A DNA stretch of 32,000 nt, taken from Pseudomonas aeruginosa (lineage in GTDB: Bacteria > Pseudomonadota > Gammaproteobacteria > Pseudomonadales > Pseudomonadaceae). The DNA lies in NCBI RefSeq assembly GCF_001457615.1, contig NZ_LN831024.1, forward strand, positions 6,284,980 to 6,316,979. The letters are read 5' to 3'. The notes below the pieces were generated by a model. The model had not been told where the DNA came from. It was given only the letters and a program-made list of their open reading frames with translations, and ran no database searches. The translations under genes and the position numbers were made by a program. This document shows positions 1 through 32,000 of the stretch, one piece after another (within the stretch, counting starts at the first letter, position 1; each line of letters starts with the position of its first letter).

Positions 1-228
1 TTCAACTGCCGGGTCGGCGATGGCTGCGTGGTCCGCCACAACGCGGTGGTCGACGGCTGCGACCTGCCAGCGGGTTTCTACGTACCGTCCACCGAGCGCA
101 TCGGTCCGCGCACCGACCTGGCGAGCATGCCGCGGGTCAGCGTTTCCGCCAGCGAGTTCTCGGAAGACGTGGCGCGCACCAACGTCGACCTGGTACGCGG
201 CTACAAGTCGCTGCAGAACGAGTTCTGA
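1..228 (+). CDS. 3' end of a hexapeptide-repeat (left-handed beta-helix, gamma-carbonic-anhydrase/acetyltransferase-like) protein; 5' end lies outside the window
   Basis: Frame 1 is open from base 1 to TGA at 226-228. The translation FNCRVGDGCVVRHNAVVDGCDLPAGFYVP... has an isoleucine-patch-like short periodicity. The stop lies 2 nt before the next ATG, which looks operon-like. Confidence 0.55.
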   Translation, partial: FNCRVGDGCVVRHNAVVDGCDLPAGFYVPSTERIGPRTDLASMPRVSVSASEFSEDVARTNVDLVRGYKSLQNEF

Positions 229-230
229 AC

Positions 231-1568
231 ATGCAAAGCCTGCTGATCCGCAATGCCCGGATGGTCAACGAGGGGCAGGTACGCGAAGGCGATCTGCTGG
301 TCCGCCACGGTCGCATCGAACGCATCGCCGGCTGCCTGGAAAACTGCGGCGCCAGCCGGGAGATCGATGCCGCCGGACGCTACCTGCTGCCGGGAATGAT
401 CGACGACCAGGTGCACTTCCGCGAGCCGGGTTATCCACAGAAGGGCTCGATCGCCAGCGAATCCCGCGCCGCCGTGGCGGGCGGCATCACCAGTTTCATG
501 GACATGCCCAATACCCGCCCGGCGACGCTGAGCCTCGAAGCGCTGGCGGAAAAGAAGCGCCTCGCCGCCGCCCATAGCGTGGCCAACTTCGGTTTCCACT
601 TCGGCGTCAGCCGCGACAACCTCGACACCGTGGCCGCCCTCGATCCACGCGAGGTCGCCGCGGTGAAGGTGTTCATGGGCGCCTCCACCGGCGACATGCT
701 GGTGGACGACCTGCCGACCCTGGAGCGCCTGTTCGCCAGCGTTCCGACCCTGCTGCTGAGCCATTGCGAAGACACGCCGCGGATCGAAGCCAACCTGGCG
801 CGCTGGCGACAACGCTTCGGTGAACGTATTCCGGCAGCCGCCCACCCGCGCATTCGCGACGCCGAGGCTTGCTACCGTTCCACCGCCCTGGCGGTGGAAC
901 TGGCGCAACGACATGGCACGCTGCTGCATGTCCTGCACTTATCCACAGCGCGTGAACTGGCCCTGTTCGAGGACAAGCCGCTGTGCCAGAAACGCATCAC
1001 CGCGGAAGTCTGCGTCCACCATCTGCTGTTCGACGACAGCGACTACGCCCGCCTCGGCCATCTGCTCAAGTGCAACCCGGCGATCAAGAGCCGCGAGGAC
1101 CGCGACGCCCTGCGCAGGGCGCTGGCCGGCAACCGCCTGGACGTGATCGGCACCGACCACGCGCCGCACGCCTGGGCCGAGAAGCAGCAGGCTTATCCAC
1201 AGGCGCCGGCCGGCCTGCCACTGGTCCAGCATGCGTTGCCGGCACTCCTGGAGCTGGTCCGCGAAGGCTGGCTGTCGCTTGCCACCCTGGTGGCGAAGAC
1301 CAGCCACCGGGTCGCCGAACTGTTCGCCATCGCCGATCGCGGTTTCCTCCGCGAAGGTTACTGGGCCGACCTGGTGCTGGTCAGCGAACTGGAGCACCCG
1401 GCGCTGGCCAGCGCCATGCCGCTGCTGTCGCGCTGCAACTGGACGCCGTTCCGCCACCGGGCATTCCACCATCGGATCGATACCACCATCGTCTCCGGGC
1501 AACTCGCCTGGCACGCGGGACGCCTGTCCGACGATTGCCAGGGACTGCCCCTGCGGTTTTCCCGCTGA
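231..1568 (+). CDS. pyrQ: Dihydroorotase / cyclic amidohydrolase family protein (second, pyrC2/pyrQ-type dihydroorotase)
   Basis: 445-aa GC3-rich ORF. It carries amidohydrolase signatures LLPGMIDDQVHFREPG, MDMPNTRP, VIGTDHAPH. Position and size match PA5541 as I recall it. Confidence 0.85.
   Translation: MQSLLIRNARMVNEGQVREGDLLVRHGRIERIAGCLENCGASREIDAAGRYLLPGMIDDQVHFREPGYPQKGSIASESRAAVAGGITSFMDMPNTRPATLSLEALAEKKRLAAAHSVANFGFHFGVSRDNLDTVAALDPREVAAVKVFMGASTGDMLVDDLPTLERLFASVPTLLLSHCEDTPRIEANLARWRQRFGERIPAAAHPRIRDAEACYRSTALAVELAQRHGTLLHVLHLSTARELALFEDKPLCQKRITAEVCVHHLLFDDSDYARLGHLLKCNPAIKSREDRDALRRALAGNRLDVIGTDHAPHAWAEKQQAYPQAPAGLPLVQHALPALLELVREGWLSLATLVAKTSHRVAELFAIADRGFLREGYWADLVLVSELEHPALASAMPLLSRCNWTPFRHRAFHHRIDTTIVSGQLAWHAGRLSDDCQGLPLRFSR
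431..439 (+). promoter_or_regulatory. Perfect DnaA box TTATCCACA
   Basis: Read directly from the sequence. Inside pyrQ as GGT TAT CCA CAG (G-Y-P-Q). Confidence 0.7.
939..947 (+). promoter_or_regulatory. Perfect DnaA box TTATCCACA
   Basis: Inside pyrQ as CAC TTA TCC ACA GCG (H-L-S-T-A). It uses the very rare TTA Leu codon. Confidence 0.7.
1193..1201 (+). promoter_or_regulatory. Perfect DnaA box TTATCCACA
   Basis: Inside pyrQ as GCT TAT CCA CAG (A-Y-P-Q). Confidence 0.7.
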
Positions 1569-1572
1569 AGTC

Positions 1573-1596
1573 TTGTCCACAGCCTGCTGTGGATAT
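1573..1596. terminator. Inverted pair of DnaA-box variants forming a hairpin between the convergent pyrQ and beta-lactamase-family genes
   Basis: TTGTCCACA (1573-1581) and TGTGGATAT (1588-1596). The core TCCACAG-CCTG-CTGTGGA gives a 7-bp stem with a 4-nt loop. Confidence 0.4.
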
Positions 1597-1612
1597 CCGT
1601 TAGCCCACGGCC

Positions 1613-2857
1613 CTAGCGCAGGGCTTTCACCGCCGCGCCAAGGAAGGCATAGGTCTCCTCCTCGCGATCGTCCATCTCCGGCTTCGGCCAGGCGCTCCAG
1701 ACCACCGCCACGATCTTCTCCTTGCGGTTGATGTAGAGGTACTGGCCGAAGATGCCCTGGGCTTCGAAGGCCCCGCCGTCATGCTCGGGCAGGGCCTTGG
1801 CGCCCACCGGGAAGGTCCACCACTGGTAGCCGTAGCCGAGCGCGTATTCGCCATCGTAGAGCTTGCCCGGGGCCAGGTGGGAAGTAGCCTCGACGCGACT
1901 GGCACGATCGACCCAACCTTCGGGGAGGATACGTTCGCCATCGATCACCCCGTCCTCGAGGACGAACTGGCCGAAGCGGCCATAGTCGCGCAGGGTCGCG
2001 CTCAAGCCGCTGCTGCCGATCTCTTGCCCGGCCGGCGATTCCAGTTGCCAGAAGCCGTCGCTCTCCATGCCCATTCGCGCCCAGATCCGCTCGGACAGGT
2101 AGTCGCTCACCGGAATGCGGGTCGCCGCGTGCAGCAGCTCGCTCTGCAGGTGCGACTCGCCGGTGCTGTAGGTGAAGTGGGTACCGCTCGGGTACTGCCG
2201 CGGCAGGCTCGCCAGCAGCCGCAGGATGCCACCGGGACGTTCGGCGAGCTGGGCGTCGAACATCTGCCGGCGGTCGGACTTCGGATCGCGATAGGTCTCG
2301 TTCCAGCGGACCCCGGAACTCATCTGCAGGACCTGCTCCACCGTCACCCCCTGGTAGGCGGAGCCGGCCAGGCTCGGCAGGTACTTGTCCACAGGCTGGT
2401 CGAGAGCCAGCAGGCCCTGCTGCACGGCGGCGCCCACCAGGGTCGAGGAGATCGACTTGACCACCGAGAACGAGGTCCAGCGCGTGCGTTCGTCGTTGCC
2501 CAGGCCGTAGCGCTCCAGGGCGACCTTGCCATCCTTGAGGACCAGCACCCCGCCAACGCGGTTGCGCCGCATGAAATCGTCGACGCCGTATTCCTCGCCG
2601 CCGATCCGGTAGCGCGGCGCGATGGCCACACCCGCCGGCAGCGGACGGACCTTGGTCCCCTTGTGGATAACCCGGGTCGGATAGACCTTGTCCATGTTCC
2701 GGTAGGTGTCCGGCTGGTATTCCGGGATCAGTTCATAGAGATCGGCGGCACGGCCGATCCGCGGGTTTTCCACAGCCGCGTCGGCGCCGGCCGAGCCGCT
2801 TGCCGAGACGAACAGTGCCAGCAGGGCCGGCCGGAAGACTGATATACAGCTACGCAT
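1613..2857 (-). CDS. Secreted serine hydrolase of the beta-lactamase/transpeptidase-like family (PA5542 / PIB-1-like)
   Basis: ATG at 2857 is preceded by AAGGA (minus strand ...ATAAGGAAAACGTCC ATG). It has a signal peptide MRSCISVFRPALLALFVSASGSAGA and an SxxK motif in FSVVKSISS. The 38 extra N-terminal codons in the ORF track were rejected because they lack an SD. Confidence 0.8.
   Translation of the reverse strand: MRSCISVFRPALLALFVSASGSAGADAAVENPRIGRAADLYELIPEYQPDTYRNMDKVYPTRVIHKGTKVRPLPAGVAIAPRYRIGGEEYGVDDFMRRNRVGGVLVLKDGKVALERYGLGNDERTRWTSFSVVKSISSTLVGAAVQQGLLALDQPVDKYLPSLAGSAYQGVTVEQVLQMSSGVRWNETYRDPKSDRRQMFDAQLAERPGGILRLLASLPRQYPSGTHFTYSTGESHLQSELLHAATRIPVSDYLSERIWARMGMESDGFWQLESPAGQEIGSSGLSATLRDYGRFGQFVLEDGVIDGERILPEGWVDRASRVEATSHLAPGKLYDGEYALGYGYQWWTFPVGAKALPEHDGGAFEAQGIFGQYLYINRKEKIVAVVWSAWPKPEMDDREEETYAFLGAAVKALR
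2662..2670 (-). promoter_or_regulatory. Perfect DnaA box (TGTGGATAA on + strand)
   Basis: Inside the beta-lactamase-family gene. The coding strand reads GTT ATC CAC AAG (V-I-H-K). Confidence 0.7.
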
Positions 2858-2928
2858 GGACGTTTTCCTTATGACCGGAAGCAGCTCCGGCTTCGTCGTT
2901 TTTATGGATGTGGACTGGCGTCTCAGGG

Positions 2929-2937
2929 TTATCCACA
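2929..2937 (+). promoter_or_regulatory. Perfect DnaA box TTATCCACA
   Basis: In the 86-bp spacer between the DUF1850 stop (2944) and the beta-lactamase-family start (2857). Confidence 0.7.
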
Positions 2938-2943
2938 GGACGT

Positions 2944-3342
2944 TCAGTCGCTCGGGTCCCGTATCGGACACGCCCAGAGTTCGACCGCCGGGCGCTCACG
3001 GTCCGGCGGACCGATCCAGCGCGCCAGCGCATCGCAGCGCCCCTGACGGCAGATCCGGTAGTCGCCGGCCTCCGGTGTGCGCCCCAGCCGCAACGGTTGC
3101 AACGGCGGCACCCCACGGTGGTAATGCCAGGCGCCGTCACGCAGCACGGCGCCCTCGGGAATCTCCATCCCCGCCCCGCTGCCCCGCACCCGGGCCTCTT
3201 CCAGCAGCAGGCCGCGCTCACTCAGGCGATAGTCTTCTTCCCAGAGCACCTTCTCGACCGTGTGTTGCCAGGCCAGGGTGAACGACTGCAGCGGCAGCGT
3301 CGCCCAGACGCTGCCGGCCATGCCCAGACACAGCGCGATCAC
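2944..3342 (-). CDS. DUF1850-type small protein associated with TAXI-TRAP transporters
   Basis: This is the C-terminal part of the 2944..5103 ORF frame. A GTG at 3342 overlaps the permease TGA (3339-3341) as GTGA; the alternative start is ATG 3321. The sequence ...LAWQHTVEKVLWEEDYRL...GSGAGMEIPEGAVLRDGAWHY... resembles DUF1850 proteins found next to TAXI permeases. Confidence 0.65.
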   Translation of the reverse strand: MIALCLGMAGSVWATLPLQSFTLAWQHTVEKVLWEEDYRLSERGLLLEEARVRGSGAGMEIPEGAVLRDGAWHYHRGVPPLQPLRLGRTPEAGDYRICRQGRCDALARWIGPPDRERPAVELWACPIRDPSD

Positions 3343-5363
3343 GCCACCGCCTCGCGCGCACGCTGGCGCCAGAGGTGCCAGCCGATCACCAGCGCGCCGA
3401 GGACGAAGCCCAGCTCGTCGCTGATCGGCAAGGCCAGGACCAGGCTGGCCCCGGCGGCGAACGCCACCAGGCGCTCCCACCAGGCCAGCGGCCCCTGCAG
3501 GTAGCCGATGGAAGCCATGCCCCACAGGCCGATGGCCAGCACCGCCTTGCAGGTGACATAGAGCGTCGCCCCCCAACCGCCTTCCTGCAGCATCAGCGCC
3601 GGGGAATACACCGCCATGAACGGCACCACGAAACCCGCCAGGGCGATGCGCACCGCCCAGAAGCTGATTTTCAATCCCCTTTCCTTGGCGATCGGCGCGG
3701 CCGCGAAACAGGCCAGCGCCACCGGAGGGGTGAGGTCGGCGAGGATGCCGAAGTAGAAGACGAACATGTGCGAGACGATCAGCGGCACCCCCAGTTCCAG
3801 CAGCGCCGGCGCGGCGATGGAGCTGGTGATGATGTAGTTGGGGATGGTCGGGATGCCCATTCCCAGGACCAGGCAGGTGACCATGGTCAGGACCAGCGAC
3901 AGCAGCAGGTTCTCCCGTCCCAGGTCGAGCACGTAGCTGGCGAAGGTGGTGGCGATGCCGGTCAGCGAAATCACCCCGATGATGACTCCCACCAGGGTGC
4001 AGGCGATGCCCACCGGGATCGCATGTCGCGCACCTTCGGCGAGGGCGCGGACGCAGATGCGCAGGGTTTCCCGGCCGCCACGGACGAACCAGCAGGCCAG
4101 GGCCAGGGCCGCGATCACGACGAAGATCACCCCGATGCCGAGGCGGAAGAACCCCGCGCAGAGCAGCCCCAGCGCCACCCAGAAGGCGATGCGCAGGCCG
4201 AGCGAGGACACCCGCAGGATGATCGCCGAACCGAGGATGACGATGGCGGTCAGCGCCAGGCCGATGGTTCCGGAGAACAGCGGCGTGCGCCCGGAGAACA
4301 GCAGCGCGATCAGCACCAGCAACGGAATCAGCAGGAACCAGCGCTCGCGGACGGCACCCCAGGCGCTCGGACACTGATCGCGCGGCAGGCCCTTTAGATC
4401 GGCCCGGCGGGCCTCGAGGTGGACCATCCAGTACACCGAGCCGAAATACAGCAGGGCCGGGATCAGCGCCGCCTTGGCGATCTCCACGTAGGGGACGTTG
4501 ATGGTCTCGGCCATAATGAACGCCACCGCCCCCATCACCGGCGGCATCAGTTGGCTGCCCATGCTCGCGGTCGCCTCGACGCCGCCGGCGAACGCCGGCT
4601 TGTAGCCGAAACGCTTCATCAGCGGGATGGTGAACTGTCCGGTGGTGACCACGTTGGCCACGCCGGAGCCGGTGATGGTGCCCATCAGCGCCGAGGAGAA
4701 TACCGAGACCTTGGCCGGCCCGCCGACCCGGTGACCGAACAGGCCCATGGCGAAATCGGTGAACAGGCGGATCATGCCGGCCTGCTCGAGGAAGGCGCCG
4801 AACAGGATGAACAGATAGATGTAGGTGGCCGATACGTAGGTCGGCGTGCCGTAGAGACCTTCGGTACCGAACGACAGCTGGTTGACGATCTGGTCGAAGC
4901 CGTAGCCGCGGTGGGCCAGGTCGCCCGGCAGGTGTTCGCCGAACAGGCCATAGGCAAGAAACAGCGCGCAGATGATCGGCAAGGCGATGCCCATCACCCG
5001 TCGCGCCGCCTCGAAGACCAGGACGATCAGCACCACGCCGACGACCATGTCGGCCTGGGTCAGCTCTCCGGAGCGCTGGATCAGGTCGCCCTCGAAAACC
5101 CACTGGTAGACCGCCGTGCCCAGGCCGGCCATGCCCAGCAACCAGGCCAGCGGCTGCCAGGGGCGACCTATGCCGAAGGCGGGATAGCTGATGTACACCA
5201 CCAGCAACAGCAGTCCGACGTGCATTGCCCGCAGGACCTGGGTGGAAATCAGGGGAAAGGCCGCGGTGACGACCTGGAACACGGAAAAGGCCAGGGCCAC
5301 GGCGAACAACGCGCGCGGCCAGTTTTCCGCCTCAAGATGCAGCCCGTTCTGATGATCGCTCAT
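3339..5363 (-). CDS. TRAP transporter fused permease (4TM/12TM DctQ-DctM fusion, TAXI type)
   Basis: Long, highly hydrophobic ORF. The start is set at ATG 5363 (MSDHQNGLHLE...), with GGGAG 7 nt upstream. It is adjacent to the TAXI binding-protein gene. Confidence 0.85.
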   Translation of the reverse strand: MSDHQNGLHLEAENWPRALFAVALAFSVFQVVTAAFPLISTQVLRAMHVGLLLLVVYISYPAFGIGRPWQPLAWLLGMAGLGTAVYQWVFEGDLIQRSGELTQADMVVGVVLIVLVFEAARRVMGIALPIICALFLAYGLFGEHLPGDLAHRGYGFDQIVNQLSFGTEGLYGTPTYVSATYIYLFILFGAFLEQAGMIRLFTDFAMGLFGHRVGGPAKVSVFSSALMGTITGSGVANVVTTGQFTIPLMKRFGYKPAFAGGVEATASMGSQLMPPVMGAVAFIMAETINVPYVEIAKAALIPALLYFGSVYWMVHLEARRADLKGLPRDQCPSAWGAVRERWFLLIPLLVLIALLFSGRTPLFSGTIGLALTAIVILGSAIILRVSSLGLRIAFWVALGLLCAGFFRLGIGVIFVVIAALALACWFVRGGRETLRICVRALAEGARHAIPVGIACTLVGVIIGVISLTGIATTFASYVLDLGRENLLLSLVLTMVTCLVLGMGIPTIPNYIITSSIAAPALLELGVPLIVSHMFVFYFGILADLTPPVALACFAAAPIAKERGLKISFWAVRIALAGFVVPFMAVYSPALMLQEGGWGATLYVTCKAVLAIGLWGMASIGYLQGPLAWWERLVAFAAGASLVLALPISDELGFVLGALVIGWHLWRQRAREAVA

Positions 5364-5396
5364 GCATCGACTCCCTACAGCCGGAAACGCGGGGAA

Positions 5397-5419
5397 CCCG
5401 GTCCGCCGCACGGACCGGG
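5397..5419 (-). promoter_or_regulatory. Intercistronic stem-loop between the TAXI binding-protein and permease genes
   Basis: CCCGGTCCG-CCGCA-CGGACCGGG, a perfect 9-bp stem. Structures like this are common after binding-protein genes of transporter operons, where they act as mRNA stabilisers or partial terminators. Confidence 0.5.
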
Positions 5420-5437
5420 GCTACGGAGAAACGGGCC

Positions 5438-6397
5438 TCACTCGGGCAGTACGCCCTTCTCCTTGTAGAAGCGCTCGGCGCCGGGATGCAGCGGAATCGG
5501 CAGGTTCTTCGCCGCCTTGTCCAGGGCGATGTCCTTGGCGGCAGCATGGGCGGTGACCAGGCGCGGCAGGTTGTCGAACATCAGCTTGGTCATCTGGTAG
5601 GCCAGCTCGTCGCTGACCCCGGAGTGGCTGACCAGGATATTGTCGATCGCCACCGTCGGCACGTCCTGCTCCTGGCCATCGTAGGTGCCGGCGGGAATGC
5701 TCGCGGCGTGGTAGGCCGGGCTGTCGATCTTCGCCACCACGTCCGCCGGGATCGCGACGAAGGTGATCGGCATGGTCGAGGCCAGGTCGCGGATGGCCGC
5801 CATGCCCAGGCCGGAGGATTGCAGCGTAGCGTCGAGCTGGCGGTTCTTGATCAGCTCCACCGACTCGGCGTAGGGCAGGTACTCCACCTTGCCCATGTCC
5901 TCGTAGCTCAGGCCGGCGGCCTTGAAGATCGCCCGGGCGTTCAGCTCGGTACCGCTCTTGGGCGCGCCCACCGAAATGCGCTTGCCTTTCAGGTCGGCCA
6001 GGGTCTTGATGCCCGAGGCTTGGCTGGCCACTACCTGGATATAGTTCGGATAGGTATTGCCGATAGCCCGCAGCTTCTTCAACGGCGCCTTGAAGCCGGC
6101 GTCGGCGACCCCGTTCCAGGCGTCGGCGACCGAGTCGCCCAGCGCCAGCGCCAGTTCTCCACGCCCGGCCTGCAACAGGTTGAGGTTCTCGACCGAAGCC
6201 TTGGTGGCCTGCACCGAGGTTTTCGCGCCCTGGATATCGTGCCCGTAGATCTGCGAGAGGCCGACCCCTATGGGGTAATAGACCCCGCTGGTGCCGCCGG
6301 TGAGGATATTGATGAAGGTCGGCGCGGCAAAGACCGCGGTACTGAAGGTCACCGTTGCGGCAAGCGTGAAAAGACCGAAGCGTCTGCTCAGCGACAT
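5438..6397 (-). CDS. TAXI-family TRAP transporter solute-binding protein
   Basis: 319 aa with signal peptide MSLSRRFGLFTLAATVTFSTAVFA. The TAXI hallmark N-terminus ILTGGTSGVYYPIG is present. An AGGAG SD lies upstream of ATG 6397. Confidence 0.85.
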   Translation of the reverse strand: MSLSRRFGLFTLAATVTFSTAVFAAPTFINILTGGTSGVYYPIGVGLSQIYGHDIQGAKTSVQATKASVENLNLLQAGRGELALALGDSVADAWNGVADAGFKAPLKKLRAIGNTYPNYIQVVASQASGIKTLADLKGKRISVGAPKSGTELNARAIFKAAGLSYEDMGKVEYLPYAESVELIKNRQLDATLQSSGLGMAAIRDLASTMPITFVAIPADVVAKIDSPAYHAASIPAGTYDGQEQDVPTVAIDNILVSHSGVSDELAYQMTKLMFDNLPRLVTAHAAAKDIALDKAAKNLPIPLHPGAERFYKEKGVLPE

Positions 6398-6525
6398 GGG
6401 AAGTCTCCTGTTCTTATCGTTGTTGTCGCGCTGTCGCGGAAGCGTCCCGGCTTCCTTCGACCGCGCAGGACTTCGTGCAGACTAGACCGCCCCGCCACGC
6501 AGGACAATCAGCAAGGACCGATTGC

Positions 6526-6554
6526 GCGACCGGCTCCGCAAGGGAGCCGGTCGC
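6526..6554 (-). terminator. 12-bp GC-rich hairpin after the methyltransferase gene
   Basis: GCGACCGGCTCC-GCAAG-GGAGCCGGTCGC, 7 nt after the stop. It has no clean U-tract, so it could be a terminator or attenuator. Confidence 0.45.
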
Positions 6555-6560
6555 CGGCGT

Positions 6561-7745
6561 TCAGGCGTACAGGTCGCGCCGCGACCAGGGCAGCTCGTGG
6601 GAGCCATCCTCGTGGGGGCGAATGGCGAGGATCTGGTGCAGGTTGATCCAGCCGCGCTTGAAGCCGTAGGCGCATCCGGCCAGGTACAGCCGCCAGATCC
6701 GCAGGGTTTCCTCGGGCACCAGGCGAGCCGCCTCCTTCAGCCTGGCTTCCAGGTTGGCGCTCCAGAAATCCAGGGTCCGGGCGTAGTGCAGACGCAGGCT
6801 TTCCACGTCGACTACTTCCAGCCCGGCTTCGCTCATCCGCGCCACCGCCAGCGACAGGTGCGGCAGCTCGCCGTGGGGAAACACGTAGCGATCGATGAAG
6901 TCGCCGGCCCCCTTGCCAACCGGGCGGCCGTCGGTGTAGCGCGAGGTGATGCCGTGGTTCATCACCAGGCCGCCGGGACGCACCGCATCGTACAGTTGCT
7001 GGAAGTACAGCCCCAGGTTGGCGTGCCCGACGTGCTCGAACATGCCGACGCTGACCACCTTGTCGAAGCGGCCATCGCGCGGCAGGTCGCGGTAATCCAG
7101 CAGCTTGAGGGTGACTCGGTCCTCCAGGCCTTCGGCCTTGACTCGCTCCCGGCCGAGCGCCAGCTGCTCCTTGCTCAATGTGATGCCGGTGACCTCGACG
7201 CCGAACTCGCGAGCGGCCAGGCGCGCCAGCCCCCCCCAACCGCAACCGACATCGAGCAGCTTCTCGCCCGGCTGCAAACGCAGCTTGCGGCACAGGTGAC
7301 GGAGCTTGGCCAGTTGCGCGGTGGCGAGGTCTTCCTTGCCGGTCTCGAAATAAGCGCAGGAATAGACCATTTCCGGATCCAGCCAGAGCTGGTAGAAGTC
7401 GTTGGACAGGTCGTAGTGGTAATGGATGGCTTCGGCGTCGGTGTCCTTGTCATGGCTTTCGCGAACCGGCGGCGCGCCGCCATCGGGTTCGCCGAGCGCT
7501 TCGCTGAGGGCATCGCCGATACCGATGACCTGGCTGATCGGTCCTTCGATGTCGAGACGCTTCTCGACGTAGGCCTTGCCCAGCGCATCGAGGCTGGGAT
7601 GGGTGATCTCGGTTAGCAGCGAGGGGTCGCGAATGACCATGGTTACCTGTGGATCCGGCCCCAGATCGAACGCCTGAGCATCGCCGATGCGGATCCGCAA
7701 CGGCAGTTGCAGGGACAGCAACTCAGAGGGGAGCTGTGCAATCAT
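6561..7745 (-). CDS. Cyclopropane-fatty-acyl-phospholipid-synthase-family SAM-dependent methyltransferase
   Basis: SAM-binding motif LDVGCGWGGLA and a family-typical C-terminus. The start is moved to ATG 7745 because AGGAGG lies 6 nt upstream; the GTG at 7763 in the ORF track actually contains that SD. Confidence 0.8.
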   Translation of the reverse strand: MIAQLPSELLSLQLPLRIRIGDAQAFDLGPDPQVTMVIRDPSLLTEITHPSLDALGKAYVEKRLDIEGPISQVIGIGDALSEALGEPDGGAPPVRESHDKDTDAEAIHYHYDLSNDFYQLWLDPEMVYSCAYFETGKEDLATAQLAKLRHLCRKLRLQPGEKLLDVGCGWGGLARLAAREFGVEVTGITLSKEQLALGRERVKAEGLEDRVTLKLLDYRDLPRDGRFDKVVSVGMFEHVGHANLGLYFQQLYDAVRPGGLVMNHGITSRYTDGRPVGKGAGDFIDRYVFPHGELPHLSLAVARMSEAGLEVVDVESLRLHYARTLDFWSANLEARLKEAARLVPEETLRIWRLYLAGCAYGFKRGWINLHQILAIRPHEDGSHELPWSRRDLYA

Positions 7746-7982
7746 GCCAAACCTCCTGGTCACAAGACGGGAACACTATAGTCCAGTACCTGATAGAGTT
7801 TTGCTATCGACTACTTAGCCTCCTATCTATCGATGCAAAACCCCTGAGCACTCCGATTCAGGTTAGCAGCCAGTCTGCCCATGAATAGTTGACAGTTCTG
7901 ATATACAAACTTTCCCTTGCTGCAATAACGGAATGACGCATACACCCTGTCAAAGGAAGCGGAAGCGACATAAGGAATGCCG

Positions 7983-8606
7983 ATGAACGAGACCGTATCC
8001 CTCGAAACACGCGAAGTACGCTTTCTCTCCGTGTTCGACTTCGACGGTACCCTGACATACCGAGACAGCTTCGTGCCCTTCCTGCGTTTCGCCTTCGGCA
8101 ACCGGGTGTTCGTCCGCCGCATGCTGCGCATGGCAGGACCCAGCCTGGCCTATCTCTGCCGGCGTATCGACCGCGACGACCTGAAGGCGCGCCTGATCGC
8201 CACCTTCCTCACCGATGTGCCCGTACATGTGCTGGAAGAGCGGGCGCTGGCCTACCAGAATCGCTTCTGGGAAACACTGATGCGTCCCCACGCATTGACC
8301 GCGGTGGCCGACCAGGTCAGCAGCGGCAGCACCGTGACCATCTGTTCCGCCTCCCCTTCGCTGCTACTCAGGCCGTTCGCCGAGAAGCTCGGCGTGCACC
8401 TGATCGCCACCGAGCTGGAAGTGGTAGACGGCGTACTGACCGGCAGGATCGTCGGCCGCAACTGCCGGCGCGACGAGAAAGTCTGCCGCCTGGAGCGGCA
8501 CTACGGTCCGCTGACCCAATACTCCCTGCGCGCCTGGGGCGACTCGCGCGGCGATACGGAACTGCTGGCGGCGGCGCTGGAGCGCTTCTGGAAACCGTTC
8601 CGCTGA
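7983..8606 (+). CDS. HAD-IB family hydrolase (phosphoserine-phosphatase-like)
   Basis: DxDGT motif in SVFDFDGTLTY and a GDSRGD motif near the C-terminus. AAGGA at 7972-7976 lies 6 nt before ATG 7983. ATG 7977 is an alternative start. Confidence 0.8.
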   Translation: MNETVSLETREVRFLSVFDFDGTLTYRDSFVPFLRFAFGNRVFVRRMLRMAGPSLAYLCRRIDRDDLKARLIATFLTDVPVHVLEERALAYQNRFWETLMRPHALTAVADQVSSGSTVTICSASPSLLLRPFAEKLGVHLIATELEVVDGVLTGRIVGRNCRRDEKVCRLERHYGPLTQYSLRAWGDSRGDTELLAAALERFWKPFR

Positions 8607-8900
8607 CCTGTTGCCGGGTATGGTCTGGTCCGAGTATCAATCCAAAGTGGGAACCAAACCGGGGCGAATGTCGCGATATCCGGCAGGAGAGCAGAATTCG
8701 GCTAACGTTCCGATAGGGTAGTTTCTCCTGCGCTCCCAAGCCCGGGCGGTTCCGCTTGCGGCGATACTCCGAAGCCTTCTTCGATGAAATCGTGCACTGG
8801 CGCCCGGAATCTCGCTTCGTTCCCTTCTTTTCTCCCCGCCGTTCCCGCACCAGCCACACAACCATCCCTTCCATAGCCCGAGCGGTTCATCCCTGGCCCT

Positions 8901-8925
8901 GGCGCCGGCTCCGCGAGCCGGCGCC
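8901..8925 (+). other. Perfect 11-bp GC hairpin in the 5' leader of the MFS gene
   Basis: GGCGCCGGCTC-CGC-GAGCCGGCGCC, 40 nt upstream of ATG 8966. There is no U-tract. Confidence 0.4.
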
Positions 8926-8965
8926 CCCTTGGCGTTCGTCCGCTCATTCAGCCAAAGAGAACATC

Positions 8966-10171
8966 ATGAACCAGAAAATTTCCCCGCCTCCACAGAAGCT
9001 CGACGGCCTGTTCCTGCTGGCCCTGTCGATGGCCGTGTTCTTCGTCGGCGTGACCGAGTTCATGCTGTCCTCCATGCTCGGGCCGCTGGCGCAGGCGTTC
9101 CACACCACTACCAGCGGCGCCGCCTGGCTGATCTCCAGCTACGCGTTCTCCTATGCGATCGCCGCGCCGTTGCTGGGCTACTTCTCCGACCGCATGCAAC
9201 GCAGGAAGCTGCTGCTGCTCGCCCTGATCCTCTTCGCCGTCGATACCCTGGCCATCGTCATCGCCCCGACCCTGGAAATTGCCGTTGTCCTGCGGGTAAT
9301 CGGGGGCATCGCCTCGGCAATCATCATTCCGACCACCTTCGCCCTGGTCGCGGAGGTGGTCGCCCCGCAAAGACAGGCCGGTGCCATGGGCCAGGTGATG
9401 CTCGGCATGACCCTCGGCATTGCCGCCGGCCCGGCACTGGCCGGCCTCCTCTCGGACTTCTTCGGCTGGGCGACGCCCTTCCTGATGGTCTCGTGCGGTT
9501 GCGTGCTGGTCTTCCTGATGGCGCGCCAGCGCCTTCCCGTGCAAGCCGTGGCACCGCGCGCCGAGGGCCACGCGCTGGGCTGGTGCAGGCAATGGAGCAT
9601 CCTCAGGCCACTGATCGCCAAGGGGGCCTGGAACGGCACCGGGGTCGCCGGCCTGCTTCTCTCGGGAGAGGTGCTGCGCCAGCGCTACGGCTTCAGCACC
9701 GCGCAGATAGGCGTCAGCATCGCCGCCTTCGGCGTGGGCCTGGCCGTGGGCAACCTCGCCGCGGGTTACCTGCGGCGCTACCTGAAGCGCGACGAAGACA
9801 TGCTCCTGCTGGTGCTGGCGCTCCTGGTGCTATCGATGTCGACCTTCATGCTCCTGCCGCTACCGTTGCCCGTGGCGCTCTTCTGCCTGGGCGCCTGGGG
9901 CACCGCGCTGGGCCTGGGCGCGCCGGCGGGCACGGTGGTACTCGCCTCGCGCTCCGGGCCGGACAAGGGCATGGTGCTGTCGTTCGCCGAGACGTTCAAC
10001 AACATCGCCATTCTCGCCAGCGTGCCCCTGGCTGTGCGACTGCTGGAGCTGAAGGGGCCGCCCGCCACCCTGTGGGTATTGGGCATCGGCCTGGGCATCG
10101 GCGCCTGGTTCACCGTGCTGGACTGGTTCGCCAGCCGCAGGAGCGACGAAGCGCTGCCGTTGCGCGATTGA
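8966..10171 (+). CDS. MFS transporter
   Basis: The start is set at ATG 8966 (MNQKISPPPQKLDGLFLLALSMAVFFVG...). It is a multi-TM protein with an MFS loop motif GYFSDRMQRRKLL. The 70 upstream codons in the ORF track look non-coding. Confidence 0.8.
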   Translation: MNQKISPPPQKLDGLFLLALSMAVFFVGVTEFMLSSMLGPLAQAFHTTTSGAAWLISSYAFSYAIAAPLLGYFSDRMQRRKLLLLALILFAVDTLAIVIAPTLEIAVVLRVIGGIASAIIIPTTFALVAEVVAPQRQAGAMGQVMLGMTLGIAAGPALAGLLSDFFGWATPFLMVSCGCVLVFLMARQRLPVQAVAPRAEGHALGWCRQWSILRPLIAKGAWNGTGVAGLLLSGEVLRQRYGFSTAQIGVSIAAFGVGLAVGNLAAGYLRRYLKRDEDMLLLVLALLVLSMSTFMLLPLPLPVALFCLGAWGTALGLGAPAGTVVLASRSGPDKGMVLSFAETFNNIAILASVPLAVRLLELKGPPATLWVLGIGLGIGAWFTVLDWFASRRSDEALPLRD

Positions 10172-10179
10172 CGGCGAGC

Positions 10180-10204
10180 GCCGGGGCCGCATGCCTGCCC
10201 CGGC
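10180..10204. terminator. Hairpin between the convergent MFS and glmS genes (candidate bidirectional terminator)
   Basis: GCCGGGGC-(9 nt)-GCCCCGGC followed by TTCTC on the + strand. Confidence 0.5.
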
Positions 10205-10225
10205 TTCTCGGGCACGCGGCCGGCG

Positions 10226-12061
<1,836 letters not shown>

Positions 12062-12076
12062 GGGGTCTTTCTCCTT

Positions 12077-12850
12077 TCAGGCCTCGACCGGGGTGCAGAT
12101 CAGCGTGACGCCCCGGGCGGTTATCTGTTCGCGCGCGGAAGGTTCCAGGCGCTCGTCGGTAATCAGGGTATGGATGCTGCTCCAGGGCAATTCCTGGTTG
12201 GGAATGCGCCGACCGACCTTGTCGGCCTCGGCCATGACGATCACCTCGCGGGCGACCTCGGCCATCACCCGGCTCAGGCCCAGCAATTCGTTGAACGTGG
12301 TCGTCCCGCGTTCGAGATCGATGCCGTCGGCACCGATGAATAGTTGGTCGAAGTCATAGGAACGCAGCACCTGCTCGGCAACCTGCCCCTGGAACGACTC
12401 GGAATGCGGATCCCAGGTCCCCCCGGTCATCAGCAGCACCGGCTCGTGCTCCAGTTCGCGCAGGGCGTTGACCACGTTCAGCGAGTTGGTCATCACCACC
12501 AGGCCCGGCTTGTGCCCGAGTTCGGGGATCATCGCCGCGGTGGTGCTGCCACTGTCGATGATGATCCGCGCATGCTCGCGGATGCGCGCCGCGGCGGCGC
12601 GACCGATAGCCTGCTTGTAGGGCGAGACGGGCTGCGCAGCTTCACCGATCAGTTCCTGCGGCATCGGCACCGCACCGCCGTAGCGACGCAACAGCAGGCC
12701 GTGGCTTTCCATGGCGGCGAGGTCCTTGCGGATGGTCACTTCCGAGGTGGAAAAGCGCTTGGCGAGTGCGTCCACGCTGACCTCGCCCTGCTCGGAAAGC
12801 AGCGCGAGGATGGCATGGCGACGTTGCGGCGTATTACGTTTCGAGATCAC
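12077..12850 (-). CDS. glmR: DeoR-family transcriptional regulator of the glm cluster
   Basis: 257 aa with an N-terminal HTH (VSVDALAKRFSTSEVTIRKDLAAME) and a DeoR C-terminal sugar-binding domain. It lies directly upstream of glmS. The GTG start has no clear SD, so the start is uncertain. Confidence 0.85.
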   Translation of the reverse strand: MISKRNTPQRRHAILALLSEQGEVSVDALAKRFSTSEVTIRKDLAAMESHGLLLRRYGGAVPMPQELIGEAAQPVSPYKQAIGRAAAARIREHARIIIDSGSTTAAMIPELGHKPGLVVMTNSLNVVNALRELEHEPVLLMTGGTWDPHSESFQGQVAEQVLRSYDFDQLFIGADGIDLERGTTTFNELLGLSRVMAEVAREVIVMAEADKVGRRIPNQELPWSSIHTLITDERLEPSAREQITARGVTLICTPVEA

Positions 12851-12881
12851 TTAAGTTTCGTTTCGAAAGAAAAGTGTGCGA

Positions 12882-12910
12882 ATCAAAACTTATCCGGCGC
12901 TTCTCGTCAA
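12882..12910 (-). promoter_or_regulatory. Candidate promoter for glmR-glmS in the AT-rich M23/glmR spacer
   Basis: The minus strand reads TTGACG (12910-12905), 17 nt, then TTTGAT (12887-12882). Downstream is a TTTCGAAA palindrome / GTTTCG repeat (12855-12872) that could be a DeoR-type operator. Confidence 0.35.
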
Positions 12911-12917
12911 TGACTTT

Positions 12918-13427
12918 TCATCGGCTCGGCAGCACCGTATCGGGATCGAGATAGAACATCTTCTTCCAACCCTGGGTGCTGTCGTCGGCCAGCCAGGGAT
13001 AGGGCAGCAAGGTGATGATCGCGTAGTGCAGGTGGGCCGGCTTGCCGCGCGCGTTGCCGGTGGTGCCGACCGTACCCAGGCGGGAACCGGCAAGGACCGG
13101 CTGGCCCGGATAGGCGTCGAGGCTATCGAGATGGGCGTAGTAATGCAGGCGCCACTTGGGCGCCAGCACCAGGACGACCTTGCCGCCGAGGGCGATCTCC
13201 CCGCGATAGAGCACCAGGCCGTAGCTGGCGGAGCGTACGGGGGTGCCGCTGCGGGCGAAGATGTCGATGCCCTTGTGCACTCCGGAGCGCCCCCAGGGCT
13301 CGAACCAGAAGGTTCGCGGATTCCAGTCGCGGGCACTGGCGCCTTCGACGGGTATCCGCGGCCATTCGGGCAGCACCGCCCAGGCTATGAGCAGCCCCAG
13401 CACGATCCGTTTCGCAGGCTTCGGCAT
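12918..13427 (-). CDS. M23-family (LytM-type) metallopeptidase with N-terminal membrane anchor/signal
   Basis: The start is set at ATG 13427 (MPKPAKRIVLGLLIAWAVL...), with GGAG 8 nt upstream. It carries the M23 motifs HKGIDI (HxxxD) and HLHYAI (HxH). Confidence 0.8.
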   Translation of the reverse strand: MPKPAKRIVLGLLIAWAVLPEWPRIPVEGASARDWNPRTFWFEPWGRSGVHKGIDIFARSGTPVRSASYGLVLYRGEIALGGKVVLVLAPKWRLHYYAHLDSLDAYPGQPVLAGSRLGTVGTTGNARGKPAHLHYAIITLLPYPWLADDSTQGWKKMFYLDPDTVLPSR

Positions 13428-13440
13428 CCGTGCCGCTCCG

Positions 13441-14805
13441 TTACTTCTTGATTTTTTCCGGGCGCTTCCAGTTTTCCAGGTTCTTCTGCCGGGCGCGGCC
13501 GAAGGCCAGGTTCTTCGCCGGAACCTCATGGGTGATGGTGGAGCCGGCCGCGGTCGTCGCGCCATCGCCGATCTTCAGCGGCGCCACCAGCGAGTTGTTC
13601 GAGCCGATGAACACATCGTCGCCCAGCTCGGTGCGGAACTTGTTCGCGCCATCGTAGTTGCAGGTGATGGTGCCGGCGCCGATGTTGCAGTTGGCGCCCA
13701 GCTCGGCATCGCCCAGGTAGCTCAGGTGGCCGGCCTTGCTGCCCTCGCCCAGGCGGGCATTCTTCAGTTCGACGAAGTTGCCGACATGGGCCCGAGCGCC
13801 GAGCACGCTGCCCGGACGCAGGCGGGCAAACGGACCGGCATCGCTACCCTCGCCCAGCTCCGCGCCTTCCAGGTGGCTGTTGGCCTTGATCACCGCGCCA
13901 CGCCGCAGGACGCTGTCGCGAATCACGCAGTTCGGTCCGATGCGCACGTCGTCCTCGATCACCACGCGGCCTTCCAGCACCACATTGACGTCGATCAGCA
14001 CGTCGCGGCCGACCGAGATTTCGCCACGGACATCCAGGCGCTGCGGATCGAGCAGGGTCACGCCCTGGCGCATCAGCTCCTCTGCGCGCATGCGCTGGTA
14101 GTGACGCTCCAGCTGGGCCTGTTGCATGCGGTCATTGACGCCCTGCACTTCCATCGCGTCCAGCGGTTGGGCGCTGGCCACCACCAGGCCGTCGCCGACC
14201 GCCATGGCGATCACGTCGGTCAGGTAGTACTCGCCCTGGGCGTTGTCGTTGGACAGGCGGCCGAGCCAGTCGGCAAGGCGCTTGCCCGGCACCGCGAGGA
14301 TGCCGGTGTTGATCTCGCCGATCTGGCGCTGCGCCGGGGTCGCGTCCTTGTGCTCGACGATGGCCTGCACCGCGCCCTGGTCGTCACGGACGATGCGGCC
14401 GTAGCCGGTGGGGTCGAGCATGTCGACGGTGAGCAACGACAACTGGTCCGGGGTGACTTGCGCCAGCAGGCGCTGCAAGGTGTCCAGCTGGATCAGCGGC
14501 ACGTCGCCGTAGAGGATCAGCACCTGGTCTGCACTGAGGAACGGCAGGGCCTGGGCCACCGCATGGCCCGTACCGAGCTGTTCGGCCTGGAGCACGAAAT
14601 TCAGGTCGTCGGCGGCCATCCGCTCACGCACCAGATCCGCGCCGTGGCCGATCACCACGTGGATCCGTTCCGGCTGCAACTGGCGCGCGCAGTCGATGAC
14701 GTGGCCGAGCATCGGCTTGCCGGCAATGGGATGGAGGACCTTGGGCAGGGCCGAACGCATGCGGGTGCCCTGGCCGGCGGCGAGAATCACGATTTCAAGG
14801 GACAT
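13441..14805 (-). CDS. glmU: Bifunctional UDP-N-acetylglucosamine pyrophosphorylase / glucosamine-1-phosphate N-acetyltransferase
   Basis: 454 aa with the N-terminus [18 protein letters not shown] (LAAGxGTRM motif). The C-terminal part is a hexapeptide-repeat domain. Confidence 0.97.
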
Positions 14806-14863
14806 GGACTGAACTACCGTTCCTGGTGGTCACAGGCAAAACCTGTGAGTGAAGATGCAAAAC

Positions 14864-14890
14864 GAAAAAAGGGTAGCCCACAGGCTACCC
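14864..14890 (-). terminator. Rho-independent terminator of the atp operon
   Basis: The minus strand reads GGGTAGCC-TGTG-GGCTACCC followed by TTTTTTCGTTTT, 36 nt after the atpC stop. Confidence 0.85.
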
Positions 14891-14925
14891 TTTTCCCTGA
14901 CACCGCTAGAAGTACCGGCTGGAAA

Positions 14926-15351
14926 TCAGCCGCCGAACTTCTTGCGCAGTTGCTGGACGGTGCGCAGCTGGGCTGCGGCTTCGGCCAGACGCGCGGCAGC
15001 GGCGCTGTAGTCGAACTCGGCGCCCTTGCCCTGCAGCGCCTTTTCGGCAGCCTTCAGGGCTTCCTGGGCGGCCGCTTCGTCGAGGTCGCCGGCACGAACC
15101 ACGGTGTCGGCGAGGACCTTGACCATGTTCGGCTGGACTTCGAGGAAACCGCCGGAGATGTAGTACACCTCCTGCTCGCCGCCCTGCTTGACCAGGCGGA
15201 TGGGGCCCGGTTTCAGGTCGGTGATCAGCGGCGCGTGGCCCGGGGCGATACCCAGGTCACCCAGAGCGCCGTGCGCGATAACCATCTCGACCAGGCCGGA
15301 GAAGATCTCCGCCTCGGCGCTGACGATGTCGCAATGGACTGTTATGGCCAT
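14926..15351 (-). CDS. atpC: F1 ATP synthase epsilon subunit
   Basis: 141 aa, in the last position of the atp operon. The sequence is typical of epsilon subunits. Confidence 0.95.
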
Positions 15352-15392
15352 ACGCTTGCCTCACATGAGCGCCCGTCGCCGGGCGCACAGGA

Positions 15393-16799
<1,407 letters not shown>

Positions 16800-17660
16800 T
16801 TACACCGCGGCAGCGCCGCCGACGATTTCCGAGATTTCCTGGGTGATCGCCGCCTGACGCGCCTTGTTGTAGATCAGCTGCAAATCGCTGATCAGCTCGC
16901 CGGCGTTGTCGGTAGCGTTCTTCATTGCAATCATCCGGGCCGCCTGCTCACAGGCGTTGTTCTCAACCACGGCCTGGTACACCTGGGATTCCACGTAACG
17001 CACCAGCAGCCCGTCGAGGAGCGACTTGGCGTCGGGTTCGTAGAGATAGTCCCAGTGGTGCTTCAGCTCCTGATCGTCATCGGCCACCAGCGGAATCAGC
17101 TGTTCCACGGTCGGCTTCTGGGTCATGGTGTTGACGAACTTGTTGGAGACCACGAACAGGCGATCGATACGGCCTTCGAGGTATGCGTCGAGCATCACCT
17201 TGACACTGCCGATCAGGTCGTTGATCGAAGGCTCTTCGCCGAGGTGGCTGATAGCTGCCACGACGTTGCCGCCGAAACTGCGGAAGAACGAAGCGCCCTT
17301 GCTACCGATCACGCAAAGGTCGATTTCTGCCCCTTGCTCGCGGTAGCCGCTCATGTCCTTGACGAGGGACTTGAACAGGTTGATGTTCAGACCGCCGCAC
17401 AGACCACGGTCACTGCTCACCACGATGTAGCCGACGCGCTTGACTTCACGCTCGACCATGAACGGGTGACGGTATTCCGGGTTGGCGTTGGCCAGATGGC
17501 CGATCACCTGGCGAATACGCTCCGCGTAGGGACGGCCGGCCGCCATGCGCATTTGTGCCTTGCGCATCTTGCTCACCGCCACTTTTTCCATGGCATTGGT
17601 GATCTTTTGCGTGCTTTTGATGCTCGCAATCTTGCTGCGAATCTCTTTTGCGCCTGCCAT
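16800..17660 (-). CDS. atpG: F1 ATP synthase gamma subunit
   Basis: 286 aa. [28 protein letters not shown] is the canonical gamma N-terminus. Confidence 0.97.
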
Positions 17661-17710
17661 TTGACACCTATCGGGTTAGCAGGCGGGAGCCTCGCGGCTC
17701 CCGCTGCGGC

Positions 17711-19255
<1,545 letters not shown>

Positions 19256-19273
19256 GCCGCTGCCCCTTCAAAC

Positions 19274-19810
19274 TCAAGATTTCAACGCTTCGGCCAGTTT
19301 CGCGAGCTTGCCGCGCACCGAGCCATCGATTACCAAGTCACCGGCGCGAATGATCACGCCGCCGATCAGGCTCGCGTCTTCCGACGCATGTAGCCGCACT
19401 TCGCGACTGAGCCGGGCGCTGAGAGCCTTGGCGAGTTTGTCCTGCTGTTCTTTGCTCAAGGTGAAGGCACTGGTGACTTCTACCTCGACCGACTTTTCCT
19501 GCTCGGCCTTCAACTGCTCGTACATCTCAGCGATGGTCGGCAGCAGTTCGAGCCGCTTGTTCTCAGCCACAGTCCGGACGAAGTTCTGGGCTGGTGCATT
19601 CAGCTTGTCGCCGCACACATCGATCAGGCTCTGGGCCTTGGCCGAAGAGGTCAGCTGAGGCTCTTTGAGCAGCTGGCGCACGGTGTCGTCCTGCGACACT
19701 GCGGCCAGCACACCCAGCGCAGCCGACCAATCGGCCAGTTGCTGATGAGCCTGGGCGTACTCGAAAGCCGCCTTTGCGTAGGGACGAGCCAACGTGGTCA
19801 GTTCTGCCAT
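19274..19810 (-). CDS. atpH: F1 ATP synthase delta subunit
   Basis: 178 aa, OSCP/delta-like. Assigned by its position in the operon. Confidence 0.95.
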
Positions 19811-19821
19811 AGCGCCCTCGC

Positions 19822-20292
19822 TTAGATCTCGGCTGCCAGTTTGGAAACCAGCTGCTCGTGCGCGTTTGCGTCGATCGAAGCACCCAGGATCTTCTCTGCG
19901 CCGGTGACGGCCAGGGCACCCACTTGGGCACGCAGGGCGTCCTTGACGCTGTTCAGTTCCTGTTCGATTTCCGCTTGGGCCTGGGCCTTCAGGCGTTCGC
20001 CTTCGGTACGGGCCTGGTCGCGGGCTTCATCGACGATCTGGTTAGCGCGTTTCTTCGCCTGTTCGACGATTTCGGCTGCCTGAGCCTTGGCTTCGCGCAG
20101 TTGCTGGCCCGCTTTCTCATGAGCCAGCTCCAGATCACGAGCCGCGCGGTTGGCAGCGTCCAGGCCGTCAGCGATCTTCTTCTGACGCTCTTGCAGAGCC
20201 GCGATGACCGGAGGCCACACGAACTTCATGCAGAACAGCACAAAGATGAAGAACGCAACGGACTGGCCAATCAGGGTTGCATTAATGTTCAC
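19822..20292 (-). CDS. atpF: F0 ATP synthase subunit b
   Basis: 156 aa with a single N-terminal TM followed by a long charged helix. Confidence 0.95.
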
Positions 20293-20349
20293 GCCAACAC
20301 CTCGCTCGTTCGTTGTCCGTCAAACACTCAAATCGAATGATTCGAGTGA

Positions 20350-21923
<1,574 letters not shown>

Positions 21924-22012
21924 GCGGGACTCCATCGCGCTCTCAGTCTTCTGGTGTCGGCACTGCCAAATCAACGACTTGGCATAAAAAGTGCCCACAA
22001 AATAGCGCGCAG

Positions 22013-22041
22013 AGTATAGGGGGGGAGTCCCCCCTGTTCAA
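22013..22041 (-). promoter_or_regulatory. Candidate sigma70 promoter of the atp operon
   Basis: The minus strand reads TTGAAC (22041-22036), a 17-nt spacer AGGGGGGACTCCCCCCC, then TATACT (22018-22013). The spacer is itself a G6/C7 inverted repeat. Confidence 0.45.
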
Positions 22042-22086
22042 CTGGCTGGTAGTGATTTCCGACTACCCGCTACAACCCAAAGTGTG

Positions 22087-22959
22087 TCAACGGATGTGGG
22101 CGAGAACGCCCTGCAGTTCATCCAGGGAGCTGTAGCGGATGACCAACTGTCCCTTGCCCTTCTGACCATGCCGGATCTGCACCGAAGCGCCCAGGCGCTC
22201 GGCCAGGCGCTGTTCCAGGCGGGCGATGTCCGGGTCGCTCTTGACCGGTCCCGCAGGCTTGCCCGGGGCATGCGTCCACTGCCGAACCAGGGCTTCGGTC
22301 TGACGTACGGTCAGCCCATGTGCGACAACATGTCGCGCCCCTTCCACCTGCCGTTCTGCCGGCAGACCGAGGAGCGCACGGGCATGGCCCATCTCCAGGT
22401 CGCCATGGGAAAGCAGGGTCTTGATCTCTTCCGGCAGGCCGATCAGGCGCAGCAGGTTGGTAATGGTCGCGCGCGACTTGCCGACCGCTTCCGCGACCTG
22501 CTGCTGGGTCAGCTGGAACTCCTGCTGCAAGCGCTGCAGGGCAGCGGCTTCCTCGATCGGGTTAAGGTCCTCGCGCTGGATGTTCTCGATCAGCGCCATG
22601 GCGATGGCCGCTTCGTCCGGCACGTCGCGCACCAGCGCCGGGATCTTTTCCAGTCCGGCCTGCTGGCTGGCCCGCCAGCGCCGCTCGCCGGCGATGATCT
22701 CGTAGCGGCCATTGGCGATCGGCCGCACCACGATGGGCTGCATCACGCCCTGGGCCTTGATCGACTGCGCCAGTTCCTCCAGCGCCTGAGGGTCCATGTC
22801 GCGACGCGGCTGGTACTTGCCGCGCTGCATCAGGTCGAGGGGGATCTGCTGCAACTCGCGGCGGTCGGCCTGTACGGCTTCCTCCTGCAGTTTGGCGGGA
22901 CTCGAGCCGCCCAGCAGGGCATCGAGCCCGCGTCCCAGTCCACGTTTCTTGGCTGCCAT
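22087..22959 (-). CDS. parB: Chromosome partitioning protein ParB (Spo0J)
   Basis: 290 aa with the ParB box GERRWRA and an HTH. AAGGA SD upstream of the start, 9-nt gap after parA. Confidence 0.97.
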   Translation of the reverse strand: MAAKKRGLGRGLDALLGGSSPAKLQEEAVQADRRELQQIPLDLMQRGKYQPRRDMDPQALEELAQSIKAQGVMQPIVVRPIANGRYEIIAGERRWRASQQAGLEKIPALVRDVPDEAAIAMALIENIQREDLNPIEEAAALQRLQQEFQLTQQQVAEAVGKSRATITNLLRLIGLPEEIKTLLSHGDLEMGHARALLGLPAERQVEGARHVVAHGLTVRQTEALVRQWTHAPGKPAGPVKSDPDIARLEQRLAERLGASVQIRHGQKGKGQLVIRYSSLDELQGVLAHIR

Positions 22960-22968
22960 GCGGGTTCC

Positions 22969-23757
22969 TTATGCGGTTGCGGCGCGGCCTTGGGCGCGCT
23001 GGCGGCGGACCAGCTCGCCGGCCAGCGCCAGGTAGGCGATGGCGCCGCGGGATTGCTTGTCGTAAACCAGCGCCGGCATGCCGAAGCTGGGGGCTTCGGC
23101 GAGGCGCACGTTACGCGGGATGACGGTGCTGTAGAGGGTGTCGCCGAAATGCTCCTGCAACTGCGCGGAGACATCATTGGTCAGGCTGATGCGCGGATCG
23201 TACATGGTCCGCAACAGACCCTCGATCTTCAGCGTCGGGTTGAGCAACTGGCCGATGCGCTGGATGCTGTTCATCAGGTCGGTCAGCCCCTCCAGCGCGT
23301 AGTACTCACACTGCATGGGGATGATCACGCCGTCGGCGGCGGTCAGCGCGTTGACGGTGAGCATCGACAGCGACGGCGGGCAGTCGATGAGGATGTAGTC
23401 GTAGTTCTCGCGGATCGGCGCCAGCGCGTTGCGCAGGCGATTTTCCTTCATGTCCATTTCCAGCAGCACCACTTCCGCGGCGGTCAGGTCGCGGTTGGCC
23501 GGCAGCAACTGGTAGCCGCCGTGTTCGGAGAACTGCATGGCCTCGGCGAGGTTGCACTCGCCGGTGAGCACGTCGTAGATGGAGTGCTCCAGGTTGTGCT
23601 TGTCGATGCCGCTGCCGGTGGTGGCGTTGCCCTGGGGATCCAGGTCCAGCAGGAGGACGCGGCGCTTGGTCGCCACGAGGGAGGCCGCGAGGTTGATACA
23701 GGTCGTGGTCTTGCCGACACCGCCTTTCTGGTTGGCGATCGCGAATACCTTAGCCAT
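22969..23757 (-). CDS. parA: Chromosome partitioning ATPase ParA (Soj)
   Basis: 262 aa with the deviant Walker A KGGVGKTT. Confidence 0.97.
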   Translation of the reverse strand: MAKVFAIANQKGGVGKTTTCINLAASLVATKRRVLLLDLDPQGNATTGSGIDKHNLEHSIYDVLTGECNLAEAMQFSEHGGYQLLPANRDLTAAEVVLLEMDMKENRLRNALAPIRENYDYILIDCPPSLSMLTVNALTAADGVIIPMQCEYYALEGLTDLMNSIQRIGQLLNPTLKIEGLLRTMYDPRISLTNDVSAQLQEHFGDTLYSTVIPRNVRLAEAPSFGMPALVYDKQSRGAIAYLALAGELVRRQRAQGRAATA

Positions 23758-23775
23758 GGTTATCCCTGTTCCCCC

Positions 23776-24420
23776 TCATGCTGTGCGCCGCAGTATCAGC
23801 AGATGCCGCTGACCTTGGCAACCGGGTACCGCCAGCGCGTGCTCGGCTTCGACCCGGAAATCCTCCGGGAGTGCCGCCAGCTCTTCGTTCGGATGCACGC
23901 CCTTCATCGCCAGCCAGCGGGTTTCCTGGCCACCGAGGTGGCGGGTCCAGTTGGCGAAGTCCTCCAGGCTGCTGAAAGCGCGGGAAACGATGCCATCGAA
24001 GGGGCTCTCGGGACGGAAGGCTTCCACCCGGCTGTGCACGACTTCGAGGTTGGCCAGCTTCAGCTCGAGCTTCACCTGGGTCAGGAAGCGGGTCTTCTTG
24101 CCGTTGCTGTCGAGCAGGGTCAGGCGCTTTTCCGGGAACAGGATGGCCAGCGGCACGCCGGGCATGCCGCCGCCGCTGCCGACATCCAGCCAGTTATCCC
24201 CAGCCTCGGCATAAGGCACGATGCTCAGGCTGTCGAGCAGGTGGCGCGAAACCATCTCGTCCGGGTCGCGTACGGCGGTCAGGTTGTAGGCCTTGTTCCA
24301 TTTGATCAGCAGGGCCAGGTAGGCCAGCAGCTGGCGTTGCTTGTCGGCGTCGAGGGCGACGCCTAGCTCGTCAGCACCGCGCGCGAGTTCGTCGGCGTGG
24401 TGTTGGGTTACCGCAGACAT
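23776..24420 (-). CDS. rsmG: 16S rRNA (guanine527-N7)-methyltransferase
   Basis: GidB-family sequence with [14 protein letters not shown] 24420 overlaps the mnmG TGA (24420-24422) by 1 nt, which suggests translational coupling. Confidence 0.95.
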
Positions 24421-26312
24421 CAAGCGCTCTGCTCCAGTTGGCGGCCAGAGGCACGCTTCTTCAGGTGGATCAACAACAGCGAAATCGCAGCCGGCGTGAC
24501 GCCGGGGATCCGCGAAGCCTGTCCGAGGGTTTCCGGACGGGCCTGGTTCAGCTTGTTCTGGATTTCCTTCGACAGGCCGGAAATCCCCAGGTAATCGATA
24601 TCCACAGGCAGGCGGGTATCTTCGCTGGCGCGCAGACGGGAGATTTCCTCCTGCTGGCGGTCGATGTAGCCGGCGTACTTGGTGCGAATCTCCACCTGCT
24701 CGGCCACCTGGGGGTTATCCACAGCGTTGCCGGTGATCTCCACCAGGCCGGCGTAATCGATCTCGGGGCGGCTCAGCAGGTTGAGCAGATTGTATTCATG
24801 GGTCAGCGGCGTACCGAAGCGCTCGGCGATGGCGTCGCCCTGCGGGGTATTCGGCCGCACCCAGGTGCTCTTCAGCCGCTGTTCCTCGCGTTCGATACCT
24901 TCGCGCTTGGCTTCGAAGGCAGCCCAGCGCCGATCGTCGACAAGGCCCAGCTCGCGTCCCTTCTCGGTGAGACGCAGGTCGGCGTTGTCCTCGCGGAGGA
25001 TCAGGCGGTATTCCGCCCGCGAGGTGAACATGCGGTACGGCTCCTGGGTGCCGAGCGTGATCAGGTCGTCCACCAGCACGCCGATGTAGGCCTCGTCGCG
25101 GCGCGGGCACCAGCTGTCCTTGCCTTGCGAACGCAACGCAGCATTGGCGCCGGCCAGCAGGCCCTGGGCGCCAGCTTCCTCGTAGCCGGTGGTGCCGTTG
25201 ATCTGGCCGGCGAAGAACAGGCCGCCGATGACCTTGGTCTCCAGGCTGTACCTGAGATCGCGGGGATCGAAGAAGTCGTACTCGATCGCATAGCCCGGCC
25301 GCACGATGTGGGCGTTTTCCATGCCACGGATGGAACGCACGATCTGCAGTTGCACGTCGAACGGCAGGGACGTGGAAATGCCGTTGGGATACAGCTCGTG
25401 GGTCGTCAGGCCTTCCGGCTCGAGGAAGACCTGGTGGCTTTCCTTGTCGGCGAAGCGATGGATCTTGTCTTCGATCGAAGGGCAGTAGCGCGGGCCGATG
25501 CCTTCGATCACACCGGAATACATCGGCGAACGATCGAGGTTGGCGGCGATGATCTCGTGGGTCCGGGCGTTGGTATGGGTGATCCAGCAACTGACCTGCT
25601 CGGGATGCTGTTCCTTCGAACCGAGGAAGGACATCACCGGGATCGGCGTGTCGCCCGGCTGCTCGGTCATCACCGAGAAGTCCACGCTGCGCCCGTCGAT
25701 CCGCGGCGGCGTACCGGTCTTCAGCCGGCCGACCCGCAGCGGCAATTCACGCAGACGCCGCGCCAGTGCGATGGACGGCGGGTCGCCGGCGCGTCCGCCT
25801 GAGTAGTTCTCCAGGCCGATGTGGATAAGTCCGCCGAGGAAGGTGCCGGTAGTCAGGACCACGTTGTCGGCATGGAAGCGCAGTCCCATCTGGGTCACTA
25901 CGCCGCGGACCTGATCCTGCTCGACGATCAGGTCGTCGCAGGCCTGCTGGAATATCCACAGGTTCGGCTGGTTTTCCAGTGTATGGCGGATAGCGGCCTT
26001 ATAGAGCACGCGATCGGCTTGTGCACGAGTGGCGCGCACTGCCGGCCCCTTGCGGCTGTTAAGGATGCGGAACTGGATACCGCCCTTGTCGGTGGCTTCG
26101 GCCATGGCGCCGCCAAGGGCGTCGATTTCCTTGACCAGATGGCTCTTGCCGATGCCGCCGATGGCGGGGTTGCAGCTCATCTGCCCCAGGGTTTCCACAT
26201 TGTGGGTCAACAGCAGGGTTTTCACACCCATGCGCGCAGCCGCGAGTGCGGCTTCGGTGCCTGCATGGCCACCGCCGATCACGATTACGTCAAAACGGGT
26301 AGGGAAATCCAC
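24420..26312 (-). CDS. mnmG: tRNA uridine 5-carboxymethylaminomethyl modification enzyme MnmG (GidA)
   Basis: FAD motif [15 protein letters not shown] prefer the GTG at 26312 (GAGG 6 nt upstream, giving 630 aa) over the GTG at 26315. Confidence 0.96.
24715..24723 (+). promoter_or_regulatory. Perfect DnaA box TTATCCACA
   Basis: Inside mnmG. The coding strand reads GCT GTG GAT AAC (A-V-D-N). Confidence 0.65.
25820..25828 (-). promoter_or_regulatory. Perfect DnaA box (TGTGGATAA on + strand)
   Basis: Inside mnmG. The coding strand reads CTT ATC CAC ATC (L-I-H-I). Confidence 0.65.
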
Positions 26313-26439
26313 CACGCACCTCGGCCTGTTCAGAAGCAGGAATTCAGGAAAGCCGGACAGTATAAGGATTTAGCGAACCTGAATGAAGACTCCTGGACAA
26401 AAAATAGCCAATCCAGATCGAGGGAGCAAAACGGCTCGG

Positions 26440-26706
26440 CGGGCTTACAAAAAATAAAAGGAAAGGAATGTTTATATCTTTTTAGAACTTGTGTTTATTG
26501 CTTAGCAGCGGCTTTTCTGTTGATAAGTACGTCGAGCCCAGTAAAGACATAGCCTGTAGCGAATGATAAGGCTGTCCCAAACCCTATCTGGGCCCTGTTG
26601 ATAAGCGTTTTTTAGCTGTGGATGGAATGGCTCGTTATCAACATGTGGAGTTATGCACAGAGCTTCGGCGGGTTTATCTACCCTCCTGTCCCTGGGGTTT
26701 TCCACA
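26440..26706. other. oriC-like module upstream of mnmG: AT-rich tract followed by a cluster of DnaA-box variants
   Basis: AT-rich tract 26440-26510. 1-mismatch boxes: TGTTGATAA 26518-26526 and 26596-26604, TTATCAACA 26635-26643, TTATGCACA 26651-26659, TTTTCCACA 26698-26706. 2-mismatch boxes: TGTGGATGG 26617-26625 and TGTGGAGTT 26644-26652. Confidence 0.6.
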
Positions 26707-26784
26707 GGTTTCAGGCGAGCGTATCCGGGCCGCGGCAGGACCGCAGCCAGGTAGGAGAAGGAGATGGAAAGGCGTGGGAAAGGC

Positions 26785-27009
26785 TCAGTCGTTGCCGCTT
26801 TCCAGCGTATCGATGGATGACGACAGGCGCTCGAAGCGGCGCTTGGCGGAGACCTGGAAATCCCGCTCGGAGCCCTCGTTAGCGGGTTTGCGCAGCAGTA
26901 GCCGAGCACTGAGCCCGCTAGAGCGGTCGTAACTGCCGAACCAGTCGATCATCTGTCCGACCTGGCATTCGCCGCCGAGCCACACCGCCAGGTTGGCTAC
27001 GATCTCCAT
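26785..27009 (-). CDS. Hypothetical small protein (74 aa), downstream member of a two-ORF cassette
   Basis: MEIVANLAVWLGGECQVGQMIDWFGSYDRS...IDTLESGND. By my hand count GC3 is 60/74 (about 81%), which is host-like. It has no SD of its own, and its ATG lies 13 nt upstream of the stop of the preceding ORF. I recognise no family. Confidence 0.5.
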   Translation of the reverse strand: MEIVANLAVWLGGECQVGQMIDWFGSYDRSSGLSARLLLRKPANEGSERDFQVSAKRRFERLSSSIDTLESGND

Positions 27010-27305
27010 GCTGTAGTGTCCGAGTGCTCGCCGTGGGACGCCTTGGGAGCCGAAGGCGAGGGCCCCGCCTGGCCGGTATCGACGGAGTCCAGGGTCTGCA
27101 ACAGCTCTTTTCGCAGAATCTCTTCCAGGCTTGTGGATAAACCGCTTACCGGGTTGACTTGCGTGCACGGAACGTCCCGGCGCGTGGCGATAGCGCCAGG
27201 CGAGACAACGGGATAGATACGCCGTTCGAGAGGGGCGAGCAGATAGAGATTGACCACAGCGCAGCGCCTTCGCGGACGCCGGATCGGAGCGCGGTGCCTG
27301 TGCAT
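26997..27305 (-). CDS. Hypothetical protein (102 aa from ATG 27305), upstream member of a two-ORF cassette
   Basis: GGGAGAGG lies 3 nt (GGAG core 6 nt) upstream of ATG 27305. Over the last 86 codons my hand count gives GC1/GC2/GC3 of about 64/52/70%, the coding-type ordering but below host GC3. The basic N-terminus is MHRHRAPIRRPRRR, followed by ...LEEILRKELLQTLDSVD.... I recognise no family. Confidence 0.4.
   Translation of the reverse strand: MHRHRAPIRRPRRRCAVVNLYLLAPLERRIYPVVSPGAIATRRDVPCTQVNPVSGLSTSLEEILRKELLQTLDSVDTGQAGPSPSAPKASHGEHSDTTAWRS
27132..27140 (-). promoter_or_regulatory. Perfect DnaA box (TGTGGATAA on + strand)
   Basis: Inside the 102-aa hypothetical ORF as GGT TTA TCC ACA AGC (G-L-S-T-S). 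Confidence 0.7.
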
Positions 27306-27472
27306 AAACCTCTCCCAGGTGGATATCCATCCCATGCAGACCGACATCGGCGCAGATGGTTTTCTCGGGGACGAAGCGGCGCGCCGGCAATCCATGCCTG
27401 CGTGGTTGAGTGCCGGCGGCAAGGGGCACAGTGAAAGGAAAGTACGCAGAACCGGAGCGAACCTTGCCCTGG

Positions 27473-27481
27473 TTATCCACA
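27473..27481 (+). promoter_or_regulatory. Perfect DnaA box TTATCCACA
   Basis: 22 nt beyond the mnmE stop codon, next to the small hairpin CTCGGC-GTGG-GCCGAG (27484-27499). Confidence 0.7.
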
Positions 27482-27503
27482 ACTCGGCGTGGGCCGAGCC
27501 CCA

Positions 27504-28871
27504 TTACTTGCCGATGCAGAAACTCGAGAAGATGCGACCCAGCAGGTCGTCGGGGGTGAATGCGCCGGTGATTTCGCCCAGGTGCTGCTGGGCCTGGCGC
27601 AGATCCTCGGCCAGCAGTTCGCCGGCGCCATTGTGGATAAGTTGGCTGTGGCCATGCTCCAGCGCCTGCCCTGCCAGGCGTAGCGCTTCCAAGTGGCGCC
27701 GGCGGGCGCTGAAACCGCTTTCCGCGGTCTGTTCGAAGCCCATGCAGGCCTTCAGGTGTTCGCGCAGCAGCTCCAGGCCGGCGCCGGTGCGCGCCGAGAG
27801 GGTGATGGTGACGTGGCCGTCCGCGCTTTCCTCGAGGCCAATGGACTCTGTGGACAAATCCGCCTTGTTGCGGATCAGGGTGACCTTGCCCGGTTCCGGT
27901 CGCTGGTCGAGAAACTCCGGCCATAGGGAAAACGGGTCCGCTGCTTCCGGGGCGGTGGCGTCCACCACCAGCAGCACGCGATCGGCTTCGCCGATGGCTT
28001 TCAGCGCACGTTCCACGCCGATCTTTTCCACATGGTCCTCGGTATCCCGCAGGCCTGCGGTGTCCACCACATGCAGGGGCATGCCATCGATGTGGATATG
28101 TTCGCGCAATACATCGCGGGTGGTGCCGGCTATGTCCGTGACGATGGCCGCCTCGCGACCGGCCAGGGCATTCAGCAGGCTGGACTTGCCGGCATTCGGT
28201 CGTCCGGCGATGACCACGGTCATGCCGTCGCGCAGCAGGGCGCCTTGGGAAGCTTCGCGCTGCACTGTGGATAATTCTGTGCGTACTTTTTCCAGAAGCC
28301 CCAGTACATGGCCATCGGCGAGGAAGTCGATTTCTTCCTCGGGGAAGTCGATGGCGGCTTCGACATAGATGCGCAGGGAAATCAGTTGCTCGGTCAATGC
28401 ATGTACCCGGCGTGAGAATTCGCCCTGCAGGGAACGCAATGCATTGCGCGCGGCCTGCTCCGAGCTGGCCTCGATCAGATCGGCGATGGCTTCGGCCTGG
28501 GCCAGGTCGAGCTTGTCGTTGAGGAACGCGCGCTCGCTGAACTCGCCCGGTCGCGCCTGGCGGGCGCCCAGTTCCAGACAACGCTGCACCAGCAGGTCGA
28601 GTACCACGGGGCCGCCGTGCCCCTGCAGTTCGAGTACGTCTTCGCCGGTGAACGAGTTCGGGCCGGGGAAATACAGTGACAGGCCTTCGTCGATCACCTG
28701 CCCACCGGCATCGAGGAACGGTCCGTAATGCGCATGCCGGGCTTTCAGCTGGCGTCCGCTCACGGCCACGGCCATCTGTCCGGCGAGAGGTCCGGAGACG
28801 CGGACGATTCCCACGCCGCCGCGGCCCTGGGCGGTAGCGATCGCGACGATGGTTTCGGTGGCGGCTTGCAT
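27504..28871 (-). CDS. mnmE: tRNA modification GTPase MnmE (TrmE/ThdF)
   Basis: The start is set at ATG 28871 ([27 protein letters not shown]), with GGAG upstream. It has the G1 motif GRPNAGKSS and the C-terminal CIGK. 455 aa. Confidence 0.96.
27632..27640 (-). promoter_or_regulatory. Perfect DnaA box (TGTGGATAA on + strand)
   Basis: Inside mnmE. The coding strand reads CTT ATC CAC AAT (L-I-H-N). Confidence 0.65.
28266..28274 (-). promoter_or_regulatory. Perfect DnaA box (TGTGGATAA on + strand)
   Basis: Inside mnmE. The coding strand reads GAA TTA TCC ACA GTG (E-L-S-T-V), again with the rare TTA codon. Confidence 0.65.
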
Positions 28872-28890
28872 GTGGATATCTCCGGATAGC

Positions 28891-28915
28891 AAGACGCCCC
28901 TCGAGGGGGCGTCTT
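28891..28915. other. Perfect 10-bp palindromic hairpin in the yidC-mnmE spacer
   Basis: AAGACGCCCC-TCGAG-GGGGCGTCTT, flanked by the DnaA-box variants TGTGGATAT (28871-28879, overlapping the mnmE ATG) and TGTGGACAG (28918-28926). Confidence 0.5.
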
Positions 28916-28941
28916 GTTGTGGACAGTTTTCGCGATAGACG

Positions 28942-30678
28942 TCAGGCGGTCTTCGCGGCTGCTTCGATCTTGCGGGTAATGTACCACTGCTGTGCGATCG
29001 ACAGGCAGTTGTTGACTACCCAGTACAGCACCAGACCGGCTGGGAACCAGAGGAAGAAGAAGGTGAAGATGATCGGCATCAGTTTCATCACCTTGGCCTG
29101 CATCGGGTCCGGCGGGGTCGGGTTGAGCATCTGCTGGATCAGCATGGTGCCGCCCATGACGATCGGCAGGATGAAGAACGGATCCTTCACCGACAGGTCG
29201 GTGATCCAGCCGAGCCACGGCGCCTGGCGCATTTCCACGCTTTCCAGGAGTACCCAGTAGAGGGAGAGGAAGACCGGCATCTGGACCAGGATCGGCAGGC
29301 AGCCGCCCAGCGGATTGATCTTCTCCTTCTTGTACAGCTCCATCATCGCCTGGGACATCTTCTGCCGATCGTCGCCGTGCTGTTCCTTGATCGCCTGCAT
29401 CTTCGGCGACACCGCGCGCATGCGCGCCATCGAACGGTAGCTGGCGGCGGACAACGGGAAGAAGGCCAGCTTGATCAGGACGGTCAGGGCGATGATCGAC
29501 CAGCCCCAGTTGCCGATCAGGCTGTGGATATGTTGCAGCAGCCAGAAGATCGGCTGGGCGATGAACCAAAGGAAACCGTAGTCGACGGTCAGTTCCAGGC
29601 CCGGGGAGAGTTCCTTCAGGTGCTTCTGGAGTTTCGGGCCGGCATACAGGGTCAGGTCGGTTTCCACCTTGCTACCCGCCGGAACGCTCAGGGTCGGGCC
29701 GGTGAAACCGACGATGTAGTTGCCCTGGCCGTCCTTGCGGGTCATGACCTGGTGCTGCTCGCCCTTGGTCGGAACCCAGGCGGTCACGAAGTAGTGTTGC
29801 AGCCAGGCGACCCAGCCACCCTGCACGGACTCCTTGAACTGTTCCTTGTCCATGTCCTTGGTGGAGATCTTCTTGTACGGCGAATCCGGGGTCCAGACCG
29901 CGGCGCCGAGGTAGGTGGACACCCCGGTGGCGGTGGTCGAGGACGGGTCGGCGCTGCCGTCGCGCTTGAGCTGGGCGAACAGGTTGCCGCTCCAGGTCTT
30001 GCCGCTCTGGTTGTCGATCAGGTAGCTGACGCCGACCTGATAGGCGTTTTCATTGATGCACTCGATCTTCTTCTGGGCCTTTTCCTTGTCCGAGCAATCG
30101 GCTTTCAGGCCACGGTGGAAGGTGAAGCGCTTGATGTAGTTGACACCGTCGTGGCTGAAGCTCAGGTCCACGACCAGTTCGTTCTGGCCGTCGGCCAACT
30201 GGTAGCTGCTCTGCGCACTGTGGAACAGCGGGCGGCCGGCGCTGCTGGCGTCCGGGCCGTCGGCACCGGTGAGGCCGCTCTGCGCCAGGTAGGTACGTTC
30301 GCGACCGTTGTCGAACAGCGGGAACGGCACGTCCGGACGGTCCAGGCGGCGCGGATACTGCAACAGGCCGAGCTGGACGATATCGCCGCCACGGGGATCG
30401 ATGGCCAGGTCGAGGACGTCGGTCTTCACCTGGATCAGCTTGTCGCTGACCGCAACCGGCTTGTCGGCGGCTTCGCTGCCGGCCGCGCTGCTCTGGGCAG
30501 TGGGAACGTCACTGCTGGTGCCCGAGGCGGACGGAGTGTCCGGCAGGCCTTGCGTGGTGTTCATCGAAGCGCTGGCGGCGGGCAGCTCAGGCTGACCGTA
30601 ATCCTTGTTCCACTGGAGAACCAGCAGGTAGGACACGACTGCAAGGGCGACGATGAGAATCGAGCGTTGAATGTCCAT
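28942..30678 (-). CDS. yidC: Membrane protein insertase YidC
   Basis: 578 aa with an N-terminal TM, a large periplasmic domain and the conserved C-terminal 5-TM core (...[15 protein letters not shown]...). Confidence 0.97.
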
Positions 30679-30680
30679 GG

Positions 30681-30926
30681 TTACTCGGCCATCGAGAAAG
30701 GGCGGTGCTTGAAGGAAACTGACAGTAGCAGATCGCGGCTACGGGATTGCCAGTGATGGAGCCGAGTGGAGGAAACCGCACTCGGGCGACCATTGCGTCG
30801 CGGGCCATGCTGCGCGATAGCCTCGTACGCTAGGGAAGTACAACTTGGCTGGGAACGACGGTGCCGGGTCATCGAAGGGGGGATGACACTACAGGGATCG
30901 GGATGCGCGGGCATCGACCTATGCAT
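30681..30926 (-). CDS. yidD: 81-aa ORF in the yidD position (rnpA-yidC spacer); a partial YidD signature only, so possibly degenerate
   Basis: It fills the slot where yidD sits in most proteobacteria. It retains P-S-C...A-Y-E-A-I-x-x-H-G. It lacks the first Cys of C-R-F-x-P-S/T-C-S, reads R-L-H-H-W where R-C-H-P-W is expected, and has no GG-x-D-P-V-P. GC3 is only about 64% (52/81, hand count). Confidence 0.35.
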
Positions 30927-31326
30927 GAGTACCGTCGGCCACGCCAGGGGCGTCAGCAGGGCTTTCCGTGCGAGGTCGATTGCGCAACAGGCGTTTCCAG
31001 AGCTTGCCGAACTGCTGGTGCAGCTCCGGATTTTCCAGTTCGCCCAGGCCTTTGCGCGCGATCACCACGATATCCCAGCCAGCCAGGGTTTCCTGGTTAT
31101 GGCGGAACGATTCGCGGATCAGGCGTTTGAGGCGATTGCGCTGGACGGCGAGCTTGACGTTCTTCTTGCCGATCACCAGGCCCAGGCGGGGGTGATCGAG
31201 ACCGTTCTCGCGCGCCAGCAGCAGGACGTGCTTGCCGGGGACCTTGCCGGTCGGAGAGTCGAAGACTGCGCTGAATTGCCGGGCTGTCAGTAGACGCTTG
31301 TCCCGGTCGAAGTCCCGACTCACCAC
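30919..31326 (-). CDS. rnpA: Ribonuclease P protein component
   Basis: 135 aa with a GTG start. It carries the RNR motif region [19 protein letters not shown] and lies downstream of rpmH. Confidence 0.95.
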
Positions 31327-31340
31327 CCGTACCGGATAAA

Positions 31341-31475
31341 TCAGACGGTCAGACGCTTACGGCCTTTGGCGCGACGACGCGACAGAACCTGACGGCCGTT
31401 CTTGGTGGCCATACGGGCGCGGAAACCGTGGACGCGAGCGCGCTTGAGGGTGCTGGGTTGGAAAGTACGTTTCAT
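31341..31475 (-). CDS. rpmH: 50S ribosomal protein L34
   Basis: My hand translation of the minus strand gives [44 protein letters not shown] (44 aa). It falls below the ORF-track length cutoff. Confidence 0.97.
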
Positions 31476-31534
31476 GATTCGGTACCTGGGTTGACGACTT
31501 GAGGTCGCAGTGACCCCGTTTAAAGAGACCGGCG

Positions 31535-31563
31535 ATTCTAGTGAAATCGAACGGGCAGGTCAA
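31535..31563 (-). promoter_or_regulatory. Sigma70-type promoter of rpmH-rnpA
   Basis: The minus strand reads TTGACC (31563-31558), a 17-nt spacer, then TAGAAT (31540-31535), about 60 nt upstream of the rpmH ATG. Confidence 0.6.
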
Positions 31564-31774
31564 TTTCCAACCAGCGATGACGTAATAGATAGATACAAGG
31601 AAGTCATTTTTCTTTTAAAGGATAGAAACGGTTAATGCTCTTGGGACGGCGCTTTTCTGTGCATAACTCGATGAAGCCCAGCAATTGCGTGTTTCTCCGG
31701 CAGGCAAAAGGTTGTCGAGAACCGGTGTCGAGGCTGTTTCCTTCCTGAGCGAAGCCTGGGGATGAACGAGATGG

Positions 31775-31783
31775 TTATCCACA
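31775..31783 (+). promoter_or_regulatory. Perfect DnaA box TTATCCACA (oriC)
   Basis: Read directly. It is followed 6 nt later by the 1-mismatch box TTTTCCACA (31790-31798). Confidence 0.85.
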
Positions 31784-31836
31784 GCGGTTTTTTCCACACG
31801 GCTGTGCGCAGGGATGTACCCCCTTCAAAGCAAGGG

Positions 31837-31845
31837 TTATCCACA
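31837..31845 (+). promoter_or_regulatory. Perfect DnaA box TTATCCACA (oriC)
   Basis: Read directly from the sequence. Confidence 0.85.
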
Positions 31846-31922
31846 AAGTCCAGGACGACCGTCCGTCGGCCTGCCTGCTTTTATTAAGGTCTTGATTTGC
31901 TTGGGGCCTCAGCGCATCGGCA

Positions 31923-31931
31923 TGTGGATAA
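31923..31931 (-). promoter_or_regulatory. Perfect DnaA box (TGTGGATAA on + strand) (oriC)
   Basis: Read directly from the sequence. Confidence 0.85.
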
Positions 31932-32000
31932 GTCCGGCCCGTCCGGCTACAATAGGCGCTTATTTCGTTGTGCCGCCTTTCCAATCTTTGGGGGATATCC

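Follow-up and report, generated by a model that had tools for sequence, protein, structure and literature searches.

Which role can be assigned to an origin-like array of DnaA boxes directly upstream of mnmG in Pseudomonas aeruginosa, in the very slot that holds oriC in E. coli, if the functional origin of this organism is the rpmH-dnaA spacer 5 kb away? The question goes back to an original prediction made from the sequence alone, which named a relic, a silent or backup origin, a DnaA-controlled mnmG promoter and a titration site as possible answers. We therefore analysed the window, i.e. the whole 32-kb stretch of DNA that contains the module. The locus is already known and the prediction is a correct rediscovery: we are highly confident that the module is the published oriCII (oriC2, pae301), the second DnaA-dependent origin-type module of P. 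aeruginosa. In the following, functional statements on oriCII rest on the cited papers, and the sequence comparison was done here.

The mnmG-upstream module and its identity

On the minus strand, the window carries parB (22087-22959), parA (22969-23757), rsmG/gidB (23776-24423) and mnmG/gidA, and further on mnmE (27504-28892) and yidC (28942-30678), with the rpmH-dnaA spacer at its right end. The identities of mnmG, mnmE, rsmG and yidC are backed by NCBIfam equivalog models, and among the matches listed for MnmG the P. jinjuensis protein is the closest one (96% identical). Transcription of mnmG points away from the module. The true start of mnmG is probably the second GTG at 26312, because this codon has the better Shine-Dalgarno spacing and also reproduces the published distance between the start codon and box 10 at 26518, which is exactly 205 nt. 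Between mnmG and mnmE there is an intergenic stretch of 1188 bp. Within its first 469 bp upstream of mnmG the GC content falls from about 0.63 to 0.34-0.36 (100-bp windows, 26400-26549), in agreement with the sharp drop that had been predicted for this spacer.

A scan for DnaA boxes using TTATCCACA and allowing up to one or two mismatches returned five boxes with one mismatch and two boxes with two mismatches between 26518 and 26706 (Table 1), which are identical to the sites that had been listed beforehand within 190 bp. In a chance test with 1000 shuffles, the low GC content is accounted for because the shuffles were made from the 469-bp spacer itself with its dinucleotides preserved. None of the 1000 shuffles reached the five boxes with at most one mismatch (mean 0.07, maximum 2) or the seven boxes with at most two mismatches (mean 1.03). 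Besides, the predicted AT-rich tract of about 70 bp on the mnmG side (26440-26510) contains the least stable 40-bp duplex of the window: among all 31,960 positions, 26445-26484 has the weakest nearest-neighbour stability with a dG of -41.6 kcal/mol compared to a window mean of -61.6 (sd 3.9), which is about 5 sd away. The second least stable duplex, at 31585, belongs to the rpmH-dnaA spacer (oriCI). The AT-rich tract and the DnaA-box cluster upstream of mnmG are thus real and strongly non-random. Relative to the R1-type box, the tract takes the same position as the 13-mers of E. coli oriC. We also looked by eye for DnaA-trio motifs and found no clean repeat, and we make no claim in this respect.

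Table 1. Features of the oriCII locus and its surroundings in the window. Offsets (+) are counted from the R1-type box, mismatches refer to the box used in the scan, and column identities to the alignment of 11 Pseudomonas/Stutzerimonas loci.
Feature	Position	Strand	Basis and remarks
mnmG (gidA), first gene of the gidAB-parAB operon	24420..26315	-	NCBIfam TIGR00136, 5e-278
5' UTR end with Shine-Dalgarno GAGGTG	26316..26329	-	invariant, column identity 1.00
p1 -10 hexamer TATACT (putative)	26359..26364	-	invariant; fits the published p1 geometry
p1 -35 hexamer TTCATT (putative)	26382..26387	-	17 bp upstream of the -10; column identity 0.85
A/T tract TGGCTATTTTTTGTC (minus strand), just upstream of the -35	26395..26410	-	column identity 0.88
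AT-rich tract, candidate DNA-unwinding element of oriCII	26440..26510	.	duplex stability, GC 0.34-0.36
R1-type DnaA box, published box 10, TTATCAACA	26518..26526	-	1 mismatch; scan, alignment, published map
DnaA box 9, TTATCAACA, +78	26596..26604	-	1 mismatch; poorly conserved in the genus, column identity 0.65
Weak box, CCATCCACA, +99	26617..26625	-	2 mismatches; TGTG core kept in the genus, column identity 0.85
DnaA box 8, TTATCAACA, +117	26635..26643	+	1 mismatch; conserved middle forward box, column identity 0.91
DnaA box 7, TTATGCACA, +133	26651..26659	+	1 mismatch; matches TTWTNCACA
Weak box, TTATCTACC, +156	26674..26682	+	2 mismatches; TTAT core conserved, column identity 0.78
R4-type DnaA box, published box 6, TTTTCCACA, +180	26698..26706	+	1 mismatch; column identity 0.92
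P. aeruginosa-specific insertion between oriCII and mnmE, about 720 bp, GC 0.63	26785..27503	-	comparison with ten loci
oriCI, primary origin, rpmH-dnaA spacer, cut by the window end	31480..32000	.	box geometry

The identity with oriCII follows from a direct comparison with the published map. The locus is named oriCII by Wawrzyniak et al. 2026 (PMC13438810) and oriC2 by Weigel 2025 (bioRxiv 10.1101/2025.08.05.668638). Our module occupies the same place upstream of gidA/mnmG, i.e. the spacer directly upstream of mnmG within the parB-gyrB origin region, and its five boxes have the published distances and orientations. As in the published map, boxes 9 and 10 point in the same direction as gidA, and the two matches to TTWTNCACA are boxes 6 and 7. 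We found no difference of substance. The R1-type boxes of oriCII (26518) and oriCI (31658) are 5.1 kb apart, compared to a published distance of 5.2 kb between the two origins (Weigel 2025).

The published record reaches from autonomous replication (1990) via in vitro opening and dispensability (2006, as far as the later accounts report it) and genus-wide conservation (2025) to DnaA-dependent promoter control (2026). According to the account in Weigel 2025, two autonomously replicating sequences were isolated by Yee & Smith 1990. As summarized in PMC13438810, Jiang et al. 2006 found that an 836-bp oriCII fragment works as a plasmid origin and that on the chromosome only oriCI is necessary and sufficient; the latter finding is reported in the same way in PMC4403523 and by Weigel 2025, and what Gao 2015 (PMC4403523) says about Jiang et al. 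matches overall. Weigel 2025 adds from the same study that prepriming complexes formed on both origins in vitro, more weakly on oriC2. The dual configuration of oriC1 and oriC2 is found in 88 of 91 Pseudomonadaceae and 138 of 163 Halomonadaceae (Weigel 2025). The assignment of the functional origin to the rpmH-dnaA spacer is what the cited papers hold as well, and the tests that had been proposed for the module (autonomous replication, unwinding, DnaA binding, conservation and DnaA-responsive expression) have largely been published already.

Conservation and comparison with E. coli-type oriC and oriCI

To place oriCII among its relatives, 80 loci around relatives of MnmG were fetched from one-genome-per-species contigs, and mnmG, mnmE, mioC, yidC and rsmG were located in each of them. 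The alignment comprises 11 Pseudomonas/Stutzerimonas loci, namely P. aeruginosa and ten others, and here conservation comes in islands. The Shine-Dalgarno sequence and TATACT (26364-26359) are invariant, TTCATT and the A/T tract upstream of it are nearly so, parts of the AT-rich tract are conserved, and six box positions recur, which, counted from the R1-type box, are 0, +99, +117, +133, +156 and +180. Between the boxes, the sequence is free to change: column identity is 0.86 within the boxes versus 0.60 between them (Mann-Whitney p = 7e-13), although this contrast is somewhat inflated because the boxes partly anchor the alignment. At the position of box 8, a box within two mismatches is present in all 11 loci, and within one mismatch in 10. 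Conservation stops just past the R4-type box. The spacer alignment, which had been suggested as a check, therefore comes out in favour of the module, and the oriCII architecture is present in 10/10 of the other Pseudomonas/Stutzerimonas loci.

The same geometry extends beyond the genus. Upstream of mnmG, a span of 179-180 bp between R1 and R4 is found in 11/11 Pseudomonas/Stutzerimonas, 9/9 Enterobacterales and 8/9 Alteromonadales/Vibrionales loci, and these loci have in common that the reverse boxes lie on the mnmG side and the forward boxes on the far side. A different mnmG-upstream arrangement was seen in seven loci (Marinobacter, Oleiphilus and others), with two perfect forward boxes 108-111 bp apart, no reverse R1-type box, and the AT-rich minimum either between the two forward boxes or close to the first. 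These loci seem to represent a separate version of the mnmG-side module.

E. coli-type oriC (mnmG-oriC-mioC, as in Enterobacterales, Vibrionales and Alteromonadales) and oriCII are both located directly upstream of an mnmG gene that is transcribed away from them. In both, an AT-rich unwinding element on the mnmG side is followed about two helical turns further on by a reverse R1-type box, and the boxes are reverse in the left half and forward in the right half. The distance from R1(-) to R4(+) is 180 bp in either case (26518/26698 in oriCII, 168/348 in E. coli oriC), and a conserved TGTG near the position of R5M (+55 to +57) is common to oriCII and E. coli-type oriC. This confirms the expected order of elements, and it agrees with the statement of Weigel 2025 that the two P. 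aeruginosa origins are built on the same overall plan as E. coli oriC. We infer that oriCII is the positional and architectural counterpart of E. coli-type oriC.

In contrast, several details set the two apart. Between R1-100 and R1+195, oriCII has no GATC site, whereas the five dam-clade origins that we compared have 10-14; P. aeruginosa is placed outside the dam clade of Gammaproteobacteria (Weigel 2025). The GATCTnTTnTTTT 13-mers of E. coli oriC are missing as well. The middle forward box is found at +117 in oriCII and at +106 (R2) in E. coli, and box 8 can be regarded as the analogue of R2. At +141, where E. coli has R3, no Pseudomonas locus has a reverse box, and forward boxes are found at +117 and +133 instead. 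The neighbouring gene is mnmE (in P. aeruginosa with the additional insertion) rather than mioC, which oriCII lacks, and, according to the cited papers, oriCII is not the primary origin of its chromosome, unlike E. coli-type oriC. Since BLAST returned no hit for the spacer in any complete E. coli genome, even with the E threshold at 10, the link between oriCII and E. coli oriC consists of position, orientation and spacing only. oriCII thus works in the manner of an E. coli-type origin and takes the same slot. As several of the features that define the E. coli type fail, oriCII is best filed under its own published name.

A like geometry was also found within the window itself. The boxes of oriCI comprise an R1-type box at 31658(-), weak boxes at +55 and +99 (two mismatches; +99 is also the offset of the two-mismatch box at 26617 in oriCII), and forward boxes at +117 (perfect), +132 and +179 (perfect). 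Both origins thereby share an identical geometry: counted from R1, the weak reverse box stands at +99, and the forward boxes follow at +117, +132/133 and +179/180. Around R1, 25/34 bases are identical in register, and a tract of low duplex stability precedes R1 in both. They differ in that the boxes at +117 and +179 are perfect in oriCI and none is perfect in oriCII. As a side observation, oriCI has an extra perfect reverse box at +265; the rpmH-dnaA spacers of two other loci likewise have perfect boxes at +117, +179 and about +265, and one of the two also has the box at +132.

Promoter control and alternative readings

Besides its origin-type geometry, the module is linked to the expression of the genes behind it. 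The operon gidAB-parAB is transcribed mainly from p1, a promoter directly upstream of gidA (Wawrzyniak et al. 2026, PMC13438810). A fragment with DnaA boxes 6-10 boosts p1 activity, and so does extra DnaA; in absolute terms, the gain from the box fragment is small (from about 515 to 620 Miller units). In EMSA, the box 6-10 fragment is shifted by purified DnaA at 5 nM, and deletion of boxes 6-10 leads to less ParB (PMC13438810). The idea of a DnaA-controlled mnmG promoter, one of the options offered at the outset, is supported in that paper by binding of DnaA to boxes 6-10 and the accompanying rise of p1 activity. On the side of the sequence, the putative -35 hexamer starts 130 bp from box 10, equal to the published distance. 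Our strict scan of 26250-27560 for sigma-70 consensus promoters and terminators called nothing, and both hexamers are weak; for this reason the placement of -35 and -10 leans on conservation and the published distances. The A/T tract upstream of the -35 is possibly an UP-element-like sequence, with a column identity that exceeds by far the 0.40 of its flank (26411-26444). For a DnaA-activated promoter, the sequence data thus provide the box geometry and the conservation of -10, -35 and boxes on the one hand and the blank consensus scan at p1 on the other, with binding and activation taken from PMC13438810 only.

Based on these data, we propose the following mode of action. The elements of oriCII follow one another in the order mnmG, p1, AT-rich unwinding element, reverse R1-type box, array of weak and strong boxes and R4-type box. 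According to the literature, DnaA occupies this array cooperatively. On a supercoiled plasmid, in these accounts, the DnaA-loaded array then opens the AT-rich tract, loads the helicase and sustains replication; on the chromosome, initiation is carried out by oriCI, with oriCII being dispensable, and the loaded array serves as an upstream activating region of p1. The output of gidAB-parAB therefore rises with the availability of DnaA. The array may also sequester some DnaA near the origin, and p1 would point away from the unwinding element, which is also the case at E. coli gidA. In P. aeruginosa, the mismatch in R1 and the poor IHF position would represent a lineage-specific weakening of the copy, as the comparison with its relatives suggests.

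A different reading would be that oriCII is a working chromosomal origin in vivo, firing together with oriCI or as a backup under particular conditions. No structural element of an origin is missing from it, purifying selection acts on its architecture throughout the genus, and plasmid replication and prepriming complexes are on record in the accounts given by PMC13438810 and Weigel 2025. Moreover, for Halomonadaceae the prediction is that the mnmG-side origin is more robust than the other one (Weigel 2025), and marker-frequency data could not easily separate the origins because they are only about 5 kb apart. However, the finding of Jiang et al. 2006, as cited, that only oriCI is necessary and sufficient and that oriCII is weaker in vitro argues against such a role, as do the viability of the box 6-10 deletion strain, for which no replication defect is reported (PMC13438810), a mismatch in the R1-type box that is absent from the ten related loci, and a score of 4/9 at the canonical IHF position. 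We consider a working or backup origin on the chromosome unlikely. Slightly further from what we would expect is an extended scenario, in which oriCII fires on the chromosome at times (with oriCI compromised, at certain growth rates or in a subset of cells), the mnmG-side origin and E. coli oriC are orthologs, and both P. aeruginosa origins, with their common box geometry, stem from an ancient duplication. If true, P. aeruginosa would be a case of a natural bacterium that can use two DnaA-dependent origins at a distance of 5 kb.

Equally doubtful is the view that oriCII is mainly a titration or reservoir site for DnaA, like datA or the clusters in B. subtilis, with its promoter and origin activities being incidental. 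The whole window holds 34 boxes within one mismatch compared to 2.0 expected, together with 21 matches to TTWTNCACA; the intragenic perfect boxes are built from rare codons; and the p1-with-boxes reporter rises in the box 6-10 deletion, which the authors credit to released DnaA (PMC13438810). Nevertheless, this view leaves the strict box orientation, the conservation of the 180-bp span, the adjacent unwinding element and the invariant promoter unexplained. Each of the five boxes deviates from the perfect match, contrary to what a high-affinity sink would show, and no replication-timing phenotype is reported for the box 6-10 deletion. DnaA-regulated promoters (dnaA, nrdAB) and clusters such as datA or those of B. 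subtilis resemble oriCII in having boxes upstream of a DnaA-responsive promoter that may titrate DnaA, but they are devoid of an adjacent unwinding element, origin-type geometry and autonomous replication. By far the least probable of these readings is a relic, in which an ancestral origin has lost its function and is decaying. According to PMC4403523, Jiang et al. considered it possible that the second origin was once functional and is no longer used, and the species-specific R1 mismatch, the weak IHF position and the 720-bp insertion alongside could be seen in this light. Against a relic, six box positions, the unwinding element and the promoter are conserved across 11 species with the sequence in between free to vary, DnaA binds the region and its deletion lowers ParB (PMC13438810), and the dual configuration persists in 88/91 Pseudomonadaceae (Weigel 2025). 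We therefore maintain that oriCII is an origin-type module which on the chromosome would act on p1.

In this reading of an origin-type module acting on p1, oriCII is of interest as a second origin-type module on a bacterial chromosome, one that would couple the initiator DnaA to parAB, which serve segregation, and to gidAB, which serve translation fidelity, and it has a bearing on the question of how the E. coli origin acquired its place next to mnmG. It can also be taken as a positive control, as an experimentally validated element and its likely roles were recovered from sequence alone. Our own additions are small and concern the 180-bp span between R1 and R4 in oriCI, oriCII and E. coli-type origins, the degenerate R1 and IHF positions and the adjacent species-specific insertion; they could guide the question why oriCII is the weaker origin in P. 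aeruginosa.

Lineage-specific features and further DnaA boxes

The R1-type box reads TGTTGATAA in P. aeruginosa and TGTGGATA in all ten other loci, and the G-to-T change is therefore lineage-specific; with the mismatch repaired, TGTTGATAA becomes TGTGGATAA. Boxes 10 and 9 lie inside an exact 11-nt direct repeat, CTGTTGATAAG (26517-26527 and 26595-26605), 78 bp apart, and share the G-to-T deviation from the genus consensus; one box may have been copied onto the other. For IHF, scoring was done at a fixed position, with the C of the site WATCARNNNNTTR placed about 21-22 bp beyond R1; there E. coli reaches 7/9 and some Pseudomonas loci (two examples) 8-9 of 9, with a random mean of 3.0. We do not regard the site in P. 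aeruginosa oriCII, with its 4/9, as convincing.

A further peculiarity is the insertion next to the module. The gap between mnmE and mnmG measures 407-613 bp in the ten other loci versus about 1190 bp in P. aeruginosa. Within 26785-27503 there are two overlapping orphan ORFs of 74 aa (26785-27009, minus strand) and 102 aa (26997-27305) with weak codon periodicity. The 74-aa protein occurs residue for residue on more than 1000 contigs, whose names are almost all P. aeruginosa, and the ORFs are annotated as 'hypothetical protein' only, again almost all from P. aeruginosa. The insertion gave no Pfam/NCBIfam match, no similarity to any of the 80 fetched loci or to other parts of the window, and no plasmid match. 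When 26250-27560 was scanned with Rfam at E up to 1, no RNA family turned up, and an sRNA or riboswitch in this region was rejected on these grounds. The insertion contains the two perfect boxes at 27132(-) and 27473(+), which the original prediction had listed further on, and in addition TTATGCACA at 27299. The perfect boxes are indeed present, but they lie outside the conserved module because the insertion is absent from the ten other loci; for the same reason, we rejected the insertion as part of the origin.

Taken together, the R1 mismatch, the weak IHF position and the insertion would be in line with the report that oriCII is the less active origin in vitro. In this context, PMC4403523 reports the suggestion of Jiang et al. 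that structural changes demoted a once-functional origin, and the lineage-specific changes might be such changes, as we infer.

Beyond the origin region, a separate cluster of DnaA boxes is located within coding sequence at 431-2937. It comprises perfect TTATCCACA sites at 431, 939, 1193, 2662 and 2929, TTTTCCACA at 2766 and three further boxes with one mismatch, and it falls into a dihydroorotase-family gene (231-1568, plus strand) and a serine-hydrolase/beta-lactamase-family gene (1613-2971, minus strand). From 3000 to 24000, the scan found no box within one mismatch. Each perfect box of the cluster uses at least one rare codon (TTA, CCA, ACA, ATA, GTT or GCT, each accounting for at most 0.06 of its synonymous family), which suggests selection on the DNA. 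Judged by its sequence, the cluster could be a datA-like DnaA-binding site about 29 kb from oriCI.

Finally, perfect boxes inside mnmG and mnmE flank oriCII at 24715, 25820, 27632 and 28266, with the rare codons CTT, TTA, ACA and GCT. The box at nucleotide +487 of mnmG (25820-25828, encoding Leu-Ile-His-Ile) keeps its position and orientation in 9/11 Pseudomonas/Stutzerimonas loci.

Follow-up and report, generated by a model that had tools for sequence, protein, structure and literature searches.

Whole-length likeness of the mnmG-side and dnaA-side replication origins in the Pseudomonadaceae

Two autonomously replicating sequences have been described in Pseudomonas aeruginosa, one linked to dnaA (oriC1) and the other located upstream of gidA/mnmG (pae301, or oriC2) (Yee and Smith, 1990, as cited by Weigel, 2025 and in PMC13438810). 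As summarized in the same two sources, oriC2 of P. aeruginosa replicates plasmids and forms pre-priming complexes, albeit less efficiently than oriC1 (Yee and Smith, 1990; Jiang, 2006), and an oriC2 fragment loads helicase in vitro. These sources also describe oriCI alone as necessary and sufficient for replication of the chromosome and oriCII as dispensable. Dual predicted origins were reported in 88 of 91 Pseudomonadaceae genomes and in 138 of 163 Halomonadaceae genomes (Weigel, 2025; bioRxiv 10.1101/2025.08.05.668638). In the R1-anchored alignment of that study, the left part of the origin (leftward gene, unwinding element, DnaA-trio, R1, and IHF site) was almost identical in both origins, the pair was considered to be inherited from an ancestor, and a late duplication in Halomonadaceae was ruled out. 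A regulatory role has also been described: DnaA binds the oriCII boxes in electrophoretic mobility shift assays (EMSA) and activates promoter p1 of gidAB-parAB (Wawrzyniak et al., Sci Rep 2026, PMC13438810), and deletion of boxes in P. aeruginosa lowers p1 output and ParB levels (PMC13438810). Box 10 is 205 bp upstream of gidA in that species, and the -35 element of p1 is 130 bp from the nearest box (PMC13438810).

The DNA analyzed here (the window) is a 32-kb stretch, the right third of which is a canonical Pseudomonas origin neighborhood that ends within the rpmH-dnaA spacer. The mnmG-side element in this window is the known second Pseudomonas origin (pae301, oriC2, or oriCII) and is already published; an earlier sequence-only reading had taken it for a nameless module beside the ‘true oriC’. 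As in P. aeruginosa (PMC13438810), the element is directly upstream of mnmG/gidA, on the mnmE side, and approximately 5 kb from the dnaA-linked origin. Five boxes upstream of gidA are described for the published oriC2, the nearest of which is ∼205 bp from the gene as compared to 203 bp here, and p1 lies between the nearest box and the gene, as does a candidate p1 in the window. The window differs from the published oriC2 in that its R1 box reads TGTTGATAA in place of the usual TGTGGATA(G/A), and in that an extra 0.7 kb containing an open reading frame (ORF) of 74 amino acids separates oriC2 from mnmE. The two origins occupy the same places as the dual origins of Weigel (2025), namely <rpmH.oriC1 and <mnmG.oriC2. 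However, the Halomonadaceae origins in that study are 20–30 kb apart and have highly diverging right parts, whereas in the Pseudomonadaceae that we sampled the right part (boxes at +99, +117, +133, and +180 relative to R1) is colinear as well.

Gene neighborhood and parts of the two origins

Genes on the minus strand of the window, as identified with Pfam, comprise parB, parA, rsmG, mnmG, mnmE, yidC, rnpA, and rpmH. Those that frame or separate the two origins are as follows:

24420..26315, minus strand: mnmG (gidA); Pfam GIDA, 584 bits; GTG start at 26315; transcribed leftward, away from oriC2
26788..27009, minus strand: accessory ORF of 74 amino acids between oriC2 and mnmE, outside the origin; GC3 of 0.80 in frame
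27504..31475, minus strand: block between the origins, mnmE to rpmH
27504-28871, minus strand: mnmE; Pfam MnmE_helical/TrmE_N
28942-30678, minus strand: yidC; Pfam YidC_periplas/60KD_IMP
30681-30926, minus strand: ORF of 81 amino acids in the block between the two origins
30919-31326, minus strand: rnpA; Pfam Ribonuclease_P
31341-31475, minus strand: rpmH; Pfam Ribosomal_L34

The regions upstream of mnmG (26316-26784) and of rpmH (31476-32000) have a GC content of ∼49–52% against a background of 64%. The 74-amino-acid ORF had no Pfam match, and tblastn yielded a homolog in only one of the sampled genome loci (L012). An ORF at 26997-27482 was dropped as a gene since it had neither a Pfam match nor a homolog in the 80 genome loci (L001-L080). 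No Rfam family or tRNA was detected when the entire window was scanned. DnaA boxes are abundant across the whole origin-proximal region.

The mnmG-side origin comprises the following parts, with box positions counted from R1:

26448..26725, plus strand: full extent of oriC2 as delimited with origin profiles (nhmmer)
26445..26512, no strand assigned: AT-rich DNA unwinding element of oriC2, GC fraction of 0.34–0.36
26518..26526, minus strand: R1-type DnaA box of oriC2, TGTTGATAA on the plus strand, one mismatch; anchor of the R1-anchored stacks
26535..26541, no strand assigned: AGCCCAG, the A..CC core of which (R1+17, +20, and +21) is conserved in both origin families
26596..26625, minus strand: reverse boxes of the left array, 26596-26604 TGTTGATAA (R1+78) and 26617-26625 TGTGGATGG (R1+99, two mismatches)
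26635..26706, plus strand: forward boxes at 26635 TTATCAACA (+117), 26651 TTATGCACA (+133), 26674 TTATCTACC (+156, two mismatches), and 26698 TTTTCCACA (+180, R4-like)
26359..26387, minus strand: candidate mnmG p1 promoter, with -35 TTCATT at 26387-26382 and -10 TATACT at 26364-26359, 44–49 bp upstream of the start

The dnaA-side origin comprises the following parts:

31535..31563, minus strand: rpmH promoter, TTGACC, 17-nt spacer, TAGAAT; fires leftward, away from oriC1
31585..31650, no strand assigned: DNA unwinding element of oriC1; the 40-mer from 31585 is the second least stable in the window
31658..31666, minus strand: R1 DnaA box of oriC1, TGTGCATAA, which fits TGTGNAWAA
31757..31845, no strand assigned: boxes of oriC1 at 31757 (reverse, +99, two mismatches), 31775 TTATCCACA (+117), 31790 TTTTCCACA (+132), and 31837 TTATCCACA (+179, R4-like)
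31923..31953, plus strand: reverse DnaA box (31923-31931) overlapping a candidate dnaA promoter (TGGATA, 17-nt spacer, TACAAT)

The last of these parts belongs to oriC1 alone, oriC2 having nothing equivalent. Otherwise the two origins share the order of their parts: a leftward gene with its promoter, an AT-rich unwinding element, a reverse R1, a spacer, reverse boxes, and forward boxes. The least stable 40-mer of the entire window is within oriC2 (26445-26484, dG of -41.6), where the zone of low stability ends at ∼26512 and the AT-rich run at ∼26503. In both origins, 73 bp separate the start of the least stable 40-mer from the reverse R1 box to its right, reverse low-affinity boxes extend to R1+99, and forward boxes follow at +117, +132/133, and +179/180. 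A search for direct 13-mer-like repeats in both unwinding elements yielded only weak two-copy families.

Among the hallmarks that Weigel (2025) uses to recognize DnaA origins, DnaA-dependent unwinding or autonomous replication is reported for oriC2 of P. aeruginosa, and several sequence features are present in oriC2 of the window. It has an AT-rich unwinding element, and mnmG to its left is transcribed away from that element; a reverse R1-type box (TGTGNAWAA; 26518, one mismatch) lies approximately two helical turns to the right of the unwinding element; and the box array is first reverse (+78 and +99) and then forward (+117, +133, +156, and +180). The expected IHF site is WATCARNNNNTTR, with its C 21 bp past R1. 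In the window, a C is found at R1+30 in both copies, which is the position of the IHF site in gammaproteobacterial origins, and the remaining consensus is poorly matched, although the T of that consensus at R1+37 is present in oriC2. Across genomes, the C at R1+30 was detected in 24 of 35 oriC1 and 31 of 41 oriC2 sequences.

The mismatch in R1 of oriC2 falls at a stringent position (TTATCAACA), and this variant is common to three oriC2 boxes. Perfect TTATCCACA boxes are absent from oriC2 in the window whereas oriC1 has three, a difference that fits a weaker, probably secondary origin. A strict sigma-70 scan of 26250-26850 called no promoter. However, a MAFFT alignment of mnmG upstream regions from 42 Pseudomonadaceae shows conservation of CCCTATACT and TTCtTT; based on this conservation and a position that matches p1 of P. 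aeruginosa, 26359..26387 is probably the mnmG p1 promoter.

Resemblance within the window and across genomes

The sequence-only reading had counted 35 identities in an ungapped comparison of 59 positions (26483-26541 versus 31623-31681), and this count is correct, as is the presence of TAGAA, GCTTTTCTGT, and AGCCCAG in both copies at an offset of 5140 bp. Motifs upstream of these align, as proposed, with small indels (1–6 bp, offsets of 5134–5139). The DnaA boxes that the shared 10-mer runs into had been described as one-mismatch boxes, which needs one refinement: TGTTGATAA and TGTGCATAA are each one position off TGTGGATAA, whereas two mismatches separate them from each other.

To control for chance, 500 dinucleotide-preserving shuffles were compared on both strands. 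An exact match of at least 10 nt was present in 176 of the 500, such that the 10-mer alone is not significant and was dropped as evidence. The ungapped level of 35/59 was attained by two shuffles. A Smith-Waterman alignment with strict scoring (2/-3) was likewise not significant, its score being attained by 27 of the 500 shuffles, whereas lenient scoring (1/-1/-3/-1) gave 21 against 11.6 ± 1.3 for the shuffles, none of which attained it. A local alignment with shuffled controls, which the sequence-only reading had called for, thus places the lenient score beyond all 500 shuffles. The lenient alignment joins 26511-26722 to 31651-31862 over 212 bp, with an offset of 5140 bp at both ends; an alignment of this length was revealed only by lenient scoring or by profiles. 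Within it, five DnaA boxes are paired in position and orientation (26518/31658, 26617/31757, 26635/31775, 26651/31790, and 26698/31837), with an offset of 5140 bp through the box at R1+117 and 5139 bp beyond. The two least stable 40-mers of the 32 kb, at 26445 and 31585, are also exactly 5140 bp apart. Overall, identity between oriC1 and oriC2 in the window is ∼45%.

A single MnmE scan yielded 80 loci, ranging from Pseudomonas to Enterobacterales, in which rpmH and mnmG were located and both upstream regions were extracted. MnmE of the window was at most 86% identical to the species representatives retrieved (best: P. jinjuensis and Pseudomonas sp. NY15181), such that the retrieved loci did not include the species of the window itself. 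Of the sequences tested, 35 of 36 oriC1 and all 41 oriC2 had the R1/+117/+179 geometry. In nearly all Pseudomonadaceae, oriC1 has forward boxes at +117, +132, and +179, at times one at +192, and a reverse box at +265, and the boxes of oriC2 are a reverse one at +99 followed by forward ones at +117, +133, and +179/180; the reverse box at +99 is present in many oriC1 as well.

R1-anchored, ungapped stacks of 35 oriC1 and 41 oriC2 sequences contained 87 and 100 columns, respectively, that were at least 80% conserved. Fifty-five of these columns were conserved in both stacks, with the same base in 54. Identity between oriC1 and oriC2 was 0.49 in register as compared to 0.22–0.32 when shifted, and remained 0.448 in register (0.24–0.32 when shifted) once box columns were excluded; all 24 jointly conserved non-box columns had the same base. 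Positions kept in both origins comprise TC just 5′ of R1, R1 itself, A..CC at R1+17..21, T at +37, and the downstream boxes. Smith-Waterman comparison of oriC1 with oriC2 in 35 Pseudomonadaceae genomes was significant in nearly all of them and gave a median z of 21 (minimum 2.8; window 8.3). Hence, the relation between the two elements is present in essentially all sampled Pseudomonadaceae.

The motifs that had marked the relation in the sequence-only reading fared less well in sister genomes. TAGAA was detected in 2 of 35 oriC1 and 1 of 41 oriC2 sequences, and GCTTTTC, a part of the 10-mer, in 1 of 35 and 4 of 41. The full AGCCCAG motif was similarly rare (3 of 35 oriC1 and 2 of 41 oriC2), but its A..CC core is conserved. 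All three motifs (AGCCCAG in full and the 10-mer in its left part) are therefore lineage-specific or due to chance.

Origin profiles for nhmmer were built without the clade of the window itself. The oriC1 profile matched the window oriC2 with 95.6 bits (E = 2.4e-29, 26449-26725), and the oriC2 profile matched the window oriC2 with 110.8 bits (E = 5e-34, 26448-26717) and the window oriC1 with 74.5 bits (E = 6e-23). Lone DnaA boxes elsewhere scored at most 7 bits against these profiles. When boxes were kept in place and the remainder was shuffled in blocks of 6–24 nt, cross-profile scores dropped to ∼8–16 bits; this collapse upon shuffling of the non-box sequence indicates that the likeness is more than 9-mers at equal spacing. 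Most of the cross-origin signal is outside the nominal 9-bp boxes.

Outside the family, comparison of the rpmH side with the mnmG side within genomes of Nitrincolaceae (Marinobacterium, Amphritea, and Neptuniibacter), Oceanospirillum, Marinomonas, and Vibrionaceae gave no significant Smith-Waterman score (z up to 2.7). Profiles identified rpmH-side homologs in Modicisalibacter, Endozoicomonas, Oceanospirillum, and Marinobacter, and mnmG-side homologs in Nitrincolaceae, Oceanospirillum, and, weakly, Vibrio, with matches on both sides in a single genome of Oceanospirillum. No profile match was detected on the rpmH side of Enterobacterales.

Descent and role of the second origin

The sequence-only reading had proposed that the two elements are paralogs, the result of an ancient duplication of an unwinding-element/first-box unit. 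Shuffles, non-box columns, and profiles agree that they are related beyond chance and beyond shared 9-bp boxes. An ancient duplication is also the best reading of the data, although the unit was not just an unwinding element and first box but the whole origin through the R4-like box at R1+180. We conclude that 26445-26725 is very probably oriC2 as a full-length homolog of oriC1 (31585-31860), the two having arisen when an entire origin was duplicated, an old event that preceded the radiation of the Pseudomonadaceae. Since that duplication, both copies would have been held to the same orisome geometry. An old duplication predicts separate lineages and, consistent with this, 73 of 76 sequences had a nearest neighbor of their own origin type, the other three having one of the other type. 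Identity between clades was 0.49–0.67 within a type and ∼0.50 across types; same-type identity is thus barely above cross-type identity, indicating that the sequences are saturated and cannot date the duplication.

A chance likeness of two AT-rich intergenic regions with DnaA boxes would account for the 10-mer and the strict Smith-Waterman score, both of which are within the range of the shuffles, but it is refuted, with next to no probability left to it, by the lenient score, by cross-profile E-values of 1e-22 to 1e-29, and by the recurrence of the resemblance in 35 genomes. Convergence is a more serious, if improbable, explanation: a DnaA/IHF orisome needs the same boxes and spacing beside an AT-rich stretch, such that two origins unrelated by descent could come to look alike. 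Many of the jointly conserved columns are indeed DnaA boxes or their flanks, and the E. coli and Vibrio origins share the 180-bp spacing of R1 and R4 with little other similarity. Moreover, at four columns both origins show the same clade-specific state (e.g., TGTACAG versus CTTTCAGC-like at R1+34..42; 0–1 such columns in shifted controls), which hints at a shared trans-acting factor and hence at a common constraint. Against convergence, the cross-profile score fell from 95.6 to ∼15 bits when boxes were kept and the rest was block-shuffled, the jointly conserved non-box columns agree without exception, the unwinding elements themselves align in two genomes (L033 and L020), and only 2 of 84 resolved columns differ consistently between origin types. 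Nevertheless, a strong constraint acting on both copies could produce some of the signal, and common descent and constraint are not formally separable in these alignments. A recent duplication or ongoing gene conversion that keeps the copies alike in each genome appears more improbable still. Cross-type identity was slightly higher within the same genome than between different genomes (0.490 versus 0.472; attained by 0 of 10,000 permutations), very long alignments of high identity were found in Thiopseudomonas (L033) and in L020, and the parallel clade-specific motifs at R1+34..42 would also be expected from such concerted evolution. However, the excess vanished among clade consensus sequences (0.502 within and 0.508 between clades; 86 of 120 permutations as good), and so the small same-genome excess is not robust evidence for concerted evolution, nor did the co-evolution of the copies that the sequence-only reading had proposed to look for hold at this level. 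Grouping by own type, an identity of merely ∼45% in the window, and the exclusion of late duplication in Halomonadaceae by Weigel (2025) also argue against recent or continuing homogenization.

A separate question is whether the mnmG-side element still is an origin. It might instead be a regulatory relic, that is, only a DnaA-box enhancer of the mnmG-rsmG-parAB promoter and/or a site that titrates DnaA. The activation of p1 by DnaA and the lower ParB levels upon box deletion in P. aeruginosa (PMC13438810), the dispensability of oriCII for chromosome replication as related by the sources cited above, the lack of a perfect box in the window oriC2, and the richness in DnaA boxes throughout the origin-proximal region are all compatible with this explanation, which we nonetheless consider rather unlikely. 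A precisely placed unwinding element and the R1/+99/+117/+180 geometry, both of which mirror oriC1, would be superfluous in an enhancer; that all 41 loci retain the full geometry speaks against a simple promoter relic, as do the plasmid replication and in vitro pre-priming complexes that those sources report for P. aeruginosa oriC2. By analogy with the work on P. aeruginosa, oriC2 of the window would have origin activity, and its role here would probably be mainly that of a DnaA-responsive enhancer of mnmG-rsmG-parAB combined with that of a secondary origin. As an origin, it may operate as follows: DnaA-ATP would fill R1 and the flanking arrays, the spacer DNA would bend, and the unwinding element (26445-26512) would melt, with leftward transcription from the adjacent promoter (that of mnmG at oriC2) adding negative supercoiling that could aid opening.

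The biology itself, two complete DnaA origins 5 kb apart, has been published, and a real duplicated origin was detectable by a tool-free reading of the sequence. What the present analysis adds is quantitative and modest: the likeness in Pseudomonadaceae spans the whole origin and is mostly outside the nominal DnaA boxes, and it is as strong between clades as within them, with no robust sign of concerted evolution. Such a pattern speaks for the retention of oriC2 under the full constraint of an origin, and not simply as an enhancer of a promoter, which bears on the purpose of a ‘dispensable’ second origin.

Comparison with origins of other bacteria

The oriC of E. coli and Vibrio, located between mnmG and mioC, has the same neighbor in the same orientation as oriC2, with mnmG transcribed away from the origin and R1 167 bp from the mnmG start (203 bp in the window). 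E. coli oriC follows this plan too: its unwinding element is to the left of a reverse R1 (position 0), which is followed by R5M at +55 and by R4 at +180. The distance between R1 and R4 is 180 bp in E. coli and Vibrio and 180/179 bp in the window, and the middle forward box is at +106 (R2) in E. coli versus +117 in the window. In contrast, E. coli oriC, which belongs to the dam/SeqA clade, is rich in GATC and has GATCTnTTnTTTT 13-mers in its unwinding element, whereas a single GATC is found in 26316-26784 and none in 31476-32000. Similarity to the E. coli and Vibrio origins at the sequence level is weak (z up to ∼4). E. coli oriC, which is too diverged, had no nhmmer match with either origin profile, and conserved columns did not discriminate which Pseudomonas origin is closer to it (40/83 versus 45/98).

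Homology over the whole origin, together with profile matches that reach Oceanospirillum, Endozoicomonas, Marinobacter, Nitrincolaceae, and, weakly, Vibrio, leads to a broader and tentative proposal, to which we assign a limited probability. The dnaA-linked and mnmG-linked origins may be paralogs that trace back to one duplication of an entire origin deep within the Gammaproteobacteria, of which the ‘translocated’ oriC of E. coli and Vibrio would be the surviving mnmG-side paralog, with the dnaA-side copy lost, and of which both copies would have been kept as working orisomes in the Pseudomonadaceae.

The bipartite origins of Bacillus subtilis (incAB/incC) and Helicobacter pylori (oriC1/oriC2) likewise have a pair of DnaA-box clusters in the vicinity of dnaA, with a few kb between them. 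In those origins, the clusters flank dnaA, just one of them carries the unwinding element, and they jointly form a single origin, whereas in the window each cluster has its own unwinding element and the pair flanks the rpmH-rnpA-yidC-mnmE block rather than dnaA. We therefore did not assign the pair to the bipartite class, given that each origin has its own unwinding element and that the clusters flank the mnmE-rpmH block. Finally, datA of E. coli and the DnaA-box clusters of B. subtilis are, like oriC2, clusters of boxes near the origin that bind DnaA and affect expression or the availability of DnaA. However, clusters of the datA type have neither a positioned unwinding element nor the geometry of R1 and R4, whereas oriC2 has both.

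Motifs common to the two origins

Outside the DnaA boxes, two motifs are conserved in both the dnaA-linked origin (oriC1) and the second origin upstream of mnmG (oriC2). Their positions are given as offsets in bp from R1, the first, reverse DnaA box of each origin.

Non-box motifs conserved in both origins (window coordinates)
R1+17 to +21: 26535-26539 (oriC2); 31675-31679 (oriC1)
R1+34 to +42: 26552-26560 (oriC2); 31692-31700 (oriC1)

The motif at R1+34 to +42 differs by clade, yet it matches between both origins of one genome. It reads (A/G)TGTACAG in the fluorescens, syringae and putida clades; in the aeruginosa-like, mendocina-like and stutzeri clades it resembles CTTTCAGC. An A..CC motif 8 bp past R1 was also found in oriC1 and oriC2 types alike.

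Sequences adjoining the origins

Within 31923-31953, the -35 element of a candidate dnaA promoter shares bases with a perfect, reverse-oriented DnaA box, and oriC2 has no counterpart of this segment of oriC1. Such an overlap of box and promoter is typical of dnaA autoregulation. An additional 0.7 kb (26785-27503) separates oriC2 from mnmE.

Features near oriC1 and oriC2
within 31923-31953: candidate dnaA promoter (TGGATA, 17-nt spacer, TACAAT)
26788-27009, - strand: 74-aa ORF, GC3 0.80
27132 (-), 27299 (-), 27473 (+): DnaA boxes in a GC-rich stretch of ~490 bp
25820-25828: perfect DnaA box at mnmG codon 163 (CTT ATC CAC ATC, LIHI)
28266-28274: perfect DnaA box at mnmE codon 200 (TTA TCC ACA, LST)

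A Pfam search with the 74-aa ORF returned no matches, and its sole homolog was in one other genome locus (L012); the GC-rich stretch that follows toward mnmE holds no credible gene. In other genomes, mnmE and mnmG are separated by 384-691 bp or by 1.2-6.3 kb, and because this distance is variable we consider the spot adjoining oriC2 to be an insertion hot spot. Among Pseudomonadaceae loci, the mnmG box was perfect in 33 of 40, partly because the peptide is conserved, and the mnmE box, in which Leu is encoded by a rare codon, was perfect in 16 of 39.

A DnaA-box cluster within two ordinary genes

DnaA boxes are also densely clustered within two ordinary genes at 431-2937.

Left-end cluster
231-1568, + strand: amidohydrolase gene
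1613-2971, - strand: beta-lactamase-family hydrolase gene
431, 939, 1193, 2662, 2929: five perfect boxes (TTATCCACA)
1573, 1588, 2385, 2766: one-mismatch boxes

Across the whole window, 14 perfect boxes were observed versus 0.08 expected. Some of the cluster boxes are made up of codons that are rare for a 64% GC genome (TTA TCC ACA; TGG ATA ACC). Six of the nine perfect and one-mismatch boxes recur at homologous positions in L084, a relative at 90% protein identity, and there the cluster runs on past the point that corresponds to the left end of the window; homologs at ≤71% identity have none. The cluster is a candidate datA-like DnaA-titration cluster, located ~29 kb from oriC1.

Origin homologs outside the Pseudomonadaceae

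An nhmmer profile of Pseudomonas origins matched sequences upstream of rpmH, the oriC1 position, in Endozoicomonas, Oceanospirillum, Marinobacter, and Modicisalibacter (loci L044, L046, L050, L054, L047, and L051). One Oceanospirillum genome (a MAG, L058) has profile homologs on the rpmH side as well as the mnmG side (4946-5147 and 14549-14761). These sequence matches suggest that the dual-origin layout reaches past the two families for which it has been published, the Pseudomonadaceae and Halomonadaceae.
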